A stretch of DNA of 64,000 bases from the NCBI GenBank assembly GCA_016839585.1, contig JAEOTZ010000014.1:1-64000 (forward strand), given 5' to 3'. The translations under genes were made by a program, and so were the position numbers. The stretch comes from Promethearchaeota archaeon (GTDB taxonomy: Archaea > Asgardarchaeota > Lokiarchaeia > Sigyniarchaeales > SOKP01). Of this stretch, positions 1 to 64,000 are shown one piece after another. Numbering within the stretch: the first letter of the stretch is position 1; the number at the start of each line of letters is the position of its first letter. The notes below the pieces were generated by a model, which ran no database searches, had not been told where the DNA came from, and saw only the letters and a program-made list of their open reading frames with translations.

Positions 1-350
1 GAAACAATGATATTAATAGAAATCACTATTATCCAAAAGAAAAAAAGGCTTCTTAAATAAAAGTCAAGCAATTCCTCAGTAATGTATAATTTGGGAGTCC
101 CTCTTTTTTTGTATATATTTGCTATATTTTCTGGAGAACCAATTTGGATTAAAGCTTGTCGGATATCTGCATTGGATGGCTCATATCCGTTTGCTATGAA
201 AATAGCTTCATTTAGGATTTGTTGCTTTAAGTCTTCTAAGATATTATGGACTTCATCTTCTTTCCATTTTAACCATTCAGGTAATTTTCTCTTAACTTGT
301 GTTAAAAAATCATCAATCAAAATGTCACCTTGATCATTCAATATTCTCAC
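1..350 (-). CDS. Partial (runs off window start) membrane protein with N-terminal HAAS/DUF1700-like helical domain
   Basis: Hand translation from GTG at 350 (or TTG at 341): ...IDDFLTQVKRKLPEW...NILEDLKQQI...IRQALIQIGSPENIA, then hydrophobic FFFWIIVISINIIV; frame open to the edge; not in ORF track. Confidence 0.6.
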   Translation of the reverse strand, partial: MRILNDQGDILIDDFLTQVKRKLPEWLKWKEDEVHNILEDLKQQILNEAIFIANGYEPSNADIRQALIQIGSPENIANIYKKRGTPKLYITEELLDFYLRSLFFFWIIVISINIIV

Positions 351-491
351 ATTTTTTATTAATTTGAGTTATATAAAAGTCACTTCAATATTATCTAGTT
401 AAAAAATAATTATAGTTTATTATTAAATTTAATATAGACCAATATTATAGTTATTATAGCTTAAAGTGATTATGGATAATGTCTATTTAAT

Positions 492-1940
492 TTGGATAAT
501 AAATTATATTCTATGAAAGATTTGATCAATAAGAAAAGAGAAAAATCAATCAAAAGAAAATTTGGTTCTCATTTAACTTCAATTGATATTTTTAATCAAT
601 TCGTATTACCTGATATTAAGAATCTATTATTAGATTATATTTGGATTGATCTATATGCTGGAGAAGGAAATCTAATACTACCTATATTAAATGAGATTTC
701 CTTAAATGAGAGAAAAGAATTTTTTAAAGATCATATATATTTGTTTGATGTTCAGCCCTCGATGGTAAAGAAATGTATAGTAAATGCAATTTCTTATGGG
801 ATTCCCGAATATCTGGCAAAAAATAATATTATACTACGAGATAATTTAGAGAATTTCCCTTCATTTTTAAAAGGAAAAAGTTTCCCAATATATCATATAA
901 CAAATCCCCCTTACTTATATTTAGGGTATATTCGAAAACATCAAGAAACCCAAAATTATCTTAAATATTTTGAAAATGAAAATGAAGGATATCAAGATTT
1001 ATACCAGATTGCTATGATAAATGACTTAAGAAACGAGATTGAAAATTTAATATACATAATCCCTACAAATTTTTTGTTTGGGGCATCAGTTTCCAATAAA
1101 TTTCGTCAAGATTTCTTAAAACATTATAAAATTCTCAAAATGGTAATATTTGAAACTAAAGTCTTTGAATATACAGGAACAAACATATGTATAGGATTTT
1201 TTAAAAAGAAAAGAGTATCTAAGGTAGAACCTGTGAAATTTGCTGGCTTAAAAATCAAAAAGCAAAATAAAATTCTAGAAAAAACCTACCGTTTAAAGCC
1301 ATACTACAATTATCGTGCTGGCTCTGAATTTGAAGAATTTCTTGATAAATATCGATCTCAAAATCCCCTAGTTGTAAAATATTATTTACTAAAAGATGAA
1401 ATATTAAAGAATAAAGGGAGCTATGAAATTAGAGTAATTGATGCTAATAATTATAAAAATAATGAATACCAAAAATTAATTCTTCATGTTAATCAAAATT
1501 TGAAACAGAAAATTGATTCTAATATTTTATACATTAAAACTGTTGATTCAGGAACATATGAAGGAAGGGTAGGGCTTGGCATTATAAATGAAGATTTCAA
1601 TGTTCAAGGAATATATGTATCATCAAACACTTATCGCACTCATCCTATTCATATCTTTCTTGACTCAAAATTGTCTATAGAAGATCAAATTCTGTTGAAA
1701 AATTATTTTAATTTTATTTTAGAATCTTTTAGAGAAAAGTTAGATAGTGAATTTTTAACCACATATAAGTATTCAAAAGCAAAATATACGAGAAAATATT
1801 TAGGGTTGACCCAAGTTAGAAAACTAATTGAAACATTTCCTCCTATACAGGATATTGATTTAGTGAATAAGAAAGAATTGAAGAATTTGATAGAAGACAA
1901 GGATTTTAACGGAATTTTAAGAAAGATAAAAACTTTATAA
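492..1940 (+). CDS. N6-adenine/N4-cytosine DNA methyltransferase (gamma-type motif order), orphan
   Basis: SAM-binding motif I DLYAGEGN followed by catalytic motif IV ITNPPY. Confidence 0.8.
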   Translation: MDNKLYSMKDLINKKREKSIKRKFGSHLTSIDIFNQFVLPDIKNLLLDYIWIDLYAGEGNLILPILNEISLNERKEFFKDHIYLFDVQPSMVKKCIVNAISYGIPEYLAKNNIILRDNLENFPSFLKGKSFPIYHITNPPYLYLGYIRKHQETQNYLKYFENENEGYQDLYQIAMINDLRNEIENLIYIIPTNFLFGASVSNKFRQDFLKHYKILKMVIFETKVFEYTGTNICIGFFKKKRVSKVEPVKFAGLKIKKQNKILEKTYRLKPYYNYRAGSEFEEFLDKYRSQNPLVVKYYLLKDEILKNKGSYEIRVIDANNYKNNEYQKLILHVNQNLKQKIDSNILYIKTVDSGTYEGRVGLGIINEDFNVQGIYVSSNTYRTHPIHIFLDSKLSIEDQILLKNYFNFILESFREKLDSEFLTTYKYSKAKYTRKYLGLTQVRKLIETFPPIQDIDLVNKKELKNLIEDKDFNGILRKIKTL

Positions 1941-1958
1941 ATAGTTTTTAATCTATTT

Positions 1959-2831
1959 TTATATACTTGCTAATATAAAGGCAATTAATCCAAGAAAGGC
2001 TCCAATTTTTAACAATAAACTAATTTTTGAAAAGTCTTTTTTTACTAAATTCTTTTTTAACATTAAAATTATAACAAAAATGACAATAACCAATCCACAA
2101 ATCATAGAAATTAGGAATAAAAGGGGATTTATAATTGGAGTGAAAAGGGGCAATATGAAAAATAAGATTGCCAATAAAGCAGAAATCATGGAAATTAATG
2201 TTGCCTTCTTTATTCCTATTTGAATAGCTAGCGTTTTTACATCTTGTTCTTTGTCACCTTCAATATCTTCACAACCCTTAATTATTTCACGAGCAAGTAA
2301 TAAAAAAAAGCTTGTTAAGAAAAAGAAATAAATATATGATGGAACAGCTGAATTATTTAAGACGGCACCATAAATCAAGCCTATTGAAAATGATACACTA
2401 ACAATAATATTTCCAAAAAAACCACTTTTTTTCCCCCAAGCAGCGTAAAGCCATCCAATAAAGCCAAAAAAAACTGCCAAAATTATATTAAGAAACCCTA
2501 GTTCGAATATAAAACTATGAATAATGGAAATTATGATTCCTATAATCAAATATCCAAAAAACAAATATTTTGCTTGTTTTAATGTGATAGATCCTCTTGG
2601 AATTGGTCTTTCTGGCCTGTTTATTTTGTCAATTTCAATATCATAGATATCATTGATTACCATTCCAGAACCGGCAATAAAGAAATATGTTAGGATGCCT
2701 AAGATAATATTAAAAACTACAATTTCAGCATTTATCCCCACACGAGTATTAAGTATTCCAATAATAACCGTGAGTGAACCCATTATATCATTAATAGGTC
2801 TAAGAATTTCAAAAGCATCCTTAAATTTCAT
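1959..2831 (-). CDS. Digeranylgeranylglyceryl phosphate synthase (UbiA family)
   Basis: NDIYDIEIDKINRPERPIPRG and REIIKGCEDIEGD motifs, multiple TM helices, adjacent to GGGPS. Confidence 0.9.
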   Translation of the reverse strand: MKFKDAFEILRPINDIMGSLTVIIGILNTRVGINAEIVVFNIILGILTYFFIAGSGMVINDIYDIEIDKINRPERPIPRGSITLKQAKYLFFGYLIIGIIISIIHSFIFELGFLNIILAVFFGFIGWLYAAWGKKSGFFGNIIVSVSFSIGLIYGAVLNNSAVPSYIYFFFLTSFFLLLAREIIKGCEDIEGDKEQDVKTLAIQIGIKKATLISMISALLAILFFILPLFTPIINPLLFLISMICGLVIVIFVIILMLKKNLVKKDFSKISLLLKIGAFLGLIAFILASI

Positions 2832-2857
2832 ATCAAAATCACCTAAATTGAAAAGAT

Positions 2858-3676
2858 TTACTTTTTAATATAATTTTTATTTAGAGATTTTCCTGCATCC
2901 TTAATCTCATCAATAATAACTTTTAAAGAAGAACCATTATCGTATAATATATTATTTTCAAGAAAAGTGCCCATAACAATGATATCTGCTCCAGCTTCTA
3001 TAAATGCTCTTGCGTCCTCCTTATTATCAACCCCCCCTCCTGCTATTATTGGAATATTTAATACTTGCGAACAGACTTTTATATGATCTGTTGGAATTAT
3101 TTCACTACCTGAACCTGCCTCCAAATATACGAGCTTGAATCCATACATCTCTGCTGCTAATGAATATGCAGCAGTTAATTTTGGTTTATTTCGAGGTATT
3201 AATCTCGCATTTCCAATCCATCCAGCACTAGCTCCTGGTTCTATGATTAAATATCCCATTGAAATATATTCTAATTTCACCATTTTAATTGTGTACGAAA
3301 CAAGTGCTTGTTGACCAATAATAAAATAAGGGTCTGAGGAGTTTAATAAAGACATGAAAAATATGGCATCAGCATATTGAGAAACATTACTAATACCTCC
3401 TGGGAAAATAATTATTGGTACATTTACATTTTCTTTGATAGAAGAGATTGTTTTATCCACAAATACTTGATCAAATACAGTACTCCCTCCTATTAATATT
3501 GCATCTGTTCCCGCTTCTTCAGCATACTTTGCGATCTTTGCTGCTTTATTAGGACCTTGTCTTAATGGGTCTGGATCTATAAGAGAAAAATGTAATGCTC
3601 CTTCATTATTAATTTTATTAATGATATAGTTATATGTACTGTTTTCTATATATTCATCTACTAAAATATCAACCAT
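2858..3676 (-). CDS. Geranylgeranylglyceryl phosphate synthase (group II GGGPS/PcrB family)
   Basis: LIDPD, IGGS, FPG, SLLNS, YLEAGSG and GGG motifs. Confidence 0.92.
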   Translation of the reverse strand: MVDILVDEYIENSTYNYIINKINNEGALHFSLIDPDPLRQGPNKAAKIAKYAEEAGTDAILIGGSTVFDQVFVDKTISSIKENVNVPIIIFPGGISNVSQYADAIFFMSLLNSSDPYFIIGQQALVSYTIKMVKLEYISMGYLIIEPGASAGWIGNARLIPRNKPKLTAAYSLAAEMYGFKLVYLEAGSGSEIIPTDHIKVCSQVLNIPIIAGGGVDNKEDARAFIEAGADIIVMGTFLENNILYDNGSSLKVIIDEIKDAGKSLNKNYIKK

Positions 3677-3705
3677 TTATTTCACATCTTTAATTTTACT
3701 TAATT

Positions 3706-5088
3706 TTATTTATTAATTATCATTCTTTCGATTTTATTATAGACTTCTAAAACTTTTTGTTTCCAATCTGGAAATATATCAGGATTTTGTGGGAAATTTT
3801 TATAAAGATTTGAAATTTCATTCATCCGTATTCTAAGATAATTTAAATCTAATAACAAGTTAGGACGAGAAATACCCTTAAAAGCTTTTGTTACCATACT
3901 AATTAAAGAGGTATTTAGTCCACCAGTTGAAGAAATCTCTAATATTTCTTCTCCACTTAATAGATCACGTTCCAATCCAAAATTTAAATCTTCATTTGAA
4001 AGAACTTGGAGAACTCTTCTTAATAAATCTAATGAAGCAAATTCCGTTCCAAAACTTGTCATTACTTTATAATTATAATCCCATAATTTATTTAATGAAT
4101 GATCTTCATCTTCAATTGCTCTTATTGCTGTATTTGCAGCATGTAATCCTGCTCTCATTGATGGATCTATCCCACCACCATGAAGTGGATTAACTTGACA
4201 TGCAGCATCACCTACAAACATAATGCCATTATCAGCACAAGACCATAATGGCCTTCTTACAGGTGCTATACCTCCTCCCGTCGAAATTATCTCAAATTTT
4301 GAAGTCTTTATGAAATTATTAAATATATTTTGTCTATAAAGTTCCTTTACTTTACCACCATAATCCATGAATACACCTAGACCGATATTAACTGAGGATT
4401 CATTTTTTGGAAAATACCATATATATCCTCCAGGAGCTTTTTCCTGATCTAAAATAATAGTAATGTATTCAGAATCTTTTACTTGTAGATCTTTTGGTGA
4501 AAATTTCACAATCTCACGATAACATAATATAACATCTTGTTTAGAGATCTCTTTTTCAACTAGTGAGCTCTTTACCTTTTTTCGCAATTGTGTATTATAC
4601 CCACTTGCATCAATTACTATTTTTGATTTAAGATCGATTTTTTCTCCGTTTTTTAACCGAACTTTTACTCCTGTAACATGATCATTAGTATATAATAAAT
4701 CTAATGCCAAAGTATTGTCTAAAAATTGAGCTACTCCAGCATCTAGAGCTTCATTTAATAATCTTTGACCAAATTCTAATCTATTTATTATATAACCTGC
4801 TTGTTTTGGATCTACTAATGTAATACATTTCTTAAGGTTAGGAGAATAAATTTTTGCCCCCTTTATTAAACAAGATAATTCTTCATTCTTTGGATGGTTT
4901 ATGTTTAAAAAGTCGAATATTTCGTTTCCTACAGCGTCTCCACATATTTTATCTCCAATTTGACTCGTTTGCTTTCTGTCAATTAAACATACACTTAACC
5001 CTTTTTTAGCAACAAACCTAGCTGCAATAGTTCCGGCAGTGCCTGCTCCAACCACTACAACATCAAAGAGTTTTTGTAGGTTTTCCAT
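3706..5088 (-). CDS. Geranylgeranyl reductase (digeranylgeranylglycerophospholipid reductase family)
   Basis: GAGTAG FAD motif, KICGDA, PGGYIWYFP, GDAACQVNPLHGGGI. Confidence 0.9.
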   Translation of the reverse strand: MENLQKLFDVVVVGAGTAGTIAARFVAKKGLSVCLIDRKQTSQIGDKICGDAVGNEIFDFLNINHPKNEELSCLIKGAKIYSPNLKKCITLVDPKQAGYIINRLEFGQRLLNEALDAGVAQFLDNTLALDLLYTNDHVTGVKVRLKNGEKIDLKSKIVIDASGYNTQLRKKVKSSLVEKEISKQDVILCYREIVKFSPKDLQVKDSEYITIILDQEKAPGGYIWYFPKNESSVNIGLGVFMDYGGKVKELYRQNIFNNFIKTSKFEIISTGGGIAPVRRPLWSCADNGIMFVGDAACQVNPLHGGGIDPSMRAGLHAANTAIRAIEDEDHSLNKLWDYNYKVMTSFGTEFASLDLLRRVLQVLSNEDLNFGLERDLLSGEEILEISSTGGLNTSLISMVTKAFKGISRPNLLLDLNYLRIRMNEISNLYKNFPQNPDIFPDWKQKVLEVYNKIERMIINK

Positions 5089-5153
5089 GTTAGTTAATTA
5101 AATTACTTTTTTTAAAATAATTATAATAGTTAAATAAAAAATGGTAAATAGTG

Positions 5154-5966
5154 TTAGATAAGAGTTAGAAGATAAATAATCAATGTACTGCCTATTGGAA
5201 CTGTTAAATCATCATAAGTGCTAGGAGTCAATAGTTCAATTACAGTTGCTATTGAACTTGTAATTAAAGAATATATTAAAATCGTTTCAAAAGTTAATGA
5301 CTTTTGTATGTCAGGAAAAAGTAAACCGAATAGGAAAAAGGAGAGAAAACACAATAAAAATGCTGTTCCAAAGAAAGTTAGTGATCCTTCAAGAGTTCTA
5401 CTTGAATTTGTCCAAGCAAAGCTGATTTTTACTTTCCCCCAACGCTTACCAATTACAGAAGCAAGAGTATCAGCAATTATCATTAGTAATATACCCGCTA
5501 TTGGAAAATAAAATTGTTCAGGAGCAAAAATTGCAAAAATAAAAACTAATGATGTAATTGAGAGACAATAGAAAAAAGGTCCTTGTAAATACCCAACTTT
5601 TTCTTCTGCTTCCTCACCAATTGCATCATAAAGTTCTCTTAATTGTTTTACTTTTGATTCTTTTGAGCTAAAAAATACTAACACTGTGAGGGACCCTGCA
5701 ATAATTGCTGGCCAAAAAGGCCAAAAATAAAATGGAGCAGATAATATAGACAAACCAGCAAACATATGTACAGCTTTTCTTGCGGTAAATTTAGTAATTT
5801 TATCTTTTTTCTTCAAAATTAGTGGAATAAAGATTGTTAAAAGTATGTATATATATGCTAATAAGACAACAAATAAATCTAAAAAAAACCATGAAATTGC
5901 CATTGACGAATCATTACTCTTTATTAATATGCGAGTAAAGTATTCCTTTTTTAATAAGGTTTTCAA
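5154..5966 (-). CDS. CTP-dependent isoprenoid-alcohol kinase-like membrane protein (SEC59/DGK1/VTE5 family); true start may be the internal MAISWF
   Basis: RKAVHM, ADTLASVIGKRWG, RTLEGS and YDDLTVP motifs; polytopic. Confidence 0.75.
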   Translation of the reverse strand: MKTLLKKEYFTRILIKSNDSSMAISWFFLDLFVVLLAYIYILLTIFIPLILKKKDKITKFTARKAVHMFAGLSILSAPFYFWPFWPAIIAGSLTVLVFFSSKESKVKQLRELYDAIGEEAEEKVGYLQGPFFYCLSITSLVFIFAIFAPEQFYFPIAGILLMIIADTLASVIGKRWGKVKISFAWTNSSRTLEGSLTFFGTAFLLCFLSFFLFGLLFPDIQKSLTFETILIYSLITSSIATVIELLTPSTYDDLTVPIGSTLIIYLLTLI

Positions 5967-6212
5967 TAACCTTATATTTCTTACATTTCCGAATATGAAA
6001 TGTTATAAAAAAACAAAATTGTTAAAAATGTTCCCTTTTGGGTTTTAAATTTGATACTGGTGGAACATGATTAAACATCCATTTTTTTAATGTGGGATAT
6101 CGATACTAATGATTCGGTTTTTTTGCGTAAATATAATTTTTTCATGATTTTTTAATTAAAATTTTTATTATATCGCAAATTTCCTTTTCTAAAAAATAGA
6201 AAATTATAATAA

Positions 6213-8885
6213 ATGTCAAAAAAAGCATTTGGTTCGGGTTATTTTGGTGAATGGATTGAAGATGAGTTTGGATTACCTGCCTATCGATATACATGTGATC
6301 AAATAAACGATCCAAAGGCGATTACTCCTATAAATGAAGTGTGGCACTCCAAAAATGACCATTGGCACCAAGTAGGAAACGATCGTTTAGTTGCTTTAGC
6401 ATCGAATTATGGTTATATCCAAGTACGTCAAGATGAGGGAAGTCCTAAATTTCTTAATGAATTTGACCCCGATCATGGACATTATGCAGGAGGTTTTGGT
6501 TATCTGGTAGATGGAAACCAATATATTAGCACATTTTATCCTGGAAATGGAGATTTTTTTGAACGAATTTTTGGGATTGGTTATATTCGGAAAAAAGTAT
6601 CAAAAATAGGTTTAATTGTCGATCAAGTTGTATTTGCTCCCTATGGAGATGATCCTATCTTGATCTCGCAAATAACAGTGAAAAATAATCGTAATAAACG
6701 AGCTAATCTTCGCTGGATTGAATATTGGGGTTGCCATATGTATCAATTTTCGCCAGATGCATATCTTAATGCTATGAATGAAAAAAATGTATCCCTTACC
6801 AGAAGATATCGTCAAGAATTCAGTGAACAGTTTACTCATGAATTTAAATTATTAAATGGTAATGGGGGTCTTATAGAATCAAAATTTTTTAAGGATCGAA
6901 AAGATGAGAAAAAATCTACCACTCCCAAAGCCGTAATTAGAGATATGAACCCCCCTATGACATTTCTTATATCATTGGATACAAAAGCAGATGGATTTAG
7001 TATGGATTCATCTTCTTTTTTTGGAAAAGGAGGTGTAGAATCACCAGATGGTCTAAAAAAGTCTTTGGATTCAAGTATTACTCTTTCTGATGATAAGAGT
7101 GCTATGCTTCTTGAGCGTAAAATACAATTAAATCCCAATGAGAATAAAACTATGTATTTTGCCTATGGCTATATCCCCGAAGGATTCGAGATTGATTCTC
7201 TTCTCAATAAATATAAAAAAGATTTAAATCAAATATGGGCAACTTCATGTCAACATTGGAAAAAAAATCGAATTGATTTAGTGATTCCAGATGATCCATG
7301 GGTAACACGTGAATTATTATGGCATAATTATTACTTACGTGGGAGTATGACCTATGATAGTTATTTTAAAGAACATATTCTTTCACAAGGACAGGTATAT
7401 CAATATATCATAGGATTTCAAGGTGCGTTACGTGATCCTATGCAACATGTTTTACCATTTATATATAGTCAACCTGAAATCGTTAAAAATATCATAAGAT
7501 ATATTTTGAAAACTATAAAACCAAATGGAGAAATACCCTATGGTATTATGGGTAGTGGAATGATATTGCCTGTTCCCTATAAGCCTTCTGATCAACAGAT
7601 GTGGTTACTATGGTTAGTGAGTGAATATATTCTTGCAACTAGAGATATTGATTTCCTTGACGAAAAAGTACCAATTTATCCGGTTTATGGAAGAAATGTG
7701 ATTAGGAATACTATAAAGGATTTGTTATTATCATGTTATAGTTATTTTACCGAAATTCTTGGAACAGCGGGACATGGTCTTCAGCGAATATCCAATGGTG
7801 ACTGGAATGATGGTGTTATTATCGGATATATTTCAGAAGAAAAACAAGATGATGTTATAAAACATGGAGAAAGTGTATTAAATGCTGCCATGGCATCATT
7901 CGTCCTTAGAATTTTTGGAGAGATGTTGAAATTTATTGGTGATACTGAAAATTCAGAAAAAGTAATCCAATATGCTAATGATCAAAGGCAAGCAGTCCAT
8001 GTTCAATGGAACGGGAAATGGTTTAAACGTGCTTGGCTATCAGAGGATATCGGATGGGTTGGAGAAGATCAATTATGGCTTGAACCTCAACCTTGGGCGA
8101 TTATTGGAGGAGCGGCAAATTTAGATCAAATGAAAATATTAGTGGAATCAATAGATGAGTTATTACGCCAGCCTTCGAAAATTGGAGCAAGACTTCTAAG
8201 TAAGGGTATTAAAACAATGGAAAGAGAATTAGGAATGAGAGTGAATGGGGGAATATGGCCTTCAATAAATGGTACATTAATTTGGGCTTTGTCCTTGGTT
8301 GATAGGAATATGGCTTGGGATGAATGGAAAAAAAATACACTCGCATTCCATGCAGAAAATTATCCTGAAGTATGGTATGGAATCTGGAGCGGTCCGGATG
8401 TTTACAATTCTGATCTATCAAATTTTCCTGGTCAAACGCATTTCAGTAAAGAATTAATTAGTAGCAATAAAAAAGAGGGAGAACCTATATATGATGAAAC
8501 TTTTGGGGTGAATTGGACAGACTTTCCAATTATGGATCTACATCCCCATGCATGGCCTATATACAATACAATTCATCTCATTAGCGCAAAATTTACTCTT
8601 GAAGGTGTAGAGTTGACACCAATACTACCTAAAGATGAATATAAGTTTTCTTCTCCGATTTTAGGATTTGAAAAATCAAAAAAAGGATATTTCGGTTGGT
8701 ATAGTCCCCTTGTTGAGGGTATATGGATGATCTCATTAACACTTGAAAGAGAAGATTTACAGGCAAGATTATCTTTAAAGATTAATGATAAAGAAGAAAA
8801 AGTTGTTATAGAGGATGGGAAAATAACTTTTCGTGGTGGGAGCAAACCAAATAAGCCATTAAGATGGGAGGTTATGAAGTATTAG
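6213..8885 (+). CDS. GH94-like glycoside phosphorylase/hydrolase
   Basis: GALRDPMQ, NGDWNDG and NGGIW motifs; 890 aa. Confidence 0.65.
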   Translation: MSKKAFGSGYFGEWIEDEFGLPAYRYTCDQINDPKAITPINEVWHSKNDHWHQVGNDRLVALASNYGYIQVRQDEGSPKFLNEFDPDHGHYAGGFGYLVDGNQYISTFYPGNGDFFERIFGIGYIRKKVSKIGLIVDQVVFAPYGDDPILISQITVKNNRNKRANLRWIEYWGCHMYQFSPDAYLNAMNEKNVSLTRRYRQEFSEQFTHEFKLLNGNGGLIESKFFKDRKDEKKSTTPKAVIRDMNPPMTFLISLDTKADGFSMDSSSFFGKGGVESPDGLKKSLDSSITLSDDKSAMLLERKIQLNPNENKTMYFAYGYIPEGFEIDSLLNKYKKDLNQIWATSCQHWKKNRIDLVIPDDPWVTRELLWHNYYLRGSMTYDSYFKEHILSQGQVYQYIIGFQGALRDPMQHVLPFIYSQPEIVKNIIRYILKTIKPNGEIPYGIMGSGMILPVPYKPSDQQMWLLWLVSEYILATRDIDFLDEKVPIYPVYGRNVIRNTIKDLLLSCYSYFTEILGTAGHGLQRISNGDWNDGVIIGYISEEKQDDVIKHGESVLNAAMASFVLRIFGEMLKFIGDTENSEKVIQYANDQRQAVHVQWNGKWFKRAWLSEDIGWVGEDQLWLEPQPWAIIGGAANLDQMKILVESIDELLRQPSKIGARLLSKGIKTMERELGMRVNGGIWPSINGTLIWALSLVDRNMAWDEWKKNTLAFHAENYPEVWYGIWSGPDVYNSDLSNFPGQTHFSKELISSNKKEGEPIYDETFGVNWTDFPIMDLHPHAWPIYNTIHLISAKFTLEGVELTPILPKDEYKFSSPILGFEKSKKGYFGWYSPLVEGIWMISLTLEREDLQARLSLKINDKEEKVVIEDGKITFRGGSKPNKPLRWEVMKY

Positions 8886-10134
8886 AGTAGGGATAATTGG
8901 ATGTGGTGATATCTCAAATTTAAATGTATTAGGATATCTCCATTCACAAGATACTGAACTTGTTGCTGTTTCTGATACAGATATTAAAAGGGCTGGTGAA
9001 AAACTTGAACGATGGGGATTAAGAACCGTAAAGATTTATACAGACTATAAAAAAATGATTGATCATGAAGATTTAGACATTGTAGAAATTTTAACTCCAC
9101 ATCATTTACATGCTGCAATGACAGAATACTGTGCAAGAGCAGGAGTACCTGGTATTTCAGTTCAAAAACCTCTTGCTCATACAATTTTAGATTGCGAAAA
9201 GATGATTCAAGTATGTAAAAAAGAGAACGTAAAATTAAAATTATATGAAAATTTCCGGTTTTACCCGATTTATCTAAAAGCAAAAGAATTATTGAATAGT
9301 GGAATCATTGGCGAATTATTAAATTTCAGGATTAACACTCTTGCGGCAGGAGGACCGAGTATGTATGTTCATCTTAAATCTTATAAATGGCGAACAGATA
9401 CCGAAACGTGTGGTGGACTTCCTTATATTTATGATGATGGTATTCATAAATTTTCAATGGCACTTTGGTTAATGAACCAAGAAAGATTTGAGAAGGTATT
9501 TAGTTGGATAGATTATTTTAATGGAACCCAAGATATCCCCAGTTATGTTCTTTGGAAATATCCAAAAATATATTCAGATGATCCCCCGAAATATGGAATT
9601 ATGGAAATTACCTTGGCTCCAAATCTATATTATCCAAGTAATTATTATTATTGTGATGAGTTTATTGAAATATCTGGCTCAAAAGGAATAATGTGGATTA
9701 ATCAATGTACCTGTGGAGGAAATTTTGTTTCAAAAAGCCCACAATATCCTCCTATCGTTGTTTATATTGATGGAGAGGTTAAAACATATGGAAATAAGCT
9801 TCCAAGAGATTGGAGGTATTCTTTTATAAATTCTACTGAACATTTTATAAATGTTGTCAAGAAAGGGGGAACACCAATATATACAGGAGAACAAGGAAAA
9901 AATCTGTGTATTTGCGCAAAAATGCCTTATATTTCTCAACAGCAAAAAAGATCTGTTTTTTGGGAAGAAATCACAATAGAAAGTGAAAAGGATCGTTCCT
10001 GTATAGTAGAAACTCCTAAGGAAATGGATCCCTCAAAATTACATAAATATTATAGCAGAAAAAGGAACGATTTGAGAAAAGGTATTAAAGAGGGTTTAAT
10101 CCATAAAGAATTCAAATATCAATATGAGGATTAA
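8881..10134 (+). CDS. Gfo/Idh/MocA NAD(P)-dependent oxidoreductase; extended 58 codons upstream of the ORF-track start (candidate ATT start)
   Basis: Open frame from 8881 encodes IRVGIIGCGDISNLNVLGY (Rossmann); later TPHHLH, QKP, YENFRF; paralog of 10150..11274. Confidence 0.85.
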   Translation: MRVGIIGCGDISNLNVLGYLHSQDTELVAVSDTDIKRAGEKLERWGLRTVKIYTDYKKMIDHEDLDIVEILTPHHLHAAMTEYCARAGVPGISVQKPLAHTILDCEKMIQVCKKENVKLKLYENFRFYPIYLKAKELLNSGIIGELLNFRINTLAAGGPSMYVHLKSYKWRTDTETCGGLPYIYDDGIHKFSMALWLMNQERFEKVFSWIDYFNGTQDIPSYVLWKYPKIYSDDPPKYGIMEITLAPNLYYPSNYYYCDEFIEISGSKGIMWINQCTCGGNFVSKSPQYPPIVVYIDGEVKTYGNKLPRDWRYSFINSTEHFINVVKKGGTPIYTGEQGKNLCICAKMPYISQQQKRSVFWEEITIESEKDRSCIVETPKEMDPSKLHKYYSRKRNDLRKGIKEGLIHKEFKYQYED

Positions 10135-10149
10135 TTACACGAATAAAAT

Positions 10150-11274
10150 TTATTCAAATTTGTCGAGAAAAATTTCTTTACCAAATTCTGCTGATTCAAT
10201 TGCCGCAAGATTAAATTTTAAAATATATCTTGCCTGCTCCCCTGAAAGTATTGGATTTTTTTTGTTCTTTATAACGTCAATAAAATGGTTTGTAGCATTA
10301 ATAAAACTATATTTCCAATCTTTCTCAAAATCTGTATATGTTTCCACTTTACCATCTCTTATTATTACTATTGGAGCAAATATTTCTGAATCAGACATTT
10401 TATTCCCTATTGAAGTCCCTTGATTAATTTTCATTATCCCACGACTTGCAATAATTTCGATAAACTCATCTGCAGGATAATACTTTGAAGGGATTTCCAT
10501 TTCAGGCATTATAGAAAATTCCATATTTCCATATTGTGGGACTACATGTTCAAAACTTTGTTTGTATTTAAACATTACAAAAGCAGGAGCGTCAAGTCCT
10601 TGATAATTATCTGTCCAAGCAAAAACTTTTTCAATTTCTTCATTAAAAAACCAATGAGCCAATACAAAGTCGTGCCATCCATTATCAAATAAAACTGGTG
10701 AACCCTTTTTCGCACCGCCAACCTTTTCTGGTTGTTTTCTCCATTCTTCCGCACTTGTTGGGATTTTCCAACCTCCTTTCCCACCCATTGCAGTTTTAAT
10801 GCGTATTGACGAGGGATCGCCTATGTAATCTTGTTCTAGTAATTCTTTAGCTCTTTTAATATGAGGAGCAAATAGAAAATTCTCATAGATTGAGAGAATT
10901 GATCCAGATTTCTCACATGCATTAATCATGGCATCTGCTTGATCCAATGTCAGAGCCATTGGCTTTTGAACTGAAATACCTTTAATATTTTGTTCAGCAG
11001 CATAAATTGTTGCTTCAGCGTGTAAATGATGAGGTAAAAGTATCTCAACAATATCTATATCTTTCTTATCCAACATTTCCCTATAGTCAGAATAAATAGG
11101 TATATTCTCGTCTAAGTTGAATTTTTTCACTTTTTCCTTCGCTTTAGCAATAGTTCTATTACATAAACAAGTGATTTTCACATCTGGATTATTTAAATAT
11201 CCTAAGACATTCAAGTCAAAAATAACTCCACATCCAATTATCCCTGCTCTAAGCATAACATTTAGTAAAGTCAT
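10150..11274 (-). CDS. Gfo/Idh/MocA NAD(P)-dependent oxidoreductase
   Basis: RAGIIGCG, LPHHLH, QKPMA, FDNGWH. Confidence 0.88.
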   Translation of the reverse strand: MTLLNVMLRAGIIGCGVIFDLNVLGYLNNPDVKITCLCNRTIAKAKEKVKKFNLDENIPIYSDYREMLDKKDIDIVEILLPHHLHAEATIYAAEQNIKGISVQKPMALTLDQADAMINACEKSGSILSIYENFLFAPHIKRAKELLEQDYIGDPSSIRIKTAMGGKGGWKIPTSAEEWRKQPEKVGGAKKGSPVLFDNGWHDFVLAHWFFNEEIEKVFAWTDNYQGLDAPAFVMFKYKQSFEHVVPQYGNMEFSIMPEMEIPSKYYPADEFIEIIASRGIMKINQGTSIGNKMSDSEIFAPIVIIRDGKVETYTDFEKDWKYSFINATNHFIDVIKNKKNPILSGEQARYILKFNLAAIESAEFGKEIFLDKFE

Positions 11275-11349
11275 TAATTAAATTTATATAATCTCTATTT
11301 GTAAAAATATTAACTTTAAAAGTTATGATCGAAAAGAAAGATTTTCATC

Positions 11350-12258
11350 ATGAATATACAATTACTTCATTTTTTAGAAGAGTTTTTCGCAAATAGCAAA
11401 CTCAATCGTTTACCTGAGAATTATGGAGGAGGAAGGATTTTTTCTTCTCCCTTAATTGGTGTCGTAAGAGGAGATGATCCAATTTTCCAAAAATTCAAAG
11501 AAGTTGTAGGTCCAGAACACCTAACACCAACAGAGTTATGGTTAGCTTGTGGACAGAACTCAATCCCATCATCGCAGCTTCGCATAATTTCGACAGTTTT
11601 CCCCTATGTAAAAAAAATTAGGGATGAAGGTCAAGACCCAATAGTTCTATCAAAAATGATTTTGCCTGCAGAAATTTATTCTGTTGGACGTAATTATGCA
11701 AATCCATTTAAGAAAGAAACCTGCAGACAAATAATTAAATTCTTTAAAAATAATGGATATAATGCTGTAGCAGGAATGTTGAGCGAAGTTTTCACTATTA
11801 TTACGAAAGGAAATTTTTATTCTAATTGGTCTGAACGACATATTGCATTCGCAGCTGGACTTGGAACTTTTAGTTTACATGAAGGATTAATAACAGAAGT
11901 AGGATGCAATATTAGGTTAGCTTCTGTTGTTACTGATGCTCCCCTCGAAATAACTCTTAGAAAAAGTGATGATCCATATGCAAACTGCTTATATTATGTT
12001 GATGATAATCGTAAAGAGTGTGTGGAAAAATGCCCCGCTAAAGCTATAACAAAAAATGGACATGATAAGATAAAATGTTATAATTATATGCAGAAAGTAG
12101 CCAGAAAAATGATTTCCCGTACTGAGCAAATATTAAAGCCCCATATTCGTCGCGTCAATAGTAAACAGAGACCCCCAGTCTTACCTGTTGGTTGTGCATT
12201 ATGTCAGTTTGGAGTTCCTTGTATGGATAAAAATCCAATGGCCAGCGAAGAGAAGTAA
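11350..12258 (+). CDS. Epoxyqueuosine reductase (QueG)-like cobalamin/4Fe-4S protein
   Basis: WSERHIAFAAGLG, G..IRLASVVT, C..KCPAKAI, GCALCQFGVPC. Confidence 0.7.
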   Translation: MNIQLLHFLEEFFANSKLNRLPENYGGGRIFSSPLIGVVRGDDPIFQKFKEVVGPEHLTPTELWLACGQNSIPSSQLRIISTVFPYVKKIRDEGQDPIVLSKMILPAEIYSVGRNYANPFKKETCRQIIKFFKNNGYNAVAGMLSEVFTIITKGNFYSNWSERHIAFAAGLGTFSLHEGLITEVGCNIRLASVVTDAPLEITLRKSDDPYANCLYYVDDNRKECVEKCPAKAITKNGHDKIKCYNYMQKVARKMISRTEQILKPHIRRVNSKQRPPVLPVGCALCQFGVPCMDKNPMASEEK

Positions 12259-12311
12259 TTCTCTAATTTTTTATTCAAAAAATTAAAATTTAAGAGTATT
12301 AATAATTAAAA

Positions 12312-13979
12312 ATGATCTTAGAAAAAAAAAATTTAGATCCAATTAAGGCTTATGAACGGGCATTGTATCTTGGTTGTAGTTATTCTTATGAAGATTTAGC
12401 AAAACCTAGAATAGCTATAGTAAATTCATGGAATGAAATCAATCCCGGGCATATTCATTTAAGAAAACTAAGTCAATTTGTTAAAGAAGGAGTTAAAGAA
12501 GCTGGAGGTACTCCAATGGAATTTAATACAATTGCTTCTTGTGATGGAATAGCAAATTCGGGAAATTATTCAAAATATATTTTACCGTCGCGAGAAATAA
12601 TAGCTGCATCCATAGAATGTACAATAAAGGCATATAACTTTGATGGAATGGTAATGCTATGTTCTTGTGATAAAATCATTCCAGGAATGCTATTAGCCGC
12701 TGTTAGATGCAATATCCCTACAATTTTCTTAACTGGAGGGATTATGAAGGCAAAAATATTCGAGGATGGTCCTCTTAAAGGAAAAACCTATGTAACATCT
12801 GATATTAAGGAAGCGATTGGTGAATATAAAGTAGGGAAATTAACTAAAGAAGAATTTTTCCTAATTGAATCACAAACATGCTGTTCACCTGGGGCTTGTA
12901 ACTTGATGGGAACGGCAAATACAATGGCATGTATAGTAGAAGCTATGGGTTTATCTTTACCAGGTTGTGCTACAATGGGTGCTATCAGTAAAGAAAAGGA
13001 AGATTTAAGTAAAGATACAGGAAAAAAAATAATAAAGTTAGTTAAAGATAACATAAAAGCTTTGGACATTATTACTCACTCCTCCATTGAAAATGGAATT
13101 AAAGTTGCATTATCCTTTGGTGGTTCAACTAATATGATTCTTCATATGTGTGCCTTATCCCACGAACTTGGCGGAGATTTAAATCATTTTGATTTTGATA
13201 GATTGAGTAAATCGATACCGCTATTGGCAAAATTCAAACCCGCATCTGAATATAATCTTACTGAATTTCATGATGTCGGTGGTGTTCAAGTCTTAATGAA
13301 AAAATTATCCAGTCTTTTGGATTTATCAACTAAAACTGTATTAAATTTAACCTTGAATGGAGCACTCGAGAATGTTGATATATATGATTATCAAATTATT
13401 CGAAATTTAGATGATCCAATAGAAAAAGAAGGGGGGATTGCTGTATTAAAAGGAAATTTGGCCCCAGAGGGAGCAGTTGTGAAACAGAGTGCATTAAGCC
13501 TAAAAATGAAATATCATAAAGGTCCAGCTAAAGTTTTTGAATGTGAAGAAGATGTAAAAAATGCGCTAATGTCAGATAAAGTACAAGAGGGGGACGTTCT
13601 AGTTATTAGATATGAAGGTCCTAAAGGATCTCCAGGAATGAGGGAATTATCTATACCTGCAGCAATTCTTGTAGGTATGGGGCTAGGTGATTCTGTAGCA
13701 ATGATAACAGATGGACGATATTCGGGAGCAACGAGAGGCCCTTGCATTGGTCATGTTTGCCCTGAAGCAATTGAGGGAGGTCCCATAGCAATTGTACAAG
13801 ATGGAGATATTATCGAAATTGATATTAAGAATCGAAAATTGAATTTATTAATTATAGATAAAGAAATAGATCAGAGATTACGAAATTGGACTAAGCCAGA
13901 GCCAAGAATTACAACTGGATATTTAAATACATATAGAAAAATTGTAAGTTCTGCTAAAGTTGGAGCTTACTTTAAATAA
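12312..13979 (+). CDS. ilvD: Dihydroxy-acid dehydratase (IlvD/Edd family)
   Basis: [51 protein letters not shown]. Confidence 0.9.
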
Positions 13980-14000
13980 AAACAAATTTGATTTTTTAAA

Positions 14001-15155
14001 ATGATTGAAGAAAAACGTATAAGAGAGAATTTGTCAGCTTTTTCTTTTCCAAGATTATCTGGTACTGAATTTGAGAAAAAAAGTTTTAATTTAGCCAAAC
14101 AAAAGATTGAAGATTTAAATCTTACACCTTCAGTTCAAAAATTTTCCTTCAGTACGTTTTACTCAAGAATTTATCCTAAATTTAGTTTAATTTTACTATT
14201 TTGGCTTCATTTTACCTTATTTTTCAATATCTATTGGGTTTTTACATTGTTAAGTCTAATTTTAACCTTAATGATGCTTCTGGTATTAATTTTTATTACA
14301 AGAAATCCAGAAAAAATACAATTTGGAAAGATACTTAATTCTCAAAATTTATATATAAAATTACCCTCGAAATCTATTGATAAAAATATAAGCAAAAAAA
14401 ATCATAAGAATATTCTACTTTTTTCTCACTTAGATTCAAAAGGACAATTACTATCTATAAAATTTAGAATACAATCATATTTTATTTGGTTCTTTTCCTT
14501 TACTTTTGGGATTTTAATTAATACACTTAATTCTCTCATCTTTATGGGGGCATTCTTATGGCTTCTTATTATAGGAGCAATAATTTTAGGGATAAATTTA
14601 ATCTCAACAATTATTATTACAATTAACTTTACAAATAATAAATCTAAGGGAGCTATAGATAACGCATCGGGAGTTTCTTGTGTATTAGAATTATTAAGAT
14701 ATTATTTGAAACCAGAATTCAGATTAGATAATTTTAATTTATGGTTTGTTTTTACAGGAGCAGAAGAGTCTGGTACAATGGGAATAAGAAATTTTTATAA
14801 GGTTATAAAAGACTTCGATAGAGAAAGAACATATATTATTAATTTTGATGGAATAGCAAAAAGATTTATTCTATATGATCATGGTCTCCTTAATAATAAA
14901 AATTATAAGGCTTATAATTTTATTTTTGAAAATAAGGACATAATGAGAATGGAAAGGGCACATAAAATTTATATTGGCACATACAGCGACGGATTATTTC
15001 TTTTGAATAAAAATTTCCAAGGACTTGGAGCAGGTGATAAAAGTGGGCAAATGTATGTACATTCTATAAATGATACCATTGATAAAATAGATCCTAAAGT
15101 TTTGAAAAAACTCTGTCAATTTATAACAATTCTTTTAAAAGATATTGATAAGTAA
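14001..15155 (+). CDS. M28-family metallopeptidase with inserted TM hairpins
   Basis: HLDS, GAIDNASG, AEE.G..G and HS..D motifs interrupted by two hydrophobic hairpins. Confidence 0.75.
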   Translation: MIEEKRIRENLSAFSFPRLSGTEFEKKSFNLAKQKIEDLNLTPSVQKFSFSTFYSRIYPKFSLILLFWLHFTLFFNIYWVFTLLSLILTLMMLLVLIFITRNPEKIQFGKILNSQNLYIKLPSKSIDKNISKKNHKNILLFSHLDSKGQLLSIKFRIQSYFIWFFSFTFGILINTLNSLIFMGAFLWLLIIGAIILGINLISTIIITINFTNNKSKGAIDNASGVSCVLELLRYYLKPEFRLDNFNLWFVFTGAEESGTMGIRNFYKVIKDFDRERTYIINFDGIAKRFILYDHGLLNNKNYKAYNFIFENKDIMRMERAHKIYIGTYSDGLFLLNKNFQGLGAGDKSGQMYVHSINDTIDKIDPKVLKKLCQFITILLKDIDK

Positions 15156-15182
15156 CTTAAAATTAAAAAATGTGGATTAACA

Positions 15183-16724
15183 ATCCAATTCCAGAATAAA
15201 GATTTAGGAACTGTTATTACCCCTCTATTAACAGCTAAGTATATTATATCAAGGTTAGGCCAGATTAATGAGGGACAAAAAATATTAGACCCATGTGTAG
15301 GATCTGGTATTTTTGTTGAAGAGTTATTAGAATTTGGGGTTAACAAAAATCAAATTTTTACTTATGATATCAATCCAAGTTATAAAGATGACATAGAAAA
15401 ACTAGGAGTATCGTTTCAAACACATGATACTCTTTTATCATTATATCCTGATTCTTATAGCGAATTTGATATTATTGTTGGTAATCCTCCATACTTGAAT
15501 AAAGCAAGTGAATACGTTCGAAAAAATAAATTAAAATTAAAAAAAATCTATGGAAAGATAAATGCTCATGAAACTTATTCAATGTTTATAGTAAACAGTA
15601 TATGGCGTTTAAAGAAAGGAGGAAAATTAGGATTTATTACTAGCGATTCTTTTTTAACTTTAAGTACTCATAAAAAGTTAAGAAAGTTCATACTTGATAA
15701 TTGTATCATAAATGAAATCCTACTAGCACCAAAATATTTATTTTCTAATCAAAAAGTGAGTACAAATCCAGTAATACTCATTCTAACAAAATATCCCGGA
15801 GAAAAATTCAAGAAAAGCAGACAAGAAAATCTAATGAGAATTATACCAAGAATAAATAATGAACAAGAATATTTGAAACCTAAAAATGTAAGGGAAATTA
15901 AACAAATAAAATATAACTCATTACCCTTTAACATCTTTTTTATCGATGTTGAAGATCAAATAATTGAGTTATTTGATAAAGCACCAAGATTAAAGAATTT
16001 TGTTAAAGGTTGTATTGGAATGCACACTCATGATAATAGAAAATATATTGCTGCTATTGAGAATACTGAATTGGCAGATATTTTTAGAAAACGGAATAAA
16101 AAAATTATAAATCAAGAAAATAAATATAAAGTTATTTCACAAGATTCTTTAAAATCTAAAGATTGGAAACCCTATCTGAAACGCGGTGGTTCAGATCAAT
16201 ATTTTAGAGCAATAATGGAAGCTTTAGATTGGAATGCTGATTCGATCAGTCAGTACGATATTCCCATAAATGTTTCCTTTGAAAAAGAAGGAATAGTTAT
16301 TAGCGGTATTAGTTCAAGATTAGCTGCTCGCTACATGCCCAAAGGATGCTATTGGGATTCTAATAAAGCTATAGGATTTTATATAATCGATAATTCCATC
16401 TCTATAGAATATATCTTAGGGTTATTAAATAGCTCCCTTAATAATTATCTTATGAAAGGGATTATTAATAACACAAATAGTATACAAATATCTGGAATAC
16501 ACGCATTACCTTTTATTATTCCGGACAACGATGTTAGAGAAAAAGTAGAAAAGTTAGTTAAAAAGATAATTAAAAATAAAAAACAAGACTTAAACTATGA
16601 TTATATTATAGAACAAAAAGAAATAGATGAAATCATTTTTAATTTCTATAAAAATAAGTTTAATTTTTCTGAACAATTAAGAAATAAATTAGACAATGAA
16701 TACTCAATTTATAAAAAAAATTAA
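15183..16724 (+). CDS. N6-adenine DNA methyltransferase (TaqI/Eco57I-M-like); N-terminus extends about 104 codons upstream of the ORF-track start; start codon uncertain (ATC 15183 or ATT 15162)
   Basis: Open in-frame upstream segment encodes GTVITP (motif X), LDPCVGSG (motif I, 15285-15308) and IVGNPPY (motif IV, NPPY 15483-15494); C-terminal YILGLLNS...ALPF TaqI-C-like region. Confidence 0.8.
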   Translation: MQFQNKDLGTVITPLLTAKYIISRLGQINEGQKILDPCVGSGIFVEELLEFGVNKNQIFTYDINPSYKDDIEKLGVSFQTHDTLLSLYPDSYSEFDIIVGNPPYLNKASEYVRKNKLKLKKIYGKINAHETYSMFIVNSIWRLKKGGKLGFITSDSFLTLSTHKKLRKFILDNCIINEILLAPKYLFSNQKVSTNPVILILTKYPGEKFKKSRQENLMRIIPRINNEQEYLKPKNVREIKQIKYNSLPFNIFFIDVEDQIIELFDKAPRLKNFVKGCIGMHTHDNRKYIAAIENTELADIFRKRNKKIINQENKYKVISQDSLKSKDWKPYLKRGGSDQYFRAIMEALDWNADSISQYDIPINVSFEKEGIVISGISSRLAARYMPKGCYWDSNKAIGFYIIDNSISIEYILGLLNSSLNNYLMKGIINNTNSIQISGIHALPFIIPDNDVREKVEKLVKKIIKNKKQDLNYDYIIEQKEIDEIIFNFYKNKFNFSEQLRNKLDNEYSIYKKN

Positions 16725-16737
16725 AAAAAACATAATT

Positions 16738-16950
16738 TTATCGATTTTTTACTTTGGAATTGGAATGAGCATATAATTTTTTCGTTTCTATAGCAAATTT
16801 TGCTTCTTTTCCTAGTAGAAATCCAAAAAGAATACCTAAACTCGAAGCAAGTATTAGTAAAAAATAACTACCGGTAGTATTAAACCAGTAAATCCCTAAA
16901 ATTAAACCCAAACTAGATAATAAAAATATTATTAAAGTTTTTATAATCAA
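16738..16950 (-). CDS. Small two-TM hypothetical membrane protein
   Basis: 70-aa ORF filling an intergenic gap, two hydrophobic segments. Confidence 0.5.
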   Translation of the reverse strand: MIIKTLIIFLLSSLGLILGIYWFNTTGSYFLLILASSLGILFGFLLGKEAKFAIETKKLYAHSNSKVKNR

Positions 16951-17130
16951 GATTTTCCACCTAAAGTATCTTTATAAAATTTAACTAAATAAAATTAATC
17001 AAGGTTTTTCTCATACAATATAGACTCTTGGTAAATTTCACTTTTAAATTTAAAGAAAAACGAATAATATAATTATTTAAAAAAATAAAGAATATTATTA
17101 TAATAGAAATTATTGAAAGGAGGTTTAATC

Positions 17131-17343
17131 TTGCCAATAGTACATATAAATGTTTGGAAAGGTTTTGGAGAAGAAAGAGTAAAGACTTTAATTGAAAAGA
17201 TTACCCAAGTTTTCGTAGATTTAGGTGTCCCTCAACATGCTGTAGAAGTAATTGTCCACGAGATTCCAAGAACACACTGGGGTGTCGGCGGAGAGCAAGC
17301 TTCTGTAAAATTCAAGGACCAATATCTAACAGAAGCTCAATAA
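17131..17343 (+). CDS. 4-oxalocrotonate tautomerase family protein
   Basis: TTG at 17131 after AAAGGAGGT gives (M)PIVHINVW with catalytic Pro-1; C-terminal HWGVGG. Confidence 0.85.
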   Translation: MPIVHINVWKGFGEERVKTLIEKITQVFVDLGVPQHAVEVIVHEIPRTHWGVGGEQASVKFKDQYLTEAQ

Positions 17344-17367
17344 AAGTTAAAAATAAAAGTTTGATTT

Positions 17368-19185
17368 TTAAAGCTTCTCGCCTTTAATATCTTCCTCATA
17401 CTTCTTCCTTCGCTCTAATAAGTATTCTGGAATAGTCACATCCCAAAACCCAATTGCGGGACTCCCAGTGTAAGGAAAAGTGCGATTTACCAAGATTTCT
17501 ATTACTGCGGGTTTCTTTGAATCAGTAGCTCTTTCAAGTGCGGGAATTATCTCTTCTTTTTTAGAAATTCTTTGAGAATAACAACCAAACGCTTCACCGA
17601 TTTTAGCAAAATGAGGAGAATAGGGATCACCGTCTTTATTATAAAAAGCTGTACCATAGCTTCTATCTTCACCAAAAGCAGTTTGTTGTAAGTCCTTTAT
17701 TGCAATCCAGCCATAATTATTCAATACTATAAAGAATATATTGGTTAATCCTAGTTGAACAGCAACAGATAATTCCGATATTGTCATCATAAAATCTCCA
17801 TCACCAACTAAAGCTACAACTTGATGATCTGGTTTTCCAATATCTATTAAACCTAATTTAGCCCCAATTGCTGCTGGAACACTATACCCCATCGTAGAGA
17901 ATCCACCCGCAGTGAGACATGTTTTAGGTTCATAAAACTCTAATTCTTGAATCATCTGAGCTTGAACATTTCCAGAGCTGGTTACTATTACAGCATCTCT
18001 ATCAAAAAATTTCCTAATTTCTTTTAAAACTGTCGAAATCATTACAGGTACCTTTGTATCATCCCGATGTTTATCAAGGAACTCAAACCACCTTTTCTTC
18101 TCTTCTTGTATTTCTTTAAAATAGTTTGTATTCTCATAATTATTTTCATAATCTCTTAATTCATCAATAATTTGCCTTAAACAAGCTTTTGCATCCCCAA
18201 CGATACCAACAGTATTGGGATAATTCTTCCCTATTTCATGAGGATCAATATCAATCTGAATCAGTTTTGTAGGAGGGATGGAAAAACTAACACCATTTTT
18301 ATAAGAACTTGCTGTTTGATCTGCAAAACGACATCCAACAGCAAGCAGAACATCAGCGGTAGAAGTCATCTTTAACCCAACTGTTGTTCCTTTGCTACCA
18401 GTACTCCAAGCAAATAGAGGGTGGTCATTAGGAAATGCTGATTTTGCCATCATTGTGACGACCACAGCAGCACCAATTTTCTCTACTAACTCTTTTACTT
18501 CATCAAATGCTTCTGATGATATAACTCCACCACCTAACAATAATACTGGTCTTTTTGCGTTTTTAATTAGTTGTACAGCTTTCTTTATTAACTCAGGATC
18601 GCCTCTTATGCGTCCAATAGATCTTCTCTCTTGTGGTTCTGGAATTTCTACTTCGATAGAATTTGCTTGTATATCCATGGGAAGATCTATCACCACAGGA
18701 CCTTTACGTCCTGACAACATTTGATTAAATGCTCGTTGCATTATTGTTGGTAATTGTCCCACAGAACTCACCTGCCAGCTTCTTTTTACGATAGGTTCTA
18801 AAATTCTTGGCATATCTGAATCTCTTTTTCGTTCAATTTCCTGTAAAACACCTTTTCCTCTCATGTGAACGTGTGTATCCCCTGTGATGACTAAAACAGG
18901 CATACTATCGACGAATGCATCTGATAATCCTATTGCTGTATTTATTGCACCTGGTCCTATTGAAGTAAATACGCAAAGTGGTATATTGCTGATTCTAAAA
19001 TAACCTATTGATAAATGCACAGCACTCATTTCTTGCTTGGGCTGAATTATTTGAATTTTATCCTTATCTTTGAAGAAAGCATCTACAAGAGGAAGATTTC
19101 CGTGCCCAGGGATTCCAATAACATATTTTACTCCTTCTTTTATTAAATATTTGGAGATTATTTCTCCACCAGTATATTCAGGCAT
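17368..19185 (-). CDS. Thiamine-diphosphate enzyme, acetolactate synthase large subunit-like
   Basis: GIPGHG, QEMSA, GPGAIN, MGYSVPAAIG and GDGDF...NN TPP motif. Confidence 0.8.
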   Translation of the reverse strand: MPEYTGGEIISKYLIKEGVKYVIGIPGHGNLPLVDAFFKDKDKIQIIQPKQEMSAVHLSIGYFRISNIPLCVFTSIGPGAINTAIGLSDAFVDSMPVLVITGDTHVHMRGKGVLQEIERKRDSDMPRILEPIVKRSWQVSSVGQLPTIMQRAFNQMLSGRKGPVVIDLPMDIQANSIEVEIPEPQERRSIGRIRGDPELIKKAVQLIKNAKRPVLLLGGGVISSEAFDEVKELVEKIGAAVVVTMMAKSAFPNDHPLFAWSTGSKGTTVGLKMTSTADVLLAVGCRFADQTASSYKNGVSFSIPPTKLIQIDIDPHEIGKNYPNTVGIVGDAKACLRQIIDELRDYENNYENTNYFKEIQEEKKRWFEFLDKHRDDTKVPVMISTVLKEIRKFFDRDAVIVTSSGNVQAQMIQELEFYEPKTCLTAGGFSTMGYSVPAAIGAKLGLIDIGKPDHQVVALVGDGDFMMTISELSVAVQLGLTNIFFIVLNNYGWIAIKDLQQTAFGEDRSYGTAFYNKDGDPYSPHFAKIGEAFGCYSQRISKKEEIIPALERATDSKKPAVIEILVNRTFPYTGSPAIGFWDVTIPEYLLERRKKYEEDIKGEKL

Positions 19186-19364
19186 CTTAAAATCTAATTA
19201 ATTAATAAGTCATTATTAAATATAATTTGATAAACTAAGAATTGATTTAAGTTTGTTTATCATTGAAATAATTTTAAAAATTCATTAATCTCTCTCTTTT
19301 TATAAATTAAATATCAAGATTTAAATTTATATACCATTTTTAGGTATGTTATTCTACTTAGCTG

Positions 19365-20699
19365 ATGGATAAAGTGCCGTCTACTTTAGAAAAGATTCGT
19401 GTCTTAGGAGAGAATTCCAAATATGATATTTGTGCCAGTACTGCTTCCAGTCGTACCGATAAATATCCAAAACTTTTTGGAGATTCAAAAAAATGGATTG
19501 GAGCAACAGATAGTGCCGGAATTTGCCATAGTTATACCCCTGATGGTCAATGCGCAAGTCTTTTCAAAACCCTATACACTAACAAATGTATCTACAATTG
19601 TAAGTACTGTTTTTCTCATAGTTGTAAGCAAAAGATGAGTTTTACACCTGAAGAATATGCTCGTACATTTATGAAACTTTATTCGATGAATGTAGCAGAA
19701 GGTATATTTATTTCATCTGGTGTATGTGGTAGTGCCGATGAAACCACTGAAGAAATGTTGGAAGCAGTTCGACTACTTCGATTCAAATATAACTTTCGTG
19801 GATATGTGCATTTTAAGTGTTTACCTGGTGTGAGTCAATATCTCCTCAAAGAGGCAATAAGTTTATCTGATCGTATTTCAATCAATATGGAAGCTTCCAC
19901 AAAAGATCATCTCGCAGAAATTGCGGAGCAGAAAGATTTTCACAACGATATTATAACCCGACAACGCTGGTTAAAACAGATTCGCATCAAACACAATGAT
20001 GAGACTCTTAAATTAATGAGAGATTTGAAGCAAGACAATCAATTACAATACCAAGAAAGGATTATTAAGGATAGGCGAGAGGATGGGTACAAAAAATTTC
20101 GATGGGACGGTGCTCCAATTCTCAATAGCGGACAAACGACTCAGTTTGTAGTAGGAGCAGCAGAAAATGAGAGTGATTATGATTTACTTAATAGAATTGA
20201 TTGGGGATATCGAGAGATTGATCTAAGGCGTGCTTATTTCTCTTCTTTCATTCCAATCGAAGGAACGCCCTTAGCAAATAAAAAAGCAGCTTCATTAGCA
20301 AGAGAACATCGATTGTATCAAAGTGATTGGCTATTACGGATATATCATTATAATTTAAAAGATTTGAAAGAAATTTTGACCGAAGATGGCAATTTACCTG
20401 AAGGAGATCCGAAAATTCATTTAGCCAGGCACTACTTTAAAGAGCATGGACTTGTAGATCCAAATCAAGCATCTTATCAAGAATTAATAAGAGTTCCTGG
20501 AATAGGACCTATTTCCGCTAAACGAATTATAAACTTGCGATCGAAAAAATTTGTATTTAAACGTCGACAAGATCTAAAATCTGTTGGTGTAGTATTAAAA
20601 CGGGCTGATCCTTTCCTCCTAATAAATGGAGAAAATCAAACTATCATTCATAAATTTATTAATCTTGATGAGAATAAAATTTTGCAAAGAGGGATATAA
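19365..20699 (+). CDS. Putative DNA modification/repair radical SAM protein with C-terminal HhH (TIGR03916-like)
   Basis: SKYDICAS, GICHSYTPDG, CIYNCKYC, REHRLYQSDWLLR, LIRVPGIG. Confidence 0.85.
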   Translation: MDKVPSTLEKIRVLGENSKYDICASTASSRTDKYPKLFGDSKKWIGATDSAGICHSYTPDGQCASLFKTLYTNKCIYNCKYCFSHSCKQKMSFTPEEYARTFMKLYSMNVAEGIFISSGVCGSADETTEEMLEAVRLLRFKYNFRGYVHFKCLPGVSQYLLKEAISLSDRISINMEASTKDHLAEIAEQKDFHNDIITRQRWLKQIRIKHNDETLKLMRDLKQDNQLQYQERIIKDRREDGYKKFRWDGAPILNSGQTTQFVVGAAENESDYDLLNRIDWGYREIDLRRAYFSSFIPIEGTPLANKKAASLAREHRLYQSDWLLRIYHYNLKDLKEILTEDGNLPEGDPKIHLARHYFKEHGLVDPNQASYQELIRVPGIGPISAKRIINLRSKKFVFKRRQDLKSVGVVLKRADPFLLINGENQTIIHKFINLDENKILQRGI

Positions 20700-21361
20700 T
20701 GAGTAAAAGAGTAAAAAATGAAGATCCATTAAAAGTCGTTGGGTGTGCTAAAGGGCATTCGCATGAAGAACTGATTCGTAATCTTCCCCGTCATTATAAA
20801 TTTTCTCCTGTTCTAATCCAAAGAATTAGAGAGATTCCAGAAGTTGTTTTGCGAAATTCAGGTACTCCATTCGCAAAGAAAGTCAATCATATGATGCGAG
20901 AAGTTTCTACTGAAGCATATCGTGCAAGACAATTTACAAGGACAGAAATAAATAATCGAGGTGTGATGTTTGGAGTAGTCTTACTTAAACATCAGGTGAT
21001 AGATCTTGTTTTACAATATTTTTCTAAAAGATTTCCACAATGTATAATTTGTTTATACAATGAACACAATCATAAAACTACTATAATCGATGAAAAAGGG
21101 AAAATTCAGGAGTTTAACTCTCCACTAAAGAGTGCTGTAGAAAAAATTAGTAAAAATCGTCCTATTATTCCATACTTCGATGATATCCAATTTTCTGGTG
21201 AAGAAATCTTCGAAACCCTCTATAGTTCACAATTTATTTCTGAAAAAGAAAACAAAAGCTACTTTAAAAGGATGATTCCTAATCAGTGTTTTAAATTACC
21301 TGGGATGAGAAGTGGGGTAGAGAAACGTTTTCGAAATAGAAAGATTAATGAATATCTTTAA
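20699..21361 (+). CDS. DUF4130/TIGR03915-like partner of the radical SAM protein
   Basis: Start overlaps the rSAM stop; EAYRARQFTR, YFSKRFP, YSSQFI..N..YFKRMIP resemble DUF4130. Confidence 0.65.
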   Translation: MSKRVKNEDPLKVVGCAKGHSHEELIRNLPRHYKFSPVLIQRIREIPEVVLRNSGTPFAKKVNHMMREVSTEAYRARQFTRTEINNRGVMFGVVLLKHQVIDLVLQYFSKRFPQCIICLYNEHNHKTTIIDEKGKIQEFNSPLKSAVEKISKNRPIIPYFDDIQFSGEEIFETLYSSQFISEKENKSYFKRMIPNQCFKLPGMRSGVEKRFRNRKINEYL

Positions 21362-21363
21362 TT

Positions 21364-22140
21364 TCAAATTATTTTTATGAAGATTTCTTTAGCTTCTTGA
21401 TATGAAGAATTATCTTGCGGTAAATCTAGTAAATTTCCTCCAGTTAAGTTAATTGAACTAATTTCTTCATCATTAGAAATGAATCCTAACAATTGGACAT
21501 TCTCTTCTTTTAAATTTTCAACTTCTTTTCTTAGAATATCATTTAAATTTTTAGGAAAACGATTTCCTAATATCCAAATATTCTCAAATTTCAAATCAAC
21601 TTCTCTTGATACTTCTAAAATCCTTTTCATAGTATGAATTCCCATCTTACTTGGATCAGTTACAATTACTAAATCAGTAACATCTCTACCAGTTTTTCGA
21701 GCAAAATGTTCTAACCCAGCTGGGGAGTCTAATAATGTGATGTCATAATTTTTGGAAAGGGTATCAATTACGTTTTTAAGCACAGAATTTATATAACAAT
21801 AGCATCCTTCTCCCTCAGTTCGTCCCATTTCTAAAAGATCAAATTTATCCAATTCTATCAAAGATTTAAAAACATCACCTTCTATTATTTGGTTTTTTGG
21901 CATATCTAAAGGTAATTGCCTTTTTTGGATCTTATCCTTCAAGTCTTTCATTTTTCCGCCAATTGTATCTCGAAATCTAACCTCTTCACCAATTACATCT
22001 GCTATATTAGCGTCTGGATCAGAATCTATTACTAAAATATCAAGTTTATTTTTATTTTCTAGGAGATATTTTAATAAGAGTACCAAAGCTGTTGTTTTAC
22101 CTACACCACCCTTACCGCTAAAGGCTATGATTTTCTTCAT
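21364..22140 (-). CDS. cooC: CooC-type nickel-insertion ATPase
   Basis: GKGGVGKT, DSDPD, GEGCYC, AGLEH. Confidence 0.8.
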   Translation of the reverse strand: MKKIIAFSGKGGVGKTTALVLLLKYLLENKNKLDILVIDSDPDANIADVIGEEVRFRDTIGGKMKDLKDKIQKRQLPLDMPKNQIIEGDVFKSLIELDKFDLLEMGRTEGEGCYCYINSVLKNVIDTLSKNYDITLLDSPAGLEHFARKTGRDVTDLVIVTDPSKMGIHTMKRILEVSREVDLKFENIWILGNRFPKNLNDILRKEVENLKEENVQLLGFISNDEEISSINLTGGNLLDLPQDNSSYQEAKEIFIKII

Positions 22141-22297
22141 GAATCATTCCCATAAAATTAGTTTTTAATCTTATGTAGAGGAAATTCATTTAAGATTAAA
22201 AATTTATTATAAATAATTAAAAAGATCATGAAAATTTCTAACAAGAAATATAAATCTAATTTAGTACAGAACTAATAATTAATAAATTATTTATAAA

Positions 22298-23113
22298 TTA
22301 ACGTGATTCTTCTTGTCGGTATACCGGAACAATTTTCGAGGTGAATTCCTCCAATGTATGCGGAAATTCATCTTCACTTGAGATTTTACCTAATTCTAGC
22401 ATAATTTGTCTTGCTAATAGGTAAAATGCTAATCCTAAAGCCTTCTTTCCCCGATTATTTGCTGGAATCGCAAGATCTATGCCATCAAGAGTATCATCAG
22501 TATCAAATAGAGACACCACAGGAATTCGAGCTAATTTAGCTTCGTGTAGAATTACTTTATCTGCATGGGGATCAACAATTACTACAACACTGGCATCTTT
22601 GATATATGTATCAATAATTGGATTTGTAAGTGAACCCGGTATAAACCTCTCAGTTATAGCTCTACATCCTAAAACTTCACAGAACTTTTTCACAGGTTCT
22701 TTCCCATATCTCCTAATTGAAGTAACAATGACTCTATCACTTCCCTCTTCAACAAACTTACTTAGGAATTTTGCTGCAATTTTAAGACGCTCATCAGTTT
22801 TAGTTAAATCAATAACATACAATCCATAATTGGTTTGTCTATAAAAAAATCTTCTAGCATCTCCAGTTAATAATTTCGTGCCAATATGAATACCACAACT
22901 TAAATAAAGTTGTTTTCTTTCCTCATCTTTATCAATTATTTCTTCTTTAACTTCAATTCCTGCTTTAATATCCTCTGTATCCAATAAATCAAGTTCTTCT
23001 TCCAAATCTAAATCTTCTTCGAAATCAATCTCGAAATCTTCGTCAAAATCTTCTATTACATCATCTGTTTTTTCTTTTCCTGGTTCTTCAGTTTTCTTTT
23101 TCTTTCTAGCCAA
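22298..23113 (-). CDS. rps2: 30S ribosomal protein uS2 with acidic N-terminal extension
   Basis: GIHIGT, RFIPGSLTN, IPVVSLFDTD, IPANNRG. Confidence 0.95.
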   Translation of the reverse strand: MARKKKKTEEPGKEKTDDVIEDFDEDFEIDFEEDLDLEEELDLLDTEDIKAGIEVKEEIIDKDEERKQLYLSCGIHIGTKLLTGDARRFFYRQTNYGLYVIDLTKTDERLKIAAKFLSKFVEEGSDRVIVTSIRRYGKEPVKKFCEVLGCRAITERFIPGSLTNPIIDTYIKDASVVVIVDPHADKVILHEAKLARIPVVSLFDTDDTLDGIDLAIPANNRGKKALGLAFYLLARQIMLELGKISSEDEFPHTLEEFTSKIVPVYRQEESR

Positions 23114-23345
23114 ATTCTTAGCCTTTTTTATAATTTTCTTAAGTGAGTTTAATTAGAATTTTATTAAAATTAAGAATTTTAATGAATATTAAATTGAATA
23201 CATAATAATTTTAATATTTTATTGAAAGAAATCTTCTAAGCCATTAAGAACTAAAGTATTAATATAGTTTAAAATTTAAATTATTTATATAACCTATTTA
23301 TTTTATATTAAAGTATAAAATTAGAATCCTAATATGGTTTGAATA

Positions 23346-23834
23346 ATGGCTTCCTACCGGTTAGTTATTGGAATCATTGTTGGTATCATCCTTAGTTTTT
23401 TTACCGTCTTTTTCTTTAATATGACGGATATTATAAATCAAATAAAACTATACACTGAATCTAATACGATAAAAGCGGCTGCTTTATTAGTTGGTGCTAA
23501 TTTTAATTTTGATATGATTTCATTTTTCACAGGTACACCTACAATTCTAGGATTCTTTGCTCCGGAACTTTTAGCATGGATTTTTATAGGTTTTATAAGT
23601 GGAACTATATCCAAAGGTTTAAGGAGAGGTATTATAGCGGGTTTATTAGTTGTTGTTATAGCCTTGTTAATCTGGATTTTATTAAGTATAATTTCTGGAG
23701 AAGATTTAATGGCTTTATTCCAAGGAAATCAATTAATAGAAACTTTAGGAGGAATTTTTAGCGCAATTTTAGGAGCACTTATAGGAGGTTTATTTGGTGG
23801 ATTAGTAAGTGGTCCATATGAAGAATTTTATTAA
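23346..23834 (+). CDS. Gly-rich polytopic hypothetical membrane protein
   Basis: Four hydrophobic segments with GxxxG repeats. Confidence 0.6.
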   Translation: MASYRLVIGIIVGIILSFFTVFFFNMTDIINQIKLYTESNTIKAAALLVGANFNFDMISFFTGTPTILGFFAPELLAWIFIGFISGTISKGLRRGIIAGLLVVVIALLIWILLSIISGEDLMALFQGNQLIETLGGIFSAILGALIGGLFGGLVSGPYEEFY

Positions 23835-24016
23835 TTCCCTAACAATTTCACTTTATCAATTTTTCTTAATTATTGAAGTTCTAACTCGCTTAAAATTGTA
23901 ATTAAATTATTGAATTGAGTAGAATTAGTATCTTATGATAACAGTAGAGATATACTGATTTGTTCATATTTGTTAATAACTAAAACTTAAAGTTAATTTT
24001 TAATTTATAATTAGTA

Positions 24017-24553
24017 ATGGGAAAGAAAGAAGAAATTATACCAGATCGGGAATTTGCTTTAGATTTACTTAGAAGGCTGAAAATTCCACTTTCAGTTAGA
24101 CGCCATTCTGAAAAGGTTGCTGACAAAGCTTTAGAAATTGCAGAAAAAATAACCAAAACCAATGTTGATAAAAATCTGATTGAAATTGGTGGGCTTTTAC
24201 ATGATGTTGGAAGAACAAAAACGCATGGATTTAGACACGCATTAATAGGGGGTAAAATTTTAAGAGAAAGAGGTTTTTCAATTAAGCTCGCTAGGATTTG
24301 TGAGACACACATTTTAGGAGGATTAGATAAAGAAGATGCTAAACGAGTTGGATTACCTGAAAAAGATTATTTACCAAAAACACTTGAAGAAAAAATTATT
24401 TGTTTAGCAGATAAGCAAATGGCTGGAACTAGGGAGGTAACGATTAAAGAGAGATTTGATAGATGGTTCCAAAAATATGGAAGAAGTAGAATTTTATTAA
24501 AATCAAAGAAAAGAATAGAACAGATTCAACAAGAGATTGAAAGTTTAATGTAG
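24017..24553 (+). CDS. HD-domain (HDIG-like) protein
   Basis: RRHS, LLHDVGR, ETHILGG, LEEKIICLADK. Confidence 0.85.
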   Translation: MGKKEEIIPDREFALDLLRRLKIPLSVRRHSEKVADKALEIAEKITKTNVDKNLIEIGGLLHDVGRTKTHGFRHALIGGKILRERGFSIKLARICETHILGGLDKEDAKRVGLPEKDYLPKTLEEKIICLADKQMAGTREVTIKERFDRWFQKYGRSRILLKSKKRIEQIQQEIESLM

Positions 24554-24606
24554 GGATTTTAAGGAGATTTCAATGATCTAATAATCTTTTTTCTAAATTA
24601 TATAAC

Positions 24607-25896
24607 TTATATAGTATCACAAATCAATTCTTGATTTTTGCATAATACTTGAAAATCCTTATCTAGCATCAGAATTGCTTCTTGAATTATTACACATGTT
24701 TCTAATAATTTTTGAGGATCAACTTTGTCAGGAGTATCCTCTTTATTATGAGCATATTTACTAGCTATTCTGGTAGTAATGTCTACAGAATCGTATCCTC
24801 TTAAATGAAAAGCGACTGAATCTGAATGAGCACCACTAGATAAGTGAAATCCTAAAATTTTTAAATTTTTTTTATTTGAAGCTTTATCTAAATATTTACT
24901 TAATAATGGCGCAATTTTTTTACGAGGTAGAACCCCATAGGATTTCAGATACTGAATTTGATTTTTTTTATGATTAGCACAGGAAATCATATCAAAATTA
25001 AATTGAAAAATTCTTCCTTTTATAAATTGATTTTCATATTTATTTACGAAAACTCTTGAACCCATTGTCCCTAATTCTTCAGCTGAAAATTGACAAAACC
25101 ATAAATTGAAATTTTCAAGAGGGTGGTTTTTAAAGTAATTACTTAATTCAAATACGATAGCCATTCCAGAAGCATTGTCAAGAGCACCTGGTGATTTGTT
25201 ATGGGTATTTAGGAACATTAAGAAGATATTTGAAATTGAAATTAAAGTAGTAAATGTCCAAATACCAATTATTATAATTAATAGATCAGGATTTAGAATG
25301 GTAAAAGTGCGAATGAATAAAGCAATTAAAAATCCTCCTAAGAAAATTCCACTATATAACCAAACTTTATATAAAAACACTCTCCAATACGTTCGAAAAG
25401 TTTGAGATTTAGAATCTAAATGAGCAGAAATTATAATATTTCCAGCGCTTTCACTTTGAAGGTTCTTAGCTGGTAATTTAACATAAACATTAGTTGCATT
25501 ATGTGTCTCTCCATAATATTCATCCCAGAATCCGGGATATTCAGGGTGTCTTAATCCTTTTATAATTAAGAAAACAAGTAGAGAAAAAGCACCTACTACT
25601 AAAATTGTAATATAAATATTGATATAGATAAACATTAAAAGGAATAGTGAAAAAGTTAAGTTGATAACCATTATCAATTTAATGAGTGTTGTAGAGTAAA
25701 AGTCAGAAAAATCGAAATTTTGGGTTTGAATTTGAGAATCTTCAAAGCCAATATTTTTAAAGGTTTTAATTGCTAAATCAACAGCTTTTTTTTCTCCTTC
25801 AGTTCCAGCTAAACGAGGAAAACTAAATTTCTTTACATAATTAATAATTTTTTCTTTATTAAATGAATATATTTGAGTTGGTTTTCCCAGATTCAA
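24607..25896 (-). CDS. M28-family metallopeptidase with inserted TM hairpins (paralog of 14001..15155)
   Basis: FSFPRLAGT, AHLDSKSQ, GALDNASG, AEELG, HSD. Confidence 0.75.
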   Translation of the reverse strand: MNLGKPTQIYSFNKEKIINYVKKFSFPRLAGTEGEKKAVDLAIKTFKNIGFEDSQIQTQNFDFSDFYSTTLIKLIMVINLTFSLFLLMFIYINIYITILVVGAFSLLVFLIIKGLRHPEYPGFWDEYYGETHNATNVYVKLPAKNLQSESAGNIIISAHLDSKSQTFRTYWRVFLYKVWLYSGIFLGGFLIALFIRTFTILNPDLLIIIIGIWTFTTLISISNIFLMFLNTHNKSPGALDNASGMAIVFELSNYFKNHPLENFNLWFCQFSAEELGTMGSRVFVNKYENQFIKGRIFQFNFDMISCANHKKNQIQYLKSYGVLPRKKIAPLLSKYLDKASNKKNLKILGFHLSSGAHSDSVAFHLRGYDSVDITTRIASKYAHNKEDTPDKVDPQKLLETCVIIQEAILMLDKDFQVLCKNQELICDTI

Positions 25897-25999
25897 TTTT
25901 TTCTAAATATGTGTTTTGTAATTTATGATTTTACAGTTCCATTCTTTGAAATAATTATATAAATTTATGTCTTATTATTTAAATTTATAATCATATCTG

Positions 26000-26596
26000 C
26001 TAACCTAATTTAGCCATTACAATGTTCTGAATTTTTTCTTGAACAAGTTCTATGATATCATCAGTATTAACTATATAATAACCCTCTAGTTCAGCACGAG
26101 TAAGATAGAGATGTCTAACTTTATTTAGAAATTCTAAATCTTCAAATTTTTCTAAAGTCTTGTCAGATTTTCGTGCTAAGGCAATTTTAGGATCTATATC
26201 TAAGATAATAGTTAAGTTAGGTTTACCAACAAATTTATTTATTTTTTTAATCCAGTCAACAGTAATTTTTTCAGATTGAACTGATTGGTATATTATAGAT
26301 GATTCAATGTATCGATCAGATATTACAATATAACCTTCTTCTAGTTTATTTTTGATCTCACCATGATAATGAAGATCTCTATCAGCAGCAAATAATAGCG
26401 CATCTGTTGTAGCCGGAATATCTTTATTTTTTAAATATTCTCTTAAAAGAATCCCAATTTTATTCCCTGAGGGTTCTTGAGTTAAATGGACTTTAAAACC
26501 TTTACTTTCAAGAAAACCTTTCAGGAGGTGACTATGGGTTGTAGTTCCAGCTCCATCTCCTCCATCTAGAACAATAAATAAGGAATTATATTTCAA
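26000..26596 (-). CDS. tmk: Thymidylate kinase
   Basis: GGDGAGTTT P-loop, QEP, LLFAADR, SDRY..SS..YQ. Confidence 0.9.
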   Translation of the reverse strand: MKYNSLFIVLDGGDGAGTTTHSHLLKGFLESKGFKVHLTQEPSGNKIGILLREYLKNKDIPATTDALLFAADRDLHYHGEIKNKLEEGYIVISDRYIESSIIYQSVQSEKITVDWIKKINKFVGKPNLTIILDIDPKIALARKSDKTLEKFEDLEFLNKVRHLYLTRAELEGYYIVNTDDIIELVQEKIQNIVMAKLG

Positions 26597-26793
26597 TGTG
26601 ATACAAAACGGTAAGTTAGTAGAAAAATCTATAGTATTAAAAATTATGTAGGTTATTAATCAATAAAAGCTTATTTATTTCAAGTCGAATATATCAATTT
26701 AATTATTTTTTTAATTGATAAATCCTATATGTAGTTAGTATTTATTTACAAAATTTCCAATAAAATTAAAAAGAGTAAATTTTCTTAATTAAG

Positions 26794-27204
26794 ATGAGAA
26801 ATATGGGTAAAAAAAAACCTTACGCATATTGTACTAGTTGTGAAAAAGAAATTTCCAAGCCTAAAAGGAAATCCATGGATCGCATGTATTATACAGTTTG
26901 GATCCTTATAATCATAGCTTCAATAGGTTTTGCAATAATCCCTCTACTTATCTATCAATTTATTATTAAAAAGAAGATCTTTTGTCCTCAGTGTGATTCT
27001 ATATTAGTATTTTATAGCACTCCTGAAGAATCACCCGCACCAAAAACACAAATTGAGCGAATACTTAAGACAATTGAAACAGAAAAAAAAGAAAAGGAAG
27101 AAGGTGAAACAGATGAAGATTATATGTTTTGCCCATTTTGCCAAAAAGAAATTACAAAGCAAGCAGAATTTTGTCCAGAATGTGGAGTTAATCTTAAGGA
27201 ATAA
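26794..27204 (+). CDS. LITAF-like zinc-ribbon membrane protein with C-terminal zinc ribbon (copy 1)
   Basis: CTSC - hydrophobic hairpin - CPQC; C-terminal CPFC...CPEC. Confidence 0.65.
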   Translation: MRNMGKKKPYAYCTSCEKEISKPKRKSMDRMYYTVWILIIIASIGFAIIPLLIYQFIIKKKIFCPQCDSILVFYSTPEESPAPKTQIERILKTIETEKKEKEEGETDEDYMFCPFCQKEITKQAEFCPECGVNLKE

Positions 27205-27290
27205 AAGTATATAAGAATGTAAATATTCACTAGTTTAGATTCATATATCTAATAAGCAAGAAAAATAAGAAAATTTCAATGAATTAAGAT

Positions 27291-27704
27291 ATGACAACAA
27301 CAAATCCAACAGGATATTGTCCTCATTGCCAGCAGAATGTATTATTAACTCGAGAAGATATTGATGTTTGTTTAGCTATAATTTTACTAATTTTTACAGC
27401 TGGAATAGGCTTAATTATTTACCTTGCGATTTATTATAGTAGGGCAGAAGATAAATGTGTACATTGTGGGACACGTATAACTGCCCTACAACCACAACCA
27501 GTTGGTCAAATTCCATATCAACAAAAAGTTCAACAAAATCCATATACGTATCAAACTCAACCTACTCAAGAATATACAACTACTAGTGATGTTGAGGAAT
27601 TTAAAGGAGAGAGACCATTATTTTGTGTATATTGTGGAGAAAAATTAGCCGTTGAAGGGATAAAATTCTGCCCTAATTGTGGAAATAAAGTAGAAGAGAA
27701 TTAA
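27291..27704 (+). CDS. LITAF-like zinc-ribbon membrane protein (copy 2)
   Basis: CPHC - AIILLIFTAGIGLIIYLAIYY - CVHC; Q/P/Y-rich linker; CVYC...CPNC. Confidence 0.7.
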   Translation: MTTTNPTGYCPHCQQNVLLTREDIDVCLAIILLIFTAGIGLIIYLAIYYSRAEDKCVHCGTRITALQPQPVGQIPYQQKVQQNPYTYQTQPTQEYTTTSDVEEFKGERPLFCVYCGEKLAVEGIKFCPNCGNKVEEN

Positions 27705-27707
27705 GAT

Positions 27708-28082
27708 ATGACGAAAAAAAGTCCCATTGGTTATTGTCCTTATTGTAAAACGAATGTAAATCTAAAAAGAGAAGGAATAAATATACCCTTAGCTATACTT
27801 TTAGGAATATTTACCGGTGGAATTGGTTTATTAATTTATCTTGCCATATATTACAATCGAGCAGAAGATAGATGCATAAATTGTCGAAACCGTATTTTCC
27901 CATTACAAACACAAGTGAATTCATCTACTTATCAAGCTCAATCTAAATTAACAACAACTCAAGAGAAAATTGAGGAAGTAAGAGGAGATAAATTATTTTA
28001 TTGCACATTTTGCGGAGAAAAGTTAGATGAGAGAAATATAGAGTTTTGTTCTAATTGTGGAGGCAGAGTTGAATTAAAATAA
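27708..28082 (+). CDS. LITAF-like zinc-ribbon membrane protein (copy 3)
   Basis: CPYC - AILLGIFTGGIGLLIYLAIYY - CINC; CTFC...CSNC. Confidence 0.7.
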   Translation: MTKKSPIGYCPYCKTNVNLKREGINIPLAILLGIFTGGIGLLIYLAIYYNRAEDRCINCRNRIFPLQTQVNSSTYQAQSKLTTTQEKIEEVRGDKLFYCTFCGEKLDERNIEFCSNCGGRVELK

Positions 28083-28282
28083 ATAATCTTTGACCTCATT
28101 GATAAAAAATGCAATATTTCAATGTATAAATAAAGCCTTTAATTTATTGGAGAGCTTTTTATATTTCTACAATTAAATCTAATTTCTCTCGTTTTATATA
28201 TAAAAATTGGACTAAAGATCATTTTAGTATGGTTTTAACTAGTTTTTAATTAAAGCCTAAAAAATAATTTGGAGGAAAAAAA

Positions 28283-28654
28283 ATGTCGACAATGTATTGT
28301 CCTAATTGTAATATGAACGTACTTACATCAAAAGATAATCTTAATATACCTTTAGCAATACTTTTAGCAATATTTACTGGTGGTATTGGTTTATTAATTT
28401 ACCTTGCGATTTGGTATTCTAAAGATGATAGATGTGTTCATTGTAAATCTGTTTGTCAGCCATCATTAAACAATAATCAATCAGGTTCAAATTATCAATT
28501 ACAAAATCAAACTTATCAAGTCCAAGAATATACCCCATTGCAGCAAAAACAATCTGTTGATGTTAAATCAAAATTCTGTTATAATTGTGGCAGTAAAATA
28601 GCAGATCGAGAAAGTGCTAAGTATTGCCCTTATTGTGGGTCAGGTACCGATTAA
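28283..28654 (+). CDS. LITAF-like zinc-ribbon membrane protein (copy 4)
   Basis: CPNC - AILLAIFTGGIGLLIYLAIWY - CVHC; Q/N-rich linker; CYNC...CPYC. Confidence 0.7.
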   Translation: MSTMYCPNCNMNVLTSKDNLNIPLAILLAIFTGGIGLLIYLAIWYSKDDRCVHCKSVCQPSLNNNQSGSNYQLQNQTYQVQEYTPLQQKQSVDVKSKFCYNCGSKIADRESAKYCPYCGSGTD

Positions 28655-28669
28655 GTTTTAAATATAAAT

Positions 28670-29584
28670 TTATTTTTCTATTTTATTTTTTTTTAGAATT
28701 TTCATAAATTCGTAGAAATATTTATAGGCATCATTAAAGTGATAATCCTCTTTTGAATATTCTAACCCTTCACTAAAAATTTTATAGAACCCTTTTTTAT
28801 CTTTATTTTTTATAATGTTTTTATATTCTTTTATTAGATTTTCAAACAAATCTAATACTTTATGAAACTCATTGTTTTCAATTTGAATATCACCAAACAT
28901 TTCCATTTCCCTTTGAATGATACTTTCAGCAAAAACTTTTTGTAAAAGAAAAGTCGTTCCTGTGTATTTTGTTAACTCTGATAATGTTTCATTTGTTCTT
29001 CTTAATAGGTTTAAAAATAAGATATTAAACATATGTGGGACTCCTAAAGTTAAAGCAATCTTTAAATCATGAAGTTCATATGCAATCTCAGTAATGATTA
29101 ACCCAGAAATTTCAAAAATTCTCAGAAATTCACTCAGAATTTCATTATATTGTTCTGTTCCTCCAACTTTTAGGGCTAATAAAACATAGTTTTTCATATT
29201 TTCAATAGCAGGACCGAACATAGGATGAAGTGATAAACAGTTTATTGGATATTTTTCTTGAACTTCATAAAGAGCCCTATACGTCTCACTTTTTAAAGAA
29301 CAAATATCAAAAATTAGTGAATTTTCCTTTAAAAATGGAGCAATATTTTTAATCATTTTTGGAGTAGATTGTATAGGAATTGAAACCATTACAATATCAG
29401 CATTATCAACACTTTTTTTGAGATCTAATTCGTAATTAACTTCTAATTCTTCAGCAGTTTGTTTTAATCGATCCTCATTTCGAGCAAATAGTGTAATTTC
29501 AAACCCATGGCTCTTAAAAAGTTTTCCAAAAATTTTACCCATACCACCAGAGCCACCAATAATAGTAAGTTTTTTTCCTAACAT
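28670..29584 (-). CDS. tyrA: Prephenate dehydrogenase
   Basis: IIGGSGGMG, DICSLK, LHPMFGP, HD..IA...GVPH. Confidence 0.88.
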   Translation of the reverse strand: MLGKKLTIIGGSGGMGKIFGKLFKSHGFEITLFARNEDRLKQTAEELEVNYELDLKKSVDNADIVMVSIPIQSTPKMIKNIAPFLKENSLIFDICSLKSETYRALYEVQEKYPINCLSLHPMFGPAIENMKNYVLLALKVGGTEQYNEILSEFLRIFEISGLIITEIAYELHDLKIALTLGVPHMFNILFLNLLRRTNETLSELTKYTGTTFLLQKVFAESIIQREMEMFGDIQIENNEFHKVLDLFENLIKEYKNIIKNKDKKGFYKIFSEGLEYSKEDYHFNDAYKYFYEFMKILKKNKIEK

Positions 29585-30453
29585 TATTTTTTCCCCAAAA
29601 ATTCTATAATTTTATTTTTCATTAAGTTGATATTCGGTTTTTTATTTGTCCACCATTCAAAAGCTAATGCACCTTGATTTACAAGCATATCTAAACCTCC
29701 AAGAGTTCTACATCCTATTACTTTTGCATCCTTTATTAATTGAGTTTCTAGAGGATTATAAATTAAATCGAAAACAAATAATTGATTATGCAAAATTTCC
29801 TTTTCAATTGGAGATTTGTTGATTAGTGGATACATACCTACCGGTGTTGCATTAATTAATATATCAGTTGTTTTGATCTCTCTCCTTAAAGTGATTTCAC
29901 TATTGTTTGTTCCTTCTGCGTTAACTTTAATCATTTTCTTTAATTCCATTGCTAACTTTTTTGCTCGAACTTCTGTTCTATTCGTTATCACAATTTTATT
30001 AGCATCTTTTGCTAAAGTATAGCAAATAGCTTTAGCTACCCCCCCTGCTCCTAGTATTAAGATATTTTTTCCCTTGATTTCACACCCAGCATCTAAAATT
30101 GCTTTTCTACTCCCTTCTGCATCAGTGTTTTTCCCTATTAAAACACCATCTTCATTCTTTATAGTGTTTATTGCTCCAATTTTATTTGCAATGCCATCTA
30201 TTTCATCTAAAAATCTAATAATTATTTCCTTAAGTGGGATAGTAACACTTATTCCTTTTACGTTTAGTGCTTTAAATCCTTTTACTGCTTCTTTAAGTCT
30301 ATTAGGGGGCACATCGAAAGCCATATATGCATAATCTAATTCAAGATCTTGTAAAACCGCATTGTGCATAATAGGACTCATACTATGCTCAATCGGGTGT
30401 CCAATAATACATAAAATTTTAGTTTGTGCTGTTATAGAATTTCTAATTGACAT
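29584..30453 (-). CDS. aroE: Shikimate dehydrogenase
   Basis: GHPIEHSMSP.MHN, GAINT, NTD, GAGG, NATPVGM, MLVNQG. Confidence 0.95.
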   Translation of the reverse strand: MSIRNSITAQTKILCIIGHPIEHSMSPIMHNAVLQDLELDYAYMAFDVPPNRLKEAVKGFKALNVKGISVTIPLKEIIIRFLDEIDGIANKIGAINTIKNEDGVLIGKNTDAEGSRKAILDAGCEIKGKNILILGAGGVAKAICYTLAKDANKIVITNRTEVRAKKLAMELKKMIKVNAEGTNNSEITLRREIKTTDILINATPVGMYPLINKSPIEKEILHNQLFVFDLIYNPLETQLIKDAKVIGCRTLGGLDMLVNQGALAFEWWTNKKPNINLMKNKIIEFLGKK

Positions 30454-30560
30454 TTTTTAGATTAAATTGATAAATTTAAAACTAATAATATGTTTAAGAA
30501 GAAAAATAATTTATTAATATTTAGCTAATAACAAGAAAAAGAAATAAGGAAAATGAAAAG

Positions 30561-31115
30561 ATGAAAAAAGTAACTCTTAGTGAAAAACTTACTGTATTCC
30601 CTATGCCGGCAGCAGTATTATCTGTAGGGACAGGGGAAGAAGCAAATTTAATTACTCTAGCATATGTTGGGAAAGTTTGTCTCAAACCACCAATTGTTGT
30701 GATTTCAATACAACCTAAGCGACATTCTTATCATTTAATTGAAAAACATAGCGAATTTGTTATTAATTATCCTACCGTCGAACAGTTAAAAGAATTGGAT
30801 TATTGTGGAACACGTTCAGGAAGAAATGTCAATAAATGGAAAGAATTAAATTTAACCAAAGAAAATGGATCGATAGTTCAAGTCCCGATGATTAAAGAAT
30901 TTCCGTGGAATATGGAATGCAAAGTAATAAATCGATTGGAATTGGGATCACATGTTTGTTATTTTGGTGAAGTAGTTGCTACTCATTCGGATCCTAAATA
31001 TGTTAAAAATGATAATTTAGATCCTAATAAATTTAACTTCTTCGCCTATATTTCCGGCAATTATATTGGTTTAAAAAAGGGTGCAATAGAAAAGCATGGA
31101 TTTACAGAGGAATAA
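30561..31115 (+). CDS. Flavin reductase-like FMN-binding protein
   Basis: FP.PA, EFVIN.P, CG..SGR..K, ECKV, GSH..FGEV. Confidence 0.85.
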   Translation: MKKVTLSEKLTVFPMPAAVLSVGTGEEANLITLAYVGKVCLKPPIVVISIQPKRHSYHLIEKHSEFVINYPTVEQLKELDYCGTRSGRNVNKWKELNLTKENGSIVQVPMIKEFPWNMECKVINRLELGSHVCYFGEVVATHSDPKYVKNDNLDPNKFNFFAYISGNYIGLKKGAIEKHGFTEE

Positions 31116-31228
31116 TCTCTTAGATCTTTTATTAATTTACTAAAATCTAATATTTTATTTTTTAAAAAACAATATAATGTTAAATTTTAACTTAGAATAA
31201 ATATTAAGATATAAAATTTAAATTTATT

Positions 31229-31780
31229 ATGACTAAAGATTCTATAGCGCTCATTGGATTTATGGCAACAGGTAAAAGTACAATTGGTAAGGCATTAACA
31301 GATTATTTGGGTAATGATTATAGATTCATTGAAACCGACCAATTAATTATTGAAATGGCTGGTAAATCCATTCCAAAAATATTTTCAGAAGAAGGAGAAG
31401 AAAAGTTTAGAGAGTATGAAGTTGAGGCATGTAAAAGAGTTTCTAAATTAAAAAAAGTAGTTATATCGTGTGGAGGGGGCATCGTTTTAAAGGAAATTAA
31501 TATTAGAAACTTAAAAAGAAATTGTCATATTGTTCTATTAAAAACGAGTATTGAAGAAATATATAAGAGAGCAATAAATGAAGGAAAAGAATTCAGACCA
31601 GTTATAGATAAAGAAGATCCTATGAATGAAATTAAAAAGGTTTTGAAATATCGAGAAATGTTTTATAATTCATCAGCAGAGTTTGTAATTGATACCATAG
31701 ATAAGAAAGTTGATGAAATTGTAATAGAGATTCTTGAAAAGATAGAGTTTTTTGTTAAGAATAATGAATCTGAGCATTAG
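31229..31780 (+). CDS. aroK: Shikimate kinase, bacterial (NMP-kinase fold) type
   Basis: GFMATGKST, IF..EGE..FR, SCGGG, RP. Confidence 0.92.
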   Translation: MTKDSIALIGFMATGKSTIGKALTDYLGNDYRFIETDQLIIEMAGKSIPKIFSEEGEEKFREYEVEACKRVSKLKKVVISCGGGIVLKEINIRNLKRNCHIVLLKTSIEEIYKRAINEGKEFRPVIDKEDPMNEIKKVLKYREMFYNSSAEFVIDTIDKKVDEIVIEILEKIEFFVKNNESEH

Positions 31781-31872
31781 ACATCCAATTTCTTTGAATT
31801 TATAGCTAAAGTCTTAATTTTACCTTTAATAAGTCTTAGGTCGGATTTGATCTTGACTTTGTCAGAGTTTTC

Positions 31873-31889
31873 ACTTTGTATCGCAAAGT
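31873..31889. promoter_or_regulatory. Inverted repeat ACTTTG-N5-CAAAGT, candidate operator for the downstream wHTH-regulated unit
   Basis: Perfect 6-5-6 palindrome in the intergenic region upstream of the CAAX protease / membrane protein / wHTH genes; imperfect ACTTTG-T-CAGAGT at 31856-31868. Confidence 0.45.
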
Positions 31890-32043
31890 TTAAATATTTA
31901 ATTATCTATTATAATATTAAGACACCTTAGAAGGTTAGTCCTTCTAAATAGGCGAACTACTACTAAATTCATAATTTAAGTATTAGTTCAATTAAGGTTA
32001 GGAAAAAAAGATAATAAAATATCAAAATTAGGATTTAAAGAAA

Positions 32044-33177
32044 TTGTTTATAATAAATGAAAGGACAGGAAAATTGACCAATTTTTTAGCTCCTTCAATG
32101 ATAGTAGCGATAGGAGTAATATTGTTGAGTTTTATACAAAATCTTATTATTGCTGGTTTATTAATATTTAATTTTACTTTAAAGGTAGATATCCTAATTT
32201 TTTCCCTATTAATCACATTTCTATCTCAATTTTCCGGGATTTTAATTGTATATTTCTTAGTAATTCCATTAGTGAAAATAAAGGATATAAAGAAAGAACC
32301 TTTTACTTCCCAGAATTTAATTAAATCGTTACTATTTTTATGTTTCACTTTTACAGTTTATATTATAAACAACTACATTTTCATTGGTATCTTTAATATT
32401 TTAAATTTAATGCCTCAAAGCGGTTATTCAGGAATATTATTAAATTCCACACATGTAAGAAATCCTATAAATATTATTATCTATTATCTTCCGCTCATTA
32501 TTGGAGCGCCAGTGTTTGAAGAGTTGCTTTATCGTCGAACATTAATTCCGATGTTGGAAAAACGAGGAATGGCTCCATTTACAGCTATAGTAGCTTCAAG
32601 CATAGTATTTGCCATTGCCCATCTCCCTAATGATTTAATAAATGGTAACTTATATGGTGGAATTATACATTGTTTAGGAATTTTTTATATTTCAATTTCT
32701 CTTGGAATTATTTACGTTCTTACCCGAAATATCCTATTTCCAATAATAATTCATAGCTTTGTAAATTTCGTATCATTCTCAGGTCCTTTAATAAACACCT
32801 TAGAAAATGAGATATTATTCCTTAATTACAATATAGTAGTTATAAGTATTGCCATTGTGGGTATTGGAGTAATAATCTATAGTGTTTGGCGATATTTTAA
32901 AAGAAAATCTACAGATTGGGTAATTTTATTGAAAAAAAGGGCATCGCATAATTTAAGACCAGGTCTTTTCGTTTTTTTACTAATAGGTATCATCAGTGCT
33001 TTTATGCCAATAATGATTGAGTTAATTTCAATGAAAATTTTGATACAAAGTAATAATATTTTCCATTACTTGACCATTTTATTATCGAGTTATGCTACAA
33101 TGGTAATATTGTTTTTTTGGCTAGGAAAAACAGCTAAATTTGAACTAAATAAAAAAATTGAAAGAAAGGTTATGTAA
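32044..33177 (+). CDS. CPBP (Abi/CAAX protease type II) intramembrane glutamic endopeptidase
   Basis: APVFEELLYRR, FAIAH, IIIHSFVN motifs; polytopic. Confidence 0.85.
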   Translation: MFIINERTGKLTNFLAPSMIVAIGVILLSFIQNLIIAGLLIFNFTLKVDILIFSLLITFLSQFSGILIVYFLVIPLVKIKDIKKEPFTSQNLIKSLLFLCFTFTVYIINNYIFIGIFNILNLMPQSGYSGILLNSTHVRNPINIIIYYLPLIIGAPVFEELLYRRTLIPMLEKRGMAPFTAIVASSIVFAIAHLPNDLINGNLYGGIIHCLGIFYISISLGIIYVLTRNILFPIIIHSFVNFVSFSGPLINTLENEILFLNYNIVVISIAIVGIGVIIYSVWRYFKRKSTDWVILLKKRASHNLRPGLFVFLLIGIISAFMPIMIELISMKILIQSNNIFHYLTILLSSYATMVILFFWLGKTAKFELNKKIERKVM

Positions 33178-33180
33178 AAT

Positions 33181-33351
33181 ATGAATTATAAATACACATA
33201 TGCTCTTAAGAGCATGAAAAATTTAATCACGGGTATTTTTGATATTATAATGTTTGGAATATCTGGAGGAGTAATTATTATCCTAGGAATAACATATTTT
33301 ATTTTATTCTTAAAAAAACATCCTTTATCTAAGAAGGAGGAGAGAAACTAA
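33181..33351 (+). pseudogene. 56-codon ORF resembling the C-terminal remnant of a paralog of 33354..33980
   Basis: ITGIFDIIMFGISGGVIIILGITYFILFLKKHP aligns by eye with ITGSPFDIFLSFFLIGFTIVIIGLIYLIKFLQEYP. Confidence 0.55.
33200..33215. repeat. Perfect 16-bp palindrome ATGCTCTTAAGAGCAT
   Basis: Directly visible; lies just before the remnant homology begins. Confidence 0.7.
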
Positions 33352-33353
33352 AT

Positions 33354-33980
33354 ATGGCTGAGAGCGTTGATTTAAAAGTGCTTGAAACAAAAGCATGGAG
33401 ATTAACATTCCAAGATGGCATCTGGGATATTTTCTTTGGTCTATTATTTTTGGGTTTTGGATTTTCGGCGTTAGCAAATCAAATTTTTGATTTAGGGACA
33501 ATTATTATTTTGATACCTTGGAATATAGCTACTGTATTGATCTTATGCCTAGGAAAGAAATTTCTAACCATCCCGCGTCTGGGTTTCGTTAAGTTTGGTA
33601 ACAAAAGGAAAAAAACAAGGAAATTCATACTTATTTTTACAACTATTAATGTAGCTTTTGCATTATTTTTATTAATTCTTTCATATATAGGATTATCAGG
33701 TTGGTTTCAATTAAATCCCTTATTAGATCCCTTAATTATTGGATTTTTAGTAATTACATTCCCATTAAGCATTTTTGGTTTCTTTTTAGATTTTTATCGC
33801 TTAATATTTTATTCAATACTAGCAGGTTTAGGTTTTTTTCTTTCAGAATTATTTTATCCTATTACAGGTTCTCCGTTTGATATTTTTCTAAGTTTTTTTC
33901 TGATCGGTTTTACAATTGTAATTATTGGGTTAATTTACTTAATAAAATTTTTGCAAGAATATCCACGAATTAAAGACTAA
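33354..33980 (+). CDS. Polytopic hypothetical membrane protein
   Basis: FQDGIWDIFFG, T.PRLG.VKF; about 6 TM; preceded by AAGGAGG. Confidence 0.7.
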   Translation: MAESVDLKVLETKAWRLTFQDGIWDIFFGLLFLGFGFSALANQIFDLGTIIILIPWNIATVLILCLGKKFLTIPRLGFVKFGNKRKKTRKFILIFTTINVAFALFLLILSYIGLSGWFQLNPLLDPLIIGFLVITFPLSIFGFFLDFYRLIFYSILAGLGFFLSELFYPITGSPFDIFLSFFLIGFTIVIIGLIYLIKFLQEYPRIKD

Positions 33981-33990
33981 AAGAGTATAT

Positions 33991-34344
33991 ATGGCAAAGA
34001 AGAAAACAAATTCAGATGAGTCAGAGGAAAAAGTACTCTCACTTGAGGAGATTGATAAAGTAATCCATGAACCTGCTCGATTAATGATTATATCTCTTTT
34101 ATATGTTGTTGAAAGTACTGATATGCTTTTTTTGAAAAATAATATATATTCCAAGGAAGAGAAAATTAGTTGGGGTAATCTATCTTCTCATATTAGTAAA
34201 CTTGAAGAAGCTGGTTATGTGGAGGTTGAGAAAAAATTTAAAGGAAAGAAACCAAAAACTTTCCTTAGTCTAACAGATAATGGTAGAAAAGCATTTGCGG
34301 AATACAGAAAAAAAATGGTTCAAGTTTTAGGAGATATGACTTAG
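33991..34344 (+). CDS. Winged-helix transcriptional regulator (HTH_34/ArsR-MarR-like)
   Basis: IHEPARL.I, GNLSSH..KLEEAGYV, LT..GR.AF. Confidence 0.85.
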   Translation: MAKKKTNSDESEEKVLSLEEIDKVIHEPARLMIISLLYVVESTDMLFLKNNIYSKEEKISWGNLSSHISKLEEAGYVEVEKKFKGKKPKTFLSLTDNGRKAFAEYRKKMVQVLGDMT

Positions 34345-34463
34345 AAATACTTTTCCTTTAATTATTTTTTTCATAATTACATATTTAAGAGATTTTTAAT
34401 GTTATCATAACGTAATATTATCGTAAAACCTACATTTAAATTTATCAAACCTTACCTATAAAC

Positions 34464-34640
34464 ATGACAGAATGGAAAAGAAATAAATGCCCTAAATGTG
34501 GAGAAGAAAATCCTAAAAAACTTCATGAAGTGCCAGACAAGAATCAAGTGCTTTATTATTCAATGCAAGGAAATCCTGTGTATAAAAAGTTAATGAAGTG
34601 CGGAGTTTGCGGTGAGATTTTTGGTAATGGCGCCACCTAA
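34464..34640 (+). CDS. Small stand-alone zinc-ribbon protein (58 aa)
   Basis: Hand translation MTEWKRNKCPKCGEENPKKLHEVPDKNQVLYYSMQGNPVYKKLMKCGVCGEIFGNGAT; two CxxC; below ORF-track cutoff. Confidence 0.7.
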   Translation: MTEWKRNKCPKCGEENPKKLHEVPDKNQVLYYSMQGNPVYKKLMKCGVCGEIFGNGAT

Positions 34641-34669
34641 TTGATTAAAAACTCTTTTTTTATTTATTT

Positions 34670-35872
34670 TTATAATGATAGGATTATTTTATTTTGAGCT
34701 TTTAACATATCTTTCATTATGAGTTCCATCGCTTCTTTGATATCTGGTATATTGTCAGGTATACTACGTTTTGCATTTACGCTTGCCATTAGAACTTCAT
34801 TCAACCCACGCAGAATCATATCTGGGTTGTACCAGGGTCTCTGCGACGCCCACCATTGCTGGCAGCTGTGAATTCCTCTGTCAAGCAAATTCCGAGCGTT
34901 ATCAAAAATTTGCTTTCTCTCTTCATCCATGCTTTCTCGATATTTAGCAGATAAATGAATCAATGTAAGGGCATACATAAAAAATCGATGCTGTTCAATA
35001 TGGATTTGATTATTTGGGTCGAACCAGAGGGGAAAGGGTACATCTGTGGCAATATCATAAGGCATAGTCGACCAGCTGGAATCACGAGGGATTTGAGTAA
35101 ATCCTTTAGGAAATCTATCAATAATTTCTGAGATAGTGCATATTTTCACGTCATCTCTATGAGGTAAAGCTTGAAAAAGAGGTATAAGGAAATTTTTTAT
35201 AGCATGTTTTACGTGATGCCCGAATGTTTCACCATCCATAGCGAGAATAACATACATATCCTCTGAAGTATTCTTATATTTTAACCTATTGATAAAAGTC
35301 TCAACATTATTAATTTTATCGAAAGCACAATCGATTGAGATGTAATCATCTCTGAACAATAACTTTAAGCCACTTGGATGTATGGAGATATGGTTTGTAG
35401 GAAATTCTGGTAAAGTATTGGCAATTCCACTCATTACAATCCACTCAAAACCAGCTTTCTTAACAGTTTTTAAAACCTCTTCAGAAATTGCCATTTCGGG
35501 CGGAAAAAATCCGCGAGGGTGATAAAGTTTTCCAAAGAAATGTTGATTGGTTTCATCATTAAGATTTATTTGACGTTTAATTTCAGGTTCTGGAATCAAT
35601 GGAAGTAAAGGGTGAAATTTCCCTGAACCTGTAAATTCGATTTGTCCTCGAGACGCTATGGTTATAATCAATCCTAGTAAATCATCATAGCCAAAATCAT
35701 GTAATTGCTCAGTTAGAGTTCCATTAATATTTAAAGTAATTTTAGCTTCAGGGTGATCCATAAGTGCCTCAATTATAGGCTTGTATGATTCGTTTACAAT
35801 TTGTTTTATTACTAGAGGGATTTGAACTGGTGGTTGATAAATATGAAATAAGAAAGCAAAATAAACAACCAT
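34670..35872 (-). CDS. Glycoside hydrolase family 57 protein
   Basis: HIYQP, HPLLPLI, FPPEMA, MDGETFGHH, SSWS. Confidence 0.88.
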   Translation of the reverse strand: MVVYFAFLFHIYQPPVQIPLVIKQIVNESYKPIIEALMDHPEAKITLNINGTLTEQLHDFGYDDLLGLIITIASRGQIEFTGSGKFHPLLPLIPEPEIKRQINLNDETNQHFFGKLYHPRGFFPPEMAISEEVLKTVKKAGFEWIVMSGIANTLPEFPTNHISIHPSGLKLLFRDDYISIDCAFDKINNVETFINRLKYKNTSEDMYVILAMDGETFGHHVKHAIKNFLIPLFQALPHRDDVKICTISEIIDRFPKGFTQIPRDSSWSTMPYDIATDVPFPLWFDPNNQIHIEQHRFFMYALTLIHLSAKYRESMDEERKQIFDNARNLLDRGIHSCQQWWASQRPWYNPDMILRGLNEVLMASVNAKRSIPDNIPDIKEAMELIMKDMLKAQNKIILSL

Positions 35873-35895
35873 ATTATTTATAAGAAACCTAGATG

Positions 35896-35979
35896 TTTTA
35901 TATTTTTCTTGTATTCCAATAAGAAAAGAAATGAGGCTAAGAAGATTTTTCGAAAAATAAGTTATAAAATTCTCTTAAT
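35896..35979. repeat. Direct repeat copy 1: duplicate of the aroD 3' end plus downstream BRE/TATA-like segment
   Basis: 84 bp; 6 substitutions and 1 indel relative to 36774..36856. Confidence 0.85.
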
Positions 35980-36045
35980 ATTTTGTTTTTATAGATTTAT
36001 ATTTGAAGAAAAAAAATAATTAGATTATAAAATTTAACTTGAGTT

Positions 36046-36612
36046 TTACTTGTATATTCCAGTTTTAAATATTACGATTCTAGAAACTCCATGAATCAAT
36101 AATGAAATGAATAGAAGTATGATAATAACATCAATAAAGTCAATATCTAATTGAGGTCCGAATAAAAACATCATAAAATTAGCTACAGATAAAATTATCA
36201 TTATTATACCCACAATCCCCATCAGATATTTATTTGCTGTCCAGTGTTCGGATATAACACCAAATATTACTGCACCTCCGACAATTCCAAATATTATTAC
36301 AATAATAAAAAGTAATATTTGAATCATTGAATCATTACTAATTAATGAAACAAAGAAAAATATTAATCCTATAACTGTAACAATACAACCGAAAAAAATT
36401 TCTATTATTCGATCCTCTTTATCTTGTTTTTCTTTATCAGGAAAACTAATAGCTGTAAATGATACTCCTACTATTAATAAGCAGATTGAAATTATTATTA
36501 TTTGTGCATTGGCATTATTAATCAAATATGACATTAAAATATAAATAGAGAAGATAACAATAATAATTCCAAAAAATAAATTTAAAGCTCGTAACTCTTT
36601 ATCATTTGGCAT
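36046..36612 (-). CDS. Polytopic membrane protein (HdeD/DUF308-like)
   Basis: Six hydrophobic segments in repeated hairpins, ends LLIHGVSRI. Confidence 0.55.
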   Translation of the reverse strand: MPNDKELRALNLFFGIIIVIFSIYILMSYLINNANAQIIIISICLLIVGVSFTAISFPDKEKQDKEDRIIEIFFGCIVTVIGLIFFFVSLISNDSMIQILLFIIVIIFGIVGGAVIFGVISEHWTANKYLMGIVGIIMIILSVANFMMFLFGPQLDIDFIDVIIILLFISLLIHGVSRIVIFKTGIYK

Positions 36613-36709
36613 TTAACTCACTCTTTTAAGATTAAATTTAGATTTAATAATAATTTATTTTTTAATTTGAGAGTATTTAATTTTTTCCGTTAATGTCAAA
36701 TTATTGTTA

Positions 36710-36749
36710 TTGAATTTAAATTATTTGAATTTAAATTATTTAAATTTAA
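36710..36749. repeat. Short tandem repeat, unit TTGAATTTAAATTAT, about 2.7 copies
   Basis: Directly visible in intergenic DNA; low complexity. Confidence 0.5.
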
Positions 36750-36773
36750 CAAATCAAAACTAAAACTATTTAA

Positions 36774-36856
36774 TTTTATATTTTTCTTGTGTTCCATTAA
36801 AAAAAGAAATGAGCTAAGAAGATTTTTCGAATAATAAGTTGTGAAATTCTCTTAAT
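36774..36856. repeat. Direct repeat copy 2, overlapping the aroD stop
   Basis: 83 bp; matches 35896..35979. Confidence 0.85.
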
Positions 36857-37569
36857 TTTTCAATTTTAATTTGTCCTGGTGCTGTTTTTTCCTCTAAAGA
36901 GCAGTAAGTCATGAATGAACCAAATTTTACGCATATTATTCTTGAAAAAATGCCAATTTCTCCCATGCAAAAAGAAATTATTTTTCTATTATTTTTAGAA
37001 AAATATTGACATAAGTTTATTGGAATTATGTTATCTTCAAAATTTTGAGCTGTAAATATAACTTTATATATGTTTTTTTCCACTATGTTGGTATTTATTA
37101 AAAGATTTTTAATTAATTTATCTTCAAACCTTAAAATTAGTTCAAGAGTTTCTTTATAAGACTGAGTTTTTTCAAAATCATGATAAGAAAAGATTAAATT
37201 GATTTTTTTTTTAATAGCTAAATTTATAACATGATTAAGGACTTCTTTTTCAGAATTCATCTCAATATCAATAAAGCCAGGTTGAACTTCAAGTAAATTT
37301 TCTAGAATCTTTAATCTTTCTTTTTTATCAATCTTTACTTGTCCTCCCTCAGAATAATCTCTAAATGAAAAAATTGTAGGAATAGTTGGATGAATCATGT
37401 CTAATAGACTAGATCCTAATTCTCTTGTTAAATTTTCCACATTATTTATAAAATCGAACCTTAATTCAATGAAATCAGGTTTTTCATCTAATACTTTTTT
37501 GATGAGTGATAAATTTTTGTCATAATTATTAGTTTCTATCGGAATAGCAACACATATATTGAATTTCAT
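36814..37569 (-). CDS. aroD: Type I 3-dehydroquinate dehydratase
   Basis: IELRFD, R..EGG, DIE, SYHDF..T, MG..G..SR, TAPGQ. Confidence 0.92.
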   Translation of the reverse strand: MKFNICVAIPIETNNYDKNLSLIKKVLDEKPDFIELRFDFINNVENLTRELGSSLLDMIHPTIPTIFSFRDYSEGGQVKIDKKERLKILENLLEVQPGFIDIEMNSEKEVLNHVINLAIKKKINLIFSYHDFEKTQSYKETLELILRFEDKLIKNLLINTNIVEKNIYKVIFTAQNFEDNIIPINLCQYFSKNNRKIISFCMGEIGIFSRIICVKFGSFMTYCSLEEKTAPGQIKIEKLREFHNLLFEKSS

Positions 37570-37602
37570 AGGAATTCAAAAAAAAGATATTATAATTTTT
37601 TA

Positions 37603-38241
37603 TTAAAAAATAACTTCTTTTATTTTATCTTCTGATAATTTATTTGTATAATCAATTTCTTTAACTAAGCCTTGATCTTTATAAAAATCAATTAATGGTT
37701 TCGTATTTTTTTCATATACATCCAAACGATTATTAAGCGTTTCTTTAGTATCATCAGGTCGTTGTTTAAATTCTATTTTACTATTACATTTATCACAGAT
37801 CCCTTTTTTCTTTGGTTTTATAAAATATTTATTATAAATTTCACCACAATTTGGACAGGAAAACCTGCCAAGAATTCTTTTGATAAGAATTTTATGATCG
37901 ACAGATAAAAGGATTACTGAATCAATACTAGTGATTGTAGAAAGAAATTCCGCTTGATTAAGATTTCTTGGATATCCATCTAAAACCCATGATTTATCAC
38001 TAATGTCATCTAAACTTTTTTTCACCATATCATTAGTAATTTCATCTGGTACAAGTTTACCCTCATCCATATATGATTTTGCTTTCAAACCTAGGGGAGT
38101 TTCATTTTTTAAATTTTCTCTAAAAATATCTCCTGTACTAATATGAATGATGTCTGGCAATACTTCTTTTACTTGAGAGGAAAAAGTTCCTTTGCCAGCT
38201 CCCGGAGGGCCCAATAAAATAATGTGTTTAGTTTCTTGCAT
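37603..38241 (-). CDS. adk: Adenylate kinase, bacterial/eukaryotic type with Zn-binding LID
   Basis: GPPGAGKGT, HISTGD, LDGYPR, CPNC...CDKC, QRPDD. Confidence 0.92.
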   Translation of the reverse strand: MQETKHIILLGPPGAGKGTFSSQVKEVLPDIIHISTGDIFRENLKNETPLGLKAKSYMDEGKLVPDEITNDMVKKSLDDISDKSWVLDGYPRNLNQAEFLSTITSIDSVILLSVDHKILIKRILGRFSCPNCGEIYNKYFIKPKKKGICDKCNSKIEFKQRPDDTKETLNNRLDVYEKNTKPLIDFYKDQGLVKEIDYTNKLSEDKIKEVIF

Positions 38242-38323
38242 GTGATAGATAAATTTTCATTAATATTATAATATTTAGGAATTTCTCAAATCACTATTTA
38301 GTACAAGAAGTTTAAAGAATCTT

Positions 38324-39286
38324 TTAACTATTTTGAGATATATCAAATTTTTTTACGAGTTCTATTATTTGTGCTTTTCTATAAGAAGAAGGAACATTAA
38401 TGTTATTCTTAGCACAATACTCTTTTAAATGATTAACTGTCCATTTGTTATAATCAATTTCTTGCTTTTTCCCAACTTCTTTCTCAATTTTCTTCTGTGT
38501 TGCAGTTGTTGTCATTTCTAAAACTTCTATTGCTTCAATAGTATTATTTTCATTATTGAAATGAACTCTTAATTTATGCCCTTCCAATTCAATAACTTCT
38601 TTTGGGAGCTTTTTTAAAGGTTCCCATTCTGTTTCTTCAACTGGTTTACCAAAAATTTCAGCTTTTTTAATGATAATACCATAAAGAGTATTATTCCCGA
38701 TTAATATATGAGCTCTCTTATAATCATCTGGAAGCTTGACTGAAAGAACTTTTGTTAAAATTTCTTTTTGTGATATACTTGTTGTATCAATCAAACTTTT
38801 TGAAGGTTTGGTTAAAACCTGTTTATTTTTGGTATATAAACTGCTTTTCTGCGTTTGGGGTACTACTTTTTGAGTCTTGATTGGGGGTGGTGAATTATTC
38901 AAAATAGCAAACTGAGGTTGTTTATTATCTTCTTCTTTTGCAGTTATTTGAGGTTTGAATCCAAAAGCATTTAAAAATTCCTGAGGTTCATCTCCTTGAT
39001 CTACTGATACAATCTTACACCGATGAAATTTTGCCGAAAATATTAATTCTTGTTGTAATTCTGTTGCAACGCGAGAAGCTATAAATTTTTTTCTCACTGG
39101 TGATGTCGCACCGTTCCATATATATATTCTCCTAAGATCTTCTTTAACTATTAGAGCAACTTGGGAATCATTTAAAACTTTACTTCCATTGTTTTGACGA
39201 AATTCTTGTTCTGTTATATTTAATCTTTCTCTTTCACCAGTATTCTTCAATTCATATATCATGAAAGTAGAATAAGTATCTGACAT
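38324..39286 (-). CDS. Single-domain gelsolin-like protein with C-terminal HeH/SAP-like domain; likely start MSDTYS at 39286
   Basis: RRIYIWNG..S.VRKKFIAS..A..L and VDQGDEPQEF gelsolin motifs; C-terminal YNKWTVNHLKEYC..NNI.V....RKAQIIELV. Confidence 0.75.
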   Translation of the reverse strand: MSDTYSTFMIYELKNTGERERLNITEQEFRQNNGSKVLNDSQVALIVKEDLRRIYIWNGATSPVRKKFIASRVATELQQELIFSAKFHRCKIVSVDQGDEPQEFLNAFGFKPQITAKEEDNKQPQFAILNNSPPPIKTQKVVPQTQKSSLYTKNKQVLTKPSKSLIDTTSISQKEILTKVLSVKLPDDYKRAHILIGNNTLYGIIIKKAEIFGKPVEETEWEPLKKLPKEVIELEGHKLRVHFNNENNTIEAIEVLEMTTTATQKKIEKEVGKKQEIDYNKWTVNHLKEYCAKNNINVPSSYRKAQIIELVKKFDISQNS

Positions 39287-39408
39287 TTTATTTTTCTTTT
39301 GAGAATTAGTTAAATACATTATAAGAGTACATATTTTTAACATTATTTCTATAGTTACATAGAGAGAAGATTTATCGTAATATTATAAATGAATGAAGAA
39401 GTTATTAA

Positions 39409-40260
39409 TCACGTCTCACCGCCACCATAAAGAAAAAAATCTGGTATCAGTGTCGAATTTGGTGCTATTGAATATTTTCCTAGATCAGCGACTCCATTTT
39501 CAATTAAAACTTCATCATCTATGAAAAAATTGCCTGTACACTCTCTACTGGGTTTTGTTAAGATAAAATATGCGGCATCTGCTACGATTTCAGGTTTTCT
39601 TGAGTGTTTAATAGCTTGTTCTCCCCCCAATAAGTTTTTTACAGCCGCTGTTGCTATAGCTGTTCTTGGCCACAATGCATTAACAGCAATCTCATCATTT
39701 TTTAGTTCTTCAGACATTCCCAAAACACACATACTCATTCCATATTTAGACATAGTATAAGCTAAATGATTTGCGAACCATTTTGGATCCATATTTAATG
39801 GAGGTGAAAGATTGAGAATATGGGGGTTTTCAGCGTTTTTTAAATGAGGAATACATAATTTAGAACATAAAAAAGTTCCACGAACATTGACTGAAAACAT
39901 AAGATCAAAACGCTTCATTGGAGTCTGTAGCGTTGGAGTTAAGTTTATTGCACTAGCATCATTAATTAAAGCATCAATTCCACCAAATTTTTTTACTGTA
40001 GCATCCACAGCAGCTTCTACTTGATTTTCAAATCTTATATCAGCAACACATGGAAGTGCTTTACCTCCAGCAGCTTCAATATCTTCAGCAGAACTATAAA
40101 CTGTTCCGGGTAATTTAGGATGAGGCTCACTAGTCTTAGCTACTACAGCAATATTAGCTCCATCTTTGGCCGCTCGTAAAGCAATTGCTTTCCCTATACC
40201 TCTGCTTGCGCCAGTAATAAATAAAGTTTTATTTTTTAAATGTATCATTAAATAATTCAC
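39409..40260 (-). CDS. Short-chain dehydrogenase/reductase (HSDL2-like)
   Basis: ITGASRGIG, PHPKLPGT, YTMSK, NALWPRT. Confidence 0.88.
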   Translation of the reverse strand: MNYLMIHLKNKTLFITGASRGIGKAIALRAAKDGANIAVVAKTSEPHPKLPGTVYSSAEDIEAAGGKALPCVADIRFENQVEAAVDATVKKFGGIDALINDASAINLTPTLQTPMKRFDLMFSVNVRGTFLCSKLCIPHLKNAENPHILNLSPPLNMDPKWFANHLAYTMSKYGMSMCVLGMSEELKNDEIAVNALWPRTAIATAAVKNLLGGEQAIKHSRKPEIVADAAYFILTKPSRECTGNFFIDDEVLIENGVADLGKYSIAPNSTLIPDFFLYGGGET

Positions 40261-40385
40261 GTTTTTAATTCTTTATTCTACTACATTATATTTTTTTGAT
40301 AATATGATTAATTATATTAAATATCAATGCTGATAAATATCATTTATATTTATAATTTAAAAGTTAGAAATAAAAAAAAGTGCAT

Positions 40386-40973
40386 TTATCCTGTAAAATA
40401 GGAATTTTTAATATTTTTTATGAGAAAATTTACTTTCTTCTTTTCATTGATTGATAAAAGTGTAGGAAACTTACTTTTAATGGATGTGCCATAATAACTA
40501 TTACCAAAAAATGTATTTACTTTAAATATTGTTTCTAATATATACCTTTTACTTCCTAAATGGAGATAAATAGAAATATCATTAATTATTAAAAAATCAG
40601 TCGGATTTTCTTTAAATTTTTTAAGAATTTTGGATATTATTTCATAATTAGAACATATATTTTTATAAAGTTCAGATTTACTTTTAGATTTTAAACGAGG
40701 TGGAATAATTTCTCCTTCAAAGATAAAATTTTTACATTTAATGCTCTCATTATAGTAATCTTGTATTCTTCCACCAATTTTTAAATTCTTGAAAAAAGCT
40801 AATTTGGGAGCAAAATCTAAAATACTAATCTCTTGTGGGTTAATTTTTTTTGACTCTAAAAGAAATTTGACAAATTTTGCGGTATATAATGTTTTTTTTG
40901 TATCAGTTTCTCCATATAATAAAGTAGAACGCCCTATGCATTCGTCGAAATTTAAATAATTAATGAGCTTCAT
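40386..40973 (-). CDS. Hypothetical protein with degenerate P-loop-like motif
   Basis: TLLYGETDTKKT, LDFAP, LIINDISIYLH. Confidence 0.5.
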   Translation of the reverse strand: MKLINYLNFDECIGRSTLLYGETDTKKTLYTAKFVKFLLESKKINPQEISILDFAPKLAFFKNLKIGGRIQDYYNESIKCKNFIFEGEIIPPRLKSKSKSELYKNICSNYEIISKILKKFKENPTDFLIINDISIYLHLGSKRYILETIFKVNTFFGNSYYGTSIKSKFPTLLSINEKKKVNFLIKNIKNSYFTG

Positions 40974-41000
40974 AAAAATTTAATAATGTTAATATTGATG

Positions 41001-41585
41001 TTATTTAAAAAAATCCTCCCATGATATTTCTGCTTTTTTTAATATTGCCAAAATTATAAATCCAATTATACATCCTGGAATACAACTTAAAGCGAATAAA
41101 CCCCAATAAGTCAAAAAACCTTCAAGTGAAAGAATTTTGCCTATTGGCGAAATTAATTGACCAATTGTACCTCCTATGAATACAGTACCTAGTGGTTCTG
41201 TTAAAGCAGCTATTTCCACATGTTTCGGAGCTTTTTTACGCATAATATAAGAGAAAGCTCCCACTACTAATGCGCCTGATATTCCCCCATGAAAGGCGTG
41301 GATTGTTCCAATTGCTAAAGAAAATCGTAAAATAGCTATACCTAATGCAGTTATACATGAAAAAGTGAGCCCAATTAAAACACCAGTTATCGTATTAACA
41401 ATATGGGCAAAAGGGTTAATTTTAGTACCAAATATTAAAAAATAGGCAAACGGATTAAGATAACTTAAGACTAATCCTACTGCTATAAAAATTCCTGTCG
41501 TGGCAATTTTTTTATTTAAAGAAATTTGATATACTCGTTTTTCTTCATTTTCTTTATTCAGATTTAACGAATTGTTTTCACTCAT
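41001..41585 (-). CDS. thiW: ECF transporter S component, ThiW family
   Basis: PFAHIVN..GV..G, GT..AF.GG..GA, EPLGT. Confidence 0.8.
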   Translation of the reverse strand: MSENNSLNLNKENEEKRVYQISLNKKIATTGIFIAVGLVLSYLNPFAYFLIFGTKINPFAHIVNTITGVLIGLTFSCITALGIAILRFSLAIGTIHAFHGGISGALVVGAFSYIMRKKAPKHVEIAALTEPLGTVFIGGTIGQLISPIGKILSLEGFLTYWGLFALSCIPGCIIGFIILAILKKAEISWEDFFK

Positions 41586-41747
41586 TTTTCCATTACTATA
41601 TTAGTTGTAAAGAAAAATAAAGTCTTTTTAAAATTTAAACACATTTTATATAGATTATATGATTTAATTTTTTAAGGTATTAAAAATATTGTTAAATTCA
41701 GAGTAATTACTTCTTTAATTACATCCTTAGAGGTTTGTAAGTAAAAT

Positions 41748-42422
41748 ATGAAAATAGGGGATCATACCATAAATCCTACGAAAATTATATGTGTTGGTAC
41801 TAATTATATGGATCATATCGAGGAAACTCAAATGGATATTCCAAAAGAGCCGGTGTTATTTCCAAAAACTATAAATTGTTTAATCTTAGATAATGAATCT
41901 ATAATATATCCAAAATTACTGTATAACAATCGTAGATATAATAGAGTGGATTATGAAGTAGAATTAGCTTTTATTATAAAAGATAAGTGCAAGCATGTAG
42001 CTTTTGATGATGCATATAATTATATCCTTGGTTATACTGTTTTTAACGATATAACCGCTAGAAAAATGCAAGCTAAAGATATAGTCTCAAAATTACCTTG
42101 GTTTCGCTCTAAATCGTTTGACAGCTTCGCACCTATAGGACCAATTATAAAGGAGGTTGATGAAATCAAAGATCCACATAATCTTAACATTGAATTAAAA
42201 TTAAATGGAGAGATTAAACAATCTTCTAATACAAGATATTTATTATTTAAAGTGCCTGAACTATTAGCTTACATTTCAAAATTTTTCACAATGGAACCTG
42301 GTGATATTATTGCAACTGGTACTCCTAGTGGTATTGGTTCAATAAAACCAGGAGATTTGATTGAAGCTACTATAGAGAAAATTGGAACTCTTAAAAATAA
42401 TGTAATTTTAGAAGGAGAATGA
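41748..42422 (+). CDS. Fumarylacetoacetate hydrolase family protein
   Basis: CVG.NY..H, YEVEL, ND.TAR, KSFD, GD...TGTP.G. Confidence 0.9.
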   Translation: MKIGDHTINPTKIICVGTNYMDHIEETQMDIPKEPVLFPKTINCLILDNESIIYPKLLYNNRRYNRVDYEVELAFIIKDKCKHVAFDDAYNYILGYTVFNDITARKMQAKDIVSKLPWFRSKSFDSFAPIGPIIKEVDEIKDPHNLNIELKLNGEIKQSSNTRYLLFKVPELLAYISKFFTMEPGDIIATGTPSGIGSIKPGDLIEATIEKIGTLKNNVILEGE

Positions 42423-43105
42423 TGTTTAATATGAAAGTAGGAAATTCTACAATTCACCCAACCAAAATAATTTGCTTAGGGAGAAATTATTTAGATCATA
42501 TTCAAGAGACAAAGGCACCTATACCAACAGAACCTGTATTTTTTGCGAAGACTTTAAACACACTTGTTACTAATAATGATCCAATAATATATCCAAAACT
42601 TTTGTATGAAAATCCTAATTACAATAGAGTTGATCATGAAGTAGAACTTGCATTTATTATCTTTCAACCTTGTAAAAACATTTCAGCAGTTAAAGCATAT
42701 GATTATATCAGGGGATATACTATTTTCCTTGATATAACCGCAAGAAAGATGCAAATAAGTGATCGAAACATAAAATTGCCATGGTATAGAAGCAAAAATT
42801 TTGATTCATTCTCAGCTATAGGACCTGAGATAGTTTCCTGCCATGAGATTGAAAATCCTCATAATCTCAAGATTCAATTAAAAGTAAATGGAGAATTAAG
42901 ACAATTTTCTAACACAAAACACATGTTATTTAAAATTCCTGAAATCTTAGAGTATTTATCTAAATTTATAACTTTAAAAGCGGGTGATATAGTTGCAACT
43001 GGAACACCAAGTGGTGTATCACCTATTAAGCCAGGTGATATTATTGAAGCTTCAATTGAAAAAATTGGGACTATAAAACATGAAGTAATCTTAGAGAGTG
43101 ATTAA
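42419..43105 (+). CDS. Fumarylacetoacetate hydrolase family protein (tandem paralog)
   Basis: Same motifs; ATGA overlap with the upstream paralog. Confidence 0.9.
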   Translation: MMFNMKVGNSTIHPTKIICLGRNYLDHIQETKAPIPTEPVFFAKTLNTLVTNNDPIIYPKLLYENPNYNRVDHEVELAFIIFQPCKNISAVKAYDYIRGYTIFLDITARKMQISDRNIKLPWYRSKNFDSFSAIGPEIVSCHEIENPHNLKIQLKVNGELRQFSNTKHMLFKIPEILEYLSKFITLKAGDIVATGTPSGVSPIKPGDIIEASIEKIGTIKHEVILESD

Positions 43106-43209
43106 TCTTTTAAAATTCACATTTAATCAAAGAATATTAAATAATTGATTTATTGAATTATAGTTGTAAACCTAAAAATTTTTTAAATAAAATCATTTTT
43201 TTTTTACTA

Positions 43210-43395
43210 ATGACTTCAGATGTTAATGAAGAAACAAAGAAGGAAATTTTTAGACTAATCTCAACCCCTGGAATTGAGATAGAAGATATTGTAGAACGAG
43301 TAAATCTAGATTATGATAAAGTCATGAAAATCTTGTCTGATGAATATTTACGAAATAATTTAGATTATGGTCGTCGTCTTTGTTGTAGATTTTAA
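43210..43395 (+). CDS. Small helix-turn-helix-like protein ending in RRLCCRF
   Basis: ATG at 43210; IEDIVERVNLDYDKVMKIL HTH-like pattern. Confidence 0.5.
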   Translation: MTSDVNEETKKEIFRLISTPGIEIEDIVERVNLDYDKVMKILSDEYLRNNLDYGRRLCCRF

Positions 43396-43480
43396 TAAAA
43401 CTTTTTAACTTTTATTCATTTTTAAAAATACTAAGTTCAAAATGAATTTTTTAATGGCTTAGGACGTAATAATAATACGG

Positions 43481-43505
43481 TTTCAATATATCATAGATAT
43501 TGAAA
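43481..43505. promoter_or_regulatory. Inverted repeat TTTCAATAT-N7-ATATTGAAA upstream of the rpl11 operon
   Basis: 9-bp perfect arms, but in AT-rich DNA. Confidence 0.3.
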
Positions 43506-43593
43506 TATAAGAAAAGTATTTAATAATCCTATGTTCCTTTGCCTTGAAAAATTGTATTGAATAATATTTTAATTGAAAACTAAAAGGATCAAA

Positions 43594-44091
43594 ATGAGTA
43601 AGAAGGGTAAGGTTGTAGTAAAAGCATTGGTTACAGGTGGAGCCGCATCAGGTGGTCCGCCTATCGGTCCCGCCGTTGGTCCAACAGGAATTAACATTAA
43701 AGACGTTGTTGACGTTGTTAATGAAAAGACAATGATATTTAAAGGATTAACAGTGCCAGTAAGAATTGAATGTGATCCTGAAACGAAACAATTTGAAATA
43801 TTCGTTGAAACACCAAGCACAGCTTCATTGCTTCTAAAAGAACTCGGTGTGGAAAAAGGTTCCTCAAACAGTTTAGAAGATAAAGTAGGAGATTTAACAT
43901 TAGAGCAAATTCAAAATGTAACTAGAGCTAAAAGAGATATTTTTTTGGATATAACTTACAAAACAAGCATAAAGACCGTTTTAGGAACAGCCTTGTCTAT
44001 TGGTGCTACTGTAGAAGGTGAAGATCCAAAAGCGATTCAAAAAAAGCTTGATAATGGAGAATATGATGATATTTTTAAGGAGGAAGAATAA
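43594..44091 (+). CDS. rpl11: 50S ribosomal protein uL11
   Basis: GG.A..GPP.GP, FKGLTVPV, V.TPS...LL, GTA.SIG; ATG at 43594. Confidence 0.95.
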   Translation: MSKKGKVVVKALVTGGAASGGPPIGPAVGPTGINIKDVVDVVNEKTMIFKGLTVPVRIECDPETKQFEIFVETPSTASLLLKELGVEKGSSNSLEDKVGDLTLEQIQNVTRAKRDIFLDITYKTSIKTVLGTALSIGATVEGEDPKAIQKKLDNGEYDDIFKEEE

Positions 44092-44094
44092 AAT

Positions 44095-44823
44095 ATGAAA
44101 GTAGACGATAAATTACTAAGGAGATCCCTTAATGCAGCCATTGAATTTTCGGTTTTAAAAAAAGAAGGACACAAAGATAAAGTAAGGAAATTTGATGAGA
44201 CGATTGATCTCATCTTAAACATTAAAGATGTGAATCTTAATGATCCAAAGGCTAGAATTGATAAAGAATTAATACTTCCAAATTCGGTTATCACAACAGA
44301 TAAACCAAATATCTGTGTAATTGCTTCTGATGAGATATTATTAGAAGCTAAAAAATCAAGTCTTGATACTCTTGATCGTGAAGGTTTAGCAGGGATAAAC
44401 AATGAAGAAAAAAAATATAAGAAAAAATTTGTAAAGAAGTATGACTTCTTTGTAGTTGAGGATAAAGAAATGAGAAATGTTGCTAGGTATCTAGCGCGTT
44501 TTTTAGGACCAATTGGAAAAATGCCTAAACCTTTTCCTAGCGGATATGGGATTATCTCATCAGTAGACGAATTAAATACGGCTATTGAGCGATATAAAAA
44601 GATTATTAGAGTTCAAATGAAGAAACAACCAGTAATCCAAGTAAAAGTTGGTAAAAAATCTATGGATTCAAATGATTTACTTGAAAATATGAAAGCCGTG
44701 GTAGATTATATTATAGATCTAATGCCACATAAATATAATAATATTAAATCAATGTTCTTAAAAACAACAATGGGTCGTCCTATTAGGGTTGATAATGATT
44801 ATCTCACAAGTTTGGGGGTGTAA
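44095..44823 (+). CDS. rpl1: 50S ribosomal protein uL1
   Basis: RKFDETIDL, LGP.GKMP.P, KTTMG. Confidence 0.95.
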   Translation: MKVDDKLLRRSLNAAIEFSVLKKEGHKDKVRKFDETIDLILNIKDVNLNDPKARIDKELILPNSVITTDKPNICVIASDEILLEAKKSSLDTLDREGLAGINNEEKKYKKKFVKKYDFFVVEDKEMRNVARYLARFLGPIGKMPKPFPSGYGIISSVDELNTAIERYKKIIRVQMKKQPVIQVKVGKKSMDSNDLLENMKAVVDYIIDLMPHKYNNIKSMFLKTTMGRPIRVDNDYLTSLGV

Positions 44824-44827
44824 ATAA

Positions 44828-45718
44828 ATGATAAAGAAGAAAGAAGTACCTCAATGGAAATTAGATGAAGTAGATAATTTGGTAAATTTATTTAAGCAAT
44901 ATCGGAATATAGCAGTAATTGATGTTGCACATTTAAACGATAAACAAATTCAAGAAACTCGGAAAATATTAAGGGGAAAGGCAATTATAAGGATGTCTAA
45001 AAAGAATTTACAAATAAGAGCAATTGAACAATTTAAAAATGAATCTAAAAATGAAAATTTAGATGAGTTAGCAAGTAGCATTCCTGGTCAGTCAGCTCTA
45101 TGTTTCACTACCATGGATATTTTTGAATTGAAGAAAACTTTTAATGAAAATGAATATTGGGTACCTGCTAAACCTGATGAAATAACTCCGGTAGATATAT
45201 GGGTACCTGCTGGAGATACAGGATTACCTACAGGTCAAGTTATTTCCGAATTAAATATGATTTTACGTTTACCAACTCGTATTCAAAATGATACTATCTG
45301 GATTAAAGAAGATACAAGAACCCATGGAGCAGGTGATTTTGTAGATGTTAAACAGGCAGCTGTTTTAAAAAAATTGGGTATAACTCCAATAGAATCGTTA
45401 ATAAAGATTCATTTTGCATGGAGCGAAGGAGAAATAATACCAAAGGAAGTTCTATATGTAGACACCAGGGGATTCGAACGAGATATGACTAAAGCCTATA
45501 GAGAGGCGCTCAATATACTTTTTGAAATGCCATTTTATGTGGATGATATGACTGAAGAATATATTCTAAAAGCAATATCCGAAGCTAATACATTAAATGC
45601 TATGATATTTGGAGAGGAAATTCAAGCTGTTGCCGAAACAGAATTAAAAGTTGAAAAAGAAGCCGAAGAAGAACCAGAGGAAGAATCAGAAGTTGGTATT
45701 GGAGGATTATTTGGCTGA
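44828..45718 (+). CDS. rpl10: 50S ribosomal protein uL10/P0
   Basis: PQWK, Q..R..LRG, AGDTG, acidic tail ending GIGGLFG. Confidence 0.92.
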   Translation: MIKKKEVPQWKLDEVDNLVNLFKQYRNIAVIDVAHLNDKQIQETRKILRGKAIIRMSKKNLQIRAIEQFKNESKNENLDELASSIPGQSALCFTTMDIFELKKTFNENEYWVPAKPDEITPVDIWVPAGDTGLPTGQVISELNMILRLPTRIQNDTIWIKEDTRTHGAGDFVDVKQAAVLKKLGITPIESLIKIHFAWSEGEIIPKEVLYVDTRGFERDMTKAYREALNILFEMPFYVDDMTEEYILKAISEANTLNAMIFGEEIQAVAETELKVEKEAEEEPEEESEVGIGGLFG

Positions 45719-45795
45719 TTTGGCTTATAACAATATTATAATATAATAATAAGATGATTTAAAATAAGTAAATATTAAATAGGAGGTTTAAAAAT

Positions 45796-46083
45796 ATGGA
45801 AAGTATTTATGCTGCATTACTGCTTCATAAAGTTGGAGGAAAAATTACGGAAGCAAATGTAGAAAAAGTATTAACTGCTGCGGGTGCAAAAGTAGATAAA
45901 ACTGAAATTACCAAGCTTATTGCAGGATTAAAAGAAACGAAAATAGATGATATCATTAAAAATGCTAGTGCTATGCCAGTAATGGCTTCTCCTGCTGGAG
46001 AAAAAGCTGGGAAAAAGAAGGAAGGAAAGAAGAAAAAAGAAGAAGAGGAAACGGAACCTACAGGTATCGGAAGTCTTTTTTAA
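45796..46083 (+). CDS. rpl12: Ribosomal stalk protein P1/L12
   Basis: YAALLLH..G..ITE.....L.AAG; tail GIGSLF; SD AGGAGG. Confidence 0.95.
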   Translation: MESIYAALLLHKVGGKITEANVEKVLTAAGAKVDKTEITKLIAGLKETKIDDIIKNASAMPVMASPAGEKAGKKKEGKKKKEEEETEPTGIGSLF

Positions 46084-46107
46084 GAAAAGGAAATCTATTA
46101 ATAGTGG

Positions 46108-46141
46108 GTTTTTTTTTATTATTTTTTTTTTAGTTTTTTTT
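46108..46141 (+). terminator. Oligo-T tracts, candidate archaeal terminator of the L11-L1-L10-L12 operon
   Basis: Three long T runs about 25-60 nt after the rpl12 stop. Confidence 0.55.
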
Positions 46142-46303
46142 AACTGATTTATCTATATTGTTTATAAATTTATTTGAATACTCTTTTTGAAACATAAACT
46201 TTTTTTAAAATTCAATTTTTTTTAAATTACTTCTATCAATTTGTGAAGAAAAACTTATTTGATTTATAAAAATAAAGTAAAAGATTCTTAGTACTGATGA
46301 AAC

Positions 46304-47767
46304 ATGGCTGGAAAATTCCTAAAGTTCTTTTCCCCTTTTGTACGTATAATGCCTGAGATTAAGCAGCCCCAAAGGGAGGTTTCCTTTAAGGAGAAGTTCA
46401 TTTGGACTGCTCTTGTTTTAATAATTTACCTAATAATGTCCAACATTCCTCTGTACGGAGTTCAACTTGAAGAGTCCACCGATTATTTTTATTGGCTTCG
46501 GGTAATACTGGCAAGTCAGCGGGGAATGCTAACAGAGTTAGGCATAGGTCCAATTGTTACATCAGGTCTTATTATGCAATTATTATTAGGTTCAAAAATA
46601 ATCAAAGTAAATATGGCTGATCCTTATGATAGAGCTATGTTTACTGGTGCACAAAAAGTACTAGCAATCTTCTTGACAATTTTTAATGCTCTTGCATATT
46701 TAGCAGGAGGAGCATTTGGGGACTTAAGTGCAATTGGAATTGATGGAGCAACATTTATATTTGTACAATTACTTTTCTCTGGAATAATCATAGTATTACT
46801 TGATGAACTACTTCAAAAGGGGTGGGGTATTGGGAGTGGTGTCTCTTTATTCATAGCAGCAGGAGTAGCCGGTCAAATTTTTTGGAATAGTTTTAGTTTT
46901 GTAGGGGATGAGCAAGGAGTACCAAGAGGTATAGTAATTGCATTCTTTTGGGTGCTGTTTGATCGTGATCCTAACACAACTCTCGGTACAATTTTTGCAC
47001 GACAACAATTACCATCATTAATAGGGATTATTACTACAATAATTATATTTTTCATTGTTATTTGGTTTGAGTCTACAAGGGTTGAGATACCGCTTACTTA
47101 TCGGGGTTATAGGGGGTTCAAGGGTAAGTACCCCATGAAATTACTTTATGTCTCTAATATCCCCGTTATCCTTGTATCCGCATTATATGCGAACTTTCTA
47201 TTTTTCGGTCAGCTACTGGCAGGTCCAGATTCTACATTGCGTGATGTCATATCTCCATTTTGGGTTGACTTATTAGGGAGATTTACAGTCCGACAATCTC
47301 CGACAGGTCCGGGAGCTCAATTAATTCCAACAGGTGGATTGATATGGTTACTCACACCCCCTTTAGGATTAGCTGATCTAATTGCAAATCCAGTAAAAGC
47401 GGTAATATATTTACTCATATTTATTTTCTTGTGTATAATGCTTGGGCGCGTTTGGGTCGATGTGAGTGGTTTGGCGCCGCGAGATATCGCGGATCAGATA
47501 ATCGCCTCAAAAATGCAAGTACCGGGGTTCCGGAGTTCCGCAAAGATTGTAGAGCGACTATTAAAAAGATATATACCGACTCTAGTGATCCTCAACGGGA
47601 TTATCATTGCGTGTTTAAGCTTTTTTGCAGATAGTTTGGGGGCGCTTACGTCAGGTACAGGTCTTCTAATAGCGATAGGCATTACGCATCAGTATGTTGA
47701 GTCTATCAGTAAGGAGGTCGCGGCACAACAATATCCCGGCATGCGTGGCTTTCTCGGATTGGATTAG
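46304..47767 (+). CDS. secY: Protein translocase SecY/Sec61-alpha
   Basis: ELGIGPIVTSG, WGIGSGVSLFI, YPMKLLYVSNIPVI, RYIP, GTGLL. Confidence 0.97.
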   Translation: MAGKFLKFFSPFVRIMPEIKQPQREVSFKEKFIWTALVLIIYLIMSNIPLYGVQLEESTDYFYWLRVILASQRGMLTELGIGPIVTSGLIMQLLLGSKIIKVNMADPYDRAMFTGAQKVLAIFLTIFNALAYLAGGAFGDLSAIGIDGATFIFVQLLFSGIIIVLLDELLQKGWGIGSGVSLFIAAGVAGQIFWNSFSFVGDEQGVPRGIVIAFFWVLFDRDPNTTLGTIFARQQLPSLIGIITTIIIFFIVIWFESTRVEIPLTYRGYRGFKGKYPMKLLYVSNIPVILVSALYANFLFFGQLLAGPDSTLRDVISPFWVDLLGRFTVRQSPTGPGAQLIPTGGLIWLLTPPLGLADLIANPVKAVIYLLIFIFLCIMLGRVWVDVSGLAPRDIADQIIASKMQVPGFRSSAKIVERLLKRYIPTLVILNGIIIACLSFFADSLGALTSGTGLLIAIGITHQYVESISKEVAAQQYPGMRGFLGLD

Positions 47768-47919
47768 TAAAACACACTAATCAGTCTAAGAAATTTCAAA
47801 TGAATATTATAATATTATAACTGATTCTAACATTTCTCACACTTACAGAATATCTAATTTTAGGGAACTTTTTCAATCTGAAAAGTTTATAATAATTTCA
47901 AAATAATTAAATAATAGAT

Positions 47920-48522
47920 ATGTTTTTTATGATTTTCAAAAATGCATTTATGGATTGGATTTCAGAACCACCAGGTTCAATGGTCTTTGTTTTATCATTA
48001 GCTTTAGCAACGGGACTAATTAGTTCACTTTTAACAAGATGGTTAGTAGATGCTGAAGAGATTGAAAGGAAGCAAAAACAAATTAAAGCACATGAAGAAG
48101 AAAAAGAAAAAATTATTGATATGGCAGAAACAGATCCAGAGCGATATAGAAAAAATCGTAAGCGGTGGGAACGCAAAGATATGATGTTAAAAAAAACGCA
48201 ACAATCTATGGCTCTTCAGAGATTAAAGCCCACTTGTGTAACTTTTGTCCCTATGATTATTATATTTACACTTGTGAGAATGATTTTCACAAATAATCCG
48301 GTTGCTCTAAGTCCTATGAACGCGAACGATGTTCCTCTCATAGGTCCCTTAATAAGAGCAGGTGCTCTCTGGATTAATTTCACAGCATGGTATTTCCTCT
48401 GTTCACTTGGTATAAGCACTCTATTTCAAAGGTTTTTCAAGCTTCAAACCCAGGCTTCTGGCGGAATAGGAAAGGCATTTGGAGGTACAAAAGGGAAAGG
48501 ATTAGAATTTCCAGATGTATAA
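47920..48522 (+). CDS. EMC3/TMCO1 (DUF106, Oxa1 superfamily) membrane protein
   Basis: TM - coiled coil - KP..VTFVP - WYFLCS; usual position downstream of secY. Confidence 0.85.
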   Translation: MFFMIFKNAFMDWISEPPGSMVFVLSLALATGLISSLLTRWLVDAEEIERKQKQIKAHEEEKEKIIDMAETDPERYRKNRKRWERKDMMLKKTQQSMALQRLKPTCVTFVPMIIIFTLVRMIFTNNPVALSPMNANDVPLIGPLIRAGALWINFTAWYFLCSLGISTLFQRFFKLQTQASGGIGKAFGGTKGKGLEFPDV

Positions 48523-48527
48523 GTTCA

Positions 48528-48631
48528 TGGCGCAGACAGAGGGATTTGAACCCTCGAGTGCAAAGCACACTGGCTTTATGGTATAACAATCCTCTCCAAG
48601 CCAGCGCCGTACCAGGCTTGGCTATGTCTGC
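48528..48631 (-). tRNA. tRNA-Ser(GGA), 18-nt intron at 37/38 (48576..48593), CCA encoded
   Basis: GCAGACA/TGTCTGC acceptor, G73, CTGGC/GCCAG anticodon stem, long variable arm, GAGGG-TTCAAAT-CCCTC; BHB-like junction. Confidence 0.92.
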
Positions 48632-48692
48632 AAAAAAAATTGAGGTAAGTTTAACTTACATTTTAAGATTTGAAATTAATTGAGATTTTTAA

Positions 48693-48965
48693 TTATCTTA
48701 TCGGGATAGAGACAACTTCATTCATTTTTTTTTGTAATTTTGCTTGTTTAATAGCAGTCTCAATTTCTTCATGCGAAGCTCCTTTTTTAATGTTTATTGT
48801 GTCTGTAATCGGTTCAATGTGTCTATAATTAACTCTTCTTCTTCGAATTTTCAATCCATCTATTATTAAATAATTTTTATCTATGATATCAACAATAACA
48901 CAATAATGTCCTGCTTCTCTTCCCGTTGTTTTTATACATATTCTTCCAATATCATAAACACTCAT
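48693..48965 (-). CDS. rpl14e: 50S ribosomal protein eL14
   Basis: IGRIC.K..GREAG..CVIVDIID, RRRVN..HIEP. Confidence 0.95.
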   Translation of the reverse strand: MSVYDIGRICIKTTGREAGHYCVIVDIIDKNYLIIDGLKIRRRRVNYRHIEPITDTINIKKGASHEEIETAIKQAKLQKKMNEVVSIPIR

Positions 48966-49107
48966 ATATAATTCGTCACCAAATTATTTTTAGTTCATTT
49001 ATCTTCACTGAATTTTTAATATTCCAGTAAAGATAAATTATCTATTGTAAATTAAAAAAATATATGTAAAAATAAAATTTTTATGATTTTTAAAAGTTAA
49101 AGATAAG

Positions 49108-49641
49108 TTATAATTTATTTAGAGAGGAGAGAATTCTATTTAAAACTTCTTCAATAGTTAAATTTTGCGTATCAATTATTAAGTCATACATTTTTTTAAT
49201 TTTATCATTATCACTTAAATCAATATTGTATAATTCTTTGAATCTTCTTAATTCTGATTTTTCTCTCAATAGAGTTTCTTTTAGATTATCTTCATATAAT
49301 GTCAGATCTCTTTCAGCCATTCGTTTAACACGAGTTTCTAAAGGACAGGTTAATAGTATTTTAAAATCTGCGATTGGTTCAAGGATATAGCCACTTAATT
49401 GGCTATCAACTATTATATTTCCTTTTTTAGCTATATCTATTATCTTTTTGTCTAATTGTTTATCGATCTCAGGATTTTCTTCTACATAATGAGTAAATTC
49501 TTTTAAAGACATGTTCATATCTTTTGCTAAATCTCGAAATGCTTCACCAGTTGAATAATATTTAATTCCAAGAAATTTAGCTAACTTTTTACCTATTGTT
49601 GATTTCCCAGTGCCATGTAAACCTGAAATCGTTAAAATCAT
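49108..49641 (-). CDS. cmk: Archaeal cytidylate kinase
   Basis: ISGLHGTGKST, G..FR..A, RF..LY.ID. Confidence 0.9.
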   Translation of the reverse strand: MILTISGLHGTGKSTIGKKLAKFLGIKYYSTGEAFRDLAKDMNMSLKEFTHYVEENPEIDKQLDKKIIDIAKKGNIIVDSQLSGYILEPIADFKILLTCPLETRVKRMAERDLTLYEDNLKETLLREKSELRRFKELYNIDLSDNDKIKKMYDLIIDTQNLTIEEVLNRILSSLNKL

Positions 49642-49742
49642 TGTTGTAACTAAAATTTCTAAATAATTTAATAATTTAATTATTGATTCTTAATTTTTAG
49701 AATTTTATTATGAATCATTAAGAATTATAAAATTAAAATTCA

Positions 49743-50012
49743 TTATTGCGTCCATACTGTCTCTTTAATTAGAGTATGAAGACATTTTGCACAATATCGT
49801 CCACTTTCTAATCGGTTTGCCCTTCTAGCAGTCTTGTTTGTTTTTTTCATTTTTGCAGGCCGTAATCTTGGAATAGACTGAATTGGTTTCTTACAAATGG
49901 CACATCGAGCTCTATGAGGTTTTTTTCTCCAATAATGTGACACATTTCGGTTACCTGGTGTCCTTACATTCTTCCTAGCTTGAGCTTTAGATCTAAGACC
50001 TGGACGAGGAAT
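49743..50012 (-). CDS. rpl34e: 50S ribosomal protein eL34 with candidate ATT start at 50012
   Basis: (I/M)PRPGLRS...VRTPG...HY...KP..A.CAIC...R..R...G.YC..C. Confidence 0.92.
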   Translation of the reverse strand: MPRPGLRSKAQARKNVRTPGNRNVSHYWRKKPHRARCAICKKPIQSIPRLRPAKMKKTNKTARRANRLESGRYCAKCLHTLIKETVWTQ

Positions 50013-50098
50013 AGTGATTACCTTAATTTTGTATTTATAGAATTAATACTTAAACTAATAAAATTTAAAATAATAGAAGAAATATTAACTTTATTATC

Positions 50099-50755
50099 TT
50101 AGGTTTTAAGATTTAATTTATTTTGAAATTCTTTAAAAACTTGATAGATATCATCTACTATTCTCTCACTAAATCTTCTATTTTCATGGAGCTTAGTAGA
50201 ATTATTTAAAACTCTTTTATTTATTTTATCAATATTTGTTTGAATCTCCTCCATCCCAGGGAATTTTTCCACATTTTTTTTTAAATCTTCAAATAACTTA
50301 TTTATTAATTCGATCTCTTTAAATTCCCTTAACTTAATAGCGTCCATAAGTGTTATAAAGGATGATGTTATCTCTAAAGTTATCCCGGGTAATTCTAATA
50401 CCGATGTCCTCATCTTTTTTGAAAATTGGGATTCCTGTCTATCTTTATTTTCTAATACTTCATTAGAAAGATCTAATGAAGAGATTTCATTAATAATATC
50501 AATAGCTCTATAGTAATCTTGAGTTAACTTCATTTTTTTTAAAAGTTTAGAAAGAATTATTTTTTTATCATTCAAAGAAAAATTAAATTTAAGTAACTCA
50601 TTAGTAGAATTCTTAATAGTTTTTAGAAAGAAATTTTCTTTAATAATTCCATTCTGGTACTTCTCATATAAGTTAAATATAGTATTTAATAGTGCAAATA
50701 ACTCAGATTCAATTTCAGGTTCGATCGTAAGAGGTTTGTCGTTATCTGGTGCCAT
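50099..50755 (-). CDS. Vps28-like (ESCRT-I) protein
   Basis: N-terminal SELFALLNTI..L..KY..G.I and C-terminal ITSSFITLMDAIKL resemble Vps28 conserved blocks. Confidence 0.7.
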   Translation of the reverse strand: MAPDNDKPLTIEPEIESELFALLNTIFNLYEKYQNGIIKENFFLKTIKNSTNELLKFNFSLNDKKIILSKLLKKMKLTQDYYRAIDIINEISSLDLSNEVLENKDRQESQFSKKMRTSVLELPGITLEITSSFITLMDAIKLREFKEIELINKLFEDLKKNVEKFPGMEEIQTNIDKINKRVLNNSTKLHENRRFSERIVDDIYQVFKEFQNKLNLKT

Positions 50756-50816
50756 TTTAGTTATTATAATTATTAAATTAAATTATATAAAAATAAGATT
50801 TTGTACTAATAAATTT

Positions 50817-51764
50817 TTAACCAAATATAGTTGGCCTTAAAAAATAGAAAATTACTGCAACCAGAATACCTATAATAAAAGTAGGTATTAAAACACGGTA
50901 AGTAGAAGAATTGCTTAATTCTCTAATAGCTAATGTCATCAAGATAGGAACCCATATTGCTATCGTTAAGGCATCAATAACATCTAAAACCGCCCAAGTC
51001 CCAGATGCAAACATTTGGTTAAATACAACACCCCAATATTGATCCAACTCAACATCAGTCAACTCATCAATATCAATATTATCAACATCTACCGTAGGAA
51101 AAGCAACTAAGACTATCAATATCTTAATGGCATTTATTAGTAAAAAGGGAGTAAACGCACATAACATCATTCTAAATTTATATGAAGCTTCTAAGTGTAA
51201 CATTGTTCCACCTTTATAAATACTAAATGGGCTTATCTCTTCTTCTTTATACCTTTCTCTTACTTCTCCTATTGCTCCGAAGCGATCTTCTAATCTATCA
51301 GTAAATCCCACTGCGTAATTGGCTCCTTTAGTAACCAACCAAATTAATACTGAAAAATAAATTAATTGAAAGAAGAATCCAAATATGAAAAAAGCAGCAA
51401 AAAAGCTAAAGGTAAAGAAAGCTTTTATAAGTAAATATGTAGATATACTAGTGAAATTAAAGTGTGAGAACAAAGCTAAACCCATTAGTCCATAAAGTAA
51501 AGAGCAAAATAACAAAATTATCCACCCTGGAGCTTTACTACGCTTATGATTAATATCCCAGAATGCTCGATTGGGCTGAATGAACAGATAGTAAATTTTC
51601 ATGTACCATGGATAAGGATTTGTCCATTCTGCCTCATATCTTCTAAAAAAAGAAAGTGTTTCAATTTTTTCGATTTTTAATCGTACACCACAGAAACTAC
51701 AAGCAAAACTATCAGCACGATTCTCATTTCCACATCTAGGACATCTTTGAATAGCAATGCTCAT
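50817..51764 (-). CDS. Zinc-ribbon plus Yip1-domain membrane protein
   Basis: CPRC...CSFC; P..AFW.I followed by about 5 TM helices. Confidence 0.65.
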   Translation of the reverse strand: MSIAIQRCPRCGNENRADSFACSFCGVRLKIEKIETLSFFRRYEAEWTNPYPWYMKIYYLFIQPNRAFWDINHKRSKAPGWIILLFCSLLYGLMGLALFSHFNFTSISTYLLIKAFFTFSFFAAFFIFGFFFQLIYFSVLIWLVTKGANYAVGFTDRLEDRFGAIGEVRERYKEEEISPFSIYKGGTMLHLEASYKFRMMLCAFTPFLLINAIKILIVLVAFPTVDVDNIDIDELTDVELDQYWGVVFNQMFASGTWAVLDVIDALTIAIWVPILMTLAIRELSNSSTYRVLIPTFIIGILVAVIFYFLRPTIFG

Positions 51765-51886
51765 TTTTTGATTACTCCTTAAAATTCATTATAATAATCA
51801 TATAATAAAATAATCTTATAAAAATTTCTTTTAATTTTTTATTTAAATAAATTACTAATGTTAAATTAAAAATTATTATCTATTCA

Positions 51887-52957
51887 TTAACTTATTTCTT
51901 GAAATTCTATAATATAATAATTTTTTTTTTTTAAAATGTCATATTTGCGATGGGAAAAGGATTGAATTAGTTCTAGATTAGTTTTTGTATGGTTTGTAAT
52001 TTCAAGTACTTTTATTTTTGAAGCCCCTTTACAATAGGCCATTAACGGTATTAATTGGTCGCTTAGAAAATTGTCAACAGGAATCTCATTATTAATATAT
52101 TTAAGGATTTCATTAGCAGCTATCGTTCCAAGTTTTTCAGAAGTAATTTTTTTTTCTCCTAATATTGTGCCAGTCGATATAATGGCTCCTGTATCTGAAT
52201 GGGCCCATAAATAAAGCCCTACACCAGGACTATATGAATTTACAAACTTATATTTTATGTTTGTTTCTAATTTTATATTTTTTCTAATTTGTTGTTCAAT
52301 TGTTCTTTTTATTCTTTCATTTATATTACCTTTTTTCAATTGATTAGTTAAAATGATTTCTCCATTAAGATTTTCTAAATTACCTAAATCTATTAAATTT
52401 AATGGCTTTATTTTGTCGATTGGTGGATATATTACACATTTAGCTTTAGCACCTCCCTTAGGATAAAATCCATGTTGATCTATATCAATATCAATTTTTA
52501 ATCCAGAATTGCTAAAAATTTTATATGTCACTTCTTGTAGGTAGGTAAGACTTGGAGCCCATTTACCAAATGTACCTCCACCATTCAAAAATAACTCAAT
52601 TTTTTCTGTTTTATTAAGACCTAAACATGATATTTGTATTGGTTGAAGTAGTAATCCTAAACTTGCTGCTGTATTAATATTGACTTGAATTTTATCTTTT
52701 ATTTTTGTTTTTGGAATTAAAGTTATTTTTTTTGTACCAACTTGACATTCAGATAAGGTGCTACTTGTTAATTCTGATAATGTTTTGAGACCTAACAGAT
52801 GTTGAGTTCTTAAGCCAGGTTTTGGTCTGTTAGCACGAATATTTTTAATTCTGATCGGTTGCTTAAATAGAATAGAAAATGCTGCACCTAATCGGAGTAT
52901 TGCACCTCCCCCTTCTCCCATCGCACCATCAATTTCTAAAAACTCTAAATTAGTCAA
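51887..52957 (-). CDS. rtcA: RNA 3'-terminal phosphate cyclase
   Basis: GEGGG.ILR, IRANRP.PGL..QH, GGT, GFYPKGG, DQL, catalytic His in TNHTKTN. Confidence 0.92.
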   Translation of the reverse strand: MTNLEFLEIDGAMGEGGGAILRLGAAFSILFKQPIRIKNIRANRPKPGLRTQHLLGLKTLSELTSSTLSECQVGTKKITLIPKTKIKDKIQVNINTAASLGLLLQPIQISCLGLNKTEKIELFLNGGGTFGKWAPSLTYLQEVTYKIFSNSGLKIDIDIDQHGFYPKGGAKAKCVIYPPIDKIKPLNLIDLGNLENLNGEIILTNQLKKGNINERIKRTIEQQIRKNIKLETNIKYKFVNSYSPGVGLYLWAHSDTGAIISTGTILGEKKITSEKLGTIAANEILKYINNEIPVDNFLSDQLIPLMAYCKGASKIKVLEITNHTKTNLELIQSFSHRKYDILKKKNYYIIEFQEIS

Positions 52958-54113
52958 CTAATTCACTTTTTTCATATAAAATTTTTATTCTCTCAATCCC
53001 ATTAAAATCTTCAATCAAATCAATAACTTCTTTAGGTACTAAGTGCCTCCAGCTATTATTTCCTTCTCTTATTAAGGATCTTATGTTATTCCCATTGAAT
53101 TTTTTTTTAAATATTGTTATTTTTCTTCCAACTTTAAAACCTTCATTCTGAAATAATTCTCGAATCCAATCGCTATTAGAAAAAACAACATTGAATTCTC
53201 CAACTATAGAGACAACATGGTCAATCCAATTTTTTGCATTAAAAATGTCTGGGATCTCATATATATTATATCGCTCATTTTCTATTTTCCTTTTCTTTAG
53301 GGCTGCTTTGATAAATTTTATTCTTTCTTCACTTGTAAATGGATCATTTGGCAAATGGGATAACTGAGAGCTTCCTATTCCTATTTTTACTGTATTATAT
53401 GAATTAAGAATTTTATTTAGTACATAAATATGACCATGATGTAATGGTTGAAATCTTCCTATAAATAATGCTACATTTTCTGTTTTACTATTAATATTAT
53501 CAAATCCTTGCTTAAAGTGAGGGATAATATCCATATTTAAAATTTTTCTCCAGATTTTATGTGAATGATCGATGAGTTTCTCATTTTTTAGCAAAACTTC
53601 TAATTCTTCCTTTGTATAAAATTGGCTTCCATCAATTTCTAACTCGTTAGGATTAGGTTTTAATTTAACATTATAATCAACCATTCCAAGAAATATATAA
53701 GATATCTCTTTTGCTAAATTATCCTTTTCTGTACTTAAGTCAAAAAATTTAATGTTTCTAATCTTCCTTGAAGGAATTCCAAATTCTTCTTCAAGTTCTC
53801 TTATAGCATTTTGCTTAACTTCTTTGAGATCTAAAGTTTTAGTCCATATTACATGCCCAGAAGCAGAATCTGTATAATATTCAGGATAAGATTTCTTACT
53901 TTTACCACGTTTTTGTACAAGATAAAGAAGTTTATTATCAGAACTTATTGAGACTATGAAAAATCTAATAATTAGATGTGTTACTTTTTTTCGATGAGCT
54001 TCTTTCCGTTCCATAGGAAAAACATATTTAGATATTTGCCCTGATTGCAAATATTTTATATTCTTATCATCAATGCAAGCTAAAAATTCTTTTTCCATAG
54101 ACTTTTCCTTCAT
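52950..54113 (-). CDS. Nudix (IDI-1-like) plus nicotinamide-nucleotide adenylyltransferase (NadM-type) fusion
   Basis: N-terminal QKR...K..YP...SASGH...RELEEEFG; C-terminal FIGRFQPLH.GH, GSSQ, PFT..ER. Confidence 0.8.
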   Translation of the reverse strand: MKEKSMEKEFLACIDDKNIKYLQSGQISKYVFPMERKEAHRKKVTHLIIRFFIVSISSDNKLLYLVQKRGKSKKSYPEYYTDSASGHVIWTKTLDLKEVKQNAIRELEEEFGIPSRKIRNIKFFDLSTEKDNLAKEISYIFLGMVDYNVKLKPNPNELEIDGSQFYTKEELEVLLKNEKLIDHSHKIWRKILNMDIIPHFKQGFDNINSKTENVALFIGRFQPLHHGHIYVLNKILNSYNTVKIGIGSSQLSHLPNDPFTSEERIKFIKAALKKRKIENERYNIYEIPDIFNAKNWIDHVVSIVGEFNVVFSNSDWIRELFQNEGFKVGRKITIFKKKFNGNNIRSLIREGNNSWRHLVPKEVIDLIEDFNGIERIKILYEKSELVD

Positions 54114-54946
54114 AAATTAACTTTTATAACATCTCCTACTTTAACTCCTAACTTTTTTGCAGCATTTCCTCGATTAATAGAAATTTCAAGATATCCACTT
54201 GATCCTCTTAGAAATAATAACGATTTTATTGGTACACCTGAGAAATGGGATGTGTATTTACCTTTAAAGAACTGAATTTTAATCTGTACTGTAATTATAT
54301 CATCAATATTTAATAAAAATGAAGTTCCCTTAATATTATTATTATCATCTATTTTAATATTAGTAGTTATATTCCCAAAAGAATCTATATATTGAATAGT
54401 ACATAAGATCTCTTTCTTTTTCAATATAACTTTATACTTAATTGGAATTCCTACTAGATTGTTTAAACTAAATTTTGGTCCAAAATTTTTAAGTGTTATT
54501 CCATTTGAAATATATGCTCCAACGGGAGCCATAATATCCCTACCATGAAATGTATTCGATAGGGGATGAAGGAAAAAATTCTCATTTTGAAGTTTAACAC
54601 ATTCAGAGATTTTATCATTTTCAAGTAAAACTGAAAAAATCCCATTGTTAGGACCCACAAAAAAATAATTTGATTCAGTCTTTAGAGCTAATATTTCCCT
54701 ATAACTCCCAACCCCTGGGTCAACAACAATTATGAATACTGTATATGGAGGGAAATGTTTATACGTGGTTTTAATTATATAAGAAGCTTCAATTATAGAA
54801 AATGAAGATATATTATGCGAGATATCAATAATTTTGGCGATCGGATTGATTTTTAAAATAACTCCTTTCATACTTGATATATAATGAGAACTTTTAGACC
54901 CGAAATCTGTTAATAAACCGATTATATTACAATTAGGCTCTGCCAT
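54110..54946 (-). CDS. SAM hydroxide adenosyltransferase / chlorinase-fluorinase family (DUF62)
   Basis: LTDFG, VVDPGVG, GPNNG, TFHGRDI, D.FGN, LEI..N. Confidence 0.9.
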   Translation of the reverse strand: MAEPNCNIIGLLTDFGSKSSHYISSMKGVILKINPIAKIIDISHNISSFSIIEASYIIKTTYKHFPPYTVFIIVVDPGVGSYREILALKTESNYFFVGPNNGIFSVLLENDKISECVKLQNENFFLHPLSNTFHGRDIMAPVGAYISNGITLKNFGPKFSLNNLVGIPIKYKVILKKKEILCTIQYIDSFGNITTNIKIDDNNNIKGTSFLLNIDDIITVQIKIQFFKGKYTSHFSGVPIKSLLFLRGSSGYLEISINRGNAAKKLGVKVGDVIKVNL

Positions 54947-55003
54947 TTTAATAATACTTAAAATTTGATAAATGTTTTAAAAAGTAAGAATTTGAAAAGA
55001 CTA

Positions 55004-55909
55004 TTACTTTTTACGATATTTTTGATCTACATTATAAAAATCTTCTAATGCTTTGGATTTCAACCTATATTCCTCTTCTTTATCAAATTCAACTAACTTT
55101 TTAGATAATTCGCTTGCTTTTCTATAATGCATATAAGCTGAATGAAATTCCTCATTTCTAAGAGCATTGCGCGCTTCTTGTACAACTCTTTCCCTCTCTT
55201 TTGAAAATTCAGGAACTTGTTGAGAAAAAGATCCTTTCTCTTTTAAAGAAGTAGAAATGTCCATTAAATAGAGTTTTTCAGCGAGTTCCGCTGCTTTATT
55301 GTAAAATTTTGCTGCTTTTTCATAGTCCGAGGATTTTAATGATGTTTCAGCTGTATTATAATAATCAGAAATTTTTGTATGTTCTCCATCTTCAATTTTT
55401 TGTAGTAATTCTTGAGCGATAGTCCTTTCTTTCTTTCCACCACTTATCATAAATTTTGTGATATTCTTAATACTTGCTCTTAATGCATCTGGTTGTAAAA
55501 TATCAATTAAGGGTTCTAAATGTTCAAGATATATATCCTTTAATATAATCTCAAATTCATCTTTTGAATTCTTTAAGATGTTAAGGCTTGGCATTTCAAA
55601 AGCTTCAGCAGCTTCTTTAAGAGCGGAACGGAACTTCTCTGGTTTATCATCTTCATTTAATAATAAGCCTATGATAATTCCAATAGCATTTCTAGATAAT
55701 TTACCCTTAAATTTATAAAAATAAGAAAAAATCCTATGAAATTCCTTTAATTTTAATAGATTAAACTCATTTTTTGAATGATCAAGGTTTAATCTAAGGA
55801 ATAAATCGCTAGTGACTTCGAAATCTGATTTATGCTCTTTAAAATAATATCCTAAAATTTTATAATCTGAATCTGTTGGTAATAATATTGCAAAACAGCC
55901 TATTGGCAT
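55004..55909 (-). CDS. Longin-like N-terminal domain plus two TPR-like helical repeats
   Basis: Predicted beta-beta-alpha-beta-beta-beta-alpha-alpha pattern; repeats A...L....Y..A...Y.KA.EL..KL twice. Confidence 0.45.
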   Translation of the reverse strand: MPIGCFAILLPTDSDYKILGYYFKEHKSDFEVTSDLFLRLNLDHSKNEFNLLKLKEFHRIFSYFYKFKGKLSRNAIGIIIGLLLNEDDKPEKFRSALKEAAEAFEMPSLNILKNSKDEFEIILKDIYLEHLEPLIDILQPDALRASIKNITKFMISGGKKERTIAQELLQKIEDGEHTKISDYYNTAETSLKSSDYEKAAKFYNKAAELAEKLYLMDISTSLKEKGSFSQQVPEFSKERERVVQEARNALRNEEFHSAYMHYRKASELSKKLVEFDKEEEYRLKSKALEDFYNVDQKYRKK

Positions 55910-55977
55910 AGAGAGAATTACACCTTTAATTTTACTTATATTAATCTTAATATCAAATTTAATAATGAAAAATAAAT

Positions 55978-56400
55978 TTAAATTGGTTTAGCGCCAATTA
56001 ATCTATTGGTCTCTTCTCTTATAGACTGAATTATTGCTAACAGCTGAGTATAATAAAGATTATCCGATACTGCCTTTGATACCTGCTTTAGAGTTTCAAT
56101 TGCTTTCTTTTCTTCATCTGTAATTGCCTCAATGGATTTTTTATCCCATAAATCCTTAACTTTTTTATTAAAATCTTCAGCAAGCTCTTGAATACTCTTA
56201 CTGGACTGTACTCTGAATTGTTTTAATACTTCAACAATTAATCTAATATTTTCTGTTAATGCAACGTTCTGTTCAGAGAAGTTTTGGCTCATTTGATCAA
56301 TTGATGCTCTCATTTGCCCTATTTGTGCTATAGTTCCATCTAAAGATTGAGTAATTTCATTAATTTTTTGAATCATATGCTCTAGGAGAGCTTCTGCCAT
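55978..56400 (-). CDS. Coiled-coil hypothetical protein
   Basis: Continuous heptad pattern; starts MAEALL. Confidence 0.6.
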   Translation of the reverse strand: MAEALLEHMIQKINEITQSLDGTIAQIGQMRASIDQMSQNFSEQNVALTENIRLIVEVLKQFRVQSSKSIQELAEDFNKKVKDLWDKKSIEAITDEEKKAIETLKQVSKAVSDNLYYTQLLAIIQSIREETNRLIGAKPI

Positions 56401-56458
56401 TTTTTACTCCCTTTTCTTTTTTTCATTAATTTTAATATTTTATTACTTTTTAGACTTC

Positions 56459-56854
56459 TTATTCAACTGATTTCTTTAGAATTTTTGCAGAATCAATTGC
56501 CTCTGATAAAAGTAAATTAACTGTGTCTTGGTTTAGAACACTTTCAGAAATTTTAACGATATCTTCAAGTTTATTAATTAGATTAGTAATGGCATCCAAC
56601 CCTAATCCTTCTTGAATCTTTACTAATTCTTTTGTTGTCACTGCTCCAATTTCTTTTACAGCATCGATATGTTTAGTTTGAGTTATATTAATCTCTGTTG
56701 AAAATTCATGTAATTTTCCTGATAAATTAGTTATTTTTTGTTCAATGTTTTTATTGAGTGCATCTAAGGAATTCTTTAATTCTTGTATTGCTTTACCCAA
56801 TTGGGCTATTCTACCATATATATTTTGTAGAAGATCAGTTAACATTTCCGCCAA
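56459..56854 (-). CDS. Coiled-coil hypothetical protein (possible paralog of 55978..56400)
   Basis: Heptad pattern; starts MAEMLT; similar length. Confidence 0.6.
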   Translation of the reverse strand: MAEMLTDLLQNIYGRIAQLGKAIQELKNSLDALNKNIEQKITNLSGKLHEFSTEINITQTKHIDAVKEIGAVTTKELVKIQEGLGLDAITNLINKLEDIVKISESVLNQDTVNLLLSEAIDSAKILKKSVE

Positions 56855-57015
56855 GATATTTCACTTTTTTAGTCTTTTTAAATGATTTAATTTTTTTCTT
56901 ATTATTACTTCAATTATTAATATAACAGATTACTACAATAAAAAAATTTTTATGTTTTTATTAGTTCAATTATTAATATTAAATGCATTAAAAAAAGAAA
57001 GTCAAGAAGAATTCA

Positions 57016-57171
57016 TGGACTCGGGGGGATTTGAACCCCCGATTTCCTGTGTCTTCTACAAAAAGTAGAAAAAATTCAGGCTTTTACTTGAACGGACATT
57101 TCTTAGAATTTCTTGTTTGTCCGTCGGTCATTTATAAGACCTGCGCTTTAACCAAACTAAGCAACGAGTCC
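57016..57171 (-). tRNA. tRNA-Ile(UAU) with two introns: 50 nt in the anticodon loop (about 57082..57131) and 31 nt in the variable loop at 45/46 (57044..57074)
   Basis: GGACTCG/CGAGTCC acceptor plus A73, GCTT/AAGC D stem, CAGGT/GCCTG stem, loop CT-TAT-AA (anticodon 57134..57136), GGGGG-TTCAAAT-CCCCC; removing both introns leaves a canonical 75-nt cloverleaf. Confidence 0.85.
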
Positions 57172-57250
57172 GTATATACTCGAAAATTATAATGTATTAA
57201 AAAATAAAAACTTAACTTATTCATAGAACTATAGTATATTAATTAATTTG

Positions 57251-57407
57251 GGCTTATTATTTTTTGAAATTGTGTTAGGGAATTTTACTTTAGGATTTCC
57301 TATTATATCTAACTGCTCAAGATTTTTCAATTTACAAATACCTAATTTTTCAATTTACAGATTTCCGAAAAGCAGGGAAATCCGGGGTTCAAATCCCCGA
57401 TGGGTCA
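57251..57407 (+). pseudogene. Degenerate tRNA-like element, anticodon not assignable
   Basis: Perfect T arm CGGGG-TTCAAAT-CCCCG (57383..57399); weak GGCTTAT/ATGGGTC acceptor; CTGCT/AGCAG stem; no recognisable D loop or anticodon loop. Confidence 0.5.
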
Positions 57408-57547
57408 TATTTTTTTATTGTTTGATATTTGTTAATTTAATCATTATACTTCGTGAAACATCAATTTCACGCTTTTTCATATATATCTAAGAAGCAGTTA
57501 GATATATCACTAGATAATATAAAAAAAGTTCTTAGTTAAGATCAATT

Positions 57548-58243
57548 TCATTTATCTAAATGAGAAGATATTAAATTAAGAAGCCATTTCTTAATTTGTG
57601 TTAAATTCTTTAATATTCCAGGCATATGATTTTCAGGAAATGTATGCTCTTGTTCTAATCTTTGAGTTAACTCCATCCATTTATTTAAAGCTAATTGGAC
57701 CAAATTTGAACCTTCAGCTTCCATAAATAAAGGGATAATAGCAGCACTTTCTCTTGCATCACCGATGGCAAAATAAACCTTTCGATTGATATCCTTTAAC
57801 ATTACAAGATTAACACACTCATCTATTTTTCGTTCTACTAAAATGGCTTTAAGTATTTGTGCTTGAATATCCTTATCTTTAGTTTTAAAAATATCTTTTC
57901 TTCTTAAAAGAGCTGGCTGAACTTCTGTAATAACTTTTTCACCAGTGCTTCCTGTGCTAAAATATTTAGCGATTCTTAAATTATCATCTAAAGCTTCGAT
58001 AGATGTAAATTTTTTACTATTTGAATATAAAATTGCTTTAGAACCACCTGAAGTTTCACTTGATGATAATTTTATATAAATATTTCTCATAGCAACGGAA
58101 TTACAGGTATGATATGCTAATTCGAATAACTCTCGGGAACTTAATGGTTTGTAGGGTATTTCAGCATGTTTGAAAAGCCATTGAGAAGAAATAACGTCAT
58201 TAAATTGAATAAGAAGTCGATTTTCCATAATTAAAATAAACAC
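57548..58243 (-). CDS. Hypothetical protein downstream of SepSecS
   Basis: 231-aa ORF; no motif recognised. Confidence 0.65.
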   Translation of the reverse strand: MFILIMENRLLIQFNDVISSQWLFKHAEIPYKPLSSRELFELAYHTCNSVAMRNIYIKLSSSETSGGSKAILYSNSKKFTSIEALDDNLRIAKYFSTGSTGEKVITEVQPALLRRKDIFKTKDKDIQAQILKAILVERKIDECVNLVMLKDINRKVYFAIGDARESAAIIPLFMEAEGSNLVQLALNKWMELTQRLEQEHTFPENHMPGILKNLTQIKKWLLNLISSHLDK

Positions 58244-58360
58244 TCAATTATGAATTTATTCTTATAGTGTTGATTAAAATATAGAACTTCTTATTTTTAA
58301 CTTTTCCCCCATATGAATATTTCTATTTGAATAGAAATTTAGATTTCTGAGTGTAAACAA

Positions 58361-59725
58361 TTATTGTTTTATTTGATTGTAAGCTTTTACAAATCTCTCA
58401 ACAGCTAATTCGATATCTCTCGTAGTTGCACCAATGGCAGCATTCATAACAATATAAGGAGTTGTATAATTTTCACAACATGTTCCAAACGCTGTTTCTT
58501 TTGTATTGTAGACTCTTGGACCAGTTACCCGCAAATTGTATAAAGCACCTCCAAGGTTATATAGTTGTTCTTCTTCTAAGTTTTTTAAAGATAATGCTAC
58601 TGCTATTGGATTATAAATATCAAGAATTCTTTCATTAATTTTTTCTGCTACTACTTTTAGTTTTTTTTCTAATATTTTACGATTCTGCTGTTGTTCTTCA
58701 ATTAATTCTTGATATCCATTGATTCCTAATGAAAGAATTGAAATTAAAAAGTTAACAACTGGAGTGGCTGATGCACGTCCAGCATAAGCTTGACTAATTT
58801 TAATTATAATTTCTTTGCTAGGTGATGCTATTATTGCACCTCCAACTGGTGTTAGAAAGTTTTTGTCAGTTGATTGAATTATCGCATCTACTCTACCAGC
58901 ATCTATAGCAGCTCTAATTAGTTTCATCCATTCAGGACTTTGAGCCCCATATGCATTTATAATAATATGTACTAGGTTATTTTCTTGCGCAAATTTACTA
59001 ATTTCTTTGATATCATCAGATTCTCTAGGAGGAAAAAAACTGGTAGTTGAAACAATAGCAAAGCAATCATTATCTAGATTAGATTTAATATCTTCAACAG
59101 GTATTCTCACAGCATCTCTAAAAATTTTTCCTTTAACGATTTTTGCCCAAAAACCCATTAATTCAATTGATTTTAATAATGATTTATGATCAATTTGTGG
59201 CAGCAACACCTTTCTCTTATGAAGTAGTTTAGAATCATCCCAATCTGGTCTTAATGCTCCTAAACATAAAGATAAAGACATTCCAGTACATAAAGGCACT
59301 ACAATTGCTTCTTTTATATTTGGCAATCCAATATTTTTCAATAAATTTCGCGCTAAATAATTGGTAATTTCATACATTATTGATCCTCCAGGTGCTTTAG
59401 GTTGTGGAGCTGTTAAAAATCCACTTCTACCTACACCATGACAAAATCCAGCCGAAGTTTTCAAATGAAGTTTTGACGCAATTCTAGCCTCTCTTTCACC
59501 TACCCTAGCAGCGTTATCATCCTTGTCTGTATCCATGTTTGAAAGTGTTTCAAGTAAGAATTCTATTTGTTCATCCCTCCACGGTTCTTTTGGAACACTT
59601 TTCTGTTCAAATAAGTTCTTTATTGGTTTTAAGAAATTATTTAATACAACCTGTCCTCGATTCAGCATATTTTGAGGAATAGATGAACTTTTAAAATATT
59701 TAATAATCTCGTGAAAATTTACCAT
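58361..59725 (-). CDS. spcS: O-phosphoseryl-tRNA(Sec) selenium transferase (SepSecS); start corrected to ATG at 59725
   Basis: GEREAR, HGVGRSG...QPKA.G.S, TGM, DHKS, NAYG, RVD..IQSTDKNF..PVGG, Y.GRAS; the ORF-track extension overlaps tRNA-Sec. Confidence 0.95.
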   Translation of the reverse strand: MVNFHEIIKYFKSSSIPQNMLNRGQVVLNNFLKPIKNLFEQKSVPKEPWRDEQIEFLLETLSNMDTDKDDNAARVGEREARIASKLHLKTSAGFCHGVGRSGFLTAPQPKAPGGSIMYEITNYLARNLLKNIGLPNIKEAIVVPLCTGMSLSLCLGALRPDWDDSKLLHKRKVLLPQIDHKSLLKSIELMGFWAKIVKGKIFRDAVRIPVEDIKSNLDNDCFAIVSTTSFFPPRESDDIKEISKFAQENNLVHIIINAYGAQSPEWMKLIRAAIDAGRVDAIIQSTDKNFLTPVGGAIIASPSKEIIIKISQAYAGRASATPVVNFLISILSLGINGYQELIEEQQQNRKILEKKLKVVAEKINERILDIYNPIAVALSLKNLEEEQLYNLGGALYNLRVTGPRVYNTKETAFGTCCENYTTPYIVMNAAIGATTRDIELAVERFVKAYNQIKQ

Positions 59726-59751
59726 AAAATTCACATCAAAAATTTTAAAAA

Positions 59752-59903
59752 TGGCGGCCCCCAGGGGGATATTCTTAAAAAGAGTAAATCTCTTTTTATA
59801 TCGAACCCCTATCCCTCCGCAGGATAACTGGGTTTGAAGCCCAGCGTCAAAGACCACTTATCGTCGAGGATCGGAATGACCACCAATTCGACCGCTAGGG
59901 GCC
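59752..59903 (-). tRNA. selC: tRNA-Sec(UCA), 9/4 fold, with two introns (29 nt in the D stem 59858..59886; 30 nt in the T loop 59770..59799), CCA encoded
   Basis: 9-bp acceptor GGCCCCTAG/CTGGGGGCC, G73, 4-bp T stem, 6-bp anticodon stem with loop CT-TCA-AA (59835..59837), long variable arm; spliced D arm GTCGAAG-TGGT-CTTTGAC; 93-nt product. Confidence 0.92.
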
Positions 59904-59968
59904 ACAATATTTTATTTTTTAATTTAATTTATCAATTAATTTAAATGAATTTTATGATTTTGTTTTAT

Positions 59969-60637
59969 TTATTTGATTATTCGATCTTTAATATCTTTAC
60001 AATTTATACGTCTACAGCCAGGGGTCATCAGTCCGATATTGTAAATATTATCTATGAAATTAACTATAATATGTGAAGTTGCACCGAAGACAACATATTT
60101 TTTTCCATTAGGTGCTCTATAATTAAATTTTCCAACACCGATAAGATCTCCTTTAAGCAGGTATGTTCTTTCTCTATAATTTTTTTTTTCAGCGAAAAAA
60201 GATATCGGAATTTTTACTATTTCCTTTACTTCTTCATCTTGCTTTATCATTGTCTGATTTTCATTAATATAAGCAACAAATGCAGTAATTATAAAACCTT
60301 TTGGTGTTAAATGATCATCAATACAACCTAATAATTTTGCATTCGATTTTGGAATTCCCAGCTCCTCCTCTAATTCTCGTAATGCGGTATCCAAAAATGT
60401 TTTATCTAATTTTGAGTCAAATTTTCCACCAGGAAAAGACATTTCTCCAGAATGCTTATCCCCTTCTCTCTTAGTACGCCTAATCATTACCAAGTCAAAA
60501 GGTTTATCTTGATAAGGAATTATTAAGAATATTATAGCGGAATTTATAAAATGTTCATGGTGCATGGAAAATCTATCTGAAGAATTGAAATCTTTTAATT
60601 TACTTTTGATTAAATTTTCATCAAAAATAAGAATCAA
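59969..60637 (-). CDS. CoA pyrophosphatase-type Nudix hydrolase
   Basis: HSGEMSFPGGK, ALRELEEELG, VFGATS. Confidence 0.88.
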   Translation of the reverse strand: MILIFDENLIKSKLKDFNSSDRFSMHHEHFINSAIIFLIIPYQDKPFDLVMIRRTKREGDKHSGEMSFPGGKFDSKLDKTFLDTALRELEEELGIPKSNAKLLGCIDDHLTPKGFIITAFVAYINENQTMIKQDEEVKEIVKIPISFFAEKKNYRERTYLLKGDLIGVGKFNYRAPNGKKYVVFGATSHIIVNFIDNIYNIGLMTPGCRRINCKDIKDRIIK

Positions 60638-60663
60638 TATTTCACACCAATTTATTCAAAATC

Positions 60664-61374
60664 TTAAAATTCTTTAGTAATTTGATTTCTATGTTTGATA
60701 TATTCTTTGACATATTTCGTTTTGTCAATTTTAAACCGCTTTAATCCGAGTTCTGATAAATCAAATTCATATACTCTTTCAATGAAATTAGAAATCATAT
60801 ATGCGGTTGCTCCCCATACGGTATATTTCTTTCCATTTTCTTTATCTACATAATTAAAATAAAAAACTGGGAACTTATTGCCATTGATATCGACGGCTTG
60901 TTCTCGAAAGTTTGTTTTGTTTTTAAAAAAATCAATAGGGATCTTAACAATTTCCTGAACTTCTCTTGGATCTTTTATTAATTTTTGGTTCTTATTAATA
61001 ATTCCGATAAATGGAGTAATGATATATTTGGTCATTGTAGGAAAGTCATCTAGACAACCAATAATTTCAATTTTTTCTCTTGGAACACCAATTTCCTCTT
61101 CTGCTTCTCTTAAAGCAGTATCTTCTAAAGATTTGTCAAATTGAGATTCGTATTTTCCACCTGGAAATGACATTTCTCCTCTATGTCTTGTCCCCTTATC
61201 TGTACGATGAATTAGAATTAGATCGTAAGGTTTATTTTTATAAGGTATAATAGAGAATAGAACTGCTGAACTTGTAAAAAACTCATCACTTAAAGAGATT
61301 CTTAAAGGTGAATCACATGGAAATAGTCTATTTTTTATTAAGTTTTCATCAAATGTTAAATCTAAATCATCCAT
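60664..61374 (-). CDS. CoA pyrophosphatase-type Nudix hydrolase (tandem paralog)
   Basis: HRGEMSFPGGK, ALREAEEEIG, VWGATA. Confidence 0.9.
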   Translation of the reverse strand: MDDLDLTFDENLIKNRLFPCDSPLRISLSDEFFTSSAVLFSIIPYKNKPYDLILIHRTDKGTRHRGEMSFPGGKYESQFDKSLEDTALREAEEEIGVPREKIEIIGCLDDFPTMTKYIITPFIGIINKNQKLIKDPREVQEIVKIPIDFFKNKTNFREQAVDINGNKFPVFYFNYVDKENGKKYTVWGATAYMISNFIERVYEFDLSELGLKRFKIDKTKYVKEYIKHRNQITKEF

Positions 61375-61460
61375 ATTAGAATTAGCAAAAATTTTAAAAT
61401 ATCAAATATTTAAGAAATATAATCTTTTATCCTAAAAAAGTTTTTAGAAAGTGTATAACT

Positions 61461-61754
61461 GTGAAACTTCCGAAAGAACTGAGAGATAAGAATGATTTAA
61501 CTAGAGTAGGTAAAGTGAAAACATGTTCAGTAAAAGGATGTAGTGAGAACGCTATTCGTTCACTTTCAGAAAATACTTGGAAAAAGTATCTGGAAAAAGC
61601 CCATCTTAAATTTGAAGAAAATCGATTTCATAAAATTTATTTGTGTAAAGCTCATTATAATCAATCAAACAAGTTTAGAAAATCTCAGGAGAAGATATAT
61701 CGGAAAAAGGGTTTTTTAGAAAATGCTGCCAAAAAAGGAATAAGGGAGTATTAG
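61461..61754 (+). CDS. Small basic Zn-binding hypothetical protein
   Basis: CSVKGC...A.RS and YLCKAHY, a treble-clef-like ligand set. Confidence 0.6.
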   Translation: MKLPKELRDKNDLTRVGKVKTCSVKGCSENAIRSLSENTWKKYLEKAHLKFEENRFHKIYLCKAHYNQSNKFRKSQEKIYRKKGFLENAAKKGIREY

Positions 61755-61876
61755 GGAATCACTGCCATCAGCTCATAGAGTTGACTTATTACGGCAAATT
61801 GGCCTTCCATAATTCCTAGTGTAAATAGTGACAATCCTAATAAGAGTAATATAATTGCAATTAATTTATTCCTCAT
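61751..61876 (-). CDS. Possible 41-aa membrane peptide
   Basis: Hand translation MRNKLIAIILLLLGLSLFTLGIMEGQFAVISQLYELMAVIP; fills the gap downstream of 61927..62805. Confidence 0.4.
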   Translation of the reverse strand: MRNKLIAIILLLLGLSLFTLGIMEGQFAVISQLYELMAVIP

Positions 61877-61926
61877 TTTTATCAAATTTTGAAATTATTC
61901 TTAATTATAAAAATTTGCTTTATAAT

Positions 61927-62805
61927 TTATTTTGTTAGTTCTTCTAATGTATCAACCTTTGCTGTTATTTTTTTTAATTTTAAGTCAAAATTTTTATCAT
62001 TCTCTTTGTATTCTTCTTCAGATATCTCCTTAGCAGAGAATCTACCTTTATTAAGTTTTCGCTCACTTGCTAATTCTGCTTTTTCCAATTTCAATTCTTG
62101 AATCCATAATTTCATTCCAACAACTAAGTCTTCTTTCTCAATTTCTAAATCTATTTTTTCTTGCTTATATTTTTCTCTTAGTTTTTCAAAAGTTTCTCGA
62201 TCTATTTTATGTAACTTGTGTTCTCTTGTTAAATTCTCAAGCTGAAAAATTTTAGATTCAATATTACTATTGAGCTTCTGAACTATGAATGGTTCTTCCA
62301 TTTTTTGCTTAATAACTTTTTCATTTTGTTTAAGTTCCTCAATAAGTGCTTTAACAGCTTCTAATTTTATATTCACTTCTTTTTTAAAGTTGTTATCCCA
62401 TTCATACCTAGAATCTTTTGTAGATATTAGAATTTCATCTAATTTTTCAGTTAATACTTTCTTATTTAATTGGATGTCATTATATTCAATGTAAAAAACT
62501 ATTTGCTCTTTTACTTCTTCAGGTAGAGGTTTTACTTCTTTCTTTTCTTTTCCTTTTTTCCACTTTTTCTTCTCTTTTTCTACGCTTTTCTCTTCTAATC
62601 GTTCCGCTTTTTCTATTTTTTCATCCGATATTAATTCATCTAGTTTCTCCTTAGTTTCTTTCTCTTTTTTAGTATCTTTTATTTCAGGAGCTTTTTCTGA
62701 CTTTGGGATGCCAGTAAGCATAGGTTTTCCGCATATGATACAAAATTTATCTGATTGTTTTACTGGGTTTCCACAGTATGGACAAAATTTTGGCATTTTA
62801 TTCAA
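61927..62805 (-). CDS. Zinc-ribbon plus CdvA-like coiled-coil protein
   Basis: CPYC...CIIC; two spaced helical motifs HKIDRETFEKLREKY and KEISEEEYKE within a coiled coil. Confidence 0.55.
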   Translation of the reverse strand: MNKMPKFCPYCGNPVKQSDKFCIICGKPMLTGIPKSEKAPEIKDTKKEKETKEKLDELISDEKIEKAERLEEKSVEKEKKKWKKGKEKKEVKPLPEEVKEQIVFYIEYNDIQLNKKVLTEKLDEILISTKDSRYEWDNNFKKEVNIKLEAVKALIEELKQNEKVIKQKMEEPFIVQKLNSNIESKIFQLENLTREHKLHKIDRETFEKLREKYKQEKIDLEIEKEDLVVGMKLWIQELKLEKAELASERKLNKGRFSAKEISEEEYKENDKNFDLKLKKITAKVDTLEELTK

Positions 62806-62993
62806 TTTTTATATTATATTTTTTTATATGATATTCTAAACTAAAATAATAAATAAAATTAATTGAGACCGATTTTTGAAATTTGAATTTAAAATAATTT
62901 GTTCCTTAATTTTTTTACATTAAATTATTATTATTTTATCGTTTTATATAATGGGAATTTATTTATTTTGCTTATCTTTTTTTGTAATTAGAA

Positions 62994-64000
62994 ATGGAGA
63001 TTGAAAAGAAAATCCCTGTCCATATCGGATTATTTGGTCATATTGACTGTGGCAAAACTGCAATAGCCGAGGTATTAAGTGAGATAATTTCAACCGCTGG
63101 TATCGATGCTCATCCACAAAGTAAAGAAAGAGGAATTACAATTGATTTAGGATTCACTAGTTTTGTCCTTGATAAATATTTAATCACATTAGTAGACAGT
63201 CCTGGTCATGCTGATTTAATAAAGATTAGTGCCTCATCAGTGGAAATTATCGATTACGCTCTAGTGATTATTGATATAAATAAAGGTCCTCAAGTCCAAA
63301 CTGGTGAGCATTTAGTTATAATTCAATCACTCAAAATTGAAAAAATTCTTGTTGTTCTTAATAAAATAGATCTTTTTACTGGAAATGTTAAAGATGAAAT
63401 TGAAAAAACAAGGAGATTTTTCAATTCTACATCATTTGGTTCAGATATCCCCATTTATGCCGTTTCTGCAAGAAGTAAGAGTGGATTTGAAGATTTAAAA
63501 TTGGGAATCTTAGAAATGATTAGCTCATTAGAAATCAAGAGAACCATTGATGGCAGTATTGTTATTCCAATTGATCATCATTTTCCAATCAAAGGAATGG
63601 GAGCAATTTTAACAGGTACAATTATGAGAGGGATAATAAAATTGAATGATAATCTAGAAATTTTGCCAATAAAATCTTCAGGAAGGGTTAAAAGTATTCA
63701 GATTTTTCATCAAAACGTTAATTCTGCAAAAGCTGGTGATCGTATCGGGATTAATATAAAAGGATTAGATGTTAGAAAAGTATTTAGGGGTTGTTATGCT
63801 ACTAATAATCCAGAATTATTCGATTTTTGTGATACTATTGAAGTAACTGTAAATAATAATGAATTATTCAAACCTAAAACTGGATTTGGTACTCAAATCC
63901 ACATCACAATTGGAATGGTAACTGTTGTTGGAAATATTTATCCCTTTTATGAGAGAGAAGGAAAAAGAATTCAAATTGCTATTTCAAATAATGAAGCAGA
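62994..64000 (+). CDS. selB: Selenocysteine-specific elongation factor SelB/eEFSec, partial (runs off window end)
   Basis: Hand translation: GHIDCGKT, STAGIDAHPQSKERGITIDLGF, LVDSPGHADLI, QTGEH, NKID, IDHHFPIKG.G..LTG; not in ORF track. Confidence 0.9.
   Translation, partial: MEIEKKIPVHIGLFGHIDCGKTAIAEVLSEIISTAGIDAHPQSKERGITIDLGFTSFVLDKYLITLVDSPGHADLIKISASSVEIIDYALVIIDINKGPQVQTGEHLVIIQSLKIEKILVVLNKIDLFTGNVKDEIEKTRRFFNSTSFGSDIPIYAVSARSKSGFEDLKLGILEMISSLEIKRTIDGSIVIPIDHHFPIKGMGAILTGTIMRGIIKLNDNLEILPIKSSGRVKSIQIFHQNVNSAKAGDRIGINIKGLDVRKVFRGCYATNNPELFDFCDTIEVTVNNNELFKPKTGFGTQIHITIGMVTVVGNIYPFYEREGKRIQIAISNNEA

What the first reader, a model, noticed from the sequence alone, without database searches (positions are those of the whole stretch)
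57016..57171. tRNA-Ile with UAU anticodon, eukaryote-style AUA decoding, carrying two introns
Seen: contiguous loop CU-UAU-AA on an Ile-type body (A73). The anticodon-loop intron pairs UUAU/GUAA with AA|A and AA|G bulges, which fits 38/39 rather than 37/38 (the mature product is the same either way). The variable-loop intron has a clean CCUG/CAGG helix. Established: most archaea read AUA with agmatidine-modified tRNA-Ile(CAU) made by TiaS; UAU tRNAs are rare in archaea (Nanoarchaeum, Korarchaeum) but normal in eukaryotes, where the intron directs anticodon pseudouridylation. Inference: this lineage may have added or switched to the eukaryote-like route.
Basis: partly seen in the sequence, partly recalled or inferred. 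Interest (0 to 1): 0.75.

Follow-up and report, generated by a model that had tools for sequence, protein, structure and literature searches.

The report
Two-intron Asgard tRNA-Ile(UAU), no TiaS
This is a real isoleucine tRNA gene, hidden from standard finders by two introns, that reads the very common AUA codon directly with a UAU anticodon in a Loki-type Asgard archaeon whose whole class lacks TiaS, the enzyme most archaea need for AUA; a few other archaea are already known to do this.

Summary
On the minus strand, 57171-57016 encodes a 156-nt pre-tRNA (Rfam tRNA, 45.4 bits). Removing a 50-nt anticodon-loop intron and a 31-nt variable-loop intron leaves a perfect 75-nt cloverleaf with loop CUUAUAA and A73. 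The gene is conserved with an invariant UAU in 118/128 genomes of its family and 8/14 of the sister family. It always carries the anticodon-loop intron, while other introns come and go. TiaS was found in none of 151 genomes sampled from the class, but in 156/301 from the phylum. In this genome I found only two CAU tRNAs, the initiator and the elongator Met. AUA is the ninth most used codon and behaves as Ile. The lineage has therefore switched to the "tRNA-Ile3(UAU)" route known from Nanoarchaeum and Korarchaeum. "Eukaryote-like" holds only for the anticodon and its adjacent intron; the modification state is unknown. One feature is unexplained: an ACA sits 17-20 nt 3' of U34 in the intron in 12 of 13 sampled genera of the family. 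The same scan has already reported this trait in other Asgard genomes. I found no paper describing it for Asgard archaea.

The parts
57016..57171 (-). Whole tRNA-Ile(UAU) gene (156-nt pre-tRNA, no encoded CCA)
   Evidence: Rfam RF00005 45.4 bits; ARAGORN with introns allowed; sequence
57132..57171 (-). Exon 1: acceptor 5' strand, D-arm, anticodon stem 5' strand and loop CUUAUAA (positions 1-38)
   Evidence: cloverleaf from ARAGORN on the spliced sequence
57134..57136 (-). Anticodon U34 (57136), A35 (57135), U36 (57134)
   Evidence: CTTATA is invariant in orthologues
57082..57131 (-). Intron 1 (50 nt) at the 3' side of the anticodon loop; 38/39 register, and a 37/38 register gives the same product
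   Evidence: H helix UUAU/GUAA is 100% paired in 68 sequences; the intron is present in 74/74 distinct orthologues
57091..57125 (-). Hairpin inside intron 1 (GACGGACA ... UGUCCGUU, 8 bp)
   Evidence: 6 of 8 pairs show compensatory changes; 0/500 shuffles reach the observed covariation
57114..57116 (-). Conserved ACA at the start of the intron hairpin loop, 20 nt 3' of U34
   Evidence: A and A invariant and C at least 90% conserved in alignment A1; ACA at +17 to +20 in 12 of 13 sampled genera of the family and at +18 in 3 of 6 of the sister family. Function not shown.
57075..57081 (-). Exon 2, a 7-nt micro-exon GCCUGAA (positions 39-45)
57044..57074 (-). Intron 2 (31 nt) in the variable loop, 45/46. 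Its central helix CCUG(40-43)/CAGG uses the 3' strand of the anticodon stem
   Evidence: the same position is occupied in part of the orthologues, some with a clean BHB (L015)
57016..57043 (-). Exon 3: AUC of the variable loop, T-arm GGGGG/UUCAAAU/CCCCC, acceptor 3' strand, A73
57195..57202 (-). TATA-box-like TTTTAATA centred about 27 nt upstream of G1 (inferred archaeal promoter)
   Evidence: read; inference only
56990..57000 (-). T-rich run TTTCTTTTTTT 16 nt after A73 (inferred terminator)
   Evidence: read; inference only

Best explanation
This is the functional gene for tRNA-Ile(UAU) ('tRNA-Ile3'), the decoder of the AUA codon in this Loki-type (Promethearchaeia) Asgard archaeon. The 156-nt precursor is probably cut by the two-subunit tRNA-splicing endonuclease at two bulge-helix-bulge-like motifs: one next to the anticodon and one in the variable loop at 45/46. 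The three exons (40 + 7 + 28 nt) are then ligated into a 75-nt tRNA, and CCA is added. The class has no TiaS, so a CAU tRNA cannot be converted into an Ile/AUA reader. The encoded U34 pairs with the A of AUA instead. The central helix of the 45/46 intron uses the 3' strand of the anticodon stem, so the two splicing motifs cannot form together and the introns are probably removed one after the other. Shown here: the gene, its cloverleaf, its conservation, covariation in the intron hairpin, absence of TiaS, and heavy AUA use as Ile. Inferred: splicing itself, charging by IleRS, its role as the sole AUA reader, and any U34 modification that keeps it off AUG.
For: The gene and its structure are supported by Rfam at 45.4 bits, and the spliced product is a perfect cloverleaf called Ile(tat) with A73, C4-G69 and U12-A23. 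Orthologues occur in all 24 same-genus genomes sampled. The diagnostic 15-mer AGCGCNGGTCTTATA occurs in 118/128 genomes of the family and 8/14 of the sister family, and only two chance hits were found elsewhere in 379 genomes of the phylum. Every locus inspected is a tRNA-Ile(UAU) with an anticodon-loop intron. The intron hairpin has 6 of 8 pairs with compensatory changes. The sister family has a canonical hBHBh' at 37/38, with H = CUUA/UGAG and a 12-bp outer helix (L115). TiaS was not found in the genome with E up to 1, by profile or by whole protein, nor in 121 genomes of the order or 151 of the class; controls and 156/301 of the phylum were positive. Two tRNA_int_endo paralogues are present. 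The only CAU tRNAs found are the initiator (C16:372-503) and the elongator Met (C87:56209-56342). AUA makes up 36.2 per 1000 codons, 34% of Ile codons, and ranks ninth. At the 12 AUA codons of SepSecS, relatives have I/V/L in 99% of cells and M in 0.4%.
Against: My tRNA inventory is incomplete: about 40 genes were found, and tRNA-Ile(GAU), Asn and several others were not. Failure to find a third CAU tRNA is therefore weak evidence on its own. Intron 1 in this genus does not form a strict hBHBh'. Nothing here shows how AUG misreading by U34 is avoided.
Confidence: 0.85

Rival explanations
1. The UAU tRNA is an additional AUA reader, not the only one. An undetected, heavily interrupted tRNA-Ile2(CAU) exists and is modified by an enzyme unrelated to TiaS.
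For: About ten expected tRNAs, including Ile(GAU), escaped every scan, so hidden genes clearly exist in this genome.
Against: No TiaS domain or protein was found in 151 genomes of the class. The known TiaS-less archaea have exactly this UAU substitution (PMC8450103). The two CAU genes found have initiator and elongator Met features.
Confidence: 0.07
2. The gene is a pseudogene, a mobile-element or viral tRNA, or an assembly artefact with no role in host translation.
For: A decayed tRNA-like copy lies 79 nt away on the other strand, which shows turnover at this locus.
Against: The cloverleaf is perfect, and the gene is single-copy and syntenic in more than 120 genomes. The intron shows compensatory changes. 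The gene has its own TATA-like box and T-run. No other AUA reader is apparent, although AUA accounts for 3.6% of codons.
Confidence: 0.02
3. The intron is needed for anticodon modification. The conserved intronic ACA, 17-20 nt 3' of U34 at the far end of the intron helix, anchors a pseudouridine synthase, for example the PUA domain of Cbf5 acting without a guide as it does on U55/ACCA. U34 (and perhaps U36) would then become pseudouridine before splicing, which parallels intron-dependent Pus1 action on eukaryotic tRNA-Ile(UAU).
For: The ACA is invariant in an otherwise free hairpin loop. It keeps its distance from U34 (+17 to +20) in 12 of 13 genera of the family and 3 of 6 of the sister family, although the intervening sequence differs. 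The anticodon intron is the only one of up to four introns present in 74/74 orthologues. The U55-to-A73 distance in any tRNA is also 18 nt (established tRNA numbering). The intronic GACC can pair with G29-C32 in 98.5% of cells, and 21 of 25 changes are wobble-compatible.
Against: There is no experimental support. ACA is absent at that place in three genera of the sister family. The GGUC/GACC pairing is not present in the sister family. No Rfam H/ACA or C/D family matches the intron. ACA at similar offsets occurs by chance in other introns of this genome (hand check). The pattern could reflect slow divergence of a homologous intron.
Confidence: 0.15

Closest known systems
tRNA-Ile3(UAU) of Nanoarchaeum equitans and Candidatus Korarchaeum cryptofilum (PMC8450103, PMC6000648, PMC3575796)
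   Same: These are archaea without tiaS that carry a genomically encoded TAT-anticodon tRNA-Ile in place of tRNA-Ile2(CAU). The Korarchaeum gene also has an intron (PMC6000648).
   Different: Here the trait covers a whole species-rich Asgard class rather than single genomes. The gene carries one to four introns, and its anticodon intron holds a conserved hairpin plus ACA.
Eukaryotic cytosolic tRNA-Ile(UAU), whose anticodon becomes pseudoU-A-pseudoU (PMC3575796, PMC6000648). The intron dependence of Pus1 is from my own knowledge of the yeast literature.
   Same: A UAU anticodon reads AUA, and an intron always sits next to the anticodon.
   Different: No modification is shown here. The intron is not demonstrably homologous to the eukaryotic one. 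About half of the sampled Asgard genomes keep TiaS, so shared ancestry with the eukaryotic system is not established.
Mycoplasma mobile tRNA-Ile2(UAU) (PMC3575796)
   Same: The C34-modifying enzyme was lost and replaced by a UAU tRNA.
   Different: It is bacterial and intron-less, and its U34 is unmodified, with IleRS and the ribosome adapted instead. Whether that applies here is unknown.
[quoted passage not shown]
   Same: Several BHB-type introns lie at non-canonical places (D-arm, variable loop, T-loop) and are missed by standard finders.
   Different: That preprint does not mention Ile, UAU or TiaS. Its focal families are Freyr-, Jordi- and Atabeyarchaeaceae.

Membership tests
tRNA (Rfam RF00005) | Covariance-model score above the gathering threshold (29 bits) | tested here: met
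   45.4 bits across model positions 1-71
tRNA (Rfam RF00005) | Cloverleaf with a 7-bp acceptor stem, D, anticodon and T arms, a 7-nt anticodon loop with U33 and a purine at 37, and T-loop UUCAAAU | tested here: met
   The spliced 75-mer is drawn by ARAGORN without a mismatch (one U-G pair)
tRNA-Ile3(UAU) / TiaS-independent AUA decoding | Genomically encoded TAT anticodon on an Ile-type body | tested here: met
   TAT at 57134-57136; A73, C4-G69 and U12-A23 are present. The identity elements come from the bacterial literature, so they are only supportive.
tRNA-Ile3(UAU) / TiaS-independent AUA decoding | No tiaS in the genome | tested here: met
   (genome 99% complete); none found in 151 genomes of the class; positive controls
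tRNA-Ile3(UAU) / TiaS-independent AUA decoding | No tRNA-Ile2(CAU) gene | tested here: inconclusive
   Only initiator and elongator Met were found with CAU, but about ten expected tRNAs remain undetected.
tRNA-Ile3(UAU) / TiaS-independent AUA decoding | Charged with isoleucine and reads AUA on the ribosome | not testable with these tools
   Indirect only: AUA columns in SepSecS behave as Ile.
Archaeal bulge-helix-bulge (hBHBh') intron | Two 3-nt bulges separated by a 4-bp helix and flanked by helices, with cleavage after the second bulge base | tested here: inconclusive
   Intron 1 has the 4-bp helix UUAU/GUAA with AA|A and AA|G, but both 'bulges' sit in internal loops (hand check). The orthologous intron in the sister family is strictly canonical. 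Intron 2 has CCUG/CAGG with a 10-position outer helix containing one mismatch.
Archaeal bulge-helix-bulge (hBHBh') intron | A splicing endonuclease able to cut relaxed motifs is present | tested here: met
   Two separate tRNA_int_endo paralogues with open frames of about 208 aa, consistent with a heterotetrameric enzyme. Its specificity was not assayed.
Eukaryote-type pseudoU-A-pseudoU tRNA-Ile system | Intron-dependent pseudouridylation of U34 and U36 | not testable with these tools
   Only an ever-present intron (74/74) and a conserved ACA are seen.
H/ACA or C/D guide RNA embedded in the intron | Match to a known guide-RNA family, or a pocket/K-turn architecture with box ACA 3' of a lower stem | tested here: not met
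   No Rfam guide family matches the intron with E up to 10. The ACA lies in the apical loop, the stem has no internal pocket, and there is no RUGAUGA C box.

The most novel reading that the evidence does not exclude
The anticodon-loop intron is retained because it programmes the wobble base. Its conserved ACA sits 17-20 nt 3' of U34, across one helix, in the same strand geometry as U55 and the 3' ACCA of a tRNA. It would dock a pseudouridine synthase (Cbf5-type) on the precursor, so that U34 is converted before splicing and the tRNA reads AUA but not AUG. That would be an archaeal counterpart of the intron-dependent eukaryotic pathway, in the closest archaeal relatives of eukaryotes.
Probability: 0.15. 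Interest if true: 0.85.

Novelty: new member of a known kind. Interest (0 to 1): 0.55.

Why it matters
AUA/AUG discrimination is one of the few places where the three domains of life use different chemistry: lysidine, agmatidine, or inosine/pseudouridine. These data show that a whole class of Asgard archaea, including its cultured family, has dropped the archaeal agmatidine route. It relies instead on an encoded UAU anticodon that always comes with an adjacent intron, the arrangement seen in eukaryotes, in genomes where AUA makes up 3.6% of codons. This makes a concrete question testable in the available Loki-type cultures: what, if anything, is done to U34, and does the intron direct it? There is also a practical point. 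Standard tRNA finders miss this gene and many others in these genomes, so automated annotations will wrongly report AUA as having no decoder.

Tried and rejected
1. ARAGORN in default mode finds no tRNA in the window. With introns allowed it finds 29 in the genome but misnames several, for example calling 'Met' at C11 what is Asp GUC.
2. The Rfam tRNA model finds only 24-33 tRNAs in the whole genome.
3. Four custom scanners raised the count to about 40 but never found Ile(GAU), Asn and others. They anchored on the T-arm plus acceptor, on T-loop introns, on the 5' module, and on anticodon-arm patterns. A GC-island scan was too noisy.
4. A canonical 37/38 or 36/37 BHB for intron 1 was rejected, because no 4-bp central helix forms in those registers (hand check).
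5. The 15-mer hits in G140 (family f8) and G226 (f12) are chance matches, not tRNAs. The hit in G317 is a bacterial-looking tRNA cluster in a 9%-contaminated bin.
6. BLAST with the sister-family gene against the other families of the class gave only A-rich noise. An Rfam scan of one such genome (G327) showed no TAT tRNA among 35 genes, but that scan was incomplete. The presence of the UAU tRNA in families f4-f7, and in the TiaS-less families outside the class (f8, f17, f18, f21, f25), is therefore not determined here.
7. A C/D-box or H/ACA guide in the intron was rejected as a family assignment (no C box).
9. The SepSecS homologue search returned only close relatives. The AUA-as-Ile check therefore rests on substitution patterns, not on distant homologues.

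Full report
**1. The observation.** The feature lies on the minus strand. Rfam's tRNA model matches 57171..57016 end to end at 45.4 bits, with a 51-nt insertion after the anticodon loop and a long insertion in the variable region. Default ARAGORN finds nothing in the window. With introns allowed it reports tRNA-Ile(tat) at exactly these coordinates.

The strand reads GGACUCG UU GCUU AGUUUGGUUA AAGC G CAGGU CUUAUAA [50 nt] GCCUG AA [31 nt] AUC GGGGG UUCAAAU CCCCC CGAGUCC A. I spliced the sequence in a script. The parts are exon 1 (57132-57171), intron 1 (57082-57131), a 7-nt micro-exon (57075-57081), intron 2 (57044-57074) and exon 3 (57016-57043). The 75-nt product is drawn by ARAGORN as a mismatch-free cloverleaf, tRNA-Ile(tat), with A73, C4-G69 and U12-A23. 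U34 is window base 57136. A TATA-like TTTTAATA sits about 27 nt upstream of G1, and a T-run follows A73 (both are inferences).

**2. The splice motifs.** For intron 1 I checked the three registers that give the same mature loop. It is not a strict hBHBh'. U31 and C32 face the 3' bulge, and the outer helix is only UGA/UCA plus an 8-bp hairpin.

In 68 distinct orthologous sequences (alignment A1), that central helix is paired in every cell. The hairpin has compensatory changes in 6 of 8 pairs, and 0 of 500 shuffles reach the observed covariation. The orthologous intron of the sister family is strictly canonical at 37/38, with H = CUUA/UGAG, bulges UA|U and UC|A, and a 12-bp outer helix. The genus form is therefore a shifted derivative of an ordinary archaeal tRNA intron.

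Intron 2 sits at 45/46. Its central helix is C40-G43 with CAGG, so it borrows the 3' strand of the anticodon stem. The two motifs are mutually exclusive, which argues for stepwise splicing (inference). The genome encodes two separate tRNA_int_endo paralogues, which fits the heterotetrameric, broad-specificity type of enzyme.

**3. Conservation.** All 24 same-genus genomes sampled have the gene. A scan of public genomes for GCGCAGGTCTTATAAATG returned 88 loci, most labelled Promethearchaeota or Promethearchaeia MAGs; the minority with bacterial labels did not parse as this tRNA arm. This names the lineage as Loki-type Asgard.

The 15-mer AGCGCNGGTCTTATA occurs in 118/128 genomes of the family and 8/14 of the sister family. 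Elsewhere in 379 genomes of the phylum there were two hits, and both proved to be chance matches. Every locus I read is a tRNA-Ile(UAU) with an intron beside the anticodon. This includes a 4.4-Mb single-contig genome of the sister family.

Among 74 distinct orthologues of the family, the anticodon-loop intron is present in all. D-arm introns (0-2), the variable-loop intron (0/1) and the T-loop intron (0/1) vary, for one to four introns per gene.

**4. Is it the AUA reader?**
- TiaS: TiaS_FLD (PF08489) finds nothing in this 99%-complete genome even at E up to 1, while all four archaeal control genomes score above the cut-off. A complete 442-aa TiaS from another Asgard genome (domains confirmed) also finds nothing.
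- TiaS in relatives: none was found in 121 genomes of the order or 151 of the class. It is present in 156 of 301 sampled genomes of the phylum, distributed family by family.
- CAU tRNAs: my scans recovered about 40 tRNA genes. Only two carry CAU. One is an initiator (A1-U72, GGG/CCC in the anticodon stem; C16:372-503). The other is an elongator Met (C87:56209-56342).
- Limit of the inventory: it is incomplete, since Ile(GAU), Asn and others stayed hidden. The missing third CAU gene is therefore weak evidence, and the TiaS result carries the argument.
- Codon use: AUA is heavily used, at 36.2 per 1000 codons, 34% of Ile codons, ninth overall. At the 12 AUA codons of the neighbouring SepSecS gene, relatives show I/V/L in 99% of cells and M in 0.4%. 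This is the same profile as at AUU codons and unlike that at AUG codons.

**5. Comparison with what is known.** Replacement of tRNA-Ile2(CAU) plus TiaS by tRNA-Ile3(UAU) is established for Nanoarchaeum equitans and Korarchaeum cryptofilum (PMC8450103; PMC6000648, two of 167 archaeal genomes). It also occurs in TilS-less bacteria such as Mycoplasma mobile, where U34 is unmodified (PMC3575796). Eukaryotes use pseudoU-A-pseudoU (PMC3575796).

Heavy interruption of Asgard tRNA genes has been described (bioRxiv 10.64898/2026.10.13.758758), but that text never mentions Ile, UAU or TiaS. My literature searches found no report of the trait in Asgard archaea.

Earlier reports of this same scan noted the same arrangement in Odin-, Hel- and Loki-type genomes. 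It is therefore not new to the scan. I file it as a new member of a known kind.

**6. An unexplained feature.** The apical loop of the intron hairpin is free to vary, except for an ACA. Both A's are invariant and the C is at least 90% conserved in A1. The ACA keeps a fixed distance from U34: +20 here, +17 to +20 in 12 of 13 sampled genera of the family, and +18 in three of six genera of the sister family. The intervening sequence and the splice register differ between these groups.

U34 and the ACA lie at opposite ends of the intron helix on one strand. This is the same relation as U55 and the 3' ACCA of a tRNA, which are 18 nt apart; that substrate is known to be modified by Cbf5 without a guide RNA (my own knowledge).

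In this genus the intron's GACC can also pair with G29-C32. That pairing would present U33-U34 at the start of an 8-nt loop. It holds in 98.5% of cells, and 21 of 25 changes are wobble-compatible.

Two earlier scan reports proposed a 'hairpin plus ACA' signal for wobble pseudouridylation. My data support the conservation but not the mechanism. No Rfam guide family matches the intron, the ACA is missing in some genera, and no modification data exist. I give this reading about 15%.

**7. Verdict.** The lineage has switched away from agmatidine to an encoded UAU anticodon. Calling this 'eukaryote-style' goes beyond the evidence until the state of U34 is measured and TiaS/UAU are mapped on a named Asgard tree.

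Noticed in passing
window 57251-57407 (+), and hairpin 57452-57471 (+): A decayed tRNA-like element lies head-to-head with the gene. Its 3' end, CAGGGAAATCCGGGGTTCAAATCCCCGATGGGTCA, resembles the 3' exon of the GGGCCAT-type tRNA-Ile(UAU) found in most relatives. It is followed by the same conserved terminator-like hairpin (TTCGTGAAACA...TTTCACG plus a T-run) that follows their genes. It scores only 17 bits against Rfam tRNA, and no matching 5' acceptor strand was found. It looks like the remnant of the ancestral copy, replaced by an inverted GGACTCG-type copy that is shared with a few close relatives.
   Followed up: partly
window 59755-59903 (-) and 58361-59857 (-): A tRNA-Sec(UCA) candidate has loop CUUCAAA, a long variable arm, G73, a T-loop intron of about 31 nt and an oversized D region. 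It sits directly upstream of a SepSecS gene (Pfam E 8e-116). The first ~100 codons of the long ORF overlap the tRNA and are probably not translated.
   Followed up: partly
window 48531-48631 (-): tRNA-Ser(GGA) with an intron of about 18 nt in the anticodon loop (Rfam 47.7 bits).
   Followed up: partly
G000 contigs C5:40691-40856, C16:372-503, C27:42013-42132, C59:53701-53805, C84:14977-15100 and 27398-27530: T-loop introns of about 30-35 nt after position 58 are common in this genome (Trp, initiator Met, Leu-GAG, Arg-CCU, Arg-GCG, Pro). They hide these genes from Rfam and ARAGORN. About ten expected tRNAs, including Ile-GAU and Asn, were not found by any scan.
   Followed up: partly
L183 (G317:C26:19889-22909): A TiaS-positive Asgard bin (9% contamination) holds a cluster of intron-less 77-nt tRNAs (Asn, Ile-UAU, Thr). 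At least the Ile gene has an encoded CCA. The cluster looks bacterial or phage-like and is probably contamination.
   Followed up: no
L027-L106: Several MAGs labelled Hod-, Hermod-, Thor- or Odinarchaeota by one submitter carry the exact Loki-type tRNA-Ile(UAU) exon-intron junction. Some of these phylum labels therefore look unreliable.
   Followed up: no

Follow-up and report, generated by a model that had tools for sequence, protein, structure and literature searches.

A tRNA-Sec(UCA) gene of a Lokiarchaeia (Promethearchaeota) genome is interrupted by two introns, one in the D stem and the other in the T loop. The locus, at 59903..59752 of the window (the whole 64,000-nt stretch of DNA analysed here), is confirmed as such a gene, and we consider it very probable that it is functional, apparently single-copy, and freed of its two BHB introns to give the active tRNA. 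Cleavage and ligation are both predicted to occur and to be required. The features of the gene are as follows.

59752..59903, minus strand: complete tRNA-Sec(UCA) gene, 3 exons and 2 introns, with discriminator G and encoded CCA
59887..59903, minus strand: exon 1, 17 nt; acceptor 5′ strand (9 nt), linker (2 nt) and nucleotides 1–6 of the D-stem 5′ strand
59858..59886, minus strand: intron 1, 29 nt; in the D-stem 5′ strand at the border of nucleotides 6 and 7 (15/16)
59800..59857, minus strand: exon 2, 58 nt; last nucleotide of the D-stem 5′ strand, D loop, D-stem 3′ strand, anticodon arm, variable arm, T-stem 5′ strand and, at its end, T-loop nucleotides 54–59
59837..59835, minus strand: anticodon UCA, in exon 2
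59770..59799, minus strand: intron 2, 30 nt; T-loop position 59/60
59752..59769, minus strand: exon 3, 18 nt; T-loop nucleotide 60, T-stem 3′ strand, acceptor 3′ strand, G73 and CCA
59754..59752, minus strand: encoded CCA of the tRNA-Sec gene

When both introns (29 and 30 nt) were removed, the resulting 93-nt RNA was called as tRNA-SeC(tca) by ARAGORN, with an acceptor of 9 bp and a T stem of 4 bp (the 9/4 fold), an anticodon stem of 6 bp, a 7-nt anticodon loop containing UCA, a long variable arm, a G73 discriminator and an encoded CCA. The D stem of this product has 7 bp (GUCGAAG/CUUUGAC, one pair being G-U) and a 4-nt loop, UGGU; according to both ARAGORN and ViennaRNA, it exists only once intron 1 has been removed. 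The minimum-energy fold of the spliced RNA calculated with ViennaRNA was exactly the same cloverleaf (−48.2 kcal/mol). An earlier interpretation made from the letters alone (hereafter, the sequence-only reading) had proposed a UCA tRNA-Sec that needs two excisions to reach its 9/4 fold, and only the doubly spliced product was indeed called by ARAGORN, no tRNA being called in the unspliced sequence or in either singly spliced version. The archaeal-type 7-bp D stem with a UGGU loop that it had described was likewise returned by ARAGORN, and this type of D stem is a documented feature (PMC5330540, PMC9499178). A 3′ CCA following G73 is encoded in the window and in every family orthologue read (e.g. 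L013, L010 and L084); the CCA of archaeal tRNA-Sec is said not to be encoded (2022 review, PMC9499178).

The positions of the introns can be read from close relatives. In a DNA search of 40 relatives, each of the 24 congeners sampled was seen to contain the middle exon, at 95–98% identity. In the intron-less congeners, the similarity started no more than 1 base from the intron-1 border and stopped at the intron-2 border (query 46–104), and their loci contain an uninterrupted 93-nt gene that reads ..GGTCGGA|GTGGTC.. and ..TTCGAT|TCCCC.. through the predicted junctions. Because these orthologues are colinear across both predicted junctions, the intron boundaries, which are those of the sequence-only reading, are supported. 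It had recommended a comparison of the locus upstream of SepSecS across Asgard genomes; in the relatives compared here, intron-less orthologues place the same junctions, and the spliced product and the orthologues agree with its claim that removal of intron 2 restores the T loop UUCGAUU. Most of the congeners read are intron-less and others carry a D-arm insert only or both inserts; in a neighbouring family, intron-less tRNA-Sec was found in four genomes. The lineage of the SepSecS-linked loci is taken as Lokiarchaeia because their NCBI titles read “Promethearchaeota archaeon” or “Promethearchaeia archaeon” (e.g. Loki_b31 and the AMARA, TEKIR and ABR isolates).

A census was then compiled for the window's family, in which the window DNA query matched 124 of 135 genomes. 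The loci were aligned, by an algorithm that tolerates long gaps, to a reference gene without introns, and 122 complete gene copies, comprising 97 unique sequences, were obtained. No intron was present in 57 of the 122 copies; introns were located in both the D arm and the T loop in 34, in the D arm only in 16, in the anticodon loop (canonical position 37/38) and the T loop in 11, and in the T loop only in 4. The intron-1 site was occupied in 50 of the 122 copies. When cut at the sites given by the BHB rule, all 62 unique intron-bearing genes were called as tRNA-SeC(tca) by ARAGORN.

Several further arrangements were observed in the family. The genes with anticodon-loop and T-loop introns form a subclade (L084, L098, L105, L109, L118–L120, L128–L130 and L143) that has no D intron, and their anticodon-loop introns (37/38) are 22–28 nt long, with a CUUC/GAAG helix and the 6-bp anticodon stem as the outer helix. 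A second D-arm intron position, 14/15, one nucleotide upstream of the other, is used in L015, L022, L024, L025, L048 and L099, with the motif GGUU AG|A ... AACC AC|A and sequences unrelated to those of the other D introns; this position reflects either independent gain or intron sliding. The complete genome “bin108” contains a second tRNA-Sec copy with a D intron, followed by the first 87 codons only of SepSecS, a partial duplication of the locus (L208, CP070831.1 777429–778889, and L099). Genome G012 has two tRNA-Sec copies (L023 and L096), both at contig ends. Finally, a contig deposited as “Chlamydiae bacterium SM23_39” (L171, LJUH01000039.1) carries a Lokiarchaeia-type tRNA-Sec with D and T introns and a SepSecS 78% identical to that of the window, and is probably a mis-binned Asgard contig.

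Splice sites were assigned by a BHB rule in which each strand has a 4-nt helix followed by a 3-nt bulge that is cut after its second nucleotide. These sites coincide with the junctions set independently by the intron-less orthologues. In the central helix of intron 1, exon GUCG (59892..59889) faces intron CGAU (59863..59860) with 4 of 4 pairs, one of them G-U, and the bulges are AA|U (59888..59886) and AA|G (59859..59857). The outer exon helix is only 2 bp long (G-U, C-G), and the inner helix is irregular, with 1 bp in the strict register and 4 bp if the 5′ bulge is taken as 2 nt. In the central helix of intron 2, exon UUCG (59805..59802) faces intron AGAA (59775..59772) with 3 of 4 pairs and one G-A mismatch; the bulges are AU|A and UA|U, the inner stem has 9 bp (59798..59790 with 59784..59776), and the 4-bp T stem serves as the outer helix. 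Both motifs, each exactly as the sequence-only reading had described it (29 nt with GUCG/CGAU, AA|U and AA|G; 30 nt at 59/60 with a 9-bp inner stem and UUCG/AGAA containing one mismatch), fall in the relaxed BHB class. Intron 1 has an HBh′-like relaxed motif, characterized by the 2-bp outer helix, the irregular inner helix and a competing fold.

The competing fold was apparent in the ViennaRNA minimum-energy structure of the precursor, in which the acceptor, anticodon, variable and T stems and the intron-2 hairpin were recovered, neither 4-bp central helix was recovered, and a 5-bp GUCGA/UCGAC helix was preferred in intron 1. A BHB-constrained precursor fold was less stable than this structure by 6.7 kcal/mol. 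Since the precursor fold misses the central helices and puts a competing helix in intron 1, we preferred comparative evidence over folding energy. The comparative signal appears strong for both BHB motifs despite their relaxed form. A full 4-bp central helix was present at the D-arm introns of 46 of 48 unique genes (4.5% for other same-length placements) and at all 11 anticodon-loop introns (3.9% for other same-length placements); at the T-loop introns it was complete in 23 of 48 and had 3 of 4 pairs in the other 25 (3.3% for other placements). The helix of the D introns also co-varies, GTCG:CGAT being the common combination and exon GTTG being matched by intron CAAT in three unique genes. The intron 3′ ends complementary to the exon are conserved, and the remaining insert sequence varies freely. 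Among 69 unique mature sequences, compensatory change was found among the variable pairs of all five stems, for example in D-stem pairs 16:25 and 17:24 (A-U to G-C) and in T-stem pairs 67:79 and 68:78, the two sides of which lie in different exons. As judged from these alignments, the mature tRNA-Sec fold is under selection. The agreement of the predicted introns with BHB elements and with the intron-less orthologues is far beyond chance.

The gene is not visible to the two standard tRNA searches applied, ARAGORN and Rfam. ARAGORN reported 0 tRNA genes in the raw 64,000-nt window, and no match to tRNA-Sec was obtained in the window at the Rfam gathering score. With relaxed thresholds, the Rfam tRNA-Sec model RF01852 gave the unspliced locus 34.6 bits against a cut-off of 47, over 59756–59872, in an alignment that tolerated a 31-nt T-loop insertion and misaligned the 5′ half. 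On the same model, intron-less orthologues (91% identical to the spliced window sequence) scored 62.1 bits and a D-only gene 37.9 bits, and T-only, D-plus-T and anticodon-loop-plus-T genes gave no match at E ≤ 0.01. Because the scores fall from 62.1 bits to 37.9 bits or no match, the inserts hide the tRNA-Sec gene from finders, and this is a failure of detection, not an absence of the gene. The expectation that standard finders would miss it was thus correct for both ARAGORN (0 genes) and Rfam (34.6 bits versus 47).

Other tRNA genes of this genome show similar features. Two in the window, at 57016–57171 and 48531–48631 (both minus strand; 156 and 101 nt), pass the Rfam tRNA threshold and are missed by ARAGORN; since their spans are long and they are Rfam-positive and ARAGORN-negative, they are taken to carry introns. 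In the whole genome (G000; assembly 99% complete), the general Rfam tRNA model detected 24 tRNA genes at E ≤ 1e-4, over half of the matches spanning 84–156 nt, and many of its tRNA genes are probably hidden by multiple introns.

The tRNA-Sec gene is the first of a small Sec gene cluster that continues with SepSecS and Sel_Asgard; SelB is located about 3 kb off.

58361..59725, minus strand: SepSecS (O-phosphoseryl-tRNA(Sec) selenium transferase); PF05889, 6e-116; TIGR03531, 489 bits
57548..58243, minus strand: putative selenocysteine system protein Sel_Asgard (NF045535); 222 bits versus a cut-off of 132
62994..63998, plus strand: SelB; TIGR00475, 245 bits versus a cut-off of 242; GTP_EFTU domains

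The SepSecS start codon is located 26 nt past the CCA of tRNA-Sec, and SelB lies about 3 kb upstream of tRNA-Sec on the opposite strand. Linkage of tRNA-Sec and SepSecS is kept in most family members. The juxtaposition is not universal in the genus, because in L020, L027, L030, L031 and L033 an intron-less tRNA-Sec is placed after the end of a coding region and not directly upstream of the SepSecS start. The genome also carries PSTK and two tandem genes for selenophosphate synthetase, selD (G000:C5:26616–28714; L213 and L214), each with one in-frame TGA.

With regard to splicing, the genome encodes an RtcB ligase (561 bits) and two EndA paralogues of 201 and 200 aa, which are 31% identical over a 118-residue local alignment. 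One of them, from the 77426–77650 region of contig C2, is similar to chain 3p1z_B of the Aeropyrum pernix splicing endonuclease (7e-36); the other is encoded in the 1832–2080 region of contig C39. The sequences suggest that EndA is an (αβ)2 enzyme; cutting of non-canonical introns is reported for two-subunit (αβ)2 endonucleases (PMC5829648, PMC4090602). No second tRNA-Sec candidate was detected in the 99%-complete assembly by RF01852 and DNA searches. Two tRNAs, each scoring 37.9 bits on RF01852 and thus above the 34.6 bits of the window gene, were rejected as a second tRNA-Sec: one is a tRNA-Gly(UCC), and the other is an intron-bearing tRNA with the anticodon GUG (His). Given that the assembly contains no other tRNA-Sec candidate and that its selD genes have in-frame TGA codons, we reasonably infer that Sec decoding depends on double splicing of the sole tRNA-Sec gene found.

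We propose the following route from precursor to active tRNA. The first four D-stem nucleotides (GUCG) of the precursor would pair with intron CGAU, a mimic of their mature partner UGAC, and T-loop nucleotides U54–G57 would pair with AGAA of intron 2. Each exon/intron pairing would present two 3-nt bulges, and the splicing endonuclease would cut all four bulges after the second bulge nucleotide. RtcB would then join the exons in two ligations, allowing the D stem to re-pair into its mature 7-bp form and the T loop to return to UUCGAUU. The 9/4 fold would arise only after splicing, and the tRNA would then be a substrate for SerRS, PSTK, SepSecS and SelB. Exact searches of metagenome_contigs with the spliced D junction and the spliced T junction, each with lineage-specific flanks, gave 0 matches, and no junction-spanning sequence was present in the public metagenome or transcript assemblies searched; these zeros are uninformative because mature tRNAs are rarely assembled.

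Intron 1 might be spliced in a register different from that proposed, although we regard this as very unlikely. Short repeats recur at its borders (AA at each of the two splice sites, and two copies of GGUC), and removal of the segment bounded by the repeated UGGU/GGUC would leave U instead of G at the junction and produce a D stem of 6 bp that closes a 6-nt loop. Another possible register follows the GUCGA/UCGAC helix, which the minimum-energy fold of the precursor contains in place of GUCG/CGAU. However, the intron-less orthologues all have G at this point and a 7-bp D stem, and the products of the alternative registers are colinear with no orthologue. Furthermore, the competing helix is confined to the small clade of the window, whereas the GUCG/CGAU register is conserved, with compensatory change, in 46 of the 48 unique D-intron genes. 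Retention of the inserts, either in a tRNA that functions with an enlarged D arm and T loop or as tolerated expansion segments, seems less likely still. Although Sun et al. 2021 called such features only “unusual insertions” (PMC9723677), both inserts lie exactly in BHB motifs whose exon-complementary 3′ ends are conserved while the rest is free to vary, and close relatives lack precisely these inserts. Moreover, the conserved tRNA-Sec fold can accommodate neither 29 extra nucleotides separating D-stem pairs 6 and 7 nor a T loop of 37 nt, and EndA and RtcB are both present in the genome.

Least likely of all is that the locus is a decaying pseudogene, with Sec decoding performed by another copy or lost. 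The blindness of ARAGORN to the gene and its Rfam score below the cut-off would fit such decay, but the spliced product retains all of its stem pairs, and three sister genomes keep the same architecture as the window gene at 97–99% identity. The Sec machinery and the TGA-containing selD genes are also intact, and the genome yielded no other tRNA-Sec candidate that could substitute. Our preferred reading remains a functional tRNA-Sec gene spliced at both BHB motifs.

The distribution of the introns was compared with a SepSecS tree built from 48 loci at which tRNA-Sec and SepSecS are both present. On this tree, the minimum number of changes was 11 for D-intron presence and 10 for T-intron presence, the anticodon-loop intron required 1, and very close pairs differed in their introns (e.g. 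L177, D plus T, versus L189, D only). The clade of the window (four rows) is nested beside an intron-less congener whose acceptor stem is GGCCCUUGA (SH-aLRT 98%). Its acceptor haplotype (GGCCCC...), T stem and recognisably related introns are, however, common to a distant clade, to which its mature tRNA is 96% identical, versus 86–91% to congeners outside the clade of the window; for SepSecS, the identities are about 75% and 77–82%, respectively. This discordance between tRNA-Sec and SepSecS was observed by comparing window positions 58361–59903 with L042–L046 and with L174/L176/L179/L180. The pattern suggests that entire tRNA-Sec alleles were exchanged or converted, or that a polymorphism has persisted for a long time; the tRNA is too short for a decisive test. 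We put forward only tentatively, as a possibility we rate on the doubtful side, that intron-bearing and intron-less tRNA-Sec alleles have been exchanged between Lokiarchaeia lineages independently of SepSecS and were not simply inherited vertically. Recombination or gene conversion involving the entire tRNA gene, introns included, may have been the route. Similarity of the upstream 70 nt was tried as a test of promoter co-transfer and was uninformative, because identity was 54–76% everywhere in an AT-rich background.

tRNA-Sec is the linchpin of UGA recoding, and a genome in which finders miss it would be wrongly scored as Sec-negative. Since ARAGORN and Rfam both miss the present gene, surveys of selenium use in Asgard archaea need intron-aware searches. 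In this organism, tRNA splicing is apparently a prerequisite for Sec decoding, and the only tRNA-Sec gene found would require two cuts and two ligations. The polymorphism within the genus (no intron, D, T, D plus T, and anticodon loop plus T) offers a handy natural system for studying intron gain, loss and exchange. The window gene extends a published case that has one intron and is in keeping with the known abundance of introns in Asgard tRNAs; no principle is changed. As an addition to published Asgard tRNA biology it is modest, because a T-loop intron (2016), a three-intron Atabeyarchaeia tRNA-SeC (2024) and Asgard D-arm introns were already known.

A 31-nt T-loop intron was described in a Lokiarchaeota tRNA-Sec by Mariotti et al. 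2016 (PMC4989117), as the sequence-only reading had correctly stated, and two later publications refer to this gene as the sole tRNA-Sec with an intron in archaea (Santesmasses et al. 2017, PMC5330540; 2022 review, PMC9499178). The further statement of that reading, that a D-stem intron is not known to have been reported for tRNA-Sec, agrees with our literature search, in which no paper describing one was found. Sun et al. 2021 mentioned “unusual insertions and deletions” in some Lokiarchaeia tRNAsec, in a text from which the word “intron” is absent (PMC9723677). D-arm introns occur commonly in Asgard tRNAs, where annotation software often overlooks them (preprint, bioRxiv 10.64898/2026.10.13.758758), and position 59/60 is a known site of non-canonical introns (PMC4090602).

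The Loki's Castle Lokiarchaeota tRNA-Sec resembles that of the window in its 9/4 fold, 7-bp D stem, 4-nt D loop and G73, and also in its T-loop intron of about 30 nt and the presence of SelB on the same contig. It has one intron, whereas the window gene adds a second, in the D stem; in addition, the window gene immediately precedes SepSecS and is about 3 kb from SelB, a distance that is about 6 kb in Loki's Castle. The tRNA-SeC(UCA) genes of Atabeyarchaeia-1 and -2 are, like the window gene, Asgard genes with several introns. According to Supplementary Data 4 of Valentin-Alvarado et al. 2024 (PMC11291895), these genes have three curated introns, versus two in the window gene, belong to a different Asgard class, and were called by Secmarker only, with low scores of 46.6 and 36.3, tRNAscan-SE making no call; in the rows consulted, the intron-coordinate columns are empty, without positions or BHB structures. 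The Daphnia pulex tRNA-Sec also contains an intron, but it is eukaryotic, has a single canonical 37/38 intron and is present in two gene copies (PMC5330540). Multi-intron tRNAs of Thermoproteales, such as Pyrobaculum islandicum tRNA-Pro(UGG), whose introns lie at 25/26, 37/38 and 56/57 (PMC4090602), and the Asgard D-arm cases resemble the window gene in three respects: their introns, of the BHB or relaxed HBh′ form, occupy non-canonical positions (59/60 among them), one gene can hold several introns, and the hosts have a two-subunit endonuclease, as predicted for the host of the window gene. These cases concern elongator tRNAs for the 20 standard amino acids, whereas the host gene in the window is a tRNA-Sec, for which one gene was found, and it is the unusually long D stem itself that provides the central helix of the BHB motif.
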